Part shown: positions 1 to 64,000 of the stretch, piece after piece | How positions within the stretch are numbered: the first letter of the stretch is position 1 | Layout: each line of letters starts with the position of its first letter | The notes under the pieces: model-generated | What the model was told of the DNA's origin: nothing | The model's input: the letters and a program-made list of their open reading frames with translations, nothing else | Database searches by the model: none | DNA from: a virus | Direction: 5' to 3' (one strand) | Virus record (IMG/VR): IMGVR_UViG_3300037493_003528 | Location: 14,811 to 78,810 of that record | DNA: 64,000 nucleotides | Made by a program: the position numbers and the translations under genes

Positions 1-7
1 TAGGGAA

Positions 8-589
8 TTGGGAATGAGAAATGGTACAGGTTTGGGTGGGGGAGAGGATGATACAATATCAATTGGTGTAAGTGAGGAAGTTATCAAGAATGTCGAGCGT
101 AGCATACACGAAGCACATGCTGTTGTGACAGGTAAGATTAAGTTTGCAGATTTGCTTCATGCTATGAAAGTTGGTGCTGGAGCAAATGGTGTACCATTCG
201 GACTAACAACTGAGCCTGCTTGGTATCAAAATATTTTGGATATGGAAAATGGAATTGTTCCTGAAGACAAACCAGGACAATTGATAGAAAAGATATGGGA
301 TTTCTATCATCTTGATTTTGTTGGATATAGGCAAGGAGCTGGTGGTTACGAGAATCCTGTGTTTTTTGGAACAGATTATAAAGCGTTAGCAAAGTTGGAT
401 CCAACAGAGTTCAAGGTTATAAAGTTATCTCCAGCTAATCCAAATGCTAAAGGTAGTAGGATGAACTCGATGACAGAATGGCGATTGATTGGTGGTGACA
501 CTGTAAAAATGGATGAAGTTATTGATTACTACGGACCTGAAGATTATGATGAGATTTTAGGTTATTATCAGAAAGGAGTGCCTAGATGA
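8..589 (+). CDS. hypothetical protein; true 5' end uncertain at window edge
   Basis: 193-aa ORF, stop overlaps next ATG (ATGA at 586-589); no motif recognised. Confidence 0.6.
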   Translation: MGMRNGTGLGGGEDDTISIGVSEEVIKNVERSIHEAHAVVTGKIKFADLLHAMKVGAGANGVPFGLTTEPAWYQNILDMENGIVPEDKPGQLIEKIWDFYHLDFVGYRQGAGGYENPVFFGTDYKALAKLDPTEFKVIKLSPANPNAKGSRMNSMTEWRLIGGDTVKMDEVIDYYGPEDYDEILGYYQKGVPR

Positions 590-1005
590 CTGAAGAAAAT
601 GTAGCATTAACTGGCGTGCCGTTGAGTATTGATGCATCTGTCATAAGTTCAGGTGGTATTCAGGAAAGAGTTTTCGTTAATAGGATGCAGATTTTAGCAT
701 TCTTTTCTCGTACGCAAGTTCGGGAAAGTGGTTTGATTGTTGATAGATTGGAAGGGATAGCCATCAGAACTCACATACCTACTAAGTGGGTAGGTAACGG
801 TGGTGATATGTCTTTTCGCAATTTTATCATAAATTACATGTTCGATTTCAATAAGGAAAAGTTTGATGAAAATAATGAAAAACATTGGGATTTTATATTA
901 AAGATATTCCAACCTGGATTTACACGTTTCTGGATACAGGTATTTTCAGAGAAAGAATTTTCAGTGCTTATGGAACTAAATCCAGATTGGGATCTTAAGG
1001 AATGA
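586..1005 (+). CDS. hypothetical protein (possible partner/immunity of upstream gene)
   Basis: AAAGGAG RBS; ATGA-coupled on both sides; lacks the shared leader. Confidence 0.6.
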   Translation: MTEENVALTGVPLSIDASVISSGGIQERVFVNRMQILAFFSRTQVRESGLIVDRLEGIAIRTHIPTKWVGNGGDMSFRNFIINYMFDFNKEKFDENNEKHWDFILKIFQPGFTRFWIQVFSEKEFSVLMELNPDWDLKE

Positions 1006-1793
1006 AACAACCAATTGTCATAGTTTATAAAGGTGGTAAAGGTAGTGGATTCAAGAACCATCTTAGTAAACCAGGACACTATGGTGGCTCATTACCACGT
1101 GGTGAGATGCAAGAACAGAAATCTGAACGGTTTATTGTTCCAAAAGAGGCGTGGTATATTGATGAAAGTAGACCAAATTGTAAAAGAGTTTATGTTCAGG
1201 CATGGGTTGATTCGTTGTCAGAAAGAGGTTGGGATGTTCGTGATATCATAGAAAAATCGTTACATGCTGGTGTATTACCACAAGCTTATTCAAGGGAATA
1301 TGTCCCTGATTGGGGTGAAGTGACTGAAAAGGAATACACTGTTTGGAGAGCTGGTAAGTTGGATAAGAAGGATGAAGGTATATATTTTGGTCCAGATATG
1401 GAAGAGATAAGAATGTATTCAACAAATAATGGTGCTGATATAAAAAGTTACACAATAAAATTACATAATCCAAAAACATATCTTGATAAGAATGAAGCCA
1501 TGTTGGATTTGTTTCCGAATTGTGTATCTGAGGCAAAGATAGAAAAGAAGCGTCGAGAGTATGGTTATGATTGGAATGCAACTGTTAAGTTGATGCCACA
1601 TTTGTGGGAAATTCAAGATGCAGGTTATCGTGGTGCAGATGTTGTTAAAGTTAATAGGCAATTGGATGCTCGTATTGCTAAAGCACTAAATAAGCGTGGT
1701 TATGATTCAATGGTTTTACTTAAACCTGAACCGCCATGTTCACGAGAAATAATGTTGATTGATCCAATAAAGAATTTGGTGCAAAATGATTGA
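1002..1793 (+). CDS. leader-tagged ADP-ribosyltransferase-like protein (ART-PolyVal-like)
   Basis: Variant leader KGGKGSGFKNHLSKPGHYGGSLPR; C-terminal VWRAG..GIYF..IKLHNP..GYDSMV..EIMLIDP pattern. Confidence 0.6.
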   Translation: MKQPIVIVYKGGKGSGFKNHLSKPGHYGGSLPRGEMQEQKSERFIVPKEAWYIDESRPNCKRVYVQAWVDSLSERGWDVRDIIEKSLHAGVLPQAYSREYVPDWGEVTEKEYTVWRAGKLDKKDEGIYFGPDMEEIRMYSTNNGADIKSYTIKLHNPKTYLDKNEAMLDLFPNCVSEAKIEKKRREYGYDWNATVKLMPHLWEIQDAGYRGADVVKVNRQLDARIAKALNKRGYDSMVLLKPEPPCSREIMLIDPIKNLVQND

Positions 1794-2805
1794 TGTTATT
1801 GATAACATAAAAAGCATGTTGGTAAATCCAGATAATGCTGAATTTATTGAGCGTATATTATTATCAGGAATGAAATTTAATGGTAATAAACCTATCACTA
1901 TTACCATGAAATCTTTTAAGGGTCATAAAGGAATTCCTGGTCATCAAGGCGGTTCATTAGCTAGAAACGAAACTTGGCAATCAGGTAAGACTGAAGCGCA
2001 AAAGATAAAAATATTAACCAATGGAAAATTAACTCCTGATTCTAATGTTAGATACATTAAGGGAATCACAAAAAGCATGATTTGTAATGTGGCTGGTAAT
2101 GGACGAGTTATTATCAAAGGTGATGATGTTTTGTCCAGTGTTCTTAATCCAATTGCGATGGTTGCCAATGAAAAGTTGGCATATGATGTTTCTGTGGCTA
2201 TGGGATTTGATAGATTGGTTCCAACAACAGTTGTCAGAATGTTGGATGAGGATATCGTGGAAGATATTAGTCAAAGTACAGGTACTCATCGTAATCCAGT
2301 TGTGTATAGGAAGGGTAACGTTGTTTCTATGCAGGAATGGATAGAAAATTCAATTGCACCATATGAGATTTACCATCAACAATATTCAGGTACATTACCA
2401 ATTCCTGGTGCGTATGCAGAAGGTGAGTTTATCAAGATGGGTGTATTGGATTCTATAATAGGTAATGGTGATAGACATTCTAATAATTCTGTATTTTTGG
2501 TTGATCAAAAGACTGGTGAGATAACAAATGTTTATGCCATAGATCATAACTTGATAAGAGGTTTGTATAATAATACTATTGATGCTGTTAGAAGAGCAAA
2601 GCAAAGTTATTCAGAATCAAGTGGTAAATTTAATTTTGATTTTGTTATACCAAATTCTATGTGTGATACATTAAGAGAAAAGTGCAGCACTGATGGTGAA
2701 ATATATAATTTATTCAAATCTGATGGTGATACAAGATATATGATGGATAGGGTTGATGATTTGTTGCGAATATATGGTGATGGGAAATTTCTCGATAGAA
2801 TCTGA
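1786..2805 (+). CDS. leader-tagged PI3/4-kinase-like / HipA-like protein kinase
   Basis: KSFKGHKGIPGHQGGSLAR at aa ~42-60; NEKLAY..VPTT..SMQEW..DSIIGNGDRHSNN..AIDHNL kinase motifs. Confidence 0.7.
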   Translation: MIDVIDNIKSMLVNPDNAEFIERILLSGMKFNGNKPITITMKSFKGHKGIPGHQGGSLARNETWQSGKTEAQKIKILTNGKLTPDSNVRYIKGITKSMICNVAGNGRVIIKGDDVLSSVLNPIAMVANEKLAYDVSVAMGFDRLVPTTVVRMLDEDIVEDISQSTGTHRNPVVYRKGNVVSMQEWIENSIAPYEIYHQQYSGTLPIPGAYAEGEFIKMGVLDSIIGNGDRHSNNSVFLVDQKTGEITNVYAIDHNLIRGLYNNTIDAVRRAKQSYSESSGKFNFDFVIPNSMCDTLREKCSTDGEIYNLFKSDGDTRYMMDRVDDLLRIYGDGKFLDRI

Positions 2806-2818
2806 ACGAATTATTCGT
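2806..2818. promoter_or_regulatory. palindromic operator-like site ACGAATTATTCGT
   Basis: Perfect inverted repeat, intergenic; recurs at 4613 and 56806. Confidence 0.55.
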
Positions 2819-2833
2819 TGTTTTGTTATGCGA

Positions 2834-2844
2834 CAAGTTTAGTA
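2834..2844 (+). promoter_or_regulatory. phage promoter-like motif CAAGTTTAGTA
   Basis: One of 10 same-orientation copies, all just upstream of gene starts. Confidence 0.65.
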
Positions 2845-2859
2845 TGTTAGGAATATAAT

Positions 2860-3441
2860 ATGAATAAGTTGATACTGAGAAGGAAATATTTTAGAGGGCA
2901 CAAGGGTCGTCCAGGATTTGAAGGTGGCTCAGTGCCACGCAGTGCTGGTAAGGTCATACCAGATTTTAAGGTTACTGGTAGAGATGAAAATGGTATGAGT
3001 GCTGGTGATAGACACAGATTTGAATTGACGAAATACTTGCGTCAGGTGAAGAAGGTTGGATCCCGCAGTAGTACCGAATCAGTTGTTTGTGATTATGGTC
3101 ATTTCTCTTTTCCTAAAGGTGAACTACCAGCTAAATATAAACTTGGTAAATCGAAAGAATGTTTTAGGAATGCTATGCGATTGGCAGAGCAGCACCCTGA
3201 ATTAACTTATGTAGAGGGATTCGCATTCCCTGATTTTATGGATATTCCTATACATCATGCGTGGTGTGTTGATAAGAATAATTTAGTGATAGATAATACG
3301 TGGCCTAAGATAGGAACAGTTTACAAGGGTATACGATTTGATATTGATTTTATCTACAAAGTTCAAATGGAAACTGAGACGTATGGTGTTATTGATTTTA
3401 GTAGTAAGTTTTTTCGTGATGCATATCCACCAAAGGTATAA
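2860..3441 (+). CDS. leader-tagged papain/transglutaminase-like (Cys-His-Asp) protein
   Basis: Leader KYFRGHKGRPGFEGGSVPR; CFRNA..YVEGFA..HHAWCVD..VIDNTW. Confidence 0.6.
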   Translation: MNKLILRRKYFRGHKGRPGFEGGSVPRSAGKVIPDFKVTGRDENGMSAGDRHRFELTKYLRQVKKVGSRSSTESVVCDYGHFSFPKGELPAKYKLGKSKECFRNAMRLAEQHPELTYVEGFAFPDFMDIPIHHAWCVDKNNLVIDNTWPKIGTVYKGIRFDIDFIYKVQMETETYGVIDFSSKFFRDAYPPKV

Positions 3442-3450
3442 TAAACCAGA

Positions 3451-3582
3451 ATGAAACTAATTGTAAAAACAAAATCGTTTCCTGGACATAAGGGTATTAT
3501 AGGTCATCAAGGCGGTTCGTTACCTAAGAATTTAGAAATGGAGGTAAGAAATGAAAATAACTTTAAGAACAAAATCTTTTAA
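3451..3582 (+). CDS. leader-only mini ORF (43 aa), not in ORF track
   Basis: MKLIVKTKSFPGHKGIIGHQGGSLPKNLEMEVRNENNFKNKIF*; overlaps start of next gene. Confidence 0.6.
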   Translation: MKLIVKTKSFPGHKGIIGHQGGSLPKNLEMEVRNENNFKNKIF

Positions 3583-3952
3583 GGGTCATAAAGGAATTCC
3601 TGGTCATCGGGGTGGATCGTTATCACGAGCGGATGCTGGTAGCACTGATAAATTATTAAGAGATGAACAGCATGAATTAGAGCGTAGTTTTGACTACTTG
3701 AGAACAAATACAAATAGTTGGGCAGTACGAGATAACATAAAAACATTATCAAACAAATATCTTGATACAAAACTTTATACTATCGATAAGAAGACTGCAC
3801 TAAAGAACGTTGCCAAATTACAGAAAATTATGAAGTTGGATATGATGGATAACGAGGATTTTGTAATTTTAGATATAGCATCAGAGTTTGATGGTAATGG
3901 TTATGGTGAGTATCCTGACTACATGAATGAAGGGGAAGAGGACAACAATTGA
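3551..3952 (+). CDS. leader-tagged hypothetical protein
   Basis: GGAGGT RBS; MKITLRTKSFKGHKGIPGHRGGSLSR. Confidence 0.75.
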   Translation: MKITLRTKSFKGHKGIPGHRGGSLSRADAGSTDKLLRDEQHELERSFDYLRTNTNSWAVRDNIKTLSNKYLDTKLYTIDKKTALKNVAKLQKIMKLDMMDNEDFVILDIASEFDGNGYGEYPDYMNEGEEDNN

Positions 3953-4512
3953 AACTAGTAATAAGAACTAAATCGTTTCCTGACCATAAAGGTATTCCTG
4001 GACATCAAGGAGGAAGTCTTCCAAAAATTCAAGGAATGCAAAGAAATCTTCCGTTCCCGGAGATAACTGTTGAGCAGGATCAAAATCATTTTACTGTTCC
4101 ATGTGAAGGGACAGAGGACATTGATTACAGCAATGCTCAGGATTGGATATGGCACGAGAATGGTTCAAGAATGGTACAGCCAAATTGGTTCCATGAAATA
4201 AAGAGACCGACACCTGCTGAAATGGAACAGATTAAGACAATCGTTAAAGCAGAGCAGGGAAGTTTGGATCAGGAGCATAATACCAATTCTGCATATGATT
4301 CCTATGAATATGTAAGACTTTGGAAGGGTAAGGATTACATAGCTCAGAGACGTATAGTGGTTAGCAAGGATTATCCAACCGACGTAATAGCGTGGACTGA
4401 TGGATTATTCTGCAGATGTCCTTATTGTAAGGGACCTACGCTCGAGCCTGATTGGGAGAAAGTGTATAATGCATGCGACAGTTGTGGTATTGAATACATT
4501 CTTAAGGAATGA
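3949..4512 (+). CDS. leader-tagged protein with C-terminal zinc ribbon
   Basis: TTG start; MKLVIRTKSFPDHKGIPGHQGGSLPK; CPYC..CDSC. Confidence 0.7.
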   Translation: MKLVIRTKSFPDHKGIPGHQGGSLPKIQGMQRNLPFPEITVEQDQNHFTVPCEGTEDIDYSNAQDWIWHENGSRMVQPNWFHEIKRPTPAEMEQIKTIVKAEQGSLDQEHNTNSAYDSYEYVRLWKGKDYIAQRRIVVSKDYPTDVIAWTDGLFCRCPYCKGPTLEPDWEKVYNACDSCGIEYILKE

Positions 4513-4612
4513 TTTATGAAATTAAGGGATTACGTAAAAGAGATAGGAAATTCGTTCCGAACCATAGTAGTAAGAAATGGTTATATTGAGGCAAGATTAT
4601 AATGGTGGAGCG

Positions 4613-4625
4613 ACGAATAATTCGT
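4613..4625. promoter_or_regulatory. palindromic operator-like site ACGAATAATTCGT
   Basis: Same palindrome as 2806/56806 in opposite orientation, upstream of terminase. Confidence 0.55.
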
Positions 4626-4670
4626 GAAAGCCGTGGAAATGGTAAGATACTCTAAATGGAGTAACGAATA

Positions 4671-6197
4671 ATGCTACAAACAACAGAAATTAGCAGCATA
4701 GGAGAATTGGTAAAAAGCATATCTATACAGGTAAGTGGAACTAGTCAGTTTAGTAAGTTCCAAAGAATGTATAAGAATGATCGAATAGCATTCGTGCATG
4801 ATATTATGCCTAGATTAGGAAAAAGCATAACACCTTATCAGGAGGAGATATTAGGTTACTTTGATGAGGGAGAAAAGAGAGTAGCTGTAAGAGGACCACA
4901 CGGTTTGGGAAAGACTTTCTTAGCGAGTATTATCGTGCATCATGGTTTACTTACCAGTGAGGAGGATTGCAAGATTCCCTGTACAGCTAGTGCATTTAGG
5001 CAGTTGGAAAAGTATTTGTTTCCTGAGATCAAAAAGAGCTCAACGTTTATAGCGTGGCCTGCTGTAGGAAGGCAACCTTATACGAGTTCTGGTGGAGGAA
5101 ATTGTGAAATGCATCAAATGTCCATCAAGCTATCTGATGGCATGGTAGAAGCGTTTGCTGTAGCAAGCGATAACTATGCGTATATCGAGGGTGCTCATGC
5201 ACGACGACTAATATATGTGTTTGATGAGGCAAAGACTATTCCAGATGGCATGTGGGATGCTGCTGAAGGAGCATTCTCCACAGAAGGCATAGCATCAGAC
5301 AACAAAGAAGACTACGCAAATGATAGTGAATGCTATGCATTTGCTATCAGCACTCCTGGTGCTCCATCAGGACGATTCTATGATATACATATGCATAAGG
5401 AAGGCTATGAGGACTGGAGAGTAAGGCACGTTACTCTCGATGAAGCTATTAATGCTGGTCGCATAGGAAAAGACTGGGCAGAGCGTAGACTTAAGCAGTG
5501 GGGAGAAACGTCTAGTACGTACCAGAACAGAGTCCTAGGAGAGTTTGCAGACATGTCAGAGGAAGGAGTTATACCTTTATCTCATATAAACATGGCAGTG
5601 GCTCGCTGGAAGGCTTGGGACGTGTCTGGACGACCTGTTTTAAAGGGTAGGAGAAGTATAGGAGTAGACGTGGCTAGGATGGGTGAAGACAACACCGTAC
5701 TGGCGTGCAGGGAGGCATCCACCGTCACAAACGTCCATACTTTTACAAAACTTCCGACCACGGCAGTTGCAGGACATGTCAAGCATTATTCGTCAGGTAG
5801 AATTATTAATATAGAAATGGATGGTGGACTTGGTGCAGCTGTATATGATATGCTCCACGAAGAAGGTGTGCCAATGCTTAAACCTATAATAGTAAATGGC
5901 AAGACGCTTAAGCGAGATAAGTCTGGAGAGTTAAAGTTTGCTAACGTGCGTGCTGCTATGTGGTGGAATATGCGTGAACTACTGGATCCAGTAAATGGAG
6001 AAGGTGTTATGCTTCCACCTATTATTAAGTTGATTGGAGACCTGTCCGCACCGAAGTGGGAGATAAAGAAAGATGCTACTGTGTTCTTGGAGGATAAGAA
6101 ATCCATACATGAGAGAATTGGTAGATCTACGGATTATGGAGATGCTGTGTGTCTGGCATTTTGGGAAAGCGGTGGCGGTGGAGGTGTGGTATTTTAG
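4671..6197 (+). CDS. terL: terminase large subunit
   Basis: Walker A VAVRGPHGLGKT, Walker B YVFDEAK, ISTPG, RNase H-like IGVDVARMGED and RSTDYGDA. Confidence 0.92.
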   Translation: MLQTTEISSIGELVKSISIQVSGTSQFSKFQRMYKNDRIAFVHDIMPRLGKSITPYQEEILGYFDEGEKRVAVRGPHGLGKTFLASIIVHHGLLTSEEDCKIPCTASAFRQLEKYLFPEIKKSSTFIAWPAVGRQPYTSSGGGNCEMHQMSIKLSDGMVEAFAVASDNYAYIEGAHARRLIYVFDEAKTIPDGMWDAAEGAFSTEGIASDNKEDYANDSECYAFAISTPGAPSGRFYDIHMHKEGYEDWRVRHVTLDEAINAGRIGKDWAERRLKQWGETSSTYQNRVLGEFADMSEEGVIPLSHINMAVARWKAWDVSGRPVLKGRRSIGVDVARMGEDNTVLACREASTVTNVHTFTKLPTTAVAGHVKHYSSGRIINIEMDGGLGAAVYDMLHEEGVPMLKPIIVNGKTLKRDKSGELKFANVRAAMWWNMRELLDPVNGEGVMLPPIIKLIGDLSAPKWEIKKDATVFLEDKKSIHERIGRSTDYGDAVCLAFWESGGGGGVVF

Positions 6198-6227
6198 AGC
6201 GTAAAGGAACTTTAGATAAGGTGACTT

Positions 6228-6671
6228 ATGAAGCTAATATTCAAATCGTTTCCTAATCCTGGACATGAAGGAATCCCTGGACATCAAGGTGGGAGCCTTC
6301 CACGTGGTGAATCATCAAATAAGAAGACATTTAGGCACGGAACAAGTATTGAAAGTGCCGATAAAATTAGAACTGAGGGAATACGTAGAAATAGTGCTAG
6401 TATAGGTGACAGAGCATCTTCAGTTTATTTTATGCAGGACAAAAGTGCTATTCGTGATTACGTCACAGACAAATACAACGAAAGTGATGAAGGATTTGCG
6501 ATTGTTGAATTTGATGTACCAGAGGAATTTACTGACTCCATTTTGGAGGATGAAGAAGAAGGTGACTCCTTCAGAATGGAGAAGGATGTTCCTACAGAAT
6601 GGATAAGAAATATTGAATACTATGATGCAAAAGGAAAATTCTCGAAGAGAATTGACATCACGAAAGTTTAG
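6228..6671 (+). CDS. leader-tagged ADP-ribosyltransferase-fold protein (HGT class)
   Basis: MKLIFKSFPNPGHEGIPGHQGGSLPR; FRHGT..IRTEGI..SVYF..IVEFDVP..VPTEWI. Confidence 0.65.
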   Translation: MKLIFKSFPNPGHEGIPGHQGGSLPRGESSNKKTFRHGTSIESADKIRTEGIRRNSASIGDRASSVYFMQDKSAIRDYVTDKYNESDEGFAIVEFDVPEEFTDSILEDEEEGDSFRMEKDVPTEWIRNIEYYDAKGKFSKRIDITKV

Positions 6672-6673
6672 TA
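6663..6673 (+). promoter_or_regulatory. promoter-like motif variant AAAGTTTAGTA
   Basis: Overlaps the TAG stop of 6228..6671. Confidence 0.5.
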
Positions 6674-6690
6674 TTGGTGAGGGTATATTT

Positions 6691-6774
6691 ATGTGGATAG
6701 ATGTTATGTTCGAGATCGCGATTGTTATTCTGGCATTCCTGGGAATCGTGATCATAAACAAGAGGAAGAAATGA
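6691..6774 (+). CDS. 27-aa single-pass membrane peptide, not in ORF track
   Basis: MWIDVMFEIAIVILAFLGIVIINKRKK*; GAGG upstream; ATGA overlap with next gene. Confidence 0.55.
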   Translation: MWIDVMFEIAIVILAFLGIVIINKRKK

Positions 6775-7631
6775 GAATAGTGTTCAAGTCGTTTCCTGAC
6801 CATAAAGGTATTCCTGGACATCAGGGAGGGTCAGTAGCACGTGGTGAAGATTCTAGTATTAATACTGTTTTTAGTAAATTTTCTTATGCTGATTATACAA
6901 AATCCAGTGATAAATCGTCTTTTATTAAGAATAACGTTAATAAAATATTTTCTGTCCTAGGAATAAAATCGAATGTTGAGATTGTCGATGACAAAAAGTT
7001 CAGTGAGATATTTCACGATATTAAGGTATCTGCTGGCGCCACAATATTAGATGTTCATGCAGGATATCATGCTAAAAATAACATTGTGTATTTGAGACAG
7101 AGCAGGTTGGATGCTGTTAAAAGTAAGAGTGATTACAGATTATACAAAAATGTTATCTATCATGAAATAGGACATGCTTATCATGCTGATATTCTGGGAA
7201 TAAAAGTGCAGGATAAGGGTGAATATGGCTCAGGGTGGTGTGAGGACTTTGCAGATGATTTTGGAAATTGGATAGGATATTCAGAACGGTTGCATAATGT
7301 TTATACTGGAATATCCGTACCTATTAATTCTAGGGAACTTGCTAAAGCCACTGATTACAATTTACAGAGTTCTTTTGATGAGATGTTAAAGAGACACGAG
7401 AGAACAAAACAATTTGTTGGCAGATTTCCTTGTGCCAGGAGGTGTAAAATGAAGAAGATACTAAGAAAGACAACAGATAAAACAACAGTGACAGAATTTG
7501 TGCCAGAAAATGAGAAAGACGTAAAGTTATTATCAGAGTTGGTTATAACTGGTAAAATACCTATAGACGTGGCTCACAAAAGAAAATACAAAAATGTTGT
7601 GAAGTGGAATAAAAATGAAATTAATATTTAA
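6771..7631 (+). CDS. leader-tagged zincin metallopeptidase-like protein (start revised to 6771)
   Basis: MRIVFKSFPDHKGIPGHQGGSVAR; YHEIGHAYH..CEDFA (HExxH..E). Confidence 0.7.
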   Translation: MRIVFKSFPDHKGIPGHQGGSVARGEDSSINTVFSKFSYADYTKSSDKSSFIKNNVNKIFSVLGIKSNVEIVDDKKFSEIFHDIKVSAGATILDVHAGYHAKNNIVYLRQSRLDAVKSKSDYRLYKNVIYHEIGHAYHADILGIKVQDKGEYGSGWCEDFADDFGNWIGYSERLHNVYTGISVPINSRELAKATDYNLQSSFDEMLKRHERTKQFVGRFPCARRCKMKKILRKTTDKTTVTEFVPENEKDVKLLSELVITGKIPIDVAHKRKYKNVVKWNKNEINI

Positions 7632-8343
7632 GACTTTCCCTAATCCTGGACATGAAGGAATCCCTGGACATCAGGGAGGTTCCCTCCCTCGAGGTGAATC
7701 TGCACCAAAACAAGGTAATGATGATGATGCTAAAATAAAAGCAAGTATGTCAAAGTTAGTAACTGTAGATCTTGCAACCATGGAAACTGATCCCCCAAAG
7801 AAATATTGGATTACTCCACAAAGGGAAATAGTATCAGACACTGTAACAGTTGATCAGTCTCATGCCTTAATGCTTGCTAGACTTATATATAGTAATCCAG
7901 AATTGGCAAAAGAAAATGGTTTAGATATAAATATTGATGACATCAAGAAAATGTTGGTGAATGATACATATGAGGATACTATATTAGAGGATAAGGCTTA
8001 TCATAATAGATACATGAAGGTGGAATTGAGAACAATTTCATTAAAGCACCCTGAAAAAGCTAACACCATTAGTATATTTACTGGAGAACTTAATAGTCCT
8101 GCATTAAAGAAAATTCAGGATAGGATGGATAAAGGTATGTTGCCAGCTACATATAAAACACCTGCAGGTAAGAAAGAATATTATAATATAGTATTGAGTG
8201 GTTTTTCTGGTGATAAAGTTGTGACGATTAAGACTAATTATAGTGAGCTTATGACATCCACTGGATTCTTTATACCAGAAGGTGATAATGCATATGAGGC
8301 AGGAACACTAAAACATATGAGGAAGGCTAGGTTGATAAAATGA
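7615..8343 (+). CDS. leader-tagged hypothetical protein
   Basis: MKLIFKTFPNPGHEGIPGHQGGSLPR. Confidence 0.75.
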   Translation: MKLIFKTFPNPGHEGIPGHQGGSLPRGESAPKQGNDDDAKIKASMSKLVTVDLATMETDPPKKYWITPQREIVSDTVTVDQSHALMLARLIYSNPELAKENGLDINIDDIKKMLVNDTYEDTILEDKAYHNRYMKVELRTISLKHPEKANTISIFTGELNSPALKKIQDRMDKGMLPATYKTPAGKKEYYNIVLSGFSGDKVVTIKTNYSELMTSTGFFIPEGDNAYEAGTLKHMRKARLIK

Positions 8344-9296
8344 GACTAATTTTCAGAACAAAATCGTTTCCAGATCCAGGTCATAGAGGTATTCCAGGTC
8401 ATAGAGGTGGCTCATTACCACGTAACGAATCTGCATCAGCACCTAAAGAAACACCTAAGGATAAAAAGAAAGTTGAAGAGCCTGCATACACTACTGTTAG
8501 GACACCAGAATTATCTAAACAGTATAATGACATATTTAAGGGTAGTAAGGTGAATCCTGAAGGTATTGATACAATGGCTGTATACAAAAATCCTGATGGA
8601 ACATGGACTAAGGAAAGACAAGCGTTGCATGACAAAATAATTGATAGCTTTTTTGCTGGTAATACACCTATATTTCGTGCTGGAGAAACACCAGTTTCGT
8701 ATATTCTAGGTGGTGGTCCTGCATCTGGTAAGTCTACACTCGTAAAATCAGGTTTAGTGGATTTACCAAAAAATATGGTTTTTGCTGCTGCAGATGATAT
8801 TAAACTTATGCTACCAGAATTTCAATTGTCTATGAAGATTAAGGATGTTGACGGTGCTATTTATGTACATGAGGAATCGTCATATATATCTAAGGAAATA
8901 ATGAAAAGATCTGTAGCAGAAGGTTATAATATGCTTATGGATGGAACAGGTGATAATAATATTGAATCATTATCCAAAAAAGTTGTGGATATGAGAACAT
9001 CAGGTCAGCCAGTGATAGGTTTATACGTAACTTGTGATACTGACATAGCAATTTCTAGGAGTTTGTCTAGAGCCGAGAAAACAGGTCGTTATATACCTGA
9101 ATCTGTTTTACGTAGTAATCACAAATCGGTGTCCATGATTTTCGAGGACATAGTTAAAGCTGGAATTATGGATTCTATATCTTTATACGATACGTCTAGT
9201 GGTAAAGCTATTGTTATAGCAAGAGCAGTTAAAACAAAATTGGAAATTTTGGATGATAAAGCCTACAAGAGATTTCTTGCTAAGGCAAAGGAGTAA
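8340..9296 (+). CDS. leader-tagged zeta-toxin-like P-loop kinase
   Basis: MRLIFRTKSFPDPGHRGIPGHRGGSLPR; LGGGPASGKST, ADDIK, HEESS, MDGT, RAEKTGRYIP. Confidence 0.8.
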   Translation: MRLIFRTKSFPDPGHRGIPGHRGGSLPRNESASAPKETPKDKKKVEEPAYTTVRTPELSKQYNDIFKGSKVNPEGIDTMAVYKNPDGTWTKERQALHDKIIDSFFAGNTPIFRAGETPVSYILGGGPASGKSTLVKSGLVDLPKNMVFAAADDIKLMLPEFQLSMKIKDVDGAIYVHEESSYISKEIMKRSVAEGYNMLMDGTGDNNIESLSKKVVDMRTSGQPVIGLYVTCDTDIAISRSLSRAEKTGRYIPESVLRSNHKSVSMIFEDIVKAGIMDSISLYDTSSGKAIVIARAVKTKLEILDDKAYKRFLAKAKE

Positions 9297-9298
9297 AA

Positions 9299-9472
9299 AT
9301 GGCACTAACATCTAAGGAAATAGAACAAATTGCTAAGGACGAAATGAGGGGTGTTAAACCGACAATTAAGGGTAAGGATGCCGATGAATTTAGGAAAAGG
9401 TTTGCTGTTGACATGGCATTAGCTAAGGAGAAGGGTTGGATAATAGAATTACCATTTGAGATACCTGAATAG
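9299..9472 (+). CDS. 57-aa protein downstream of zeta-like gene (candidate antitoxin), not in ORF track
   Basis: AAAGGAG RBS; MALTSKEIEQIAKDEMRG...WIIELPFEIPE*; fills the intergenic gap. Confidence 0.65.
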   Translation: MALTSKEIEQIAKDEMRGVKPTIKGKDADEFRKRFAVDMALAKEKGWIIELPFEIPE

Positions 9473-9474
9473 TT

Positions 9475-10137
9475 ATGTTAGTCATTGCTTATTACAATAA
9501 TGATGGTTATAGAAACATGGTCTGGAGACTTGCACAGTTGTGTAATTCTTGGGGCATTCCTTTTAGGTCATACTGCGATACATGGCTTAGGAAACAACCT
9601 GAATATAGGGCAAATATACCAATATTCTCTGCTAATAAAGGTGCAGGTTACTGGGCATGGAAGCCACTAATTATTTTGGATGCATTAAAGTCATCTGATG
9701 AAGTTGTGTACTTAGATTCATCAGTGGTTCCAGTAGATAAAGAAACTATTTGTGATTTTGTTAAATTTACAGATAGACTATGTTCTATAGAATATGCTGA
9801 TGTAAATAAGATATGGACTAAGCGTGCATGTTTTGTTGGTATGAATTGTGATTATGAGAAATACTGGGATGCTAAACATGTGTGGGCAGGTGTTGTATCT
9901 GCAAAAGATTCTAGCATTGTAGAGGAATGGAAATATTACTGTTTGCAATATGATATTATTTCCGATTCTCCATGCGAAAATAACTTCCTAGAGTTTAAAG
10001 ATCACAGACACGATCAGAGTATACTGGCAAATATTATTATAAAACATAAACAAAAATACCTAATTAACACAAAATTTTTGGATGTTAATAATTATAGTCA
10101 TAGACCTAAACCAAATAGATTTGAGGAGATGGTATGA
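9475..10137 (+). CDS. GT-A-fold glycosyltransferase-like protein
   Basis: GYWAWKPLII..VYLDS..DHRHDQS. Confidence 0.65.
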   Translation: MLVIAYYNNDGYRNMVWRLAQLCNSWGIPFRSYCDTWLRKQPEYRANIPIFSANKGAGYWAWKPLIILDALKSSDEVVYLDSSVVPVDKETICDFVKFTDRLCSIEYADVNKIWTKRACFVGMNCDYEKYWDAKHVWAGVVSAKDSSIVEEWKYYCLQYDIISDSPCENNFLEFKDHRHDQSILANIIIKHKQKYLINTKFLDVNNYSHRPKPNRFEEMV

Positions 10138-10748
10138 CAGAGAATTTCTTCTCTTACGTATGGGATGGTGGTTATTATGAGGGAAATCCATTGGATTATT
10201 TTAGTGTATTACACGCAACTTATTTGCGTTGTGTAAAGTCATATGTTAAATCTGATACTACAGCTTTGGAAATAGGTCCTGGTAAGGGTGCGTGGACATC
10301 ATGTATGCTAAGTGCTAAGGATGTATGGTGCATTGATGCTTTACCAGTAGAAGACACACAGTTTGCATATACAAATATTGATAACATTAAATATGTTCAT
10401 GTTCACGATTATCTTATGCAGGAACTACCTGATAACTATTTTAGTTATGCATTTTCATATGGTTGTTTGTGTCATGTACCATTTGAGGGAATAGAAGAGT
10501 ATGCCAGAAATATGTTTGCAAAACTGTTGAGTGGAGCAGATGTTTTTTGGATGGTTGCAGATGATGAAAAGCACCGTATAGTAACTGGTACTGGTATACC
10601 AGATGTTGGTCCAGGTCATTGGTATAATGCTGGCATAGAAAGAACTTGTAATATGCTAAAAGAAGTTGGATATCAAATTGTAGAGTCTGATGTGAAAACT
10701 GTTTCACGAGATCCTGTCATATATTTCAAGAAGGCAAGTTTAGTATAG
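10134..10748 (+). CDS. class I SAM-dependent methyltransferase
   Basis: ALEIGPGKGAW motif I; FSYGCLCH. Confidence 0.8.
   Translation: MTENFFSYVWDGGYYEGNPLDYFSVLHATYLRCVKSYVKSDTTALEIGPGKGAWTSCMLSAKDVWCIDALPVEDTQFAYTNIDNIKYVHVHDYLMQELPDNYFSYAFSYGCLCHVPFEGIEEYARNMFAKLLSGADVFWMVADDEKHRIVTGTGIPDVGPGHWYNAGIERTCNMLKEVGYQIVESDVKTVSRDPVIYFKKASLV
10735..10745 (+). promoter_or_regulatory. promoter-like motif CAAGTTTAGTA
   Basis: Upstream of 10778. Confidence 0.6.
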
Positions 10749-10777
10749 TTATACTATACTAAATAGGTAGGTGGATC

Positions 10778-11017
10778 ATGGACACGAAATATTTTAGTTT
10801 TGATGAATGGCTTGCTGCAGTTGATAATATAATTAGTGAAGAATTGGGTGGTTTAACATCAATGGATCTCCCAGATAAAAATTATGTTGATTGGTACTCT
10901 GATGGCATCTCTCCAGAATTAGCTGCAAATCGTGCTATTTCAGATAATTCTGATTTGGATGATGAGGATGAGGATGAGGATGAAGACGATAATGATTATG
11001 AACGTGAAAGGTTATAA
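10778..11017 (+). CDS. small highly acidic protein
   Basis: 79 aa with D/E-rich tail. Confidence 0.65.
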   Translation: MDTKYFSFDEWLAAVDNIISEELGGLTSMDLPDKNYVDWYSDGISPELAANRAISDNSDLDDEDEDEDEDDNDYERERL

Positions 11018-11664
11018 TGCCTTACATAATGTCTGAGTCGTGCCAAATTAGAAATTTGACATCTATATATGAGCTATATTTTCCTGATAAGGTCGATGGA
11101 CTATTTGTTGATGTTGGAGCACATAACGGTTATGAGTTTTCCAATACATGGGGTCTGGCACAAGCAGGGTGGTCGGGAATTTGTGTAGAGCCTGTACCAG
11201 AATTAGCTGCAGATTGTAGGAAGTTGTATCTTGATAATAGTAAAATTACTACATTGGAAATGTGTATAGGTAATTTTACAGGAGAGGTAAAATTATACTT
11301 AACAGGCAATCCTACAATTGATGAGGAAACAGTTAATATGAGTCCGTGGGATTGTGTATATGATAAAAACAATTTTATGATGTCTCCAATTTCTACTCTT
11401 GATGATGTACTCATCAAAAATGATATAACTTCCAAATTTCAAGTTTTGTCAATAGATGTAGAGGGTGCTGAATTACATGTTCTAACTGGTTTTACGTGGC
11501 AAATGTGGATGCCTAATATGATTATTATTGAGACTCACGAAAACAATCCAGACAGTAGAAAATCATATCACGTTGATGCGATAAATAAGTGGTTTGATGG
11601 AACAATATACCACAAAATACAGATTGATGGTTTAAATGCAATATACGTTTTGGATGTAAAATAA
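11017..11664 (+). CDS. FkbM-family methyltransferase
   Basis: FVDVGAHNG..SNT..GWSGICVEP..LSIDVEGAE. Confidence 0.88.
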   Translation: MPYIMSESCQIRNLTSIYELYFPDKVDGLFVDVGAHNGYEFSNTWGLAQAGWSGICVEPVPELAADCRKLYLDNSKITTLEMCIGNFTGEVKLYLTGNPTIDEETVNMSPWDCVYDKNNFMMSPISTLDDVLIKNDITSKFQVLSIDVEGAELHVLTGFTWQMWMPNMIIIETHENNPDSRKSYHVDAINKWFDGTIYHKIQIDGLNAIYVLDVK

Positions 11665-11665
11665 T

Positions 11666-11842
11666 ATGGCTTTTCAGTGCAATGCTTTTCAGAATACTGG
11701 ATTTCAGTCTTGTAAAAAGAAAAGTGGTGAAGCTACTTATCATCGTGTAGTGTTTCAGACCATAAGAAAGTTAGATGATGAAACTGCAATAGCATTATTT
11801 GTTGCAGCTCGATCGCAGAAACGTAAAATAAAGATTGTATGA
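11666..11842 (+). CDS. 58-aa hypothetical protein with AFQxxAFQxxGFQ repeat
   Basis: MAFQCNAFQNTGFQ...; fills gap, not in ORF track. Confidence 0.5.
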   Translation: MAFQCNAFQNTGFQSCKKKSGEATYHRVVFQTIRKLDDETAIALFVAARSQKRKIKIV

Positions 11843-11855
11843 GGTATATTTAATT

Positions 11856-12374
11856 ATGAAAAATCTTGGTACAATGAAAACAGTCAGTGAGCCAGTTGAT
11901 GCTAAACTGATTGGATGGTTCAAGAATCCTATAAAGCGTAAGAGTTGGAGAGCTAAGGATTTAATCCAGGATTTATTGGATGCTAGGTCAGAAGAAAGAA
12001 TGCCGATAGAAACGTCTATTACATCAGAGCCAGAGGTCGTTACAGCACCAGTAACAGCACCAGTAACAGCACCAACAGAATTTACGTTTAATATATCTGT
12101 TCCTGTTGCAGTTCATGTTCCTACAAATCCTACACCCAATGTTGTGGTAAATAATGAGGTTTTACCCACTCCTATTACTGTAGGCTCTCCACAGGTCACT
12201 GTAAATCCTCAGGCTATAACTGTGGAGCCTGCAAATGTAGTTGTAAATAATGCTGTTCCTGTGCCAGAAGTTGTTGTTAACAATGAAATAAAGTTACAAC
12301 CTTACAATGATTCTACTAACTTTTCTGTTGTGAGGGATGACAGTGGTAACATTACTGGCATAAAGGAAGAATAA
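11856..12374 (+). CDS. Pro/Val-rich putative structural protein
   Basis: GAGGT RBS before ATG 11856; VVVNN repeats; ends VVRDDSGNITG. Confidence 0.6.
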   Translation: MKNLGTMKTVSEPVDAKLIGWFKNPIKRKSWRAKDLIQDLLDARSEERMPIETSITSEPEVVTAPVTAPVTAPTEFTFNISVPVAVHVPTNPTPNVVVNNEVLPTPITVGSPQVTVNPQAITVEPANVVVNNAVPVPEVVVNNEIKLQPYNDSTNFSVVRDDSGNITGIKEE

Positions 12375-12377
12375 TTA

Positions 12378-12770
12378 ATGCCTGTAAAGCATTCATTTGT
12401 AAATCCTATTGCGGATGAGCCTGGATACACTGGCACAAAGCCATCAGATTGGAATGCTATCCATTCTGGGACAAATGTACATGGGCACACAGGGATTGAT
12501 GATGGTGGTGTTATAACAATTGGTGGAGCTACTGGAGCTACTGGAGCTACTGGAGCAACTGGTCCTACGGGTGCTGGTATTGATGGAGCTACTGGAGCAA
12601 CTGGTCCTACGGGTGCTGGTATTGATGGAGCTACTGGAGCAACTGGTCCTACGGGTGCTGGTATTGATGGAGAAACTGGTTCTACAGGAGCAAGTGGAGC
12701 CACTGGACCACAAGGTTTTACAGGTGCTACCGGACCTGTCAGTAGTAACTATTTTCCAGGTGGATGGTAA
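12378..12770 (+). CDS. collagen-like (GXT) fibre protein
   Basis: GAT/GPT triplets. Confidence 0.8.
12543..12668 (+). repeat. three tandem 42-bp coding repeats
   Basis: GGAGCTACTGGAGCAACTGGTCCTACGGGTGCTGGTATTGAT x3. Confidence 0.85.
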
Positions 12771-12773
12771 CAA

Positions 12774-15700
12774 ATGTCTATATTAACTGAGACCAAAAAT
12801 CTAGATCAGATAACTTTTGCCAGTGGTGCACAAGCTGATTACGATGGCAATACTACAACAGATTGGACAGATAGTGACACAGGGACTGGTGTAAGTACGA
12901 CAGGTATATTCTTTGACAGCAAATCTTGTTTCAAGTTCGACTCAGGAGCAGCTGGAGCAGGAAATGTTGCCATCAGAACAAGGGATGTAGGAACTTTTGT
13001 GGATCCGGAGTGGCTGACCATAAAGTGCTATTTCGATACACTTGGTACTCTGGCTGCAAATGATTATTTTGAAGCAAGGCTCGACGACAGTGCGTATAGA
13101 TTATGGATACGATTTGCTTCAGACGGTTTATTCGTGTATGATGGAGCATCTTGGAATGAGGTGGGAACCAATCTGGTTGTACAGGATGTATGGCAGGAAT
13201 GGACTTTCAAATGGTCTGTTATACTAGCTGGTGTTGTTGACGTATATCTTAATGGAGTTCTACAGGCTGCATCCGTTGATTGTTCCTACGCAATAGCTGG
13301 TACAGACGGTACTGCTACTTTCTCACAGCTTGGTACATCGGTGCAGGGTGTTACCTATTTGGATTACATTAAGATAGGACAGGCTCAGCGCATCAGTGGT
13401 GAAGTGTGGGAAATGAATGAGGGTGGTCAATTAACAATACGTACAGATACAAGATGGCATGCAAATTCAGTTGCATCAATGCTTGGAACTGTCGGTAATC
13501 TTACAGTCACAGAGGGAAAACTTGTTTTTGATGGAACAAAGGTTAGATGGATTCCCATAGATACAGGTTCTGGTACATCAGCCATTGGTACGACAATAAC
13601 TCAGGGTGCTGTAACAGGAATATTTTTAGGTTATTGGTCATCCCTAACGGCTGTTCCGTCTGCTACAATTGGAGATTCAGGATTTCTAAAATTGTTGGAA
13701 GTGACAGGTGGTCCATTTACGACAGGTGCTCTGACCTTCGGTGCTGGGACTGGTACAGCAAATGCCACAGGACCTGATGTTACGGGTTGGATAGAGATCG
13801 TTGCCGATTCTGCTGCTACGATTACCGTACCGAGACTTGGGGAACATGAGATCCGTGGTGATTGGTTTTATCTCGCAGACACAGATGGCACTACTGCTCA
13901 GCAGATACAGATACCTACCAATGGCGGTGGAGCCACGACATACTGTCCAGGTGTTTGGGTGGAGACAGTGGAGTCATCAGGTACTTATGAATATTGGCCA
14001 TCGTTAGCTGTAGCTGCTGATGGGTGGTCACGAACTCATCTAGGTGGTGCGCTTGGAGAAAACGACCGTAGACGTAATTTTGTGAAAGATGCAGGTAGTG
14101 GACTTATCCAATTTGGTGAGGTCTCGGATTTAGCAGCAGCTTATGCGAACGTAGCTGCTCAGGCTTCTGCATATGTTCAAGTAGCTCATACTTGTACGTA
14201 TGCTGTATCAGGAAATATTTGTACCATAACTTATCCAACAGGACATCTTCTGAAGACAGGTGCAGTGGTTGGTGTCAATTTTACAGATGGTGGTGCTTCA
14301 GCATTAGATGGGACTTTCACGATTACTGTCCTGGATGTATACAAGTATACCTTCGCACTAACAACTGGCGATACGAGTGGGAACGCTACCGTATATCCTG
14401 GACTAACGATAACCTTTACTGCTCATGCTCTTGGCATTGGCGATACGGTATACTGCGACTTTACGACTGGTGGTGGAGTTGATGGCGATTATACAATTTA
14501 TGCTTCAGGTGCTAGTGGTACTGCTGCGAATACATATATTGTGGCGTATCCAAACGCAACAGCTGTCGCAAACGGAAATGTTAGCGTATACTCCAGATAC
14601 GTCATAACCTTTAACGGTCATGGTCTTGCCATTGGTAACAGGGTATATCTTAACTTCACAACTGGTGCAGGTGTTGATGGAATTTATACAATCGTAGCTG
14701 TTCCAGACGCTAATACATTTCACATTGTAGCTAACAATGATGCATCTGCTGACTCCGGTAACGTAACGATACAGCAGATTATTGGCAATATCCCTCCGGA
14801 TAATTGTCACGTTAGGATACCCAATGTATTTTTGCGGGAAGCTGCTACTGCATCAAGAGCATCAAATTTGGTCAATGGAACTATCGGAAGTCGTCCAGAA
14901 TGGGCAACTGGCTCTGCTGGAGCTATCGATTTTGAGTTCGCATATTCAACATGGTATATGAACTTCTCTCAGTCATATTCTATGAAGCTGAACGATTGTT
15001 CAACTTACAATACAATAATCATATCCGAGTGCGCTACAGCTTTGGATCTTGATAATGTTGGCGTGTCAAATATTAGCTCGTTGGCTCTTGCTCCGTTGGC
15101 ACTGACTTCCGACTTTGCCGGAGGTACGATCCAGAATTGCAATTTCCAAAGGGGTGGAGCACCAGCTTCTAACGGTCATGCCATTGCAATGAGTTATTGC
15201 ATAGGTCAGACGATTTCTAACTGCCTAACTGGTGTCGTGCAATTTGTTAGATCCTCTGGATATGGCATTGGTCTGTCATATTGTTCTACCATTACCATCA
15301 ATAATTGCAGAGGTATAAATTGCAGCGTCAGTGTCGCAGCAAGCAATACAATCGCAGTAAACGACTGGGATCATGTAGATAGGTATGTTGGATACACTAA
15401 TCTAACAACTCCGATATACGTTGTGAATGTTGGTGCAGCTTCTGTTAATATTCTTGTTGATGGTATAACATTTGGATTTAATGGCGTCATTCCTAACGTA
15501 CATCCTTACTCAGGATTGTTCACGTCAGCTAACGGAACGAACATAACTTTCAGAAATGCAGGTACTTTTGACAATCCTTTACCATGTGGATCATGGAGAC
15601 AAAGTCTGTACGCGATGGGTGTATGCTTTGGGTCAGGCGGTAATAATTACAATCTTAGGACGCAGAGATTGTACATAGACGACAATATGCGTACATCCCC

Positions 15701-17285
15701 ATTTGCAACCATTAACTCAGACAAGAACGTAGCGCATGAATCTGTACTAGGTGGTAGGCTTGCAATGTATCCTACCGCAAATTGTCTTCTACTGGATGCA
15801 GGACTTAACTCCGTTATGAAAGGTTGCAAGACTGGCGAGAGTTCTGTTACTGGTCAAGGTTCCGTTTATGGTACGCATTTCTTTGACCTATTCTCGGGTG
15901 ACCTATCCGGGAGATATGTGCTGACATTCAACGAGCCGACAACGGAAACATCATCATACTTCACAATGGTATCAGGAACTCGGAAGTTCAATTCTGCTGG
16001 TGGTATCCTGATGGGTGTTGTTGGTGATCAGGCTGTGTGGGAAGATGCTTACTACAGAAAGGGTCATACTGGTTTTCAGAATGTAACACCTGTTATGTCA
16101 GGTGGAACTATTGGGAATTATACGCTGGAATATGATATTGATGTTAATGACGGTACTGGTTGGAACAATTCATGGACAACTTTATCCGGAGCTAACTTAT
16201 CTGCCGAGACCATAGATCCAGCACTTGGCTTCAAATTGAAGATACAGATTACAACGACAACGGGTAACATCACAGCCATTACATATCTAAGAATATATAC
16301 TACATCTACGCTTACATCGCAGGAAAATTACACGTACGATTTGGATCAGTATACTCTAACTCTTACTGGTCTACAGACCGGAACAAAAGTTGCATTTCTG
16401 AGTGCCGGTACAGAGACGTTATTGACCAATGTAGTTACATCCGCTGGGGGTGTAGCATCGTATACTTATCCGGACACCTTAGTTGGAAGTGACATTGATA
16501 TAGCAATACTGTCTGCCGGATACCTGTATCAGAAGGTACTTACATATGAGCTACTTGCTACTGACTCTTCAATTCCTATAGCACAGAACGTAGACTATGG
16601 GTATGATGCGCTTGTCTCAGCCACTGTGACATTCAATGGGACTACAAAAAGGATAGTATGCGATGCATCCACGACTAGCATTGATGTCGTAGGTGTCTAC
16701 ACTGAATGGGTAGACTGGGCACTTACGAGCAATAACCTGCGATACAATAATGCCTTCAATGAGCTTGGCGGTAATACCATTGACTCGGGTGCAGGTACGA
16801 GCGTTCCCGTCTATGGTTTCTTGGTTAATAGCTGGAGAATTGCTCCCGACGAAGCCGACCACACCCTAGCAGTTACCGGAGGCATTATCCTGGTAGATGG
16901 TGGTGGAGATCCATTTGTGGATACAACTGGTGCATACACAGTCAGGATAAACTATCAGCAACCAGTTCAGGCGATTACAGTTTCTACTGGTGGTGGCGGT
17001 GGAGCTACTCCAGCTGATATCTGGTCATACACCACTCGCAAGTTGACGAGTGGTGGAAACACGGACGTTGCATCAGCAGTTGCATCAAAGATTGTAGAAG
17101 GCACACTTACATTAGAGCAGATACTGAGAATTTTGGTTGCTGTTGCAGTTGGGAAGAGTGAGATTACAGATCTTGGTGGAGGTTCCGCTACTGTTGTGTT
17201 CAGAGATACCAATGATGCAAAAGATAGAGTTACTGCTGACATGCTAAACAGCGAAAGAGTTACTGTTACTGTTGATACTACATAG
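12774..17285 (+). CDS. large virion fibre/spike protein with internal beta repeats and probable beta-helix
   Basis: 1503 aa, G/T/S-rich; three HxLxxGxxV..FT.G..DG.YTI repeats; beta-helix-like region. Confidence 0.65.
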   Translation: MSILTETKNLDQITFASGAQADYDGNTTTDWTDSDTGTGVSTTGIFFDSKSCFKFDSGAAGAGNVAIRTRDVGTFVDPEWLTIKCYFDTLGTLAANDYFEARLDDSAYRLWIRFASDGLFVYDGASWNEVGTNLVVQDVWQEWTFKWSVILAGVVDVYLNGVLQAASVDCSYAIAGTDGTATFSQLGTSVQGVTYLDYIKIGQAQRISGEVWEMNEGGQLTIRTDTRWHANSVASMLGTVGNLTVTEGKLVFDGTKVRWIPIDTGSGTSAIGTTITQGAVTGIFLGYWSSLTAVPSATIGDSGFLKLLEVTGGPFTTGALTFGAGTGTANATGPDVTGWIEIVADSAATITVPRLGEHEIRGDWFYLADTDGTTAQQIQIPTNGGGATTYCPGVWVETVESSGTYEYWPSLAVAADGWSRTHLGGALGENDRRRNFVKDAGSGLIQFGEVSDLAAAYANVAAQASAYVQVAHTCTYAVSGNICTITYPTGHLLKTGAVVGVNFTDGGASALDGTFTITVLDVYKYTFALTTGDTSGNATVYPGLTITFTAHALGIGDTVYCDFTTGGGVDGDYTIYASGASGTAANTYIVAYPNATAVANGNVSVYSRYVITFNGHGLAIGNRVYLNFTTGAGVDGIYTIVAVPDANTFHIVANNDASADSGNVTIQQIIGNIPPDNCHVRIPNVFLREAATASRASNLVNGTIGSRPEWATGSAGAIDFEFAYSTWYMNFSQSYSMKLNDCSTYNTIIISECATALDLDNVGVSNISSLALAPLALTSDFAGGTIQNCNFQRGGAPASNGHAIAMSYCIGQTISNCLTGVVQFVRSSGYGIGLSYCSTITINNCRGINCSVSVAASNTIAVNDWDHVDRYVGYTNLTTPIYVVNVGAASVNILVDGITFGFNGVIPNVHPYSGLFTSANGTNITFRNAGTFDNPLPCGSWRQSLYAMGVCFGSGGNNYNLRTQRLYIDDNMRTSPFATINSDKNVAHESVLGGRLAMYPTANCLLLDAGLNSVMKGCKTGESSVTGQGSVYGTHFFDLFSGDLSGRYVLTFNEPTTETSSYFTMVSGTRKFNSAGGILMGVVGDQAVWEDAYYRKGHTGFQNVTPVMSGGTIGNYTLEYDIDVNDGTGWNNSWTTLSGANLSAETIDPALGFKLKIQITTTTGNITAITYLRIYTTSTLTSQENYTYDLDQYTLTLTGLQTGTKVAFLSAGTETLLTNVVTSAGGVASYTYPDTLVGSDIDIAILSAGYLYQKVLTYELLATDSSIPIAQNVDYGYDALVSATVTFNGTTKRIVCDASTTSIDVVGVYTEWVDWALTSNNLRYNNAFNELGGNTIDSGAGTSVPVYGFLVNSWRIAPDEADHTLAVTGGIILVDGGGDPFVDTTGAYTVRINYQQPVQAITVSTGGGGGATPADIWSYTTRKLTSGGNTDVASAVASKIVEGTLTLEQILRILVAVAVGKSEITDLGGGSATVVFRDTNDAKDRVTADMLNSERVTVTVDTT

Positions 17286-17294
17286 GTTATATAA

Positions 17295-18661
<1,367 letters not shown>

Positions 18662-18665
<4 letters not shown>

Positions 18666-19552
18666 AAATTATAAATAAACTTGGTGAGGAAAAAGTTACT
18701 GGAGAGTTAGGACCAACTGGTCCTATTGGTGTAACTGGTTCATCAGGACCATCTGGAGCAACTGGTCCTACTGGAGTTACTGGCTTCACTGGAGCTGGTG
18801 TAACTGGAGCTACTGGAGCAACTGGAGTATCGGGGACACCCAATGGTCCTACTGGTCCATCAGGACCAACTGGAGCTACTGGAGCAGTAGGACCATCTGG
18901 AGCAACGTTCACAATTGTTGGTGCCATGTCTTTGTTATCATACGACGAGACTAATTCAGCAGAAAATGTTTCTGCTACTGCAGAAAGTGCTGCACTAAAA
19001 ACAGTATCTCTTGCAATAAATAGTTATACATATATTATGATTGAAATTATTGTGCGTAGTAGATATGAACAGGACGTTTCTGCCAAAGTGGATTTTACAT
19101 GGAGGATAAAGTATGATGGTTCGACGATAAGAACTTTTATTCATAGAGTTATAGCACTATCTACATCAGGTATTGATTCTGGTGGTAGATATACGAGTAC
19201 TCTATCACATATTATGGAAGGTGGTCAAGGGTCTGCTAAAAATATTACTGTAACAGCTCAAAATTCTGTTAGTAATGCAAATGTTGGATCATTGATACAT
19301 TCTATAAGAGTTTATGGTATAATGGATGTTGTTACCAATGCTGGTCCTACTGGCTTAACAGGTCCTACTGGAGTTACTGGCTTAACTGGTCCTACTGGAG
19401 TTAGTGGTTTTACTGGAGCTACTGGAGTTACTGGAGCTACTGGAGCAGATGGATCTCCTGGAGGAGCTACTGGAGCTACTGGAGCTACTGGCTTAACTGG
19501 TCCTACGGGTGCTGCTGGTGCAGATACGTTACAAATGTTAGTTTTTTCTTAG
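18662..19552 (+). CDS. collagen-like protein with central globular domain (start revised to 18662)
   Basis: MKIINK start shared with 20649; GXT repeats flank globular domain. Confidence 0.75.
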
Positions 19553-19564
19553 GAGGTATATATA

Positions 19565-19917
19565 ATGGCTTTGTTTTCAAAGGTGCTACTAAGTGGGTCT
19601 ACTAATGGGAAGGGAATATTGATAACTGGAACAACGTCTGGTTCTGCAACAACTATTCATACTGCTTGTAGTGGGACTGCTAATATGGATGAAATTTGGA
19701 TATATCTTGTAAATCAAGAAGCAACTGAGGAAATTTTAACTACGGTGCAATTCGGGAGCGATGCTACAGCAGATGAAATTGCTGTGAGTGTACCAGCTGC
19801 TGCAGGTTTACAATTCGTAGTTCCAGGATTGGTACTAAATAATTCCAACATAGTAAAAGCATTTGCTGCAACTGGAAGTAAGGTAGTTGCGCACGGATTT
19901 GTTAATAGGATAACTGA

Positions 19918-19921
<4 letters not shown>
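19565..19921 (+). CDS. small fibre-associated protein, paralog of 21096
   Basis: SKVLLSGSTNGKGIL..DEIW..VVPGL..GFVNRI. Confidence 0.7.
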
Positions 19922-21454
<1,533 letters not shown>

Positions 21455-21458
<4 letters not shown>

Positions 21459-22465
21459 CAGTGAATTGTATAGCTGTAAGAGGTAGAGCATTGGGTGGAA
21501 ATACGTTTCCTAATATTGTAGATAATACAATAAATAGACCATACGGATACATTCCAGGAGGATATATTAAACATGTATATTGTAAATATACAGATGTTAT
21601 AAATTTTTCGACTGGTGTAGCAGTTAGAGCAAATGTTAGTAATTTATCTACTCGTAGGATAAATCAAGCAAATTTATCTGATCTATCAGCATATGGATAC
21701 ACATCAGGTGGATTAACTGGTTATCAAGGGGTGTGCTGTAACACCACAGATTTATTGACATATTCTACTGGCATGTTTTCTCTTAAAACTACATCCGATT
21801 TACCAACTGCCAGAAAGACGGGATGTGCTACAACAGATGGAAAATTGTACGGTTATATTTGTGGTGGAGAGGATGATAATTATACAAGAATAAAATCCAT
21901 TGTTCAAGTCACATTTTCATCGCAAATAATGGCTACAAAAACATCAATGGAACTCAGTGCAGCAAGTGCTTATCTTGGTTCTACTTGGGATTCTGGTGCG
22001 TATGGATATATTTTAGGTTGTACTATAACTGGCTGGATTAGTTGGACTAGTATGATTACGTTTTCTTCAGAAACATGTGCTGCACGTACTGCAGCAAATC
22101 TTACTACAGCTAGGTATAGTGTTGGTTGCATATCAGATGAAATTAATTTTGGTTATGCAGTGTGTGGGGTTGGTGGAAATGCAAATCATAGTAAGTTAGT
22201 AGATGTAATTGTATTTTCTTCTCAAACAACTAATGCTCTTACAAGTGCAAGTTTTTCAGTTAATAGTCATAATTTTACAGGAGTTTCTAACGGCACTACA
22301 TATGGATATATTGTTGGAGGGGTTTGTCTTGATAGTAATTCATATGCTATACCAAATAATATTACATTTAAAATGACGTTTTCTACGCAAATTATATCAA
22401 TTGATACAACATGCACATTAGAAGAATGTCATGATGAGGGTATTGGAAGTAATGGTTTAGCATGA
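21455..22465 (+). CDS. kelch-like beta-propeller repeat protein
   Basis: Repeats YGYxxGG..xTFSS..ANLxxAR. Confidence 0.6.
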
Positions 22466-23481
22466 CAAAAGATTATCAAGCTATAAAAATAAGACGTGAT
22501 ATACCATTTTGTAGATCTGTTGGTATTGTAGATAATTACATGAGTGTAGGAACGTGTGGTTATATTGGTGGTGGTAATTATTACACTGAATATAGTTATG
22601 CACCATACTATTTTGTGGAGATGATTACATTTTCAACATCCATTTTGTCGTATTGTTGTCCTGCTACATTGGTTACTGTTACATCATATATTTTTAGGAC
22701 TGCGACCATAACAGATTTTAGTACGTTTGGTTATTGGATAGGAGGTACTGGGGATGCTGCAACAACAGAAGTAATAACTTATTCTACAAGAGTTACTAAT
22801 GCTAAAAGTACTAGTAATCTTATACATGCCAGAATTGGATTAGTTGGAATAGGTGATGGTGTATTATATGGATATGTAATAGGTTGCACAGATGTTTCTG
22901 ATGCAGTAGAAAAACTTACATATTCTACTGGCACGTTTTCTGCAAAAACAGATTATAATTTGAGTGTGAAGAGAAATATGAGTGGAAGTTTATCAGATGG
23001 ATCTATGTATAATAGTCCAGTTAGAGGTTATATCGCTGGTGGAATAGATACTGATACTGTTATACAAAATGTAACAGATGAAATTATATATTCTACTGGT
23101 GTGATGTCTGCAGTTACAGCTGCAAATTTGCCTGTTGCGAAACATACTTTGGTAGGATTATCAGATGGATTTAGTTATGGATATTTTTGTGGTGGAATTT
23201 CTACAGCTTATTCGTATTCTATAGCTGAATTAGTTTTTTCTACTAGTGTAACATCAGCTGTTACAACACCTAGATTAAGTTATGCTAGAGCACGAATGTC
23301 AGCTATATCAGATGGTATTATGTGTGGATATATAGTGTGTGGAGAATATACTAATTATTATTCAGCAATGATACAGACAATTGACAAACTTACATATTCT
23401 ACACACGTAATAAGTTCTGATACTTATGAAAGGGTATATAAGTCACGAGTTGGTTCTGCTGGTATATCGGAGGCATGTTAA
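22462..23481 (+). CDS. kelch-like beta-propeller repeat protein (paralog of 21455)
   Basis: Repeats SDG..YGY..GG..LTYST. Confidence 0.6.
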   Translation: MTKDYQAIKIRRDIPFCRSVGIVDNYMSVGTCGYIGGGNYYTEYSYAPYYFVEMITFSTSILSYCCPATLVTVTSYIFRTATITDFSTFGYWIGGTGDAATTEVITYSTRVTNAKSTSNLIHARIGLVGIGDGVLYGYVIGCTDVSDAVEKLTYSTGTFSAKTDYNLSVKRNMSGSLSDGSMYNSPVRGYIAGGIDTDTVIQNVTDEIIYSTGVMSAVTAANLPVAKHTLVGLSDGFSYGYFCGGISTAYSYSIAELVFSTSVTSAVTTPRLSYARARMSAISDGIMCGYIVCGEYTNYYSAMIQTIDKLTYSTHVISSDTYERVYKSRVGSAGISEAC

Positions 23482-24600
23482 ATGGATAAAGATATTTTGG
23501 ATAAAATGCTGAGTGCATTTGATGAAATTCAGATGCCTAGAACACCGTATGCACTAGAAAATTTAGTTGTTAATTGCAAATTTACAACTGAACAGCAATA
23601 TGCACAATGTGTGCTAGAATTATCAATAGCATACGACAATTTACGCACTGCTAAATTGAATACTAGAATAAAAGAAATACAAATAAAAAATCATTTGGTA
23701 TTTACAGAAACACAGCGTTGTAAAAGGGATATTTTGATTGTAGAATTGGAACAGTTGAGACGTACTATATTGGGTGCTGTAAGAGAATTTGAGGTGCTGT
23801 TCAACTTGTGGAAAAGTTATCCTATTAAGTATACAAGAGAACAACTAAATGATGCACAAAAAGAAGAATTTAGGATTCGTTTGGAAACACAAGCACAGTT
23901 TGACATGAATGCATCAGGACGTATAAGTGCGAGCAACCAGGAAGGTTTGAGGCAAATTGGTAGAATGACATACCCACAATTGGATGTTTCTAGGGAAGTG
24001 GAAAAAAGATTTTTGGCGGATGGAAAGTTGCGCTGTCTTATGGTAATACCCACCATAAAAAAAGCTGAAACTGGATTGCCATGCATTGAAAATATTGCAT
24101 TTCCTAGTGGTGCTGAGGTTAAAATTTTAAATGTTTTTGATAGAGCTGTTGATGATGCATATAATTATGCAATACAGATGGCTTTGGATGAACAATGTGA
24201 TTTTGTTTTGACAATTGAGGATGATACTTTTCCACCAGCAGATGCATTTGTTAGCTTGTTGAAATTAATAAGAGAAAATTCTAAGTGTGTAGTTGGAGCC
24301 TGGTATCCAAAAAAAGAAGTCAGTTTGCAAGGTGCTCACATAGAAAAGATTGATAATGTACGTGGACCTATGTCAGCGGATGGAACAATAAAAGAGGCAT
24401 ACACAATTGCCATGGGTTGCACACTGTATCCAATTGGAATATTCATGAAAATACCATATCCTTGGTTCAAAACAACACCAAATATGACGCAGGACAGTTT
24501 CTTCTCACAATTAGCTAGGGAAGCTGGGTATAAGTTATTAGTAGATACATCGATAAAGTGCCGTCATATTGATGCAATGACGGGAAAGGTTTATGAATGA
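23482..24600 (+). CDS. coiled-coil domain fused to GT2-like glycosyltransferase
   Basis: LTIEDD, MGCTL, PWF, QDSFF..AGYKLLVDTSIKCRH. Confidence 0.65.
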   Translation: MDKDILDKMLSAFDEIQMPRTPYALENLVVNCKFTTEQQYAQCVLELSIAYDNLRTAKLNTRIKEIQIKNHLVFTETQRCKRDILIVELEQLRRTILGAVREFEVLFNLWKSYPIKYTREQLNDAQKEEFRIRLETQAQFDMNASGRISASNQEGLRQIGRMTYPQLDVSREVEKRFLADGKLRCLMVIPTIKKAETGLPCIENIAFPSGAEVKILNVFDRAVDDAYNYAIQMALDEQCDFVLTIEDDTFPPADAFVSLLKLIRENSKCVVGAWYPKKEVSLQGAHIEKIDNVRGPMSADGTIKEAYTIAMGCTLYPIGIFMKIPYPWFKTTPNMTQDSFFSQLAREAGYKLLVDTSIKCRHIDAMTGKVYE

Positions 24601-25469
24601 TACAGGGAATTGACACCAGTAAGTATGTTGATGATTGGAGAACTCCTAAGACTGTTGATTGGGAACAGTGCAAAGTAGCAGGTTGTAGATTTGTAATCAT
24701 GAGAGCCACTCTCAGTACAGATCAGCAGGATGTAGTTTACAAGTTACATAAGGAAGCACTGAGTGGTATTTTACCTAGAGGATCGTATCATTATTACCGT
24801 ACCACATCTAGCATAAGTGATCAGGTAAGGTATTATTACAATTTTGCTGGATGTTTGGAAATTGCACCTGTTATGGATTTAGAAGATTATTATAAGGAAC
24901 TTCCTTATGGACAAGCGTTGATTAACACTACTGAAAAGTTTCTCGCTGAGTGCGATCAAGCATTTGGTCAGGAAACTATTTTGTATACCAGCTATGATAT
25001 TATCAAGAATTACATGGCATTACCTGCTGGACATCCGTTGACAAAGCGCAAATTATGGATTGCAAATTACGGTGTGAAAAAGCCACACATAGCTCCATGG
25101 ACAGAATATCTTTTGTGGCAATACTCAGACACTGTGGATGATCAGGGTCGTAATGCAACTTATTACGGATTTAATGAGTGCTTTGCATTGGATATGAATA
25201 AATTCCCTGGATCTGAGGAAGATTTTGCGAAATTTACATCCGGAGCAGTTGTTGATCCAATTCCTCCAGTGATTGGTGAGTTTACATTAAAAGCACAAAT
25301 GGAGATGAGGGTCAGGACAGCACCAAATTTATTAGCTCCAGTTATTGGATCAATACCTATTGGTGCAACTATTAAACCTATTGGAATTGGGGGAGTAAAT
25401 GCGTGGGCAGAACTGTCTCCAGGTCGCTGGACATGTGTTCAATTAGATACAGAAGTGTTTTATAAATAG
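24597..25469 (+). CDS. GH25 muramidase endolysin with SH3-like C-terminus
   Basis: GIDTSKY..RGSYHY..PVMDLE..LWIANY..LWQYS..LDMN; MRVRTAP..IGSI. Confidence 0.85.
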   Translation: MIQGIDTSKYVDDWRTPKTVDWEQCKVAGCRFVIMRATLSTDQQDVVYKLHKEALSGILPRGSYHYYRTTSSISDQVRYYYNFAGCLEIAPVMDLEDYYKELPYGQALINTTEKFLAECDQAFGQETILYTSYDIIKNYMALPAGHPLTKRKLWIANYGVKKPHIAPWTEYLLWQYSDTVDDQGRNATYYGFNECFALDMNKFPGSEEDFAKFTSGAVVDPIPPVIGEFTLKAQMEMRVRTAPNLLAPVIGSIPIGATIKPIGIGGVNAWAELSPGRWTCVQLDTEVFYK

Positions 25470-25478
25470 GAGATTATT

Positions 25479-26270
25479 ATGGGTGCAAAAGTATTATACA
25501 TAGATAAAGGGGATGCGATCCCGATAATAATACAATCAGGGATTGACGGGATTGTGGCAAAGCCAGCCCCAACTACATTTGGAATGATAAGCCAGTTATG
25601 TGCTGACAATAAGATACCATGTGGAATATTTTACGAAGTCGATATGTTCTGGTATGCCGACCAGGGATTCGATCCTGGTAATTTTACAAAGTGGCCATTG
25701 CCAGACAAGGATGCACAAATTCAATATTTGGACAGGTTCATCAATGGGCACACGGTTCAATTTTGCATGTTGGATTTTTCGGTCATTAATCGTAATGGGC
25801 AATACCTTGATCCACCCTGGATCGGTAGCGTCGGTAGGCACTTCATGGATATGGTTAGGAAGCGTTACTCGAAACTTATTAAGACCACCTATCTTTATCA
25901 GAATCTAGACCCAGTAACTCATTATCCTGGTAATCAGGAAATAGTCAGGTTGTTATCAGAAGAAAAAGCATCACTTGCTTTTCCTGATTTCGAAACTGGT
26001 ATACTTTCCGGCAAACGTCCTAAGTTACCGTACGATGCCGGTAACTGGGAATGGTGGATGTATTCCAAATCTCCGAAGATGTTTACGTATGCTCACGATG
26101 TAGATAGTTTGCGTAGAGATATGGGACTTACTTCTTTTATAACACCACCTATTATCCCTCCTACTACGAATCCTGGTACTATTCCCTCTGGTGTAGACAT
26201 GGCAACGATAAATTCAAAGCTGGACGCTATTTTAGTGGCAACAAGCCGGATTAATTCAAAGTTCACGTAA
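25479..26270 (+). CDS. divergent GH25-like protein
   Basis: Weak GH25-like pattern (CMLDF, YLY, WEWWMYS) next to lysin. Confidence 0.4.
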   Translation: MGAKVLYIDKGDAIPIIIQSGIDGIVAKPAPTTFGMISQLCADNKIPCGIFYEVDMFWYADQGFDPGNFTKWPLPDKDAQIQYLDRFINGHTVQFCMLDFSVINRNGQYLDPPWIGSVGRHFMDMVRKRYSKLIKTTYLYQNLDPVTHYPGNQEIVRLLSEEKASLAFPDFETGILSGKRPKLPYDAGNWEWWMYSKSPKMFTYAHDVDSLRRDMGLTSFITPPIIPPTTNPGTIPSGVDMATINSKLDAILVATSRINSKFT

Positions 26271-26281
26271 GGAGGAGCATT

Positions 26282-26572
26282 ATGGTAGTGTTTTCAGGAG
26301 TCAATTTGTGCCTATCGATGCTGTTGTTAATGTCCTCGGTTAGGTATTACTATAAGGTCAAAAATGTTTGCAATTGGGCATGGTTGTTATTTTTGACAAT
26401 TGCCATTTCGGTAGGATGGGTAATTGTGTATGCTATAACGTTATTTACACCAGAGGCTATCCATTCCAGTTTTAATGCTGAAGTAACAAACCCGCTATTC
26501 ACATTGACATTAACGTTGATGGTAGCAAACCAATTAATAGGAGCAAAGCGTTATGCAAATAAACTTAGTTGA
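26282..26572 (+). CDS. three-TM membrane protein (lysis region)
   Basis: Three hydrophobic segments; AGGAGG RBS. Confidence 0.6.
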   Translation: MVVFSGVNLCLSMLLLMSSVRYYYKVKNVCNWAWLLFLTIAISVGWVIVYAITLFTPEAIHSSFNAEVTNPLFTLTLTLMVANQLIGAKRYANKLS

Positions 26573-26912
26573 TATTATCTCCGGAATAGGAGTATTAATA
26601 ATTTTATGGAAAGCCATGAAGCTGACTCCCAAAGAAGGGAAGGTACTGGATGCGGATGCAGTACTCAAGTATCAGGAAGCATTAACTAATCAAATTAGCA
26701 TAAGTGATGAACTGCGAAAATGCATTACACTTTTGGAAGATGAAGCTAAAGTGTGGCACGCTAAACAAGAAAAATTTGAAGATACGGTTATGAAACTGAA
26801 TCTTAAAATCGAGAATCTGCAAACCGCAGTTGATCTGCTATCTGCTCAGGTTACCTTACTTGGCGGAGAACCATTTGGAAAAAAGAAAGAAGGAAAGGAG
26901 GTGAATAAATGA
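26553..26912 (+). CDS. membrane-anchored coiled-coil protein (lysis region)
   Basis: N-terminal TM then heptad-like region. Confidence 0.6.
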   Translation: MQINLVDIISGIGVLIILWKAMKLTPKEGKVLDADAVLKYQEALTNQISISDELRKCITLLEDEAKVWHAKQEKFEDTVMKLNLKIENLQTAVDLLSAQVTLLGGEPFGKKKEGKEVNK

Positions 26913-27100
26913 ATACAAAACTAAAGTACCTATTGACAAGTCGCAAGTTCTGGGCAGCGTTTATCGGACTGGCTTTAATGACTACAAAAACATTTAAACC
27001 AGATTTCCCAATTGCGGAAGAGGAGTTAACCAACATTGTCTACATTCTTGTAGCATATATTGTTGGAACAAGTATTGAGACAAAAGCTAGGAGTGGATAA
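26909..27100 (+). CDS. putative holin
   Basis: LTSRKFWAAFIGL..AYIVG two-TM pattern near lysin. Confidence 0.65.
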   Translation: MNTKLKYLLTSRKFWAAFIGLALMTTKTFKPDFPIAEEELTNIVYILVAYIVGTSIETKARSG

Positions 27101-27318
27101 TGAATTTTGGATTAGCATTTGAGATGGTGAAACTTGGTAATGGTATGAGATTACCACATTGGAGTTCTGATGTTGTTATACGAGCACAATTACCTGATGC
27201 AAACAGTAAAATGACAGTTCCATATTTGTATGTTAGCAGTCGACTTGGTTGTGTTCCATGGGTAGTAACTGTAATAGAATTGTTTGCTACAAATTGGGAA
27301 GTTGTTTCTGTTGATTAA
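27100..27318 (+). CDS. DUF2829 / Tad2-like (Thoeris anti-defence 2) protein
   Basis: MNFGLAFEMVKLG..R..W..PYLY..VPW....ELFATNWEVV matches the MxFxxA..G..RxxW..PW..DxxAxDW pattern. Confidence 0.7.
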   Translation: MNFGLAFEMVKLGNGMRLPHWSSDVVIRAQLPDANSKMTVPYLYVSSRLGCVPWVVTVIELFATNWEVVSVD

Positions 27319-27331
27319 ATTTGTAAGCATG

Positions 27332-27342
27332 CAAGTTTAGTA
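27332..27342 (+). promoter_or_regulatory. promoter-like motif CAAGTTTAGTA
   Basis: Ends 4 nt before ATG 27347; no SD, possibly leaderless. Confidence 0.6.
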
Positions 27343-27346
27343 ATGC

Positions 27347-28474
27347 ATGAGAACAAAACTTAGATTACATGTATTAGGTTTAGCTCACGTCCCTACTCAT
27401 AGGGACGTGAGTATGTGTGCATACACACAGAAGATTTTGAAGTTTTCTGAGATGATGACAGAATTGGGTCACGAGGTTTATCTTTATTGTGGAGAGGGTA
27501 GTGATGTTAAGTGCACAGAATTGATACAATGTATCACTAACCAGGAGCGTATTGATTGTTATGGTGATTATGACTGGCGCACTGAGTTTTTCAAACATGA
27601 TGGTAAAGACTCTGCATACGTAACATTCAATAACAATGCCGTAAGAGAGATAAATAAGAGAAAAGAAAACAAAGATATTCTATGTATCACAATGGGAAAT
27701 TACCAGCAGGTTGTTATTGATGGTACTGGTTTACTTGCAGTAGAGACAGGAATAGGTTATACAGGTACGTGCACAAAGTTCAAGGTATATGAATCATATT
27801 CTTGGATGCATTACATGTATGGTATTACAAGAGTAAATGATGGACCATCGTACGATTGTGTTATACCAAATTATTTTTATCCTGCTGATTTTCCATATGT
27901 TAAAAAGAAGAAAGATTATTACCTTTACATTGGCAGAATTATATTACGTAAGGGTGTAGACATTGCAGTTCAGGTAACTAAGGAAATTGGTGCTACACTT
28001 ATAATCGCAGGACAGGGTACTCTCAAAAATGAGACAGAACATATTGATATTCAAGGGGATCATATTAAGTTTGTTGGTTCTGTTTTATCTGCCGAACGAT
28101 CTGTATTGATGGGAAATGCTAAAGCAGTATTTGTTCCAACTTATTACATAGAACCATTTGGTGGAGTAGCTGTAGAAGCCATGATGTGCGGTACTCCAGT
28201 AATAACTAGTGATTGGGGCGCATTTACGGAAACTGTTCTACATGGAGTCACTGGGTATCGTTGTCGTACTATTGATGACTATATCTGGTCGGCAAAGAAT
28301 ATCAATAAAATATCCACTAGGGCGTGTAGGGACTGGGCAATTAGAAATTTTTCGTGTGAAAGAATTGGTGCAATGTATGAGGAATATTTCTTTAAGATAA
28401 TGGATTTATGGAAATCTGGGTGGGGAGAATTACATCCTGAAAGAACTGAATTAAATTGGTTAAGGAAATATTAA
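27347..28474 (+). CDS. GT4 (GT-B) glycosyltransferase
   Basis: YIGRIILRKG..EPFGGVAVEAMMCGTPVI. Confidence 0.88.
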   Translation: MRTKLRLHVLGLAHVPTHRDVSMCAYTQKILKFSEMMTELGHEVYLYCGEGSDVKCTELIQCITNQERIDCYGDYDWRTEFFKHDGKDSAYVTFNNNAVREINKRKENKDILCITMGNYQQVVIDGTGLLAVETGIGYTGTCTKFKVYESYSWMHYMYGITRVNDGPSYDCVIPNYFYPADFPYVKKKKDYYLYIGRIILRKGVDIAVQVTKEIGATLIIAGQGTLKNETEHIDIQGDHIKFVGSVLSAERSVLMGNAKAVFVPTYYIEPFGGVAVEAMMCGTPVITSDWGAFTETVLHGVTGYRCRTIDDYIWSAKNINKISTRACRDWAIRNFSCERIGAMYEEYFFKIMDLWKSGWGELHPERTELNWLRKY

Positions 28475-28478
28475 CTTT

Positions 28479-29039
28479 ATGGATAAAAAATATTTTACTG
28501 AGTTAACCATTGAAGAAACACCGTTTGCTAATAATCTTGGTGCTGCAATCATTGATATATTTGCTCCTAAATCAGTGGTAGATGTTGGTTGCGCTACAGG
28601 TTTGTATCTTAAACCGTTGATAGAGAATAATATTGCAGTTCTCGGGATAGATTCTAGCGGTGTTGCTGTAGAAAATGCAGTTATACCACTGAAATATTTA
28701 GTGAGAGTTAACATCTTGGATCTATCATTAAAGTTACAAAGGAATATGTATGATTTATGTATATGCTTGGAAGTTTTGGAGCATATAGAAGCACAGTATT
28801 CACTAAAAGTTATCAAGAATCTTGTGCAACTATCAGATACAATTATATTTTCTGCTGCACAACCTATGCAGGGTGGGGAGGGACACGTGAATTGTCGTCC
28901 ACGCAATTATTGGGAATCTTTATTCGTTTCCCTAAATTTTTATAGAGATATTGAGAAAGAGATTTTATTGAAGGAAAGGATTCTTAAAGGAGTATATATG
29001 GGATGGTTCATAAACAATTTTATGATATTCATTAAGTAG
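28479..29039 (+). CDS. class I SAM-dependent methyltransferase
   Basis: VVDVGCATG, CLEVLEHI, QGGEGHVN. Confidence 0.85.
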   Translation: MDKKYFTELTIEETPFANNLGAAIIDIFAPKSVVDVGCATGLYLKPLIENNIAVLGIDSSGVAVENAVIPLKYLVRVNILDLSLKLQRNMYDLCICLEVLEHIEAQYSLKVIKNLVQLSDTIIFSAAQPMQGGEGHVNCRPRNYWESLFVSLNFYRDIEKEILLKERILKGVYMGWFINNFMIFIK

Positions 29040-29061
29040 CGGTATATTTATACGACAATAG

Positions 29062-29072
29062 CAAGTTTAGCA
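29062..29072 (+). promoter_or_regulatory. promoter-like motif variant CAAGTTTAGCA
   Basis: Upstream of 29105. Confidence 0.55.
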
Positions 29073-29104
29073 AATTAGACTAAATTTTGTTATTGGAGGA
29101 TATT

Positions 29105-30199
29105 ATGAGTTACATAAATTTTACTACGGCTCTCGTCAACGAACTGGGAAATTTGTTGGATGATGGGAAGTTTGTTGATATTGTAGGACGTACTGGTGTC
29201 AAGTCTTCAACACTTGAACTAACTGGTCGACTCATAACCATAGATAAACCTACTGAGCGTGTTATATGCATTCCTCACAGGAATAATAACATATTTGCTA
29301 CAGTTGCAGAGACTGTATGGGTTCTTGCTGGTCGCAATGATGTTAATTTCTTATCAAGATATTTACCTAGAGCGGTAAATTTCTCGGATGATGGTGTCGT
29401 GTGGAGAGCTGGTTATGGTCCCAGACTTAGGAATTATGACGGTGTAGATCAGATAATGAATGTTGTAAATATACTAAAGAGTAACCTTACCAGCCGTCAG
29501 GCTGTTATATCAATATTTGATCCACGAAAAGATTATGAAGATTCAAAAGATATCCCATGCACAAATTGGATACACTTCATGGTGCGTGATGGTAAATTAC
29601 TCATGTCAATAGTGATGCGTAGTAATGATATAATTTGGGGTGCGTCTGGGATTAACTGGTTTGAGTGGTCTGTCTTACACGAATATGTTGCACAAGCAGT
29701 TGGTGTGGATGTTGGAAAAATGACATATTTTGCAGATTCCCTGCACCTGTACTCAGATCATTATGGTAAAGCAGAGAAAATCGTTAAAACATATACATCT
29801 AATATGTATACTGCTTTTGGATTCGAGTCTGATAAGTTAGTCGTTGGTGCTGATATGGATGAAATACTCAGTGAGATTCTTGAAATTGAAGACATGATAT
29901 CGGTTAATGCTTATGCTAGGGGAGGCATGACAATCTTCTCAGATCCAGATGCTGGTTTACTGGGTCGTTTTCGGGATATGCTTATTTTGTGGAATTTCAT
30001 AAAAATTGACGATACATATGGTATCACACACGTTTTGAATAGTATGTATCGTGAGAATGGTAACTTGGATTTGAGGGTTGCTGCGATAGAGTATATAACA
30101 AGAACAAAGGAATTACCGTCGGGTGTTCCAGTTCATCCAAATGAAATCGCATTTTTGTCACAATTTTCTGCTACAAATAAGGTCACGAATTTATTGTGA
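29105..30199 (+). CDS. thymidylate-synthase-superfamily enzyme, probably dUMP hydroxymethylase (start revised to 29105)
   Basis: YGPRL..SRQAVI..DIPC..MRSNDIIWG..IN..SLHLY; Asn at the specificity position suggests dUMP; GGAGG RBS. Confidence 0.75.
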   Translation: MSYINFTTALVNELGNLLDDGKFVDIVGRTGVKSSTLELTGRLITIDKPTERVICIPHRNNNIFATVAETVWVLAGRNDVNFLSRYLPRAVNFSDDGVVWRAGYGPRLRNYDGVDQIMNVVNILKSNLTSRQAVISIFDPRKDYEDSKDIPCTNWIHFMVRDGKLLMSIVMRSNDIIWGASGINWFEWSVLHEYVAQAVGVDVGKMTYFADSLHLYSDHYGKAEKIVKTYTSNMYTAFGFESDKLVVGADMDEILSEILEIEDMISVNAYARGGMTIFSDPDAGLLGRFRDMLILWNFIKIDDTYGITHVLNSMYRENGNLDLRVAAIEYITRTKELPSGVPVHPNEIAFLSQFSATNKVTNLL

Positions 30200-30343
30200 T
30201 TTATATAACACTTTTCCGTGGTCGGAATCTCCAGGTACACTATATAATACCGTGCATTGTATATAGCTGTGCAAATTTAGATAATAATGATAATAGTTAT
30301 AATAATGTATAATAAGAATCAATCAAAAAAGCTTTATACAATA

Positions 30344-30369
30344 TTACAGTATACTAACGTATACTGTAA
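30344..30369. promoter_or_regulatory. 11-bp inverted repeat in AT-rich intergenic region before portal
   Basis: TTACAGTATAC-TAAC-GTATACTGTAA. Confidence 0.5.
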
Positions 30370-30405
30370 ATTGTAAGGGATCTCCGATCCCACAAGGATA
30401 ATATA

Positions 30406-32367
30406 ATGAATACTTTTCAAAGATTGAAGATGGGATTGGAAATTGGTTTACGAGCTGTTAGGAATGCTAACAACATAGAAACTATTTCTAACAGAATTGA
30501 TGATATGGTCAGTGAAGGCATAATGGAGGAAAAGGAAGCGTTCTCCAACAAGTCATTATTGGATGTCCGTAATACCAAATCAGATACAGCGTACGCATCT
30601 GCATACTATCTCCTCAGAAACTTTGCAACCAAATCAGATGTTATCCCAGAATATGGAACACAGCAGAGAGATATTTATATCTCGAATTTGTGGCGTAATG
30701 AACCTATCTTGGCAGGTGCAATTTATTCCATGTCTGCAAAAATGACAGCTCAGTCCTGGAGGATAGCTGGTAGGAGAAATTCTGCGCAGAAATTTGCAAA
30801 GTTATTTGCTAGATCTGCGCACATTGGTGGTTATGATTGGGGTGGTTTTATCTCATCAGTTGCACAGGATTTTTATACCACGGATCGTGGAGTATTCTTG
30901 GAAACACCACGTGATGGAGATCAGTATAGTCCTATTACTGAGATAGGGCACATGGATGCATTATGTTGCCAGCTCACAGGAAATACTAAGATTCCTGTAG
31001 AATACAATTCTGAATTGACTGGTCAGAGGATACGCTTTAAACCTGGAGAGGTTATGCACTTCTCGTCGTTACCATCCACCAGAGAAATAAATGTTGGTGC
31101 TGGATTCTGTGCAGTATCAAGAGCCTTATCTGCAGCAAAACTACTGATGGGATTGCACGATTATGATGCCGAGAAATTGAATAATCTTCCACCAGAGGGT
31201 GTTGCTGCAGTAACAGGTATGACAATGGACGAGTTTAATGACGCTATTTCTTTATGGATGGCTAAGAGAAAGCAAAATGATTCTCTAACATTCCCACAAG
31301 TTTTGTGGCTTATTGGATCGCAACCAAACTCTACTGTAGCAGTTAATTTTACAGGCTTTTCACAATTACCAGAATCGTTTGATAGGACAACCGTTGTTAC
31401 ACAATATGTTAATACGTTAGCATTATGTTTTGGTGTAGATGTTAGAGAGTTTTGGGCAGTTTCATCTGGTGCATTGGGAACTGCTGGTGAGTCAGAGATC
31501 CAACATTTGAAGGCAAAGGGTAAGGGTGCGGGAGAGTTTATCTCAATTACAGAACGTCACATTAATGGTGAATTGCCAGAGGGTGTAGATTTTGAGTATG
31601 ATACAAAAGATATTGATGAGGATCTGGTTGCAGCTAATACTGCTAAGGCTTGGATAGATGCATTCTTACCACTGTATACTTCCAAACCAGGAACATCTGG
31701 TCCAGTTGCTGGTCCTGGTGCTGGTCCTGGAGGACAGGCTCTAAATAATCCTACTGGTGCAAATGGTCCTAAGCTCAGTCCAGCGTTTGGATCCCCTAGT
31801 GCACAGCTGAAGAAAGAGGCAATGACTGGAGCAACAGGACCAACAGGCTCCGATCAATCTGGTCCACCCGACAAACAAAATCCAAATGCTCCACAAAAAG
31901 AAGAGGAACCTGTTATAACCAAAAAACAATTACTACGGTTATTAGCGGATAAAGGTGTTTTACCAGATTACATGGTTACAGATGAGCGTACGGTTATTGT
32001 AGATTCTGATATCCATAAAGAAGGCCATGGGGATGATTTTACAGAATTTGTTTGGAAGGCTGGAATTTTAACAGAGCGTAGGTTACCACCTATAACTTTG
32101 GTTAGTCCTACAGTTGTAGACTTTTCAAAGATAGATGTTTCTATTGTTACAAAATCAGATGATCCAATAGTTGCAGTGGAAGATGTTCCTGTTGTTAAAA
32201 GGAATATTGTCGGTAAACCTATACCAGATCAGGAAGTTGAACGTGGTGTTCGTATTACAAGAGCAGTGATAAAATCAGAAAGTAAGTTGTGGCGAAGTAA
32301 TCCAGATTTAAAAGATCATGCATTAACCGTGGAAGAAGAGGATACATACTTAGATGACAAGAGCTAG
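30406..32367 (+). CDS. portal protein
   Basis: Size and position before MuF/protease/capsid; portal-like helical core, low-complexity C-terminal tail. Confidence 0.7.
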   Translation: MNTFQRLKMGLEIGLRAVRNANNIETISNRIDDMVSEGIMEEKEAFSNKSLLDVRNTKSDTAYASAYYLLRNFATKSDVIPEYGTQQRDIYISNLWRNEPILAGAIYSMSAKMTAQSWRIAGRRNSAQKFAKLFARSAHIGGYDWGGFISSVAQDFYTTDRGVFLETPRDGDQYSPITEIGHMDALCCQLTGNTKIPVEYNSELTGQRIRFKPGEVMHFSSLPSTREINVGAGFCAVSRALSAAKLLMGLHDYDAEKLNNLPPEGVAAVTGMTMDEFNDAISLWMAKRKQNDSLTFPQVLWLIGSQPNSTVAVNFTGFSQLPESFDRTTVVTQYVNTLALCFGVDVREFWAVSSGALGTAGESEIQHLKAKGKGAGEFISITERHINGELPEGVDFEYDTKDIDEDLVAANTAKAWIDAFLPLYTSKPGTSGPVAGPGAGPGGQALNNPTGANGPKLSPAFGSPSAQLKKEAMTGATGPTGSDQSGPPDKQNPNAPQKEEEPVITKKQLLRLLADKGVLPDYMVTDERTVIVDSDIHKEGHGDDFTEFVWKAGILTERRLPPITLVSPTVVDFSKIDVSIVTKSDDPIVAVEDVPVVKRNIVGKPIPDQEVERGVRITRAVIKSESKLWRSNPDLKDHALTVEEEDTYLDDKS

Positions 32368-33022
32368 GGTTGTATACGTTCCAGATGAAATTATAACAAA
32401 GCAACTTCCAATATCTGAAGAGAGTAAGGGAATTCTGATAGATATTAGACAGAACATATTTGATACAATGGTAAATAATTTATCTGAGAAAATGTATTCT
32501 GGTGATATTTCTCTTGGTCAGTGGGAAGAGTCCATGAAGAATTCTATCAGAGAATTGCATGCTAGTGTATCAGCGATTGCTAAGGGTGGTTGGGATAATA
32601 TGTCATCAGTAGATTGGGGTCGTCTTGGTACACCATTAAGAGAGCAGTATAAATACCTTCACAAATTTGCAAATGATATTTCTGCATCACGTGATACAAT
32701 ATCATTAGCAAAGATTAAGGCACGTGCACGGTTATATGGTTTGGCATCATCTGGTACTGCAGCATTGGTGGAAGCTGGTCCCATATTTGAGTACTTACTT
32801 CCTTACATGCCGAGGGACGGCTCGACCGAATGTTTGGTTGGATGTAAGTGTAGATGGGTGCTTAATGTTATTTCAAAGACAAAACAGTCGCAAAAGGTAA
32901 GAGCTGTTTGGAAACTATCTGTTGCAGAACATTGTAAAACATGTATATCAAGGAATGAGCACGAGGAAATCTTGGTTATTCCTACAAATATAGAAGTACC
33001 AAATAACATTGGTGGGTACTAA
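32354..33022 (+). CDS. MuF / gp7-like minor head morphogenesis protein
   Basis: After portal; ARARLY, PRDGSTECLVGCKCRW, EHCKTC. Confidence 0.55.
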   Translation: MTRARVVYVPDEIITKQLPISEESKGILIDIRQNIFDTMVNNLSEKMYSGDISLGQWEESMKNSIRELHASVSAIAKGGWDNMSSVDWGRLGTPLREQYKYLHKFANDISASRDTISLAKIKARARLYGLASSGTAALVEAGPIFEYLLPYMPRDGSTECLVGCKCRWVLNVISKTKQSQKVRAVWKLSVAEHCKTCISRNEHEEILVIPTNIEVPNNIGGY

Positions 33023-33070
33023 CACATGATTGTTGAAGTTGTCAGGTATATTTGTTTATGAGGATTTCAT

Positions 33071-34489
33071 ATGCCACGTTTTGATAATCGTATAAAAGAA
33101 GTTGATAATGTAGAACTAACGTTGTCACAGGTTAATTCCATTGCACGTATGGCTGATGCAATTGGTGAGGATAAGAATGGTTGGTCTATAGCAATTTCTA
33201 GTTTTAAGAAATCACATAAAATTTCTGGTGGTAAGTGGGTAAAGGATAATATATTAGACAAGGAAATTTCTTCTGCTTATGTCACTAAGCAGGATAATGG
33301 AACTTATTGGATAACTGCCGTATCAACTGCTGCAATAAAAGATCGTGAGGGAGAAACTTTTACAACTGCTGCAATTGATTATGATATGAATGTTGCTAAG
33401 GAAACTGGAGTTTATCCACAGTTTAGGGTGTTCCATTCTGGTGGTCTTGGAATAGGGCAGGTATCTAAGATGTCCAGAGTTGGTATTTTTGCTATTGATG
33501 AGGGATCGTCTTACAATGATGCCTTTTCTTTGGATGTGTGTGAGAAGATGTTGTCCCGCAATGCAGATGGAAAGTGGCGTGTATCCAGAGGTTTTAGAGT
33601 TCTTGAGGCTTCAGGAATATGTCCAGATTGCGGAGAGGATTTGTTAATCCGTACCAAACACATGGCGATAGGTTTTAGATGTCCCACGTGTAATTCTATT
33701 CAATTGGGATCTAAGGGATCTTTGGGTAACCTTAAATTTCTGAAGGCAAAAACATTTGACATTACGGTAACAGATGTACCTGCTGTGCCGTGGACAGGTG
33801 TTAGTGCATTTCCAATTGATTTATCATATATGGAGGTTGGAATGAATAAAAAAGAATTGCGAACACGGTTACTGAAAGCTGGTTTGGATGAGTTGAAAGT
33901 AGATGAGCGGTTGGAAGGTATCTCGGAAGATACTCTTAAAGAGTTTGACAACATTCCTGAAGCTATACTTCTGAAGGAATTTTCAGCTGATGCTGAAGAG
34001 TCTGAGACTACCATTGATTCGGATAATGTTTTTACGCTGGATGAAAGTGTCCTAAAGGAATTTTCTAAGATCGTTGCTAAACAGGTATCTGAAGTCGTTT
34101 CTATGCAATTGGATGGTCTGACTGTGGAAGTGGAAGAAGATGAATTGAAGGAAAATTCTAAGATCGTTGAATTGCAAGGTGCCATTGATGAATTGAAGGA
34201 GTTGGTTGAGTTACTAATTGGTAAGAAAACCACAGTTAGTGATGAAGTTGAAACTCCTCGTAACGGTTTGCGTGTCCTGCGAGCTAAGGCATTTCCTCCG
34301 AAGAAGGATGGTAAGAATAAGTTTCCTCCTGATGAGGAATCCGACGAAGATTCATCTGACGACGAAGATGCCGATAATGCACCAGTGAAGAAGGTTGCTA
34401 AGGAATATGGCGACGATGTTTTGATTGTTGGTGCTAATGGAAAACGAATGAAGAGTATGACAGATTTTGTCACAAGTGGAGGTGACTAA
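33071..34489 (+). CDS. prohead protease / scaffold fusion with zinc-finger insert
   Basis: DREGE..RVFH..VSRGF..ITVTDVPA protease-like core; CPDC..CPTC; acidic C-terminal region. Confidence 0.65.
   Translation: MPRFDNRIKEVDNVELTLSQVNSIARMADAIGEDKNGWSIAISSFKKSHKISGGKWVKDNILDKEISSAYVTKQDNGTYWITAVSTAAIKDREGETFTTAAIDYDMNVAKETGVYPQFRVFHSGGLGIGQVSKMSRVGIFAIDEGSSYNDAFSLDVCEKMLSRNADGKWRVSRGFRVLEASGICPDCGEDLLIRTKHMAIGFRCPTCNSIQLGSKGSLGNLKFLKAKTFDITVTDVPAVPWTGVSAFPIDLSYMEVGMNKKELRTRLLKAGLDELKVDERLEGISEDTLKEFDNIPEAILLKEFSADAEESETTIDSDNVFTLDESVLKEFSKIVAKQVSEVVSMQLDGLTVEVEEDELKENSKIVELQGAIDELKELVELLIGKKTTVSDEVETPRNGLRVLRAKAFPPKKDGKNKFPPDEESDEDSSDDEDADNAPVKKVAKEYGDDVLIVGANGKRMKSMTDFVTSGGD
33842..34489 (+). 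CDS. nested in-frame scaffold protein
   Basis: Internal GGAGGT RBS at 33832 before in-frame ATG (MNKKELR..). Confidence 0.5.
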   Translation: MNKKELRTRLLKAGLDELKVDERLEGISEDTLKEFDNIPEAILLKEFSADAEESETTIDSDNVFTLDESVLKEFSKIVAKQVSEVVSMQLDGLTVEVEEDELKENSKIVELQGAIDELKELVELLIGKKTTVSDEVETPRNGLRVLRAKAFPPKKDGKNKFPPDEESDEDSSDDEDADNAPVKKVAKEYGDDVLIVGANGKRMKSMTDFVTSGGD

Positions 34490-35850
34490 TGCCTAATGGA
34501 TTGATAACTAATGTATTTGATCGTCCTGGTTTGGTTCGTCTGAAGGAGCAGGAACTTGGGAGTCCTTCTACGACCAATATTTATGGTCGGTATTCCATTT
34601 TCAATGAGTGTGCTGCAGGAGACATCTTTGGTCTTCAGGTTCAGACTCATGGTCTGTTGAATTGGATCGGGTGGCGTCCCAATAAATATTATCGTCGGCG
34701 TGTTGATTTTGTGACATGGATGGGTCCAGAAGGCACTGCTGCTGGACAAGCTGGTAATGGTGCTGGAGCTCCTTGCTCAGATCCTACCGTTGGTTTTGAA
34801 TATGGTCAGGGTGGTTACGAGATGGTTCACAAATCCTGGTACCACTTTATTGGTGATCCTTTGGATCCTCATACTGTTGTTCAGGAACGTTGTGAAACAT
34901 CCCCACGTTACCGTCTTAATGGTCAGCTCATCAGTGATGATGTTGAATGGCAGATGAACGGTATTATGACTGCCATGCAGCAGAATATGCGTCGTGACTT
35001 GGTCCATGGCTCACATGGTAATGCATATGAAATGGACGGTTTGGAATCTATTATTAAGACTGGTTATGTTGATGATTTCAATCAGCCTATGCCTATGGTG
35101 GATTCAATCTTGGTAGCTTGGAATGATAATCTGGACGGTCTCATAAATGGCAATGGTAATTTCTTTGACTATATGGATGAAGTTGTCAATGAGATTGAGT
35201 ATCGTGCTACAGCGTTTGGCAGCATATCAGAAACTGATATGGTCCTGGTTACCAGTCGGTTTATGGCTACTTGCCTTTTGGATGCGTATGCTTGTTACAC
35301 TACCTGCGGTGTTACCGATACAGGCGATGTGTCAGATCAAGCTTTGCGAGCACAGCAACGTCAATTGCGGATGCAGCTTAATGCTGGTCCTTTGTATGAC
35401 GGTGCGTCAGCAGTTGGATTTATTCAGTTGAAATCTGGTAGACGGTTACCGATTATGGTGGATGACACCATGGACATTGGTAAAGCGTTGTACGGCTGGA
35501 ATACTGATATCTACCTGCTAACTCGTAAGGTTGGTTCTCTCGACGTGCTTTACGGAGAATTTTTGGATATGCGTGTGTACGAGAATCGCATCAAGAAATT
35601 TGCTCCTAAATTCACTGCTCAGAGTGATGCAGCTGGACGATTTGTAACTAAGGCGAAAGAAGATAATTGGTGTTTCACCCTCATGCTTGGTACAAGTCCA
35701 GAAGTTTATATTTCTGCTCCTTGGGCACAGGCTCGCATCTCCGGAGTTTCTTGTGCTAAGAAACGTCGTCCTGTGAATGGTGATCCTTACCAGATCGAAT
35801 ATCTTCCTGGCGAGGGTGTTCTCTACAAAGCAAAGACTTCCCTATACTAA
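34489..35850 (+). CDS. major capsid protein
   Basis: Position after scaffold; EMDGLESII motif; followed by strong hairpin. Confidence 0.75.
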   Translation: MPNGLITNVFDRPGLVRLKEQELGSPSTTNIYGRYSIFNECAAGDIFGLQVQTHGLLNWIGWRPNKYYRRRVDFVTWMGPEGTAAGQAGNGAGAPCSDPTVGFEYGQGGYEMVHKSWYHFIGDPLDPHTVVQERCETSPRYRLNGQLISDDVEWQMNGIMTAMQQNMRRDLVHGSHGNAYEMDGLESIIKTGYVDDFNQPMPMVDSILVAWNDNLDGLINGNGNFFDYMDEVVNEIEYRATAFGSISETDMVLVTSRFMATCLLDAYACYTTCGVTDTGDVSDQALRAQQRQLRMQLNAGPLYDGASAVGFIQLKSGRRLPIMVDDTMDIGKALYGWNTDIYLLTRKVGSLDVLYGEFLDMRVYENRIKKFAPKFTAQSDAAGRFVTKAKEDNWCFTLMLGTSPEVYISAPWAQARISGVSCAKKRRPVNGDPYQIEYLPGEGVLYKAKTSLY

Positions 35851-35874
35851 TATTGGAAGTTTGGTTATTAATAT

Positions 35875-35911
35875 TTGTAGGAGTTTGGTGATGAAAACCA
35901 AACTCCTACAA
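35875..35911 (+). terminator. 15-bp hairpin after capsid gene
   Basis: TTGTAGGAGTTTGGT-GATGAAA-ACCAAACTCCTACAA; only a short T tract follows. Confidence 0.6.
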
Positions 35912-35919
35912 GTTTAGTA
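35909..35919 (+). promoter_or_regulatory. promoter-like motif CAAGTTTAGTA
   Basis: Overlaps hairpin 3' end; upstream of 35929. Confidence 0.6.
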
Positions 35920-35928
35920 GTGTGAGAG

Positions 35929-37674
35929 GTGAATATGGATGATGTTCTTGTCTCTGTTGTTACTGGAACGTATAATCGCATACGATATCTGAAGGCAATG
36001 GTAACAACAGTGCGTAGTTCTATAGGTGTGGGGTTGCCATATGAAATAGTTTTGGTTGATGGTGGAAGTACTGATGGTACACAGGCTTGGTGTAAAACAC
36101 AAGAAGATATTGTTTTTATTGAACAGAATAAATTGGTTGGTGCTGTGAAGGCATTTAGTGCTGGATTTGCAAAAGCAAAGGGTAAGTATGTTATTATTGC
36201 GAATGATGATATTGTTTTTATGGATGATGCTATTATTGCAGCAGTTGCCTTTATGGAGATTCACATAGATGTTGGTATTGGGTGTTTTTGTCAGGATCGT
36301 GGAGAGCAGGCTTTTCATGTTGAGTTCATGTCAGCAGTTTTGAATGGACAGTCAATTAGCGTTCCTTATGGACAGGTTTGTATAGTTCCTAGGGAATTGG
36401 GTGATAAGGTTGGATGGTGGGGTAATTATCTTCACACATATGCTGGAGATAATGAGTTATCGTGTAATATGTTGGAATTGGGATACAGGGTAGAGCCTGT
36501 AGAACCATGTGCGTGCGTGCATGATTATGTTGTAAAGGATGATCTTAGAGTTGCAAATATGGGATCCATTGACAATCATCCAGCAACAGGTCATCCAGAT
36601 TCTAATGCTTGGGTGAAGAAGTGGACTCGTAATGGAAAGCGTGGTCCTATTATTGGTTCAGTTGGGAAGTATAGAACAGAGTCTGTTGTATCACGAGTTT
36701 TATATGCACCAATATATGATCCATCAATTAGAACGGATTTGTTGCGTACCACAAAGTATGGTTTACGTGAGGCACTTGCCAGAGAATTTCATGTTGTAGA
36801 ATTAGATTATTATGATAATCCATTGGAGATATTGGATGTAGCTGAGCGGTGGAAGCCAGATATATTTTTATTGCAGTTGCAGGATTCAAAAGTCTTTAAT
36901 CTAAATCATCTAAAATATCTTATGTCATACAACAGAAATTCCTTATTCATTAGTTGGAATGGTGATTTTATTTCTGAAAATATATTGGATTCGCAATATA
37001 TGGCTATGATGCAATTGATGCATTTACCATTATTTGTTACCACGTTTATGGAAGAGCAATATAAAGCTGTTGGTATAGATTTCAGGTTTTGGGAAATTGG
37101 TTACGAGGATATAAGAAATCCAGATGACGGTATTCCCACGATGAATACACCTAAGCACGATGTTTTGTTTCTCGGCAATGCTTATTATCCAGATCGTGTA
37201 GAACTTGGTAATGTGCTTAGGTCGCTTAAAGGCATAAATGTTGGTATATATGGAAATTGGAAAAGAATAAAAGCAAATGGTATGAACATCTACGATTTTG
37301 CAGATGGTATGAGGTTATACAGGAATTGCAAGATTGCAGTATCTGATTGCAGAAAGGCAAGAGGGTATGTATCAAATAGGTTGTTTCAGGAATTGTATGC
37401 TGGAGCGTTTGTGCTGCAAAAAAGAATTGAGGGGATGGAAGAACTGATTGGTTTGCAGGATGGAGTTCATCTTGTTATTTGGGATACATTTGATGACCTG
37501 AAGGAAAAGATTGTTTATTGGTTGGATCGTGATGAGGAAAGAAAGAAGATTGCAGAGGCAGGTCAATTATATGTTTCTGTAAATCATTCTTTTGATGTTA
37601 GAGTGCAGGAGTTGGAAGTTATGATGGCACAGCAGAAATTTGTATTTCATACAAAGGGTATACTTGGATTATGA
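35929..37674 (+). CDS. bifunctional glycosyltransferase (GT2 + CgeB-like GT-B)
   Basis: VLVDGGSTDGT, ANDDI; C-terminal DVLFLG..SNRLFQ..IAEAG..H. Confidence 0.85.
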   Translation: MNMDDVLVSVVTGTYNRIRYLKAMVTTVRSSIGVGLPYEIVLVDGGSTDGTQAWCKTQEDIVFIEQNKLVGAVKAFSAGFAKAKGKYVIIANDDIVFMDDAIIAAVAFMEIHIDVGIGCFCQDRGEQAFHVEFMSAVLNGQSISVPYGQVCIVPRELGDKVGWWGNYLHTYAGDNELSCNMLELGYRVEPVEPCACVHDYVVKDDLRVANMGSIDNHPATGHPDSNAWVKKWTRNGKRGPIIGSVGKYRTESVVSRVLYAPIYDPSIRTDLLRTTKYGLREALAREFHVVELDYYDNPLEILDVAERWKPDIFLLQLQDSKVFNLNHLKYLMSYNRNSLFISWNGDFISENILDSQYMAMMQLMHLPLFVTTFMEEQYKAVGIDFRFWEIGYEDIRNPDDGIPTMNTPKHDVLFLGNAYYPDRVELGNVLRSLKGINVGIYGNWKRIKANGMNIYDFADGMRLYRNCKIAVSDCRKARGYVSNRLFQELYAGAFVLQKRIEGMEELIGLQDGVHLVIWDTFDDLKEKIVYWLDRDEERKKIAEAGQLYVSVNHSFDVRVQELEVMMAQQKFVFHTKGILGL

Positions 37675-38954
37675 AAGATGTTACAATTATTATACCATCA
37701 TATGTAGTTGATGACAAAACATATGGTTGGTTGGTGGAATCAGTTGCATCTGCACTAGATCAGATGGTTCATGTAATTGTCTATGATGATGGTAGTCCTT
37801 ATAAAGTTGTAAATAAACTCATTAAGGAATTTAGTAGATCAGACCTGTATGTGTTTGGATCAGATGAAAATCATGGTGTTTCATATGCTAGGAATAGGGC
37901 AACTGAGAAGGTTGAGACGACTCTGTTTATTCCTTTGGATTGTGATGATAAGTTTGGAGAGGATGCCATTGAGAAATTGCATTTGATATGGGATGGTGTA
38001 CCAGTTTATTCAGATCTATCTAAATTTGGTAATGAGCATATAATTCATTTCAGGTTATTGGATTTTGATTGTAAAATGTTAAAGGAGAAATTGGGCATCG
38101 CACCAGTTTCTGTTTTACATTCCATAGAACAGTGGAAAACGTTGGGTGGTTGGAATGAGGATATAAATTTGTATGAGGATGCTGAATATAATGCAAGGTT
38201 GCTTGGGACATATTGTGGTAAGAATGTTCATGAGCCACTAATCATGTATAGGCAACATGATTTGCAGAGAACTAAGAAATATGATGCTATCTCAAGAAAC
38301 ATCAGTAAAAATATTTTGGATATGGTTAGGAGGTATGATATGCCATGCTCATCGTGTGGTGGTGCTCGTCGGTCTCAGATGGTTAAGAACAACTCATTTT
38401 CTTCAAGTATACCAAATGTTCTTCCTTTACAGAGTAGAATTGATAACATGCCTGGATCGCAGGGAGAACTTGTTTTGGCACATTACGTTGGTGGTGCAGG
38501 GAAAATGACACATTATTATCGTGGGGTTGTTACTAATTATCCCTATAAGGTTATGTACGATTCTCTTTTGTATGTAGATGTGAGAGATACATCAGAGCCA
38601 GATTCACTAAACAAGAAATCGTTTTTGTTACGAGTTAATAAGAGTGATACTTCAACAACTACCACTGCTCCAGTTGTTGAAGTATCTGCGATAGTTCCTG
38701 CAGATGTGATTATTGATACAGCTACTGTTAAAAGAGTTTCTGTTGCATTTGTGGAGAAGGTTCCAATTGTAGATTTGGATAAGGTTGCTATTAATGATGA
38801 CATTGATTACTTGCCTGATATTGCAAATTTGTCTGTAAGAGCAATTCGTAATTTAGATATTGATGAAGAAGTAGCTAGGAAACTGTTGAAGATTGAGACG
38901 TTTGGTCTGAATAGGGAACGTGTTATTGAGTGGTTAAATAACAGGTTAAAATGA
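37671..38954 (+). CDS. GT2 glycosyltransferase with C-terminal extension
   Basis: IIIPSY..VYDDGS..GVSYARN..PLDCDD..YED. Confidence 0.8.
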   Translation: MKDVTIIIPSYVVDDKTYGWLVESVASALDQMVHVIVYDDGSPYKVVNKLIKEFSRSDLYVFGSDENHGVSYARNRATEKVETTLFIPLDCDDKFGEDAIEKLHLIWDGVPVYSDLSKFGNEHIIHFRLLDFDCKMLKEKLGIAPVSVLHSIEQWKTLGGWNEDINLYEDAEYNARLLGTYCGKNVHEPLIMYRQHDLQRTKKYDAISRNISKNILDMVRRYDMPCSSCGGARRSQMVKNNSFSSSIPNVLPLQSRIDNMPGSQGELVLAHYVGGAGKMTHYYRGVVTNYPYKVMYDSLLYVDVRDTSEPDSLNKKSFLLRVNKSDTSTTTTAPVVEVSAIVPADVIIDTATVKRVSVAFVEKVPIVDLDKVAINDDIDYLPDIANLSVRAIRNLDIDEEVARKLLKIETFGLNRERVIEWLNNRLK

Positions 38955-39286
38955 TAAATTACATATACATTGCGTTGGGTGTGTTTGGTTTTACATATCT
39001 TTTACGATATCTGGATGGTCCATTTGACATTCTAAGAAATTTTAGGAAATTATTTGGATTAACATACATTGAGGTTTTGGATAGTCCAGGTGAGGAAATT
39101 GAAGAATATCCAGATAAACCATTGGGTAGGTTCATCAGTTGTTTTTGGTGTCTTACAACGTGGGTATCTATCATATTTTGTGTTACGTTTTCTATTATCA
39201 ATAATAATGCAATATTTGACACGTTTGTAGGTATATTTATATGTGTGGGAGTTTCTGGATTTATTCACGATATGATAAGAAGGTAA
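38951..39286 (+). CDS. DUF1360-like membrane protein
   Basis: DGPF..R..CFWCLTTWVS, hydrophobic segments. Confidence 0.55.
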   Translation: MINYIYIALGVFGFTYLLRYLDGPFDILRNFRKLFGLTYIEVLDSPGEEIEEYPDKPLGRFISCFWCLTTWVSIIFCVTFSIINNNAIFDTFVGIFICVGVSGFIHDMIRR

Positions 39287-39290
39287 CTAT

Positions 39291-40346
39291 ATGGCTAGAA
39301 TATCATACAATACATTAGCGGATGATTACCAGGAGGGGATAACTCTTGATAGGTATCAAGAGTTGATGGGATTACCACTAAATGCATTTAATGGTTTAAA
39401 CAATCCTGACGAGATAAATGATTATGTTTGTAGTACGATATGGACTCAGGGTCATCGAGATTATTTAGCAAAATATTTGGCAGCATCAGAGGAGATGCGT
39501 GAACAGGAATTGGGATTTTTCATTGCTCCAAAATATATTTCAAATGAGAGACACGTACCAAAATCATCTACAATACTTAATCGTAAATGGTTTGTGAAAA
39601 TTGGTAAGAAAACTGACACGTTAATATCATCTGGTGTATCATTAGTTTTGTCAACAATATATGGTGTTTATGATCCTGTTGTTATAATTGTTCCAACAAC
39701 CGTTACAGATGCAAGTGAAATCTTAGTTACTTATCCAGGTGAGAAGATTGCAATACATCCAACATATGTTTCAATTTCGGGTGGGAATGTAGAGATTCGT
39801 ATTCCCAGAGGTAGACTGGTGGATCCTACTCTGAATGATGATCGTGAGGATCACCTGGATTATTTTGATGACGCAAATTTTATAACATCTGTAGACGTTT
39901 ATCGTCGTTGGTATGATCCAACCTATGGTATAGAAATAGTTTCTCACATAGAAAATACTTTTACGGAAAGCATTAAGGCTGGTTTTGCACTGGTGTTGGA
40001 TAACAGAACTGCAGTTGTGGAGGTGCATCAGGCAACGTGGGTTGCTGGAGTACCTTCTCCTGATTGTGCTGCATCATGCACTGATTTCAAGTTCATGAGG
40101 ATTAATTATTTGTCAGGTAGGCAGAGTTCTATAAAAGTGGAACTTGAGACGGCTCGTCTAGCTCATACACTTATGCCATATTCACCTTGTGCTTGTGAGC
40201 CTGTTCAGTTATATTGGTTGGATGATTGCAATTCTAAGGATTATGATTTAACACCTTATGGAAATAAATCTGGTGCTATAAATGCGTGGATAGCGGATTC
40301 CAGATCTAAGATAGGATTTGGTACTGCTATTGGAGGAATCAAATGA
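39291..40346 (+). CDS. putative head-tail connector / structural protein
   Basis: Position between head and tail genes. Confidence 0.45.
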   Translation: MARISYNTLADDYQEGITLDRYQELMGLPLNAFNGLNNPDEINDYVCSTIWTQGHRDYLAKYLAASEEMREQELGFFIAPKYISNERHVPKSSTILNRKWFVKIGKKTDTLISSGVSLVLSTIYGVYDPVVIIVPTTVTDASEILVTYPGEKIAIHPTYVSISGGNVEIRIPRGRLVDPTLNDDREDHLDYFDDANFITSVDVYRRWYDPTYGIEIVSHIENTFTESIKAGFALVLDNRTAVVEVHQATWVAGVPSPDCAASCTDFKFMRINYLSGRQSSIKVELETARLAHTLMPYSPCACEPVQLYWLDDCNSKDYDLTPYGNKSGAINAWIADSRSKIGFGTAIGGIK

Positions 40347-40999
40347 AGTTTATCATAAGAACAAAATCGTTTCCTGATCATAAGGGTATTCCTGGTCATC
40401 AAGGTGGCTCTCTTTCAAGAAATGGCAGTGATGGGAAGGATGAAGATCCTGTAAAGATGTATGAGCAGGGTGCTAAAGTTGGAGATATTGTAGATCATTT
40501 TAGTAAATCGCCACATGCCGAAAATCTTGCAAGGCAGGTTGCCGAAGGAAAGCAAAGGTTCAATGATGATAAAGCGAAGCGTAATCAAGAGCTAGTTGCA
40601 GAGCAACAGGCAAGACGATCGCAAGAATTAAAGATTACAGGAAGTGAGATTTCAGCATATGATAGGATGGTTGCAGATGAAAAGAAGTGGCGGGAAGATA
40701 ATCCAGCTCTAGACACAACTAAACTTCCTGAGTATGCAGCATGGAAGAAATTCCAGGATTCAGTCGGTAAATATTATTCATATAACATATATGTGTCTCC
40801 AAATTCTAAGACAGTTGAGATTTCATTCAAGAGTAAGAGTATAAGTATCACTAAACAGCGTGCGCAGATTCAGAATATGATAACTAGCAACAATCTTCCT
40901 GGAAGTGAATTTTATGGTTCTGGTTACGAGGTAGAGCATGATCCAGATGCTATAGAAGGTACTCCAGCATATACTCATACATTCAGGTATGGATATTGA
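40343..40999 (+). CDS. leader-tagged hypothetical protein inserted in structural module
   Basis: MKFIIRTKSFPDHKGIPGHQGGSLSR. Confidence 0.75.
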   Translation: MKFIIRTKSFPDHKGIPGHQGGSLSRNGSDGKDEDPVKMYEQGAKVGDIVDHFSKSPHAENLARQVAEGKQRFNDDKAKRNQELVAEQQARRSQELKITGSEISAYDRMVADEKKWREDNPALDTTKLPEYAAWKKFQDSVGKYYSYNIYVSPNSKTVEISFKSKSISITKQRAQIQNMITSNNLPGSEFYGSGYEVEHDPDAIEGTPAYTHTFRYGY

Positions 41000-41007
41000 G
41001 GTAAAAT

Positions 41008-41583
41008 TTGGCAAAACTATTCTCTGTAAATGTTATACGTAGACCAAAAGCAGCAAGACGGGTTGCAGAAGAGGTTAGGAATGAGGTGCGTACAGCTTAT
41101 AAGAATTTAGCAGAGGATTGTATAAACAAATTGGATTTCAATGTTCTTGGTTGGGAAAAAGCACCAAAATTTGCTAGTAAGATATCAGTTACGGAAAAGG
41201 AATGGCAACTGAGTATTGGTTATGATCCTAAGACAGATGGAGGAATGCACTATTTGTGGGCAGACAAAGGAACTGGAGAGCGTGGTGGTGGGGATCCTTA
41301 TGAGATTGTTCCAAAGAATAAGAAGGGTCATCTTGTGTTTACGTATCCTCCACACATCCCCAAAACTTTTCCAATTCCAGCTGTTCCTGGTATAATTGTG
41401 CATGGTCTTCCCAGGATTAATATTCGTAAGAAGGTAACAGCTCCTGGTATCTATCCTAGGAACTTCTCGAAGAATCTTACCGACTTTCTGAAGAAAAGGG
41501 AGCAGGTAGGTGGTTTGCGCAGTGTTACGGAAGCAGCAATAAAAAGAGCGTTTAGGACGTTGGGAATATATGATAGAAAATAA
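41008..41583 (+). CDS. putative tail-completion/neck (HK97 gp10-like) protein
   Basis: Basic; YLWADKGT..YEIVPK..VTAPGI.PRNF. Confidence 0.5.
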   Translation: MAKLFSVNVIRRPKAARRVAEEVRNEVRTAYKNLAEDCINKLDFNVLGWEKAPKFASKISVTEKEWQLSIGYDPKTDGGMHYLWADKGTGERGGGDPYEIVPKNKKGHLVFTYPPHIPKTFPIPAVPGIIVHGLPRINIRKKVTAPGIYPRNFSKNLTDFLKKREQVGGLRSVTEAAIKRAFRTLGIYDRK

Positions 41584-41605
41584 TAATAATAAAAAGAGGT
41601 GAGAA

Positions 41606-42256
41606 ATGAAAATAATTTTAAGAACAAAATCGTTCCCAGATCCTGGCCATGAGGGAAGACCAGGAAAGCGTGGTGGCTCTCTTCCGAGAAAGGGTGGTGG
41701 GGAGAAGAAGGCTGATGAGAAGATTAATGAGGAAGTTGATTTATCAAAGCCACATTGGAGAGACATAAATGGTGTGACGCATCAAGGTGAGGAAGAAGAT
41801 CCTGAGCCATCATATTATTATGGGAAGAGACAGGAGAGAAAGTTTGGAACAGGTCTCAGTTCTAATAATCCAACTTTACTTCAGGATGAAGGAACTAATG
41901 ATACAATGTTTAGTACTAGAAGAAGCGATTTGAAGGTAGCTGCAGAAACTGGTGAGAAGATTAATAATATAGGATCGTATAAGAATGTTTTTCGTGCGCT
42001 GGAAGCGTTGGCAGGTGATAATGGTGGTGCTGTTAATACAGAGTATGAGATTCCAAATGGGAAGGTAAAAGCATTTGCCATCGCTGACAAAGTCCTTAGT
42101 AAATTGGATAGAGATGATTTTATGCAGGTTGTTGCAGGTGATTATGACAAGACACAGAAAATATTGAATGGATTTGGACGTGATGGTAGGACAACTGATA
42201 AATTACTTGAGGCACTATTTCAAGGTAATTTGAGTGATTCTATAAATTATGATTAG
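41606..42256 (+). CDS. leader-tagged hypothetical protein inserted in structural module
   Basis: MKIILRTKSFPDPGHEGRPGKRGGSLPR. Confidence 0.75.
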   Translation: MKIILRTKSFPDPGHEGRPGKRGGSLPRKGGGEKKADEKINEEVDLSKPHWRDINGVTHQGEEEDPEPSYYYGKRQERKFGTGLSSNNPTLLQDEGTNDTMFSTRRSDLKVAAETGEKINNIGSYKNVFRALEALAGDNGGAVNTEYEIPNGKVKAFAIADKVLSKLDRDDFMQVVAGDYDKTQKILNGFGRDGRTTDKLLEALFQGNLSDSINYD

Positions 42257-42262
42257 GTAATT

Positions 42263-42634
42263 ATGACAAAACAATCAGAATTTACAATGGTTAGGTACGT
42301 ACAAAAGTTTGGTAATGTGGCTGTTGTTAATGTTGATGATGATCTCAAACTCATCCAAAGTGTGTACGTAACCGTTGCAATTGGTGAAGAATTTAGCATA
42401 CCAACTGAGATTTTATTCAGAGGAGTTGATTATGGAATAGACTGGACAGTGATTTATCCTACTGGTTTGCATATAGAGCCTGATAATATTCAAAAATCTT
42501 TTTATGCACACGGTATATTTACAATAGAGGATATTACCAAAGATCCAAACAGAGTTATTGCAGCAATAAATTCTATATTAAAATTGACTGCCATAAAAAT
42601 AATTAGTGATACTAAAGAAATGTTAGGAGGATAA
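42263..42634 (+). CDS. hypothetical protein
   Basis: ORF in tail region. Confidence 0.55.
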   Translation: MTKQSEFTMVRYVQKFGNVAVVNVDDDLKLIQSVYVTVAIGEEFSIPTEILFRGVDYGIDWTVIYPTGLHIEPDNIQKSFYAHGIFTIEDITKDPNRVIAAINSILKLTAIKIISDTKEMLGG

Positions 42635-42635
42635 C

Positions 42636-44120
42636 ATGAAGAATTATTTTCATAAGGATGGTCGGGTGTGGATGCAGCGTAAGAAATTCGAACCTTACAT
42701 GCTCCTGCTTCCATACGGCATGACTAACATCACAGATCCTGTTGGTAACTTGAATGCTGTACGAGAGCCTAGTTCCAGTAAACGTGGTGCAAGCGTAATT
42801 ACCGATGTAGTTCGTGGTGAGCCTGGATTACCGCAGTTTCAGTTGGAAACACGGTTGCAGAAGACACTGAATTACCTGTTTGGATTGAAAGATTGCACTG
42901 TGCAGATGCAGGCTCATCTTGGTCGTTGTGACCGACCAGATAATTATTTTGCGTCATCTTTGGTAATGCACTGGGAACGTGCGCATCGTGGTGATTTGGG
43001 TATGGATCGTCTCTCTATCGTAGAGGGAGAAAATTCTCCAATTCAGACTCAGGTACCATTTGTTGCGGAAATTGGTCCTATGCTGTTTGACATGGACACT
43101 GAGTTCTCTTCAGCCAGAACCATTTTTGAGAGTGAAGATATTACTAGTATGTATTTCTTGGGAAGTGAGTGTTTGGAAGATTGCAAATCCCAGGAAGATG
43201 CCGGAGAAAATGGTTATGTTTCTACAACTGCTAAGATTGGTTCTATTACCAATATAGCAAATGTTTGGTCTACAATAGATGCTGGAGAAACTTGGGTTCA
43301 GACAACCACTAATCCATTTGCTGCTGCACTTGATATATCTGACGTTATTGCAATTGGTACTAAGACGAGTCATCGTGTAATTGTTTCCAATGGCACGACC
43401 AGAGTAGCTAATCCTGCTCAGGTTGCATATGCGGATGTTAGTATAGTTGGTACAACAACGTGGGTATCAGCTGTAGTAGGTTCTAAAAATGGTCAGTTCA
43501 TTAAAAAACTGTTTTTCTTGGATTGGATGCACGTTTATGCTCTTACCGATGATGGTTACATCTATATGTCAGGTGATGGTGGTGCTTCCTGGTCTGCAGT
43601 TTATTCATCTGGCACTACTGATTTATTGGATATGGGTGGTACTGCCAATGGTGTTTTGTGGGCAGTTGGTGAAACAAGTGTTATCCTTACCAGTGGTGAT
43701 TATGGTGCTACGTGGGATGCAGTTACGGCGCCTGCAGCTTTAACGTACAGTACTGTGTGTGTAACACCTGATGGAACTGTATTGATTGGATCATCTACAG
43801 GTTTAGTGTACGGTTCGTACGATGACGGTGCTAATTGGTCTACACTGTCGTTACAAGGCATAACTGCTACAGCTGTATCACGTATTAGAAGTTGGGGAGA
43901 TTCTAATATTTGGGTGATTGCCGAAACAGCTGGTGGTGGTAAAGCGTTGCGCTCCATTGATGGTGGTGCAACAATCAGGTTGTGGAAGTTAAATATGCCT
44001 ACTAATGTGGGATTAAATGCACTGTTCTTGGTAGATACCAATATGGTATTTGTTGGAGGTGATGCTGTTGCTGGTTCTGCATTTATTTCTAAAACAATAT
44101 CTAATGTGGTTGGTTTATAA
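42636..44120 (+). CDS. probable major tail protein with BNR/Asp-box beta-propeller
   Basis: AGGAGG RBS; SxDxGxTW repeats; precedes chaperone and tape measure. Confidence 0.55.
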   Translation: MKNYFHKDGRVWMQRKKFEPYMLLLPYGMTNITDPVGNLNAVREPSSSKRGASVITDVVRGEPGLPQFQLETRLQKTLNYLFGLKDCTVQMQAHLGRCDRPDNYFASSLVMHWERAHRGDLGMDRLSIVEGENSPIQTQVPFVAEIGPMLFDMDTEFSSARTIFESEDITSMYFLGSECLEDCKSQEDAGENGYVSTTAKIGSITNIANVWSTIDAGETWVQTTTNPFAAALDISDVIAIGTKTSHRVIVSNGTTRVANPAQVAYADVSIVGTTTWVSAVVGSKNGQFIKKLFFLDWMHVYALTDDGYIYMSGDGGASWSAVYSSGTTDLLDMGGTANGVLWAVGETSVILTSGDYGATWDAVTAPAALTYSTVCVTPDGTVLIGSSTGLVYGSYDDGANWSTLSLQGITATAVSRIRSWGDSNIWVIAETAGGGKALRSIDGGATIRLWKLNMPTNVGLNALFLVDTNMVFVGGDAVAGSAFISKTISNVVGL

Positions 44121-44144
44121 AGTCATTCTCATTATCTCCTTGAA

Positions 44145-44180
44145 AGAGCAGTAGGATTTACTCCTTTTTCCTACTGCTCT
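44145..44180 (+). other. 12-bp hairpin with anti-SD-like loop TTTACTCCTTTT
   Basis: AGAGCAGTAGGA / TCCTACTGCTCT; a second small hairpin GTCTCCC-TCAT-GGGAGAC follows. Confidence 0.55.
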
Positions 44181-44226
44181 AAGGATATTCTAGTAGTCTC
44201 CCTCATGGGAGACGTGGATTGAAACT

Positions 44227-44763
44227 ATGGATAACTTGAAATTGACATCTGGCTTTGTTATATCAATAAAACAATTATCGCCGTACTATTTGGATTTTAT
44301 AACTGAAGCGTTCCCTATGCCAGATTTCCCAGTGCGTAAGATTAAGTTGTTTTCTGGGGATATTATTGATTACGATTATGTTTTATCAGATACAATTCCT
44401 TCTGAGCCTGGAGAGGAGTTGGATTTATATCTGAAATATAAGAGAGTAGAGGTAGAATGTGCAAAAGTTGAAGTTGCTCGTCAGAGAGCTAAAAGAGATT
44501 ATTTGCTTGCTACATGCGTATTCATTGAAGATGGACCAATAAAGTTTGAGGATAAAGAGTGGGAATATAGGATGGAAGCAGCATTTCCAAACTATAAGAT
44601 TCCCACACATCCTGGTAGGAGAGCGTTGGCATTCCTGAAGGGAATTGCTATAACATCTAAGGAAGAGATGGAAATGATTATTAGTAGGTGTCTATATCAG
44701 GAGGTAGACATGCAGAGCATAATCACTGCTCTGCAGGGTTTTCGGTCTGAAATGGCACGATGA
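44227..44763 (+). CDS. tail assembly chaperone (G-like)
   Basis: Directly upstream of tape measure region; overlapping open frame downstream. Confidence 0.6.
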   Translation: MDNLKLTSGFVISIKQLSPYYLDFITEAFPMPDFPVRKIKLFSGDIIDYDYVLSDTIPSEPGEELDLYLKYKRVEVECAKVEVARQRAKRDYLLATCVFIEDGPIKFEDKEWEYRMEAAFPNYKIPTHPGRRALAFLKGIAITSKEEMEMIISRCLYQEVDMQSIITALQGFRSEMAR

Positions 44764-44992
44764 ACCATTAGTAGATGTAATTGCGGACAGAGATAATAAT
44801 GATGGTAAGGTTGGTTATAGTGTTAGATTGTTGGAAATGGAAACTGCAATGGCTTATTCAATTACTTATGATGACACTTGGTACACAATATCAGTATTAG
44901 CTAGAGCTAATATGATAGCTGGTAGATTGGGTAGGCAGTGGTTGGAATCGTTGCAACAGGAAGAGATTAATGAAACTATTGGAGTTAAGTAA
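44741..44992 (+). CDS. frameshift extension of tail chaperone (T-like), +1 frame
   Basis: Open frame FGLKWHDEPL...ETIGVK* lacking its own RBS; ends at TAATG overlap with tape measure. Confidence 0.5.
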   Translation, partial: FGLKWHDEPLVDVIADRDNNDGKVGYSVRLLEMETAMAYSITYDDTWYTISVLARANMIAGRLGRQWLESLQQEEINETIGVK

Positions 44993-47376
44993 TGAATGAT
45001 GATGATTCTGGTAGTAATGAGGTTGTATTTCAGGCAAGATTCAAGGATGAGACAGATTCATTCTTCCAGAAATTTGATGCAAGTATTGATAAAATATCTA
45101 CTAAAACAGAAGAAGGTTTTGGTAAAGTTACAGAGTCAATAGAATCTGTTGCACCAGCAGCAGGTGCTATGGCTGGAGTGGTGGCTGCACTTACAACTAA
45201 GTTGGCTGAGTGGGCAGTTCAATTTACACAAAACATACTGGATTTTATTAGTGCATCTGAATTGATTGCAGAAAAGACAGCGTCTTTGGGTGTCAGTTTG
45301 TCTGTTGTCGGTGAGAATGCTGGTGTATCCAATGCAGCACTAAATGAATATGAAGTTACGTTGAAGAAGATAGGATATACGAGTTCTGAATCCAGACAAG
45401 CTTTACTGAAAATGTTACAGGCTGAACTTGATTTGAGTGATTCAGCAAAATTAGCGAAGGTTGCTATGGATGCTGCTGCAGTAGGTGGTGTAGATCAGTA
45501 TACAGCATTGGAACGGATTATTACGTCGATAACGTATCAATCTCCACGAATGCTAAAAACATTGGGATTGGTTGTCGATTTTCAGGATGAGCTTAAGAAA
45601 GCAGCACTGGTTGCAGATAGGGCACTTACAGAGACAGAAAAGCGTCAGGTGTCTCTTAATGCAGTAATGACAGCAGGTCTGAAATTAGAGGGTGCTAGTG
45701 ATGCAGCACGAAATACTGCCACTGGACAAAAGATATTACAAGCTAATCAGATAAAAGATTTGCAGGAAACAATTGGTGGTATGTTTCAGGGCTCTACAGT
45801 TGAGATTCTTAAGACTGGAACAGAGGCATTGCAAGGGATTATTGAATATCTTGCTAGTAATAAGGAAAATATAGATTCAGTGAGAGGTTCTCTTGCTGGA
45901 ATAGTTGCATCTGTTATTGATATTACAGTGGCTACCGTAGAACTTTCTGTACCAATAATTGAAGTTATAGATAATATTACAAGATTGGGAGGACTACTTC
46001 CAACCATATCAGACTTGTTTAGTGATTTATTTAAGGATAAAACAGCTTTTGAGGTGGTGGTTGACTCACTAACAACAATTAATCAATTGCTTATGATGTA
46101 TGCATCACTAACTACAGCTATCGCTGGTCAGACTGATGATACGTGGGATAGACAAGCTGAAATATGGAAAACTCGTTTATATATGTTAACAAAAAAACTT
46201 TCTGTGTCTGAAGGGAAAGATAGAATTGCAGACTTAGAAGATGAACAGACATTTGTGGATTTGTTTAATGGAAAACTGAAGGAATTGGTGGAAACAGCTA
46301 AAAGTGCAGAGGATGCATTAAAAGGTACTACTGATGCTACTGATAATCTTGCAGAAAATGCAGCACGAAAATTGGATTCTGCTCTTGTTACTGCAAATGC
46401 ACAATTGAAGAAGTTGAAGGAAGATCAGGATTTAGCAGCATCTGAAAGAGTTATAAAGGTTCAGAGATCTGCAATAGAGGAAGAATTACGTCTCCAGTGG
46501 GCAAGAGAAGATCATGAGCGGTCTCACAATGAGCGGATCCAACAGATCTTGGTTAGTGCTGAAGAAAGAAAAGCAGAACTCGTAAAAACTGCATCAGAAA
46601 ATAAGTTGAATGCTGAGAAGGAATATAGTAGACGTTTACAGGATATATTAAATTCGTTCAACACAGAATCATCTGAGTTGATTAGGAAACGTGATGCAGT
46701 TGGATTGTTACAATTATCTCGTAATTATGATAAGTCACTAGCTAACGAGAAGGTTGTGCAGGAACGTCGTCGTAAGGATACTGAGGAAGCATATCAGAAG
46801 ACTATTAAGAATATTGATGAGTCTGTTAAGAAGCAGTTGCAGAAGGCAGATGAGGCACAAGCTAAAGAGTTAGAAAATTACCAGCGTGGTCTTGATAGAC
46901 AAAGACAATTGAAATTGTTGAATGATAAGTGGGCAGAGGAAGATAGGCAGAGAGCACTTGCTAGGACATTGGATACAATGGCAAAAGGATTTGTTGCCAT
47001 GGATGGCATGACTGCTGCAGGATTACGTAAAATATACGATCAGTGGGGTGCGTATTTTCAACATTTGGGTACTATGATAACAGGTTGGTCGCAGTGGATA
47101 GCTGCAGGTGTGACATTTAGTGGATTATCTAATCCTGCACTTAATCCCAAACTTCCAACGGTTACAAAAGGACAAGCTGGAATAGTATCACAAATGTTGG
47201 TTCCCGAAGCACTAAAAATGGCTCCCAGCATTGGTCAGACTCCTTATACAACTCCATCATCTACTAATTACGAGAAACGTGATATAAAGATAACTGTTGA
47301 TGGAAATGCATTAAGTCCTTACATCCAGAGAGTTGTTGTAAATACCTTGATGGAGATAGAGAGGAATCGTGGTTAA
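44992..47376 (+). CDS. tape measure protein
   Basis: Ala/Leu-rich helical, SPRMLKTLG motif, long coiled coil. Confidence 0.8.
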   Translation: MNDDDSGSNEVVFQARFKDETDSFFQKFDASIDKISTKTEEGFGKVTESIESVAPAAGAMAGVVAALTTKLAEWAVQFTQNILDFISASELIAEKTASLGVSLSVVGENAGVSNAALNEYEVTLKKIGYTSSESRQALLKMLQAELDLSDSAKLAKVAMDAAAVGGVDQYTALERIITSITYQSPRMLKTLGLVVDFQDELKKAALVADRALTETEKRQVSLNAVMTAGLKLEGASDAARNTATGQKILQANQIKDLQETIGGMFQGSTVEILKTGTEALQGIIEYLASNKENIDSVRGSLAGIVASVIDITVATVELSVPIIEVIDNITRLGGLLPTISDLFSDLFKDKTAFEVVVDSLTTINQLLMMYASLTTAIAGQTDDTWDRQAEIWKTRLYMLTKKLSVSEGKDRIADLEDEQTFVDLFNGKLKELVETAKSAEDALKGTTDATDNLAENAARKLDSALVTANAQLKKLKEDQDLAASERVIKVQRSAIEEELRLQWAREDHERSHNERIQQILVSAEERKAELVKTASENKLNAEKEYSRRLQDILNSFNTESSELIRKRDAVGLLQLSRNYDKSLANEKVVQERRRKDTEEAYQKTIKNIDESVKKQLQKADEAQAKELENYQRGLDRQRQLKLLNDKWAEEDRQRALARTLDTMAKGFVAMDGMTAAGLRKIYDQWGAYFQHLGTMITGWSQWIAAGVTFSGLSNPALNPKLPTVTKGQAGIVSQMLVPEALKMAPSIGQTPYTTPSSTNYEKRDIKITVDGNALSPYIQRVVVNTLMEIERNRG

Positions 47377-47821
47377 TAGTAATTATAATAAGGACACGTC
47401 ATATAAAATTGGAGCATCGCTTACAGCAATGGTTGCTCTTAGAGATCTTAACATAGGTGTACCTGATCAGGTTACGTTTAAACCTGCTGGTCTGTCTTAT
47501 GTAAGAGCAGACTATTCTAGGGTGTCAGATGGTGCTGCAATGGCGTCTTGGGTTTGGGATATTATATCTATTCACAAGTTAGCGTTGCTGTTGAATTTCT
47601 TGAATGGAACCACATTTGCAAGCGTTTATATACAAACCGATGTAAGGGATGGTACGTTTGCAATTCCTAAAAATGCATTTAAGGTTTTTTCTGCTATTAT
47701 GTGGAAGCCATTACTATATGGTGAGGACGGTGTTCCAGTTGCCAGGAGTCCTTATGCTATGCAAACAGTTAATATTCAGTTTGTAAATTTGGTGGAGCAG
47801 ATTGGATATCTTAGTTTATGA
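47369..47821 (+). CDS. putative distal tail protein
   Basis: Position after tape measure. Confidence 0.5.
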   Translation: MVNSNYNKDTSYKIGASLTAMVALRDLNIGVPDQVTFKPAGLSYVRADYSRVSDGAAMASWVWDIISIHKLALLLNFLNGTTFASVYIQTDVRDGTFAIPKNAFKVFSAIMWKPLLYGEDGVPVARSPYAMQTVNIQFVNLVEQIGYLSL

Positions 47822-50145
47822 GCACCATATCACCTGCAGAACTTGTAACTCTTAGGACAAAACATCCTCACAGTGGGAAGTTTTATTTATCAATTTTATC
47901 TCCTACCGTTGTGTATTGTGGGAAGATATCTATTGCTATTGTTAGAGGTGCAACACAAATAACGTTATCCAACATTAGTGGTGATATTGCAAATGTTGTT
48001 GAAGGTAATACAATTTATGTTGGTATGGCGTGTGGGGATTATAGTGTTTCTATCAGACGATACAGGTCCAGAGTTGGAAATGTTATTACAGTAGACGAAA
48101 ATTCTGTGGTGTGGGATGTTTCTCACTACATAACAATTCTTGATAATCATGAAGTATTCCCAATATATCCCTTTATTTCTGATACTACACCATTTGTTTT
48201 TTACAAGGATAAGGACATAGTTTATTCAGATCAGAATACATATCCTCCTCCAGTTGCAATAGCTGGTGCTCCAAAGGTTGGTTTTCTGACTGCTGGTATG
48301 ATAACGTTCGACTTGGATGCAAGTGATAGTTATGTAATTGCTAGTGGTGCCACAATTACAACATATCACTGGGAGTGCTCCAGTGGTAGTATAGCAAATA
48401 GTAACATTGCTGTTACAACTATTTCATTTACTGTTGCAGGGCAATATTGGTTAAAGTTAACAGTAACTGATTCCAATAATAAGTCGCAAATAACTTATAG
48501 ACGTATTTATGTGCATGAGAGAAGTGGTGTAAATGCTCCATGCCTTGATTTTGAGATTACATCTAATCCTAATGGCTCTTACGATTCTGGTTGGAGTATG
48601 AGGGTGAAGTTACTGAAGGGAGCAGAACTAACAAATATATCAGATGGTACTCAGGTAGTTTTGTGGTATGAATCTTACTACGATGGTGTTGAACAGTATA
48701 TTGGTGATGCTGGTAATGTTAGGTTGGTTGGATACATAAGATCTGAGACAGTTAATAGGCAATTATCGTTGGGATATGTTGAGTTTGAGGTTGCTACGAT
48801 AGATGCTGTTTTGGATGCTTGTAATATGTTTAGTATATCGCTCGAAGAAAATGCTATAGTTGATACATGGTATAAATTTCCAACCACAACATTAACGGTT
48901 GCTAGGGCAATACACCATTTGTGGAAATGGCATAGCACTTTGTTTGAAGTATGCGATGTGTTTTTACCAGTAATAAATACCAACACAATGTCTGCATGTG
49001 ATGATATGGAGAATGGAACGTTATTAACTCTTACGAGTTGGGCATATTCTAATGGTATTTATGCTAAGACATGTTGTGACAAACTTGGTAGAATGCACGT
49101 GGAAGAGGATTTGTTACTGGTGTCATTGACAAGACAAGCTGCAGTTCCTGTGGTTTTGGATATATTAGCAGTGGATAGACGTGGTGAATCAGATGTTCAG
49201 TATGTTAGGAATGGTGAAGCTAAGACAGCATCTGTTTTGGCATCAGGAGTTGCTTATATTGGAGGATTGTATACTCCAATAATGTCTTTAGCTCCAGGGA
49301 ATGTTCCAAACAATAGAGGGAAGAATACTGTAGTTGCGGAACGGTTGTGTTTAGCAACTCAGGCACAATTGAATGAGTTGTGTGGTAGATTGTTATCAAT
49401 GGAGAATAGGGAGTTTATAGAGATACGTTTGTCATTTGCTGGTAACTATCCAGTTGATGTAATAGCTCAGGAATGGTTTACTATTACATTACCAACTGAT
49501 GCTCGTGGTGTTACATTTGATAATATCAGAATGGTATGTAGGTCAGTCACCGATGTAATAGATATGATGAATGGAACGGTATATTCAGAATGCTCATTTG
49601 AGTTGATGGTAAAAAGCGTTTCTGGTACAACTGAACCAATAGTAGATCCAATAGATGAACCACCAGCACCACCAGTAGTTTATCCAGAAACACCGTTACC
49701 ACCATATGACCCACCACCACCTTATTACCCACCTTATTACCCACCTTATACACCACCTTATACACCACCTGGATCTGGCAATTTGTTTGGATTTAGCACG
49801 TACATTGGTTTTAGTAATGCAGTACTGTCATTGGGTATTCAAGGATATACAGAAATACCGTTCAATTGTGTTATTTACAAGTGGGTACTATTATCTGCCA
49901 TAACTGGCAGTGTGGTTGTGGATATTTGGAAAGTGCCATACATATCTTTTCCACCAACAAGTTTAAATTCCATAACTGGGTCCGCTAAACCAACGTTACT
50001 TAATGCATATAAATCTTATGGTAGTGGAACATTACTGGTTGGATGGAATAAAACATTACTGAAGGGTGACATTTTGGGATTTAGTGTTATAAGTGTTTCG
50101 TTAGTTAAAAGAGTTACTTTGAGTATAACTGGGACACGATTATAA
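47818..50145 (+). CDS. tail tip/hub protein with PKD-like domain and Pro-Tyr linker
   Basis: PPVAIAG..FDLDASDS..YHW..LTVTDS; PPYY/PPYT 12-bp repeats near 49720-49770. Confidence 0.6.
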   Translation: MSTISPAELVTLRTKHPHSGKFYLSILSPTVVYCGKISIAIVRGATQITLSNISGDIANVVEGNTIYVGMACGDYSVSIRRYRSRVGNVITVDENSVVWDVSHYITILDNHEVFPIYPFISDTTPFVFYKDKDIVYSDQNTYPPPVAIAGAPKVGFLTAGMITFDLDASDSYVIASGATITTYHWECSSGSIANSNIAVTTISFTVAGQYWLKLTVTDSNNKSQITYRRIYVHERSGVNAPCLDFEITSNPNGSYDSGWSMRVKLLKGAELTNISDGTQVVLWYESYYDGVEQYIGDAGNVRLVGYIRSETVNRQLSLGYVEFEVATIDAVLDACNMFSISLEENAIVDTWYKFPTTTLTVARAIHHLWKWHSTLFEVCDVFLPVINTNTMSACDDMENGTLLTLTSWAYSNGIYAKTCCDKLGRMHVEEDLLLVSLTRQAAVPVVLDILAVDRRGESDVQYVRNGEAKTASVLASGVAYIGGLYTPIMSLAPGNVPNNRGKNTVVAERLCLATQAQLNELCGRLLSMENREFIEIRLSFAGNYPVDVIAQEWFTITLPTDARGVTFDNIRMVCRSVTDVIDMMNGTVYSECSFELMVKSVSGTTEPIVDPIDEPPAPPVVYPETPLPPYDPPPPYYPPYYPPYTPPYTPPGSGNLFGFSTYIGFSNAVLSLGIQGYTEIPFNCVIYKWVLLSAITGSVVVDIWKVPYISFPPTSLNSITGSAKPTLLNAYKSYGSGTLLVGWNKTLLKGDILGFSVISVSLVKRVTLSITGTRL

Positions 50146-51294
50146 ATGGCAGCAACCATTGTATGGACCAGATGTTATCCTACAGGTGATGAAAGTTACA
50201 ATGCTGTTGCGTATTCGTTTTGTATGACTAGTGGTGATTTCAGATATGTTAGTGTTTTATGTCTGTATATGGTTGGTGGTGTATTAAGTGGTGGTCTATA
50301 TTTTTCAAATGATTATGGTAAAACATATATATTAAAGTTTCCAATTGTGACTGGCATGGATGGAATAGTTACGATGGTATATATATTTGGCATGAGTCAT
50401 TCTGGTCAATATATGCTCGCAATTAATGTAGTTAATTCAGGGTATGGTACAAAAAATATTATAGTATCACGAGATTTTGGAGTTACTTGGTCTGATGTTG
50501 ATATAACTTGTAATGTTGGATTATTAGTACCCTGCTCCAGTAAATGTATTAGTGATGATGGTTCTATTATGCTTATTGGGGTTCGTCCGATAAGTCAGTT
50601 TGAAGTTATAGGTTCGAGTCCTAATTTATATATATCAAAAAATTTTGGAGTTACATGGACTCCAAATTATCCAGAATTATCAACTGCAAATATAAATGCT
50701 CATGTGGGAACTCCGAGTTGTAATGGTTCAGGAACTGTTTTAATGTGTGGATTATATTTGAGTTATTATGATAATCGTAATGTTAATTGGTTGTTGAGAT
50801 CAGATGATTTAGGAACAACTTGGCAAAGATGTGATACTGGTACTGATATACCAATATATGCACTGCAATATATGCAGGGCATTGGTATATCTGATGGTGG
50901 TACTAGAATGGTTGCAGCAATACACGATTTATTTCAGTGTCCGACGTATCTAGTTAGATATTCTGATTGTAATTGGAGTTGGAGGGATTCACAACAATCA
51001 TACTATGATTATGCATGTTGTGATGGACTTGGTAATATGTATTTCCGTACCTCACATGGTATTTATAGTGGTGGACACGGATTAATTTTTTCCAGTAATT
51101 GGGGTGCTAGTACCAGCATAGAATTTGGGAGAGCTGTGTATAGTGCATGTATTGATAAAGCAGGTGAAAATGCCTGTGCTGCAGTAATGGCTGGAGCACA
51201 TGGTGATTATGCCATAGACGATGTTGATGATGATGCTGCATTTTATTTGGGTGTGATAGTCAAGGATACAGCTTATACAATTTGGTGGAATTGA
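50146..51294 (+). CDS. BNR/Asp-box beta-propeller protein (putative receptor binding)
   Basis: SNDYGKT, SRDFGVTW, SKNFGVTW, SDDLGTTW. Confidence 0.7.
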   Translation: MAATIVWTRCYPTGDESYNAVAYSFCMTSGDFRYVSVLCLYMVGGVLSGGLYFSNDYGKTYILKFPIVTGMDGIVTMVYIFGMSHSGQYMLAINVVNSGYGTKNIIVSRDFGVTWSDVDITCNVGLLVPCSSKCISDDGSIMLIGVRPISQFEVIGSSPNLYISKNFGVTWTPNYPELSTANINAHVGTPSCNGSGTVLMCGLYLSYYDNRNVNWLLRSDDLGTTWQRCDTGTDIPIYALQYMQGIGISDGGTRMVAAIHDLFQCPTYLVRYSDCNWSWRDSQQSYYDYACCDGLGNMYFRTSHGIYSGGHGLIFSSNWGASTSIEFGRAVYSACIDKAGENACAAVMAGAHGDYAIDDVDDDAAFYLGVIVKDTAYTIWWN

Positions 51295-51296
51295 TA

Positions 51297-52130
51297 ATGA
51301 ATAATGATATTAAAGATTTAATAATAGCACGAATTAACCGTGATTCTGTAAAACAGGATGGTATTGCAACAGTAAAGGGTATAACTGTTGGTGTGGATTT
51401 ATCTAATAGTTGCGAAGTAACAGGTCGTCCTGGTTTTGTTTGGGTAAAGGAAAATTCGCAGGATGGTGCAGTATTTCAGGCATTTAACACGACGATAAAG
51501 ACATTGGTAGGATTGCCAGTAATAGTTTCCAGGGGTGCAAATAAGGTTTATCGAAGAGTCATTACTGGCATTGATTGGGATGTTATACCTGGAACGTCTT
51601 ATGTTGGTGAACCATATACTGTTCTAAATCACAACGAGACACATGAATGGCAGGACACATTACCAGGAATTGATGCAGTAAACGTTTATCCACGATCTAT
51701 AGCACCAATGAGAGTTTATCCAGGTTCTGGTGTTACTATAAGTGTTTCTAGAGGTATTTACATATATAATAGAGTTGTGTATGATTTTGTAGGTGAGGTA
51801 TCATATAACCTTCTTTCATATGTACCACCATCAGGTTATAATGTTGGAATATTTATATATTTAGATTTTGTTACTGGTACATTACAATCAGTTGTTGGGA
51901 CACCTATTCTTATTGCAGTTGGTGAGCCTGTATATCCAACAATTCTTAATGGTGTGTTCCCATTGTGTTATGTAAAATTGTTTGATACAACTACTTACAT
52001 TTCTGAGATCAATATTATTAGGGATCTTAGACCATTGTATTCTTTCGAAACAGGTATGGATAGTAATGTGGCTATTTTAGCTGCAGAGTTGGACATGGAA
52101 ATTTCTAGACATAAAGTAGAAGGCTTGTAG
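51297..52130 (+). CDS. putative tail/baseplate protein
   Basis: Position; start revised to ATG 51297. Confidence 0.5.
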   Translation: MNNDIKDLIIARINRDSVKQDGIATVKGITVGVDLSNSCEVTGRPGFVWVKENSQDGAVFQAFNTTIKTLVGLPVIVSRGANKVYRRVITGIDWDVIPGTSYVGEPYTVLNHNETHEWQDTLPGIDAVNVYPRSIAPMRVYPGSGVTISVSRGIYIYNRVVYDFVGEVSYNLLSYVPPSGYNVGIFIYLDFVTGTLQSVVGTPILIAVGEPVYPTILNGVFPLCYVKLFDTTTYISEINIIRDLRPLYSFETGMDSNVAILAAELDMEISRHKVEGL

Positions 52131-52138
52131 GAGGTATT

Positions 52139-52627
52139 ATGAGTTACGGAAATACAGTTAAAGATGGTAGTGGTAGTTTTTATCATAATTTATGTGATGT
52201 TAATGGTCGTCTTATTGTATCAAGGTTTGATACATTTGTTGTATCTGATGTAACTGCAGATGATAGCGATAAAAGTTTTACAGTACCTGCGAATTACATT
52301 TATATTATTTATGGTATAAGAGTTACACTTACTACAACTGCTTCTGCTGGTAATCGCAATATGGCTGTAACAATCACTGATGGTACCAATGTCCTATGTG
52401 AAGTTAGAGCAGGAATAGTTCAGACTGCATCGTTGGCACGATATTATACATTTTCACAGGACGTACCAGAACTAACAGCATATAGGGATACTGATTATTT
52501 ATCAACACTTATACCCAGTTTTCCATTACCTGTTGGGTATGTTGTCAGAGTGTATGATAGAAAAGCAATTGATGTTGCTGCAGATGATATGTTGGTTCAC
52601 ATCACATTTGGGAGAATGCAAGTTTAG
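52139..52627 (+). CDS. putative small structural protein
   Basis: AGGAGGT RBS, beta-rich. Confidence 0.55.
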   Translation: MSYGNTVKDGSGSFYHNLCDVNGRLIVSRFDTFVVSDVTADDSDKSFTVPANYIYIIYGIRVTLTTTASAGNRNMAVTITDGTNVLCEVRAGIVQTASLARYYTFSQDVPELTAYRDTDYLSTLIPSFPLPVGYVVRVYDRKAIDVAADDMLVHITFGRMQV

Positions 52628-52629
52628 TA
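52619..52629 (+). promoter_or_regulatory. promoter-like motif CAAGTTTAGTA
   Basis: Overlaps TAG stop; directly upstream of the long hairpin. Confidence 0.6.
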
Positions 52630-52639
52630 GTGTAGGATG

Positions 52640-52733
52640 AATAATTATCTACAGTCTGGGTGAATGCCGTTGCCTCCTAAGGTTGTGCCGACCTAGATTC
52701 ACAGGGTATTCACTCAGACTATAGGTAATTATT
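52640..52733 (+). ncRNA. candidate structured RNA: 29-bp stem with 36-nt antisense loop
   Basis: 52640-52668 pairs with 52705-52733 (3 G-U, 1 mismatch on + strand); loop complementary to 56862-56894. Confidence 0.6.
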
Positions 52734-52739
52734 ATTTAC

Positions 52740-54089
52740 ATGAAAATAATCGTTAATGACATAAGTTGCAGTGTTGAAGATCCAATGGTTTTGCCTATAG
52801 TTAGGGAACTGTGTAGAGCTAAACCAAATGGATACAGATTTATGAGACGTTATAAATCTGGTAGATGGGATGGTTATGTGAGTTTGATGACAAGTTTTAG
52901 ATCTTTTCCAACAGGTTTGTTGAAATTAGTTAAAGAATGTTTAGAGGGAAGGGATTACAAGGTTGAGTTGGAAGATCATAGGAAATTCTTGGTTAGTAGA
53001 TCAGTTACTCCCGATTGTTTGTCTGGTGTTATATTGAGGGATTATCAGATAGAAGCTGCAAATGTTCTTATATCAAAAACACGTGGCGTTGCAAAAATGG
53101 CAACCAATGCAGGTAAGACAGAGGTCATGGCTGCAATGCTTTGGGGACTAGATTTTCCGCAATCACTGATATTGGTTCACAGGAAGGAACTCATGTATCA
53201 GACTGCGGAAAGGTTTGCTGAGAGGTTGGGTGTTAGAATAGGAATAATTGGGGATGGTAAGTTTGACAAGAGGGACATAACGGTTGCCATGATACAGACA
53301 ATATCCAATAAGTTTTGTGCAAAGGATTGGATAGATAATCAGGTTATTATGGTTGATGAGTGTCATCACATGTCTAGTAATCAACTCATGAATTTTTTGG
53401 TGAAGATACAAGGTAGTTATCGATATGGATTTTCTGGTACTCCTCTGAAACGTGAAAATTTATCTGATATGAAATTGGTATCCGCTACTAGTGATATTGA
53501 ATATGATATATCAAATAAGTTTCTGATAACTGAGGGATATTCAGCAGTGCCAATTGTTCACATTTACACTGTTGGATCTAAATCTAAAGATAATTGGAAG
53601 ATGGAATACCAACCTGCATATGATGAGTTTATTGTGAATAGTTCTGAGCGCAACAAAATCATTGCTAAAGTTGCTAAGGAATCAGTGGGTGTTACTCTGA
53701 TATTGGTTAATCGTATTCAGCATGGAGAGATTATTACTAGTCTTGTTCCTGGCTCTGTTATGATCGATGGCTCTGATAGTACGGATGTTAGGAGAGCAGT
53801 TTTGGATATGATGCGTTTGGAAAATACATCAGGTGTTTTTATTTCCAGTCCTATATTAGATGAAGGAGTCAATGTTCCCGAGATGAATGCTGTAATACTG
53901 GCTGGTGGTGGGAAGAGTCACATAAAGTTATTACAGCGGATAGGAAGAGGGATGCGTAAGAAGGGTGGTGATAATGTGTTGCACGTGTATGATTTTGTAG
54001 ATCGTGCCAATAAGCATTTGTTCAGTCATTCAGAAGAAAGAATTGGTACTTACATTGATGAAGGATTCAATCAGTTATTTGTCAATTAA
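52740..54089 (+). CDS. SF2 DEXH helicase (UvsW/XPB-like)
   Basis: LRDYQ, ATNAGKT, VDECHH, SGTP, DEGVNVP, QRIGRGMR. Confidence 0.9.
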   Translation: MKIIVNDISCSVEDPMVLPIVRELCRAKPNGYRFMRRYKSGRWDGYVSLMTSFRSFPTGLLKLVKECLEGRDYKVELEDHRKFLVSRSVTPDCLSGVILRDYQIEAANVLISKTRGVAKMATNAGKTEVMAAMLWGLDFPQSLILVHRKELMYQTAERFAERLGVRIGIIGDGKFDKRDITVAMIQTISNKFCAKDWIDNQVIMVDECHHMSSNQLMNFLVKIQGSYRYGFSGTPLKRENLSDMKLVSATSDIEYDISNKFLITEGYSAVPIVHIYTVGSKSKDNWKMEYQPAYDEFIVNSSERNKIIAKVAKESVGVTLILVNRIQHGEIITSLVPGSVMIDGSDSTDVRRAVLDMMRLENTSGVFISSPILDEGVNVPEMNAVILAGGGKSHIKLLQRIGRGMRKKGGDNVLHVYDFVDRANKHLFSHSEERIGTYIDEGFNQLFVN

Positions 54090-54633
54090 ACCAAACCTTG
54101 CCGTATTGTTCGAGAAGGCACAATACGAGATCCTTTGCGTAAGGTTTTACATAGTCAGTTCTAAGTGGTCAATCTTTTCAGTATTTGCAGATGATCTTAG
54201 GGAAAAGCAAATTGATGAGAAGAGTTATACATACACAATCGTTCAGTTGCTTAAGAGTTGGTTGGTAACTAAGAAATTCAAATCAATCCCAATAAATGTG
54301 TTTTGTGGTGATTGGGCACTGAATAGATATCTTAAGGTTTGTAACAGTGAAACGGTTACAATACATAAAGATGATAACTCAGATGAATTATTATATTCTG
54401 AGATGATGGTAGCAAAATATTATATATCCAAAAACTTGGATGGGGTGTTCAAGTATAAGGATGCAGTTACTGAACTGGAAAAGCTGTTGAGTGTAGCATG
54501 GTTGCGTTTGTATGAGGAAAACTTGATTACAGACAAGTTTAGGTATATTGCCGTTGATAGATTGGCAGAGGAATATGGTGTTGGGTTTTGTAAAAGTTAT
54601 AATGATATTATAGGTAAATTGTTATGCAATTAG
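54058..54633 (+). CDS. hypothetical protein in replication module
   Basis: ORF between helicases; start uncertain. Confidence 0.55.
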   Translation: MKDSISYLSIKPNLAVLFEKAQYEILCVRFYIVSSKWSIFSVFADDLREKQIDEKSYTYTIVQLLKSWLVTKKFKSIPINVFCGDWALNRYLKVCNSETVTIHKDDNSDELLYSEMMVAKYYISKNLDGVFKYKDAVTELEKLLSVAWLRLYEENLITDKFRYIAVDRLAEEYGVGFCKSYNDIIGKLLCN

Positions 54634-55898
54634 ATGATAAGTATCCATTCAATAGAGCATTCAGGTTAAAGATTTTATCCTTAATGTTGGATAAATTCTG
54701 GGTGACTCAGTATGGTATAGATCTTATTCAGCCTGAGTATTTCGAGTCGGATGATGAAGAGGAGATGTGTCGAGCGTTGATAGCTTATTGGGAGCATTAC
54801 AAAACTGTTCCTTCAGATCCTGAAGACATTATAGTTATGTCAGGTTCTGAAAATTCCCAATTTGTGTATGAGATTTTCGATTGTGATGAGGATATAAGGG
54901 TGGCATCTGATAAGGCTATTGAGTGGGCAAGAGAACAGAGCATGAAACTTGCCATTTTGGAATCTGTAGAATGTATCAAGAATAAGGATACTAAAAACAT
55001 CATACCTTTAGTGAAGAAAGCGTTGATGGTTGGTGATAATTTATTATCTCCAGGGATTGATGTTATTGCGGATACTGAACGGTGGTTGTATGATATCTTT
55101 GTTAATAAGGTTCGCACAGGCTGGACGCACGTTGATAGGATTCTTGGTGGTGGTCTTAGTGCTGGAGAACTGGGGATAATTTTAGCTCCTCCTAATCGTG
55201 GTAAATCTATGGGATTAATAAATATTGGATACGGTGCTGCAGGTATTGGCAGTGGTAAGAATGTTGCGCACTTTACGCACGAGATGCATCAGGGAATTGT
55301 TGCTAAGAGATATGCAGCACGTTTGACATTCAGATTCCCAAACAAGGATGAAAATATTGAACGGTATGAAGATGATCTCATAAAATCTGCCATGAAATTG
55401 ATGCCAGGAAAAGTGCGAGTTATTCATCAATCTAAAATGACTGTAGATGATATGGATAATCGATTAGAGAGGATGTCGGCAGAAGGCTTCAACCTTGGAT
55501 TAATAGTAGACGATTACGCAGATCTTATGGTTCCCACAAAAAGATATACTGAAAAGCGTTATGAATTATCATCTATATATGAGGATTTGCGAGCGTTGGG
55601 TGATAAGTGGGGTGTTCCTGTTTGGAGCGCATCACAATCTAATAGAGCATCGTTATCCAAAGAGTTAATCACAATGGCAGATATAGCAGAAGATATTGGG
55701 AAGGCAGCAATTTCTGATGTTATTGTTGCAATGTGTCAAACAAGGGATGAGAGGTTGGTTGATCAGTGCCGATTGTTTATGGCAAAGGTAAGAGATGGAG
55801 AAAATTTAGCATTGTTCGATGCCAAATATTATTCTAGGTCTCAGACAATTATTACTACTGGTGCAACTGCACCAAAGGATAATGATCAGGATGTTTGA
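54624..55898 (+). CDS. DnaB-like replicative helicase
   Basis: APPNRGKS, IVDDYADL, WSASQSNR, KVRDG. Confidence 0.9.
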   Translation: MQLDDKYPFNRAFRLKILSLMLDKFWVTQYGIDLIQPEYFESDDEEEMCRALIAYWEHYKTVPSDPEDIIVMSGSENSQFVYEIFDCDEDIRVASDKAIEWAREQSMKLAILESVECIKNKDTKNIIPLVKKALMVGDNLLSPGIDVIADTERWLYDIFVNKVRTGWTHVDRILGGGLSAGELGIILAPPNRGKSMGLINIGYGAAGIGSGKNVAHFTHEMHQGIVAKRYAARLTFRFPNKDENIERYEDDLIKSAMKLMPGKVRVIHQSKMTVDDMDNRLERMSAEGFNLGLIVDDYADLMVPTKRYTEKRYELSSIYEDLRALGDKWGVPVWSASQSNRASLSKELITMADIAEDIGKAAISDVIVAMCQTRDERLVDQCRLFMAKVRDGENLALFDAKYYSRSQTIITTGATAPKDNDQDV

Positions 55899-56781
55899 TA
55901 TATCAGATTTTATGTATAGAAATTTTGATGTGCATGAAACTGATAATGATTTGCACGTATGTTGTCCTTTCTGTGATTTTGATGATAAATATCATTTGTC
56001 GGTTTGTAAGAAAAAACACGTTAGTCACTGTTACAAATGTGGTTATAAGGCATCTTGGATAACTTTGGTCATGAATGTTCTACATTGCTCATATATTGTG
56101 GCAATGTCTGAACTTTATGTCAAACCAACCTTAAATAATGGTCATTCTAAGCGTGTTATTGATGATAAAGGTATAAATTCATCGTTAGGATTGCAAAGCC
56201 TGCCATCCGACTTCAAAAGTTTATACAATGGACGTACTGGAGAATTTGCTAGAAAATATCTTGAGAAACGTGGATTTTTTAGTGAAATATGGAAGAAATA
56301 TAATCTTGGAGTATGTGAAAGTACACATCCATATAGGGTTGTCATACCAATAGAAGATGGTTACTATCAGGCTCGTGCTACATTGAAATGGATGGATCCA
56401 AAATACATTAATCCAAAATCAAATGCGAGAAATTATTTGTTCAATTCTGTTGCGTTGGATAATTACGATGAAGTTGTAATATGTGAGGGAGCATTTTCTG
56501 CCATGGCTGTTGGTGATAATGCAATTGCATTAATAGGAAAAGAGCCTGTTAGGGAAAAGATAGAGCGTTTGGTTAATTCAACTGTTGGAACGTTTTGTGT
56601 TGCACTTGACCATGGAGCTGGCTATTGGTCAATGAAATTATCTGAGGCACTTAGTAGGGCAGGGAAGATGGTTATTGTATGGGATTTTTTGGATGATCGT
56701 GATCCTGCCGATGGTGGGGAGTATAAAGAATATAATTACGATTTGAGGAATAAAGTATTTTTGATGATGAAGCAAGTTTAG
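55891..56781 (+). CDS. DNA primase (zinc finger + TOPRIM)
   Basis: CPFC..HCYKC, KYINP, ICEGAFSA, ALD, DPAD. Confidence 0.85.
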   Translation: MFDISDFMYRNFDVHETDNDLHVCCPFCDFDDKYHLSVCKKKHVSHCYKCGYKASWITLVMNVLHCSYIVAMSELYVKPTLNNGHSKRVIDDKGINSSLGLQSLPSDFKSLYNGRTGEFARKYLEKRGFFSEIWKKYNLGVCESTHPYRVVIPIEDGYYQARATLKWMDPKYINPKSNARNYLFNSVALDNYDEVVICEGAFSAMAVGDNAIALIGKEPVREKIERLVNSTVGTFCVALDHGAGYWSMKLSEALSRAGKMVIVWDFLDDRDPADGGEYKEYNYDLRNKVFLMMKQV

Positions 56782-56783
56782 TA
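56773..56783 (+). promoter_or_regulatory. promoter-like motif CAAGTTTAGTA
   Basis: Overlaps TAG stop of primase. Confidence 0.6.
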
Positions 56784-56805
56784 TATATAGAAACAAGGAA
56801 ATCCA

Positions 56806-56818
56806 ACGAATTATTCGT
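56806..56818. promoter_or_regulatory. palindromic operator-like site ACGAATTATTCGT
   Basis: Just upstream of a sigma70-like -35 box. Confidence 0.6.
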
Positions 56819-56827
56819 GCGAAACTC

Positions 56828-56856
56828 TTTACTTTTCAATGAAAATGAAGTATAAT
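56828..56856 (+). promoter_or_regulatory. sigma70-like promoter
   Basis: TTTACT-N17-TATAAT upstream of UvrD-like gene. Confidence 0.6.
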
Positions 56857-56897
56857 GAAGTTAGGTCGGCACACTTATTATCTTATGGAGGCAATAG

Positions 56898-58523
56898 ATG
56901 AATAAAATTTTATGTCCTGAATGTGGCAAGGCATTGGTGAAACGTGAGCGTCGATCGGATGGAAAACCTTTTTGGGGGTGCTCAGGTTTTCCCATTTGTA
57001 GGAAGATAGTAAACTGGACAAGCGATACTCAGGAAGTAGAAAAGAAAGTAGTCTTCGTAAAAGAGGATGTTTTCCTGCCATCTGAATATCAGGTTGCTAT
57101 TTATGATTGGGTCAAGTCTCACATGGCAGATGGTGGTGGGAAACGTGCCTTGGTTGTGAAGGCTCTTGCTGGTTCTGGTAAGACCACCACTGGTGTGAAG
57201 ATGCTGTCATTCCTGTCGAAGGATTTGGATATCATCTACCTAGCATTCAATAATCGGATAGCAGAACATATGCGGACAAAGTTACCTGATTATGTGAATT
57301 GCAAGACGTACCATGCACTTGGATTTGCTGCAATTCGTGGATTTGAGAAGAATGTTACCGTCGATAAAGATAAGGTTAATAAGATAATAGACCGTTTCTT
57401 GGATCCATATTCCCAGAGAAGTTTATACAGTCCCATACAGCAAATTGTAAGTTTGGTCAAGGCAAATTTAACGTCTACTTCTGTAGAAGATTTGCAGTTC
57501 ATTGTAGATCGTTACGGTATAGAATTGAATGGCGATGCGGATATGATTTTCGGTGTGATTCCCAGTATCATAGAACAGTGCAAGGCTATGACCAACATCA
57601 TCGATTTTGATGATATGTGCTGGTTACCAGTAGTTTTGGATCTTCCCATGAAGAAATTCAATTTCATATTTGTCGATGAAGCGCAAGATACTAACAAAGT
57701 ACAGATAGCGTTAGCTCTTATGAGTATGGATGAGGAATCACGGATCGTGGCGGTGGGTGACGAATATCAGTCAATCTATGGATTTCGTGGTGCCGACGTT
57801 GATGCGATTCCTAATCTTATCCAACATTTTGATGCGGATGTTTTACCACTATCGGTAACCTACCGCTGTCCCAGGAGTCACGTCTTGCAGATTAACAGAT
57901 TGTTCCCTGATATTGGTCTTGAGTTTGCTCCTGATGCTAAGGACGGTATTATCAGGAATATCACTAAGGCAGATTTTATCAAGGAAGTTAAACCTGCTGA
58001 TATGGTGCTGTGCAGAACCAATGCACCGTTAGTTCCTCATGCCTTCTCGCTGATACGTGATGGATTGAAGGCAGTCATTTTGGGACGTGATATCGGAACA
58101 GGGTTGATAACTATGATCCGCAAGACGGTCAAGAAGCAGAGGATAAGCAACATTAACGAATTAATTGTTGCATTAACTGAGTACTCTAGTCGTGAATCTC
58201 AGAAATTGTCAGATCAGAACAAAAATGCACAGGCTCAGGCTCTACAAGATAAGACTGAGACAATCTTTGCCTTATGCGATGGGATTGATACTATAGATGA
58301 ATTGGAAGGGAAAATAAATTCAATTTTCTCTGATGACGTAGAAGGTGTGGTTTTCTCGTCAGTTCATAAGGCAAAAGGTTTGGAAGCAGAGAGAGTTTAT
58401 ATTCTGCATTCCGAGCTGATGCCTCATCCTATGGCAAAGTCATCTTGGGAAGTTCAACAGGAAAATAATATAAAGTATGTGGCTTATACACGATCACTGA
58501 GTGAATTAATTTTTGTTGGTTAA
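56898..58523 (+). CDS. UvrD/Rep-like SF1 helicase with N-terminal topoisomerase-type zinc ribbon
   Basis: CPECG..FWGCSGFPIC; ALAGSGKT, VDEAQD, GDEYQSIYGFRGA, HKAKGLE, YVAYTR. Confidence 0.9.
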   Translation: MNKILCPECGKALVKRERRSDGKPFWGCSGFPICRKIVNWTSDTQEVEKKVVFVKEDVFLPSEYQVAIYDWVKSHMADGGGKRALVVKALAGSGKTTTGVKMLSFLSKDLDIIYLAFNNRIAEHMRTKLPDYVNCKTYHALGFAAIRGFEKNVTVDKDKVNKIIDRFLDPYSQRSLYSPIQQIVSLVKANLTSTSVEDLQFIVDRYGIELNGDADMIFGVIPSIIEQCKAMTNIIDFDDMCWLPVVLDLPMKKFNFIFVDEAQDTNKVQIALALMSMDEESRIVAVGDEYQSIYGFRGADVDAIPNLIQHFDADVLPLSVTYRCPRSHVLQINRLFPDIGLEFAPDAKDGIIRNITKADFIKEVKPADMVLCRTNAPLVPHAFSLIRDGLKAVILGRDIGTGLITMIRKTVKKQRISNINELIVALTEYSSRESQKLSDQNKNAQAQALQDKTETIFALCDGIDTIDELEGKINSIFSDDVEGVVFSSVHKAKGLEAERVYILHSELMPHPMAKSSWEVQQENNIKYVAYTRSLSELIFVG

Positions 58524-58534
58524 CAAGTTTAGTA
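58524..58534 (+). promoter_or_regulatory. promoter-like motif CAAGTTTAGTA
   Basis: Upstream of 58569. Confidence 0.6.
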
Positions 58535-58568
58535 TAATTGGCACAATAATTTATTTATGGAGGCAATA

Positions 58569-59141
58569 ATGGAAGCGACACTTCAGGAATCTATTCAGAG
58601 TTTGGATATGGAAAAGTTTGTGTATTACCTAGCGCATAAGAACTCCTCGGATGTTATTGGAATGGAGTTCGATGATGTGGTCAGTGAGTTGAATGAGGAA
58701 TTGATTAAAGGTTTAGCGTACTATTCACCGAAGAATTTGCCGATGGAACAAATGAGAGCTCTGATGAGAAGGATGCTTGATAATAGGATAAGTGAGTTGA
58801 AATATAAGTATTTTGTAACGTACAGGAAGAATTACCTGAATGCTACATCTATAGAAACAGATATTTTATCAACCAAACTAAGAGCAAGAAATGATCCAGT
58901 TTCTATCATAGAATCCAATGACAGGGTATTTAGTGTCAGGAGTAAGTTGTCTGGTGATGCTGTAACGGTGTTCGATTATGTAATTCTTGGTGACGGTTTG
59001 GTTGATATGAAATTCACAGATTGTACTAAGAAGTTACATTATGCACAATTAGCTATTGTGTTGGGAATGTCTGATAGGATTGTTAAGATGGCATTGGTTG
59101 AGATAAAAGAAACGTACTCGGAGGTACTAGATGAAAATTAA
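58569..59141 (+). CDS. sigma-factor-like / HTH transcription protein (start revised to 58569)
   Basis: GGAGG RBS; FDDVVSEL, C-terminal YAQLAIVLGMSDRIVK HTH-like. Confidence 0.5.
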   Translation: MEATLQESIQSLDMEKFVYYLAHKNSSDVIGMEFDDVVSELNEELIKGLAYYSPKNLPMEQMRALMRRMLDNRISELKYKYFVTYRKNYLNATSIETDILSTKLRARNDPVSIIESNDRVFSVRSKLSGDAVTVFDYVILGDGLVDMKFTDCTKKLHYAQLAIVLGMSDRIVKMALVEIKETYSEVLDEN

Positions 59142-59631
59142 TGATGATCTAATAAGAGATCTATATTCAGATTTTACTAAGGAAGAAGTTTTTGAGGTAG
59201 CTAAGGAAGTGGGGGTGGATTATGTACTGGGTGATAGGGTGAAGGTTCTACTTAAAGCAATTCTCACTAAGATTATAGAAGATAAACCGAAAACTGGAAA
59301 ATTGTCAAATGTAACATTTGAGTTCCTGGTTGCAGCAGAAGTCATTGATGACATTGATGGGAAATATATTTATTTAGATAAGCCTGATATTTACATATTT
59401 GGTGATGATACTGTTGTTGTTGATGAGGGAGAGAAGGTTCCTGCATGTTTTGGATGCGCTGATGCGAAAGATCCATCATGTTCGAAATGCAAAGTTTTTG
59501 ATAATTGTGTTATTGCAAGAGTTGCTAATCGTCCTCCATGTTTCGGAGAAGCATACTTTGCTAATAGCAACGAATGTATATTGTGTATAGAGGCACTTAA
59601 TTGTAATGCTGTAATACTTAGTAAAAAGTAA
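59131..59631 (+). CDS. Cys-rich hypothetical protein
   Basis: Two PxCFG...CxxC...C units. Confidence 0.6.
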   Translation: MKINDDLIRDLYSDFTKEEVFEVAKEVGVDYVLGDRVKVLLKAILTKIIEDKPKTGKLSNVTFEFLVAAEVIDDIDGKYIYLDKPDIYIFGDDTVVVDEGEKVPACFGCADAKDPSCSKCKVFDNCVIARVANRPPCFGEAYFANSNECILCIEALNCNAVILSKK

Positions 59632-59641
59632 AGGAGTTAAT

Positions 59642-60310
59642 ATGAAAAGGCACATTATTAATCGTGGTACTGTAAGGAAAGTAGATCATGAGTCTGAGCC
59701 TGAGGAAGTAGTTGAGGAAGTAGTTGAGGCAGAATCTTTGTATAATCAGACTGAAGAAGAAGAAGTTGATGATAATGATGAATCCTTCAATCTTGCAGCG
59801 GTTTTGCGCAAGAAGTTATCAAAGAAAGAGCCTAGGACAAAGACTGTTTCATCGATTATTGATAAGGATGGTGTTCTCATAGAGCATGAAGAGCCTGTTC
59901 TGCGTAAGAAAGGTTCTAGTCCTATAATTGATATTTTGGATTACATGAAGGTTGGCACTGTCCTGATGGTTTTGCGTGAGGATAGGGATTCCTGGAAAGT
60001 TACAGTAACAGATGATAAGTTTTCTGGGATAATTCATCCGATAGCTATGGGAACCAAATTGTCTGGTAAAGCGTTTTGGGATACTGTTGCGAGTCCTGAT
60101 TACCTAAAATGGAGTCGTGAGTGGAGTAACCTTACCATGGCTGAAAAGAAGAGCCGTGCTATAAAGCTAGGTGTAACTTGGGAAAAGAATGCTAATCCAA
60201 AGATTGAAGCAATGCTTCTGACTGCAGCAGTTCGGGAACATTTGGGAATTTCCAAATACAAACCTGAATATGCAACCAGAGGGTCACGTTCCAATATTCG
60301 TGCTCATTAA
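59642..60310 (+). CDS. hypothetical protein
   Basis: AAGGAG RBS; acidic N-terminal, basic C-terminal. Confidence 0.6.
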   Translation: MKRHIINRGTVRKVDHESEPEEVVEEVVEAESLYNQTEEEEVDDNDESFNLAAVLRKKLSKKEPRTKTVSSIIDKDGVLIEHEEPVLRKKGSSPIIDILDYMKVGTVLMVLREDRDSWKVTVTDDKFSGIIHPIAMGTKLSGKAFWDTVASPDYLKWSREWSNLTMAEKKSRAIKLGVTWEKNANPKIEAMLLTAAVREHLGISKYKPEYATRGSRSNIRAH

Positions 60311-60319
60311 GGAGTTATT

Positions 60320-61405
60320 ATGCGTAAACAGATAAATGTTGCTATTATTGGAGTTGGAAATTGTGCATCTTCATTGGTGCAGGGTGTTGAATTTTATATG
60401 AATGTTCATGATACAGATGATAGAATCCCTGGACTTATGCATAACGTATTGGGTGGGTACGCTGTAGGTGATATAAAATTCGTTGCTGCAATTGATGTTG
60501 TATCCACTAAGGTTGGTTTTGATCTATCACAGGCTATATGGTCTTATCCTAACAACACTATAAAGTTTGCAGATGTACCAATGTTGGGTGTGAATGTTGA
60601 ACGTGGTATGGTGCATGATGGATTAGGTAAGTACCTATCCAAAATAGTCACAAAATCAGATCATCAGACTGTTGACATTGTTAGATTATTAAAAGACACA
60701 AATACAGATGTTGTTGTTAACTTTCTACCTGTTGGATCTGAAGAAGCTACAAAGTGGTATGTGGAACAGGTATTAACAGCTGGGTGTGCGTTTGTCAATG
60801 CTATACCTGTGTTTATTGCCAGTCAGCCATATTGGCAAGAGAGATTTAGGGAGGCTGGTCTTCCAGTTCTTGGAGATGATGTTAAGAGTCAGGTAGGTGC
60901 TACTATTACGCATCGTGTTTTGACTAGTCTGTTCGTGGATCGTGGTGTAAGGTTGGATCATACATACCAACTAAATTTTGGTGGTAATACCGATTTTATG
61001 AATATGTTAGAACGTGAGCGTTTGGAATCTAAGAAGATATCTAAAACAGGTGCAGTTACGAGTATGTTACCATATGCCATGAATCCAAATGATGTTCACG
61101 TTGGTCCTAGTGATTATGTTCCGTGGTTATCTGATAGAAAGTTCTGCTATATTCAGATGGAGGGTACGACGTTTGGAAATGTTCCTTTGAAGTGTGAAGT
61201 GAAACTTGAAGTATGGGACAGTCCCAACTCTGCAGGTGTAATAATTGACGCAATTCGTTGCGCTAAACTTGCCTTGGATAGAAGGTTGGTAGGAGAGATA
61301 GCGTTACCTTCTTCATACTTTTTCAAGACTCCCCCAATTCAGTTTAATGATGATGAATGCAAAAAATTCACGGAAGAGTTCATAGATGGCAGTAGAAACT
61401 ACTAA
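60320..61405 (+). CDS. ino1: myo-inositol-1-phosphate synthase
   Basis: [52 protein letters not shown]. Confidence 0.95.
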
Positions 61406-62066
61406 TTTATATATGCACAAGACTGGTGCATGGTTGCGTAGGGATACGCACGATAAATACGTTATACGGCAAATAAATCAATATAGATCATTGAACATAA
61501 TTCCTGGTTGTAGAGTATTGGATATAGGTGGTCATATTGGTTTATTTGCTAGATATGCTATTGACTGCGGTGCATTACACGTTCTTAGCATAGAACCACA
61601 CCCAGGGAATTGTGATGTATTTGAACTAAATGTTAAAAATTATCCAGATGTGGAATTGATAGAAGCAGCAGTTGTACCTAGAAGTTGTAATGAATCTGAA
61701 ATAAATTTTTATGAGAGTACCACTGATACAAGTGCGCACTCAATTGTTCCAATTCGTGGTCGTAATGTTTTTACAGTAGATACCATTAAGTTTGAGAAAG
61801 TTTTATGTGAGGAAGTAAATTCTAAGTCTGTTGTCATTAAAATTGACATAGAAGGTGGTGAGTTTGGATTATTTCAGGAAATTATAGAATTATTTCCACT
61901 GTATAAAGTATGGTCATTTGCCATAGAATTTCATTTTGGAAAGCCTGGATCTAGGGAATTGACTAGGGAATTTATAAGGAAATTAGATTTGTTATATACT
62001 GCAACAAGAATTGCAAATGTTACGGATAAGGCTTGGAATGCCACAGGAGTTTGGAATGGGACATAG
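61386..62066 (+). CDS. FkbM-family methyltransferase
   Basis: [22 protein letters not shown]. Confidence 0.85.
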
Positions 62067-63090
62067 AGATTTAGATTTATTGAATAGTTTATCTACAAAT
62101 CAGCATTGGGAATCCTTCATAGAATTTTGTGAGTATGATATGTTGTCTGGTGGACCAGATGCTCATCTTACATTAGCAGGTAATATGAGTAAAGGTTTAC
62201 CATTATTAGAGAGATTGTGGCATGCTGGAGTTTATGTAGGTGTTTATAATGTTCCAACAGCTGAGTTGTTGTGGACAACATTTACTCATAACGAAATGAT
62301 AAATATTTCGTTATTAGATCTTACGAATTGGTTAACAGAAAATTGGGGTGGTATTGCTACTAGAAGGGAACGGAAGTGTGTAAGGATTCCTGCTAATATG
62401 GCATTTTACCTTAAGAATTTTGCAGATTGGGCAGTTACACTTATAGGTAGTAAATATTACGATACAAATGGTGGTACTGCTGAATCTAAGTACGAAGATT
62501 TGTGGGAACACTCACAAAAATCAGTAAAGTTTTTAGGACGTTATTCTGGATTCAAGTTCTTGGAGTTTGCAGAGAAATTTTGTGATCTACAAATACGGTT
62601 GCCTGATATACGTCCTAAGGGTGGTTGGAGTCCTAGATCTATGCTATCAATATTGTATCCTGAGCACAAAGAGATATTATTGGGGGATGATTCTAAAAGT
62701 AATTTGGATGCCATTAATGTGATAGCAGATAAAGCGTTAGTGCGGTTGCGTGATGCTGGACAAGATGTTGATATGTTCAAGATGGAAGTGTTTTTATGTG
62801 ATTACAAACAATGCTATTTTGGAAGACGGCAATATCCTGGTAGGTCGCAAGATAGTGAGATTGCATACATGACTAAATTACAAGAATATTGGGATTTTGA
62901 TTTTCAGATGGTAAAGATGCGAGCTAAGATATTTCCACATTGGGCATTAGGAGAATTGAATGGTTGGGTAAATGTGCGAAATGAGTTGGGTGCGGTGTTG
63001 CATGATCATGGTTATATGTGGTCAGATAGTTTATATGATTACAAAAATACAATTGATTTATCTGTTCCAACATCAAAGGTGTGTTTATGA
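62056..63090 (+). CDS. aGPT-Pplase-like (amino acid:DNA transferase family) base-modification enzyme (start revised to 62056)
   Basis: Helical HhH-glycosylase-like pattern RRERK..FLGRYSGFKFLE..EVFLCDYK..YPG; next to 5hmU kinase-like gene. Confidence 0.6.
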   Translation: MGHRDLDLLNSLSTNQHWESFIEFCEYDMLSGGPDAHLTLAGNMSKGLPLLERLWHAGVYVGVYNVPTAELLWTTFTHNEMINISLLDLTNWLTENWGGIATRRERKCVRIPANMAFYLKNFADWAVTLIGSKYYDTNGGTAESKYEDLWEHSQKSVKFLGRYSGFKFLEFAEKFCDLQIRLPDIRPKGGWSPRSMLSILYPEHKEILLGDDSKSNLDAINVIADKALVRLRDAGQDVDMFKMEVFLCDYKQCYFGRRQYPGRSQDSEIAYMTKLQEYWDFDFQMVKMRAKIFPHWALGELNGWVNVRNELGAVLHDHGYMWSDSLYDYKNTIDLSVPTSKVCL

Positions 63091-63515
63091 AATTCACAAC
63101 TATAATTCCAGGTAAGTTGTATCAAGGTGCTGAGTTTAAGAGTAACTTAACAGCAGATGATAAAATGTCAATACTAGACTGTCAGGGTATAGATGTTGTT
63201 ATTAATGTATACAAAAATGAAGATAATTTGTTAGCGAAATGTTTACATCGTTATATTTATCATCCACTGTCAGATGGAACAAAGATTGATGGAACAATAA
63301 ATATTGTTGCTGGAACAGCGTCTGGTCTCATACGAGAGGGACATACAATTTTTACACATTGTCATGCTGGACGAAACAGAAGTGGTTTTGTGAATGCATT
63401 GATAGTCATGAAAGTTTTAAGGATTAGTGGGAAGGATGCGTTGGAATATGTTAGGATGAAGAGACCTGGAGCTATAGATAATATATATTTTGAGCAGTAT
63501 TTGTTGTCATTATAA
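63087..63515 (+). CDS. dual-specificity / PTP-like phosphatase
   Basis: HCHAGRNRS catalytic loop. Confidence 0.88.
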   Translation: MKFTTIIPGKLYQGAEFKSNLTADDKMSILDCQGIDVVINVYKNEDNLLAKCLHRYIYHPLSDGTKIDGTINIVAGTASGLIREGHTIFTHCHAGRNRSGFVNALIVMKVLRISGKDALEYVRMKRPGAIDNIYFEQYLLSL

Positions 63516-63526
63516 CAAGTTTAGTG
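63516..63526 (+). promoter_or_regulatory. promoter-like motif variant CAAGTTTAGTG
   Basis: Upstream of 63542. Confidence 0.55.
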
Positions 63527-63541
63527 TGTTAGGAGAATATT

Positions 63542-64000
63542 ATGATAATTAATATAAGAGGCACTAGTGGTAGTGGTAAAACATATACTGCAAGATCATT
63601 TATGAATTCCTGTGGTCCAGATTTGATAGTTTATGATGATAAGGGAAATATAACTGCTCACGTTGTACACTACAAAATGCAACCTGTATATTTTATTGGT
63701 AAGTATATAAATGTTTGTGGTGGGTGTGATACAGTTGATACTCAGGATTTGGTTAGCTCTTACGTTAGGCACTTTTCACAATTTGGCCATGTTATATTTG
63801 AGGGATTATTGGTAAGTCACAGTTTTGCAAGATTTTATGAGTTAATGCAGGAATTGAATAGTTACGGTAATCCATTTGTTTTTGCACGAATGGATACACC
63901 ACTAGAAGTGTGTTTGGATAGAGTTCGTCAGCGTCGTATTGAAAAGGGAAACACTAAACCTTTTAACACTGCAAATACTGAAGGTGCGTACTATGCTGTA
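63542..64000 (+). CDS. P-loop kinase, 5-hydroxymethyluracil DNA kinase-like (3'-truncated; not in ORF track)
   Basis: MIINIRGTSGSGKT..GKY..CGGCD..IFEG..DTPLEVCLDRVRQRR..GNTKP; AGGAG RBS. Confidence 0.75.
   Translation, partial: MIINIRGTSGSGKTYTARSFMNSCGPDLIVYDDKGNITAHVVHYKMQPVYFIGKYINVCGGCDTVDTQDLVSSYVRHFSQFGHVIFEGLLVSHSFARFYELMQELNSYGNPFVFARMDTPLEVCLDRVRQRRIEKGNTKPFNTANTEGAYYAV

Follow-up and report, generated by a model that had tools for sequence, protein, structure and literature searches.

The c4 antisense RNA of phages P1 and P7 carries loops that pair around the ribosome binding site (RBS) of a downstream gene and block its translation (Citron and Schuster 1990, in PMC12197685). The hairpin described here resembles c4 (Rfam RF01695) in that it is a phage element on the same strand as its targets and upstream of them, with a loop complementary to a downstream RBS, and in that its specificity shifts between related phages through matched changes in RNA and target. 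A small stable RNA that is cut from a longer transcript, c4 is encoded in the immunity region of temperate phages, where it controls the antirepressor (icd/ant). The present element, in contrast, lies in the predicted mRNA leader of a replication helicase, its phage has terminal repeats, and its targets are a UvrD-like and a sigma-like gene. The two share no sequence or structure homology, and an Rfam cmscan of positions 52400-52900 with all families and E values up to 10 returned only chance rows of miRNA and snoRNA type and no c4. The hairpin thus probably works like c4 without being a member of its family.

RoxS of Bacillus subtilis represents the sRNAs with C-rich loops that are found in low-GC bacteria (PMC10433868). 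In the C-rich or UCCC-loop sRNAs (RNAIII and RsaE of S. aureus, RoxS of B. subtilis), as in our element, an unpaired CCUCC loop on a stable stem is available for pairing with Shine-Dalgarno (SD) sequences. Those sRNAs, however, are free-standing host genes with their own terminators and many targets, whereas this element is a leader whose complementarity to two phage mRNAs is extended (up to 12 + 13 nt) and specific for these targets. The RNase III processing hairpins of phage early mRNAs, such as the R sites of T7 and those of SP82, are likewise long, near-perfect intercistronic stems beside an RBS. The T7 and SP82 processing sites are known RNase III substrates, and none of them is known to have a loop antisense to another gene. 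A further small phage antisense RNA is the sar RNA of P22 (PMC12197685). Both sar and the CI RNA of P4 act on ribosome-binding or leader regions, as proposed for the present element, but sar is made from the opposite strand, as a true cis-antisense RNA, and is not a helicase-leader hairpin. The P4 CI RNA causes termination and is not a helicase-leader hairpin either. Our literature search found no paper describing such a helicase-leader anti-RBS hairpin; the PAK_P3 sRNAs, considered as known anti-RBS RNAs, were ruled out by the paper that describes them.

The hairpin upstream of the UvsW-like helicase gene

The DNA analysed (the window, 64 kb) comprises bases 14811-78810 of the 78.8-kb IMG/VR record of an uncultured sediment phage, and the ends of the record are direct terminal repeats. 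A megablast search of positions 52000-54000 against GenBank phages gave zero matches, that is, no close public relative, and the replication proteins of SPO1-like phages are only ~35-37% identical to those of this phage. All genes around the hairpin are on the + strand. They comprise, in this order, a 162-aa gene (52139-52627, function not assigned) directly 5′ of the hairpin locus; the UvsW-like SF2 DNA helicase gene whose predicted mRNA leader contains the hairpin (52740-54089; Pfam UvsW_N, ResIII and Helicase_C; phrog_16); a 209-aa gene; genes for a DnaB-like helicase and a primase; a UvrD-like SF1 helicase gene with an N-terminal Zn-ribbon (56898-58523; Pfam UvrD-helicase, UvrD_C and Zn_ribbon_Top1); and a sigma-factor-like gene of 190-194 aa (ORF listed as 58557-59141, with a likely start at 58569, 5 nt past the SD). 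Neighbours and targets of the hairpin are helicase, DnaB, primase and sigma-like genes. Assembled contigs from two freshwater-sediment metatranscriptome libraries of one study, which give neither strand, ends nor level and were not counted as proof of transcription, match positions 49000-62000 at 99-100% identity. The two runs contain 72% and 52% of the words sampled from 52100-59200, against 9% and 7% in DNA runs of the same samples; in one metatranscriptome run, the bin containing the hairpin is thinly covered by contigs.

Folding and an inverted-repeat search delimited a long stem, with its 5′ arm at 52640-52668 and its 3′ arm at 52705-52733 (+ strand), around an apical loop of 36 nt (52669-52704) defined by sequence and duplex scans. 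The arms are the top inverted repeat of the whole window (29 nt, 86% Watson-Crick, 36-nt spacer). Counted by hand, the 29 positions hold 25 Watson-Crick pairs, three G-U pairs and one C-A, so that 28 of 29 are paired in the + strand RNA compared to 26 of 29 in the - strand RNA. The minimum free energy of the + strand RNA is -49.6 kcal/mol (z -7.06), a value that none of 200 shuffles equalled, and that of the - strand RNA is -36.2 kcal/mol (z -4.5). A preliminary description of this DNA had reported a 29-bp stem whose three G-U pairs favour the + strand RNA, located just 3′ of a short motif; fold energies, pair counts and the presence of CAAGTTTAGTA at 52619-52629 agree with it on all these points. 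Within the loop, an anti-SD block, GTTGCCTCC(TAAG), occupies 52669-52681, and a second block, TGTGCCGACCTA at 52684-52695, is antisense to the 5′ part of the UvrD leader. The mean probability of being unpaired is 0.62 for the anti-SD block and 0.25 for the whole leader.

Because the 3′ arm ends 6 nt 5′ of the helicase ATG, it overlaps the ribosome-binding region of the helicase gene. This ATG has no SD in the window phage, and the helicase initiation region itself shows no complementarity to the loop. The terminator scan called no intrinsic terminator at the hairpin, whose stem base is A-U rich. The corresponding hairpins of related phages have no U run 3′ of them, and a role as terminator of the upstream gene was rejected on this ground. 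A free-standing sRNA gene would have its own promoter and terminator; a promoter-like motif is present, but there is no terminator ahead of the helicase ATG. This, together with the position of the 3′ arm, indicates that the hairpin is a leader element and not a separate sRNA gene. From the suggestion of "a trans-acting sRNA or 5′ UTR element", we therefore retain the 5′ leader of the helicase mRNA and drop the stand-alone sRNA. Two further candidates were rejected. A minus-strand gene was ruled out because the complement of the loop, although it resembles an RBS, is followed by a start codon in none of the lineages. An invertible switch was discarded as well: the segment is 36 nt long, its inverted orientation yields no usable start, and no strand-change joint occurs at the hairpin among the RNA-library contigs.

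The motif CAAGTTTAGTA (52619-52629, + strand) contains the stop codon of the upstream 162-aa gene, and the stem starts 10 nt after it. The genome contains ten exact copies of its core, AAGTTTAGTA, every one of them on the + strand and at a gene boundary (window positions 2835, 6664, 10736, 27333, 35910, 52620, 56774 and 58525; genome positions 1165 and 5816). A TTG is located 9 nt upstream of six of the copies, and the next start codon is 0 to >100 nt away; the set has the appearance of a candidate promoter class for the sigma-like factor of the phage. The same motif is conserved upstream of the helicase gene in relatives. In three of them the helicase ATG lies exactly 4 nt past the motif, with no SD and no hairpin (L014:679-695; L026, before 146; L034, before 582), and their helicase mRNAs are probably leaderless. 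This 4-nt distance suggests that the motif is a promoter from which transcription starts ~5 nt downstream. In the window phage, such a rule would place the transcription start near 52634 and the beginning of the hairpin ~6 nt into the helicase mRNA, and the sigma-like mRNA would begin at (U)GGCACAA. One motif copy directly abuts the ATG of an SSB-like gene, which argues for caution in assigning start sites in this way.

Complementarity of the loop to two downstream leaders

The two leaders complementary to the loop lie 4.1 and 5.8 kb downstream of the hairpin, on the same strand. The leader of the UvrD-like gene (56862-56897) contains the 12-mer TAGGTCGGCACA at 56862-56873 and CTTATGGAGGCAAT at 56882-56895, the latter including the 8-mer GGAGGCAA (56887-56894) before the ATG at 56898. 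The complement of the loop matches it at 12 of 12 nt plus the SD block. The second target (58524-58568) consists of a promoter-like motif (58524-58534) and the leader of the sigma-like gene, with GGCACAA at 58540-58546 and, ahead of the ATG at 58569, the 8-mer GGAGGCAA (58559-58566). Both matches had been claimed in the preliminary description, and they are found at the positions given there. Its further proposal that a class of genes shares this leader did not hold, since the genome-wide search yields only two transcription units. The pattern GGCACA-N(0-30)-GGAGG has three matches compared to 0.4 expected and no others in the whole genome, and GGAGGCAA occurs exactly three times in 78.8 kb, at the two RBSs and, on the reverse strand, in the loop.

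When the loop was scanned for duplexes with every 46-nt segment of the genome on both strands (39,280 in total), the UvrD leader was the best partner (-46.2 kcal/mol, z -6.9; next, -38.1). With the cost of opening both partners included, the UvrD leader retained a net energy of -19.6 to -22.5 kcal/mol, and the sigma-like leader reached -6.6 kcal/mol, only a moderate pairing; 120 control initiation regions had a mean of +7.2 (sd 5.7) and a best value of -9.1. The complementary blocks are separated by 5 nt in the loop, compared to 13-17 nt in the targets. RNA pairing tolerates such a difference and a fixed protein-DNA site does not, so that the spacing favours pairing between RNAs. The mismatches between loop and targets show no preference for G-U (5 G-U versus 9 A-C), and the loop-target pairing itself thus lacks an RNA-specific signature. 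The whole promoter-plus-leader of the target is present in the loop as a colinear inverted copy, from which we infer that origin by inverted duplication contributes to the match. The central part of this inverted copy has diverged and the RBS complement has been retained. In one relative, L006, a distance of 13-14 nt separates TGATCCTCCTAG from TTGTCA in loop and target alike.

The UvrD-like unit has a sigma-70-like promoter candidate, TTTACT-17-TATAAT (56828-56856, 10/12 match), which stays a candidate only, as promoter-like matches around it are not above chance. The sigma-like gene sits behind the phage-type motif and not behind a host-type promoter, and the label "early" from the preliminary description is for this reason only tentative. 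A palindromic 14-mer, AACGAATTATTCGT, gives seven strand-matches in comparison with 0.36 expected (window copies at 2805-2818, 4612-4626 and 56805-56818), and the copy located 10 nt upstream of the -35 element of the UvrD-like promoter candidate has an operator-like look.

The 190-194-aa product of the second target has no Pfam, PHROG or PDB-sequence match. For an AlphaFold (AF2) model derived from four orthologues, with a mean pLDDT of 65, nearly all top Foldseek rows were sigma factors. The model aligned with sigma region 2 (8b3z_D) at Z 9.1 and an rmsd of 2.4 over 78 residues, and with sigma region 4 (2h27_D) at Z 8.9 and an rmsd of 2.6 over 67 residues; taken together, the test for sigma-70 regions 2 and 4 gave Z 8.9-9.1 and rmsd 2.3-2.6 on this model of mean pLDDT 65. 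The label "sigma-like" given on first inspection thus finds support at the level of the fold, and the protein is a probable phage sigma factor.

Conservation of the hairpin and co-variation with its targets

Searches with the helicase in IMG/VR and in JGI metagenomes provided many loci of relatives. The loop itself had no exact match in IMG/VR, and the IMG/VR pattern AAGTTTAGTA-N(38-66)-GTGCCGAC retrieved one relative, L002, plus chance matches only. At least six related phages retain the hairpin at the same syntenic spot, and their subclade keeps the order 162-aa gene, motif, hairpin and helicase. The subclade consists of L002, group A (L005, L007, L010, L027 and L043), group B (L006, L009 and L085) and group C (L008 and L033). 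The hairpins have a stem of 25-35 bp and a loop with CCUCC on its 5′ side, followed by a small second hairpin, on stems whose sequences are completely different between groups. Compensatory changes were found in 9 of the 37 pairs of group A, a number that 0 of 500 shuffles reached (slid controls, 0-3), and the anti-SD block is invariant in this group. Folding clearly favours the + strand in 9 of 12 leaders, and over 11 leaders G-U pairs outnumber 1x1 A-C mismatches by 47 to 12.

A plain alignment of nine leaders shows as invariant blocks the motif, ATCCTCCT, TTGTC and the small hairpin at the helicase start, and no part of the leader is more conserved than the anti-SD block. A covariance model built on group A finds groups B and C and, with filters off, scores the hairpin of the window at 20.1 bits on the + strand versus 14.6 on the - strand. 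MAFFT with RNAalifold across all three groups of relatives did not recover the long stems. Because the arms are too divergent to be aligned across groups, covariation was counted in one group only; the covariance-model alignment was left out, as it was contaminated by reverse-strand matches of the palindromic stem. A mini-hairpin, UGUCU-N6-AGACA, abuts the helicase AUG and encloses a weak SD (L005:3040-3060, and at the same place in L006, L007, L008, L010 and L043).

The reverse complement of the loop matches, in each phage of the subclade, the RBS together with its phage-specific flanks. These RBSs belong to the gene that comes first in the UvrD-like unit and to the orthologue of the 190-194-aa gene. 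The 17 kb of L006 contain CTAGGAGGAT three times, once at each of the two RBSs and once in the loop, and GGAGGATCA in L043 and GGAGGATC in L085 are likewise present three times, at two RBSs and in the loop. AACCAGGAGGA is shared with the UvrD-like gene in L005, where the second gene matches at 15 of 16 positions, and with the UvrD-like gene in L008; in L002, GGAGACAGAA is common to the loop and the first gene of the UvrD-like unit. The sequence mirrored in L020 is AGGAGGCTGAAAA, and its loop mirrors six genes; in this locus (L020:4568-7630) the RBS AGGAGGCTGAAA is common to six genes past the primase and is mirrored by the loop of the helicase leader.

Among the duplex partners of the loop over the whole locus, the two leaders took ranks one and two in L005 and ranks one and three in L043, and they shared the first rank in L006; the target leader of L002 was not among the best. 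The loop of the window phage pairs with its own UvrD leader at -42.9 and with the leaders of other phages at -13 to -25. In L002, L043 and L085 a small ORF of 76-124 aa has been inserted between the mirrored leader and the UvrD-like gene (L002:6281-6655, L043:12184-12411 and L085:5313-5636), and the mirrored leader stays on the first gene of the unit despite this insertion, indicating that the leader is what matters. The stop codon of the ORF inserted in L002 overlaps the start of UvrD. All in all, loop and targets change in step at the same two orthologous units, which is the loop-target covariation that had been named as a check.

More distant relatives lack this extended complementarity. 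Only a short 5′ hairpin with no anti-RBS is found in L012, L089, L018 and L041, and a comparison of the L012 loop with its own genes matched nothing beyond the SD core. The CCUCC loops of L011/L086 and L049 likewise match their own genes nowhere beyond the SD core. The module is thus confined to one subclade, and the lineages that have it are few and related. As judged from these sequences, the simplest history would be that a basal leader hairpin gained an antisense insert in one subclade.

Alternative readings and proposed role of the leader

We favour, at a probability of roughly 0.6, the reading that the hairpin is a leader-embedded antisense RNA that occludes the RBSs of two phage units. 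Several of the observations made above would also be compatible with an action in cis only, in which the 5′-proximal stem stabilises the helicase mRNA or is an RNase III site, and in either case gates the helicase ribosome-binding region held in the 3′ arm, and the similarity of the loop is a leftover of inverted duplication with no function in trans. Distant relatives do carry a 5′ hairpin after the same motif, with loops lacking an anti-RBS (L012, L089, L018 and L041), the 3′ arm does end 6 nt from an SD-less helicase ATG, and loop and inverted promoter-leader of the target are colinear. The stem, with 28 of its 29 pairs formed, is compatible with RNase III substrates, since it provides the near-perfect double-stranded RNA of about two helical turns or more on which they depend. 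As a 5′-terminal stabiliser, it would lie 10 nt past the motif on an mRNA whose start is taken only from the spacing in L014, L026 and L034. A neutral remnant, however, would not track lineage-specific RBS flanks among phages that share only 50-63% helicase identity and have rewritten stems; nor does it agree with an anti-SD block that is more conserved than any other part of the leader, or with an inverted copy that has diverged at its centre and kept its RBS complement. We consider an action restricted to cis unlikely.

A reading at the DNA level is a good deal less probable. Here the repeated blocks would be sites for a phage or host DNA-binding protein after three replication-module promoters, with one of the sites inverted, or else the hairpin would be a single-stranded DNA structure of an origin near the helicase and primase genes. 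Copies of the motif do lie just downstream of promoter-like motifs in every phage, the loop-target mismatches have no G-U bias, and GGTCGGCACA occurs three times in the genome compared to ~0.04 predicted from base composition (our own estimate). Its third copy (genome 6080-6089, outside the window) is inside a gp32-like SSB gene, ~250 nt into it (ORF 5826-6836), and may be due to chance or represent a further target or a DNA site. In addition, an unrelated IMG/VR phage contig (L179:3080-3540) has about ten copies of GGTCGGCACA/TGTGCCGACC within 400 nt, in both orientations and beside an AT-rich stretch. This array resembles iterons or operators and is made of the same 10-mer as the window loop and the UvrD leader; together with the copy in the SSB gene, it keeps the DNA-site reading alive for the GGTCGGCACA half of the complementarity. 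On the other hand, the shared block always includes a functional SD and extends to the start codon, the inverted copy is always in the apical loop of a covarying, G-U-rich stem that favours the + strand, the spacing of the blocks is unequal between loop and targets, and GTGCCGAC is not enriched over 281 kb of relatives. Even less probable, in our judgement, is that the pairing has another outcome, either because the target leaders titrate or open the helicase leader and raise helicase translation, or because pairing silences internal RBSs within a single polycistronic read-through RNA. Between 52740 and 59141 no terminator-like site is indeed predicted at a gene boundary, the single match being inside the UvrD-like ORF. 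In groups A-C, moreover, the TTGTCA of the second loop hairpin is complementary to TGACAA just upstream of the promoter-like motif of the targets, a sequence that would occur in read-through RNA only. Loop pairing alone, however, cannot melt a 29-bp stem, and both targets have promoter-like signals of their own.

For the leader-embedded antisense RNA, we propose the following course of events. The mRNA of the UvsW-like helicase would be transcribed from the + strand from the phage's own promoter of the CAAGTTTAGTA type, and its long stem would present the 36-nt antisense loop and protect the 5′ end. The loop may then pair with the 5′ part and the SD region of the UvrD-like and sigma-like mRNAs. 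The acting species could be the intact helicase mRNA or a stable 5′ fragment, for instance one produced by RNase III cleavage of the stem, and such a cut may both release a small hairpin RNA and free the helicase start region. Pairing would exclude 30S subunits from the two targets and lower the translation of the UvrD-like and sigma-like genes. If the sigma-like protein reads promoters of the CAAGTTTAGTA type, a negative feedback loop would result.

Few regulatory RNAs are known from virulent phages (PMC4933390), and few phage regulatory RNAs are known outside temperate immunity regions. The present case offers named target mRNAs, specified pairing nucleotides and natural compensatory variants in relatives. 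We raise, as a tentative extension, the possibility that in a family of uncultured phages the UvsW-helicase leader, transcribed from the phage-specific class of promoters, is both an mRNA and a riboregulator that feeds back on the translation of a sigma factor and a second helicase and has co-evolved with them across lineages. If the second target is a phage sigma factor, the element would tie RNA control to the transcription programme of the phage, and if the dual purpose of the leader is real, it would constitute an RNA-based timer of the replication programme.

Follow-up and report, generated by a model that had tools for sequence, protein, structure and literature searches.

The 64,000-nucleotide window analysed here comes from an uncultured sediment phage with a circular contig bearing a 127-bp terminal repeat. 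Five genes occupy positions 60320-64000: Ino1, an FkbM-family methyltransferase, AADT, a minimal dual-specificity cysteine phosphatase (DSP) and a P-loop kinase (Table 1). All lie on the plus strand, the first four have firm Pfam matches and the kinase a borderline one, and each is found where the sequence-only reading, an earlier annotation of this DNA without database searches, had placed it. Ino1 and FkbM overlap by 20 nt, FkbM and AADT by 11 nt, and the stop codon of AADT overlaps the start codon of DSP as ATGA. The overlapping frames from Ino1 to DSP indicate translational coupling, and the gene identities are established by their homologies. The last base of the window is the end of the circularly assembled contig, and the operon runs on past the junction: downstream of the kinase lie genes for HMUDK_hel (the helical domain of 5-hmdU DNA kinase), for Nmad1, for a fusion of UDG with PolA and for dCTP deaminase, all outside the view of the sequence-only reading. 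The ORF immediately 5' of Ino1 (59642-60310) has no Pfam, PHROG or Atlas match, and a promoter and terminator scan revealed no enrichment.

Table 1. Features of the modification operon and of the TS-fold gene region in the window
Feature	Positions	Strand	Length	Profile match
GT4 glycosyltransferase, adjoining the TS-like gene	27347-28474	+		PF00534, 81 bits
Class I SAM methyltransferase, between GT4 and the TS-like gene	28479-29039	+		PF08242 and PF08241, above cutoff
Divergent TS-fold protein, candidate dUMP hydroxymethylase	29087-30199	+	370 aa	PF00303, 81.5 bits
Ino1, myo-inositol-3-phosphate synthase	60320-61405	+	361 aa	PF01658, 126.7 bits
FkbM-family methyltransferase	61386-62066	+	226 aa	PF05050, 44 bits (cutoff 22.7)
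AADT (formerly aGPT-Pplase2), DSP-linked subfamily	62056-63090	+	344 aa	PF18724, 34.4 bits (cutoff 26.2)
Minimal dual-specificity cysteine phosphatase (DSP)	63087-63515	+		PF00782, 53.3 bits (cutoff 33.5)
P-loop kinase, candidate 5-hmdU DNA kinase	63542-64000	+	first 153 of ~205 codons	

The Ino1 protein matches Ino1 of M. tuberculosis (1GR0) over its full length (residues 4-357) with 463 bits. The GDDxKS, LNxGGNxD, SKKISKT and WDSPNSAG motifs, which we take to have catalytic roles in myo-inositol-3-phosphate synthase (MIPS), are invariant across 11 phage copies. The whole TIGR03450 model is aligned with 512.5 bits, under its equivalog cutoff of 638, which places the protein outside the actinobacterial mycothiol-type equivalog clade. 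Judged by homology, the phage Ino1 is an ordinary MIPS of actinobacterial type.

The adjoining methyltransferase also passes the second family profile (TIGR01444, 57.2 bits, cutoff 37.7). Characterised FkbM members are O-methyltransferases acting on sugar and cyclohexyl-ring hydroxyls. In the close relatives L005 and L009, the position of FkbM between Ino1 and AADT is occupied by a class I methyltransferase that is not homologous to it. FkbM adjoins Ino1 in at least 11 additional viral loci where AADT is not detectable; at L093, the only one of these inspected, a TS-like gene and HMUDK_hel are close by. AADT-DSP loci without Ino1 carry either FkbM or an IolG-like dehydrogenase together with a DegT/StrS-type aminotransferase, and both arrangements would suit the tailoring of a polyol adduct. 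At L017, IolG is the best match of the oxidoreductase, far below the cutoff (107 bits against 355), and the partner aminotransferase resembles sugar aminotransferases; as a link to polyols, the likeness to IolG is suggestive only. The GT4 glycosyltransferase and the SAM methyltransferase beside the TS-like gene are further candidate tailoring enzymes with a possible link to the operon. GT4 has no specific match in NCBIfam; an MshA- or PimA-like identity was rejected, MshA being one among many weak matches (31.6 bits, far under its family cutoff), and we make no claim of inositol glycosylation.

The remaining 53 codons of the kinase correspond to contig positions 128-286, in a frame that is continuous across the circular junction. 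Its proposed likeness to 5hmU DNA kinases stands in part: the truncated piece in the window scores 23.8 bits against PF18748, under the cutoff of 27, but the L005 ortholog (61% identical) passes with 27.7 bits, and HMUDK_hel (contig 288-1172, 148 bits) lies directly 3' of the kinase. In view of the Pfam matches and the context, we rejected a PHROG label of the kinase as 'terminase small subunit' (phrog_800), which we attribute to cross-matching of P-loops. The dUMP-hydroxymethylase-like gene that had been claimed at 29105 is indeed a TS-fold gene nearest to the versions of 5hmU phages. Among its nearest cultured relatives are those of the Bacillus 5hmU phage SP8 and of ViI-like Salmonella phages, and one gene annotated 'pyrimidine hydroxymethylase'; about 110 C-terminal residues of the protein are without a match. 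Orthologs adjoin the kinase in 19 of 33 AADT loci. Together with dCTP deaminase, this gene provides the genome with a candidate source of 5hmU.

The gene at 62056 had been read as aGPT-Pplase-like, and the Pfam cutoff, the fold and the conserved motifs all place it in AADT/aGPT-Pplase2. The terms aGPT-Pplase and AADT, both used in that reading, are the old and new names of one family (PMC13229309). The gene starts with an ATG preceded by a GGAG site, the alternative being a TTG at 62011. The AlphaFold model (pLDDT 93.3) has its best PDB match in PaMx11 gp46 (PUGT, a 5-PmdU glycinyltransferase; 8z2m/8z2n; PMC11472151), with probability 1.0 and TM 0.50-0.64, followed by HhH glycosylases. Sequence identity to gp46 is only 13-14%, but the two share the flipped-base clamp motifs, including the base-clamp Cys and the G-x-aromatic...K motif, and a lysine near the nucleophile. 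The Trp of the gp46 G-x-W motif is Tyr in the present AADT, as noted for PhiW-14 (PMC11472151). The G-R-Y...K and L-C motifs do not vary among 32 homologs, and beyond gp46 the subfamily possesses an R-Q-Y-P-G-R-S-x-D-S-E block and several arginines, all of them invariant. The present AADT is paired with DSP, whereas PaMx11 has none. Homologs form 74 clusters, 0 of them named, and a scan of genome contigs for the subfamily found no cellular or prophage copy, hence no clue to the host. By tblastn, the only cultured relatives of the subfamily are found in the actinophage ParB-dependent T-dioxygenase systems (ParB, TET/JBP, AADT and kinase; for example Gordonia phage Wooper; PMC13229309), with ~30% identity over half the length. 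These systems have neither DSP nor Ino1, and produce 5hmU by oxidising T in DNA, not from a nucleotide precursor; the same ParB-TET front end is present at some uncultured AADT-DSP loci (L025, L033 and L038).

The DSP, which could also start at a GTG at 63081, has the CX5R loop HCHAGRNRS. The catalytic Cys, the P-loop G-x-N-R and an upstream candidate general-acid Asp are invariant in 31 of 31 copies. Its model (pLDDT 96.6) displays a generic DUSP fold (TM 0.75-0.82 to DUSPs), and the top sequence and fold matches are MAP-kinase phosphatases and archaeal Tk-PTP, with no inositol-phosphate or phosphoinositide phosphatase (PTEN, PTP-like phytase, Siw14) among them. DSP tracks the AADT subfamily, not Ino1: it lies directly 3' of AADT in 31 of the 33 viral loci of the subfamily, and Ino1 is present in 15. 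Cr30, RP13 and Moby, three cultured phages with ino1, were searched for DSP and all lack it. A role of DSP on inositol phosphate is weakened by its company with AADT regardless of Ino1, and also by the Cr30-type clusters, which combine Ino1 and AADT without DSP. At one locus (L018), a single 354-aa fusion protein combines DSP with a Ploopntkinase3 kinase. An apparent pair of DSP paralogs at kinase-less loci was rejected as a single-linkage artefact of this fusion, the second ORFs being Ploopntkinase3 kinases.

The sequence-only reading had proposed a comparison of ino1 co-occurrence across phages. Ino1 and AADT prove to be strongly associated whichever of the two is taken as the starting point, and this holds for several phage lineages that are not related to one another. 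In the 15 subfamily loci that carry it, Ino1 always lies directly 5' of AADT or of the kinase. These loci fall in at least five clades of the AADT tree, where 5 changes suffice to explain the Ino1 label; 500 shuffles needed 11.3 on average, and none came as low as 5. Conversely, AADT is present at 41 of 80 viral Ino1 loci, which were ranked by similarity to the query Ino1 and are hence biased toward relatives; the two genes are within 3.5 kb of each other in 40 of those 41, usually with Ino1 directly 5'. Among the other loci, 17 are without any marker and 11 have a TS match alone. The link spans two AADT families, two kinase families, three polymerase types and two routes to 5hmU, TS-like and TET/JBP. 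Ino1 is missing from 18 of the 33 AADT-DSP loci, two of them in genomes with a completeness rating of 100%, so the subfamily does not strictly need a phage Ino1; the nucleophile at these loci is either host-made or a different one.

Among cultured phages, Caulobacter phage Cr30 and Ralstonia phage RP13 likewise carry ino1 beside thymidine-hypermodification genes. The gene order in Cr30 is AADT (179 bits), a glycosyltransferase-like gene, Ino1. In RP13, HMUDK_hel (162 bits) and Ino1 are 3 kb apart, and PolA is fused to UDG as in the present phage. The Ino1 proteins of both are just 31-40% identical to the present one. Relatives of Cr30 obtain 5hmU via a TET/JBP oxygenase and have a Ploopntkinase3 kinase, whereas the present phage has the TS-like gene. 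Among the ORFs tested in the Cr30-type clusters L112 and L116, no HAD phosphatase was seen beside Ino1. RP13 DNA is reported to be heavily modified by an unknown chemistry (PMC13697223). The present contig was built from ordinary short-read metagenomes, so any modification here, unlike that of RP13, does not block sequencing. Cr30 and RP13 are test systems, not precedents, for an inositol base.

The closest pathway in its logic is that of Salmonella phage ViI, where 5-NeOmdU is made by 5-HMUDK, the AADT gp247 and the PLP decarboxylase gp226: 5hmdU is incorporated, a P-loop kinase phosphorylates it within the DNA, and the phosphate is displaced by gp247 using the serine hydroxyl as nucleophile, with an ether as product (PMC8989533). 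The present TS-like gene is ~40% identical to the versions of ViI-like phages. In contrast to ViI, no PLP decarboxylase or amino-acid tailoring enzyme is detected in the present phage, where Ino1, the O-methyltransferase and the cysteine phosphatase take the tailoring positions. The AADT of this phage is of a divergent subfamily, and separate genes encode its kinase and the helical domain.

These comparisons suggest a thymidine-hypermodification operon in which the added group is probably a phage-made cyclitol, not an amino acid or polyamine. The first steps are backed by homology. dCTP deaminase and the TS-fold dUMP hydroxymethylase would supply 5hmdU nucleotides, to be incorporated by the UDG-fused PolA; the P-loop kinase with its separate HMUDK helical protein would convert 5hmU in DNA to 5-PmdU; and AADT would flip the base out and swap the phosphate for a nucleophile. 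For the subsequent chemistry, we infer that Ino1 converts glucose-6-phosphate to inositol-3-phosphate, and that a hydroxyl of inositol or its phosphate may serve as the AADT nucleophile. The product would be an ether comparable to the O-serinyl product of ViI gp247, whose use of the serine hydroxyl is a precedent for such a link. DSP would then strip the phosphate of the adduct or erase unreacted 5-PmdU, and FkbM may O-methylate a ring hydroxyl. The predicted nucleosides are ~420 Da (5hmdU + 162), 434 Da when methylated and ~500 Da with the phosphate kept. Our literature search found no paper describing an inositol-bearing thymine base. The earlier proposal that myo-inositol or its phosphate replaces the phosphate on thymine, to be dephosphorylated by the phosphatase and methylated by FkbM, is on the whole partly supported.

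A credible, if not favoured, alternative concerns the phosphatase step: DSP may be the editing partner of the kinase, dephosphorylating unconverted 5-PmdU so that mature DNA has 5hmU and not a labile phospho-ester. The combination of AADT, DSP and kinase is near-universal with or without Ino1 (31/33 loci), DSP is fused to a kinase at L018, and the Cr30-type Ino1 clusters do without it. An IMPase-family enzyme is also present in 14 of 14 control cellular genomes, so a host can dephosphorylate free inositol phosphate. Editing, however, leaves unexplained why DSP accompanies this AADT subfamily alone and not the ViI, M6, PaMx11 or Gordonia systems, and a phosphatase set against a kinase amounts to a futile cycle unless timed or restricted to certain sites. 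This alternative competes for one step and is compatible with an inositol adduct.

That inositol belongs to the modification but is not the group attached by AADT we consider unlikely. AADT would here add another nucleophile, for example an amino acid or some small alcohol bearing a phosphate, and inositol or its phosphate would come later, for example via a glycosyltransferase, or would be a linker or glycan precursor as in SP-15 and YerA41. Glycosyltransferases do adjoin AADT and Ino1 in Cr30, L112 and L116, and the TS-like gene in the present phage; RP13 falls in the SP15-like polymerase group, where the characterised members have a linker with sugars; many AADT-DSP loci function without Ino1; and in Moby ino1 lies within a 7-deazaguanine cluster that has no AADT. 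Against this stands the close spacing of Ino1 and AADT in 40 of the 41 loci that have both. In the present phage, moreover, the genes overlap in one coupled unit, the glycosyltransferase is 32 kb away, and the cluster is without an inositol-activating gene such as a cytidylyltransferase.

It is quite improbable that Ino1 has no connection with DNA and is an auxiliary metabolic gene, providing inositol for host lipids, osmolytes or thiols and brought near AADT by the clustering of early genes. The enzyme is an ordinary actinobacterial-type MIPS, phage ino1 is viewed in the literature as a bacterial gene gained horizontally (PMC9025141), and the 17 loci with no marker and the 11 with a TS match only would agree with such a role. 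The adjacency nevertheless recurs despite differing polymerases, kinases, AADT families and 5hmU sources, and the Ino1 label changes less often on the AADT tree than in any of the 500 shuffles. The overlapping frames indicate co-translation of Ino1 with AADT, and no lipid or thiol pathway gene adjoins Ino1. Finally, a homolog that makes another cyclitol or uses another sugar phosphate, as with the MIPS-like Ari2 and its five-membered cyclitol phosphate, is very doubtful: the MIPS fold supports such variants (6K96, the five-membered cyclitol-phosphate synthase, scores 180 bits) and TIGR03450 falls short of its cutoff, but the M. tuberculosis match is far stronger and full-length, the MIPS motifs are invariant, and that cutoff marks the mycothiol-linked actinobacterial clade, not an enzyme activity.

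The pairing of Ino1 with thymine-modification genes recurs in dozens of phages, culturable ones included, and points to a probable inositol-bearing base. The kinase- and AADT-dependent thymine adducts of the literature that we compared are derived from amino acids or amines (glycine, serine, putrescine, glutamate, diaminopropane), and a DNA base bearing a cyclitol would belong to a new chemical class and widen the AADT substrate range. As a tentative generalisation from gene content, these loci may represent a widespread new class of phage bases: a cyclitol ether-linked to the thymine C5-methylene, in the present phage an O-methylated myo-inositol, with inositol-3-phosphate as the co-substrate of a dedicated AADT subfamily and DSP acting on the base adduct. 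The same phage-made inositol might also decorate other bases, for example through the 7-deazaguanine cluster of Stenotrophomonas phages. A direct test is within reach, since Cr30 and RP13 are cultured and the enzymes are small and look soluble; enzymes able to attach a polyol at 5hmU could also serve 5hmU labelling. If true, the partner DSP would become the first known example of a cysteine phosphatase that acts on a DNA base adduct, the modification could account for the enzyme resistance of some phage DNA, such as that of RP13, and phage ino1 genes, at present annotated as stray metabolic genes, would gain a function.

All five plus-strand genes that the sequence-only reading had proposed at the end of the window are present in the ORF listing and in Pfam and PHROG scans. 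The genes for inositol-3-phosphate synthase (Ino1) and the FkbM-family methyltransferase overlap by 20 nt, the latter overlaps the amino-acid:DNA transferase (AADT) gene by 11 nt, with GGAG preceding the AADT ATG, and an ATGA is common to the end of the AADT gene and the start of the dual-specificity phosphatase (DSP) gene. The genes are translationally coupled. The viral contig is 78,810 bp long, assembles as a circle because of a 127-bp terminal repeat, and has the window as its final 64 kb. The kinase ORF resumes in frame at contig positions 128-286 (numbering of the whole record) and totals ~205 aa. Downstream of it lie genes for a protein with the helical domain of 5-hmdU DNA kinase (HMUDK_hel; PF18723, 148 bits), Nmad1, a UDG-PolA fusion and dCTP deaminase.

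Genes of the proposed modification pathway in the window
Gene	Position	Strand	Source or surroundings
Ino1	60320-61405	+	ORF listing, Pfam/PHROG scans
FkbM-family methyltransferase	61386-62066	+	ORF listing, Pfam/PHROG scans
AADT	62056-63090	+	ORF listing, Pfam/PHROG scans
CX5R DSP	63087-63515	+	ORF listing, Pfam/PHROG scans
P-loop kinase	63542 to window end (64000)	+	ORF listing, Pfam/PHROG scans
Divergent thymidylate-synthase-fold (TS-like) gene	29087-30199		Adjoins GT4 glycosyltransferase and class I methyltransferase

Several further features of the region were recorded. Three ORFs (194, 166 and 222 aa; window 58557-60310) separate a UvrD-like helicase gene from Ino1, have no match in Pfam, PHROG or Atlas, and keep their order in two related viral loci, L009 and L010. 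The 26-nt spacer ahead of the kinase gene (CAAGTTTAGTG) contains a CAAGTTTAGT motif at window 63515-63527, and a second copy directly precedes Nmad1 at contig positions 1163-1175 (CAAGTTTAGTA). Metagenome runs of sediment and freshwater sediment from several studies have contigs that share pieces of window 58000-64000; the word shares are 0.49, 0.44 and 0.24 apart from the probable source sample.

The Ino1 protein matches inositol-3-phosphate synthase (MIPS) of M. tuberculosis (1GR0) over its full length with 463 bits, versus just 180 bits for the five-membered cyclitol-phosphate synthase 6K96, and 11 phage copies all retain the conserved MIPS motifs without change. The earlier assignment of the gene at 62056 as aGPT-Pplase-like, the former name of AADT (PMC13229309), is borne out: the protein scores above the Pfam cutoff, and PaMx11 gp46, a glycinyltransferase acting on phosphorylated 5hmdU (5-PmdU), heads the PDB matches of its AlphaFold model (pLDDT 93), ahead of HhH DNA glycosylases. 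The motifs G-x-aromatic...K and L-C are invariant in 32 homologs; the Trp and Cys of the corresponding gp46 motifs clamp the flipped base, while Trp and Lys bond the nucleophile (PMC11472151). The nearest cultured relatives of the TS-like gene belong to the 5hmU phage SP8 and ViI-like phages, and one is annotated 'pyrimidine hydroxymethylase'. Pfam and every tblastn match stop near residue 235-260 of this 370-aa protein, and neither detects similarity in the C-terminal ~110 residues.

The gene at 63542, read from sequence alone as 5hmU-DNA-kinase-like, is a candidate 5-hmdU DNA kinase (HMUDK): the piece truncated at the window end falls slightly below the HMUDK cutoff, and the ortholog in the related viral locus L005 exceeds it. 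Kinase and HMUDK_hel (contig 288-1172) are separate neighbouring genes in different frames: the stop codon of the kinase lies at contig 286, and HMUDK_hel starts from the ATG at 288. The same split occurs in L005 and most relatives. The DSP model shows a generic minimal DUSP fold (pLDDT 96.6), and none of the 31 copies examined departs from the catalytic Cys, the P-loop G-x-N-R or the candidate general-acid Asp.

The window AADT has 74 homolog clusters, none of them named. A profile scan of viral contigs yielded 33 loci with 31-75% identity, which were analyzed by a tblastn matrix and ORF clustering. DSP lies directly 3' of AADT in 31 of them, mostly followed by a P-loop kinase, which is a Ploopntkinase3 in some loci and in others HMUDK-type, its helical domain encoded by a gene of its own. 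This AADT-DSP-kinase triad is near-universal across the DSP-linked subfamily; in one locus (L018:10068-11132) DSP and a Ploopntkinase3 kinase are fused into one 354-aa protein. The gene after this fusion (L018:11135-14509) encodes PolIII-alpha carrying a UDG domain at its C-terminus, a different kind of UDG-polymerase fusion from UDG-PolA. The subfamily is virus-only in distribution, with no relative among ~186,000 species-representative genomes; cultured-phage relatives are distant, half-length and confined to actinophages lacking DSP.

The co-occurrence of ino1 with these genes, proposed as a check of the original reading, is recovered in both directions. Ino1 lies immediately 5' of AADT in 14 of the 33 loci and immediately 5' of the kinase in one more, adjoining AADT or kinase in 15. 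On the AADT tree its presence requires five changes, where shuffled labels need 11.3 on average (0/500 shuffles as low), and is clustered, yet not monophyletic. The gene between Ino1 and AADT varies: it can be FkbM, a non-homologous class I methyltransferase, a radical-SAM enzyme or a homing endonuclease, and the slot can also be empty. The methyltransferase thus shows non-orthologous replacement between loci. Ino1 is genuinely absent from two genomes rated 100% complete, and where it is missing the loci have a different front end or different tailoring genes: ParB with TET/JBP, radical SAM or FkbM. One such AADT-DSP locus (L017:10423-12542) carries a GFO/IDH/MocA oxidoreductase, whose top NCBIfam match is inositol 2-dehydrogenase IolG, far under cutoff, and a DegT/StrS-type aminotransferase, then a class I methyltransferase; the first two could produce an aminocyclitol or amino sugar.

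Conversely, a search with an Ino1 profile gave at least 323 viral relatives, the best 80 of which were scanned with HMMs from clusters built here. AADT occurs in 41 of these 80 loci, a list that favours relatives because it is ranked by similarity to the query Ino1, and lies within 3.5 kb of Ino1 in 40 of the 41. The Ino1-linked AADTs comprise 33 of the DSP-linked subfamily and 8 of canonical type, whose loci are ordered TET/JBP, (GT), AADT, (GT-like), Ino1, Ploopntkinase3. An Ino1-FkbM pair is found in 11 further loci of the best 80; in the one examined (L093), TS-like, dUTPase and HMUDK_hel genes surround it.

Among cultured phages, Ino1 homologs appear in 19 records: 16 of Stenotrophomonas phages, two of Caulobacter phage Cr30 and one of Ralstonia phage RP13. 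In Cr30, ino1 comes after a strong AADT (179 bits) and a GT-like gene, and in RP13 HMUDK_hel (162 bits) lies 3 kb 5' of ino1. The DNA of RP13 is described as highly modified by an unidentified chemistry, and the polymerase of this phage is UDG-fused, a type typical of modified-thymidine phages (PMC13697223). Stenotrophomonas phage Moby (MN095772, 8201-13615) carries ino1 in a 7-deazaguanine DNA-modification cluster of FolE, ino1, a hypothetical gene, QueC, DpdA-like TGT and QueE. This cluster lacks AADT, and phage ino1 is therefore tied to a purine-modification system too.

The operon is well supported as a thymidine hypermodification system of the kinase-plus-AADT kind. Beyond this we infer which molecule AADT accepts, what DSP does and what the methyltransferase modifies. 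The sequence-only reading proposed that AADT could place inositol on 5hmU, with phosphatase and FkbM tailoring to follow. We lean slightly towards direct attachment of inositol (phosphate) by AADT; an alcohol nucleophile has precedent in ViI gp247 (PMC8989533). DSP may dephosphorylate the adduct or erase leftover 5-PmdU, and its distribution suits erasing at least as well. DSP is absent from Cr30, RP13 and Moby. The phage of the window has no IMPase-family gene, which is present in 14/14 control cellular genomes. Full-text literature searches returned no paper with inositol on DNA and none tying phage ino1 to DNA modification. The unusually strong and independently recurring gene association suggests that the product of Ino1 enters DNA modification in these viruses.
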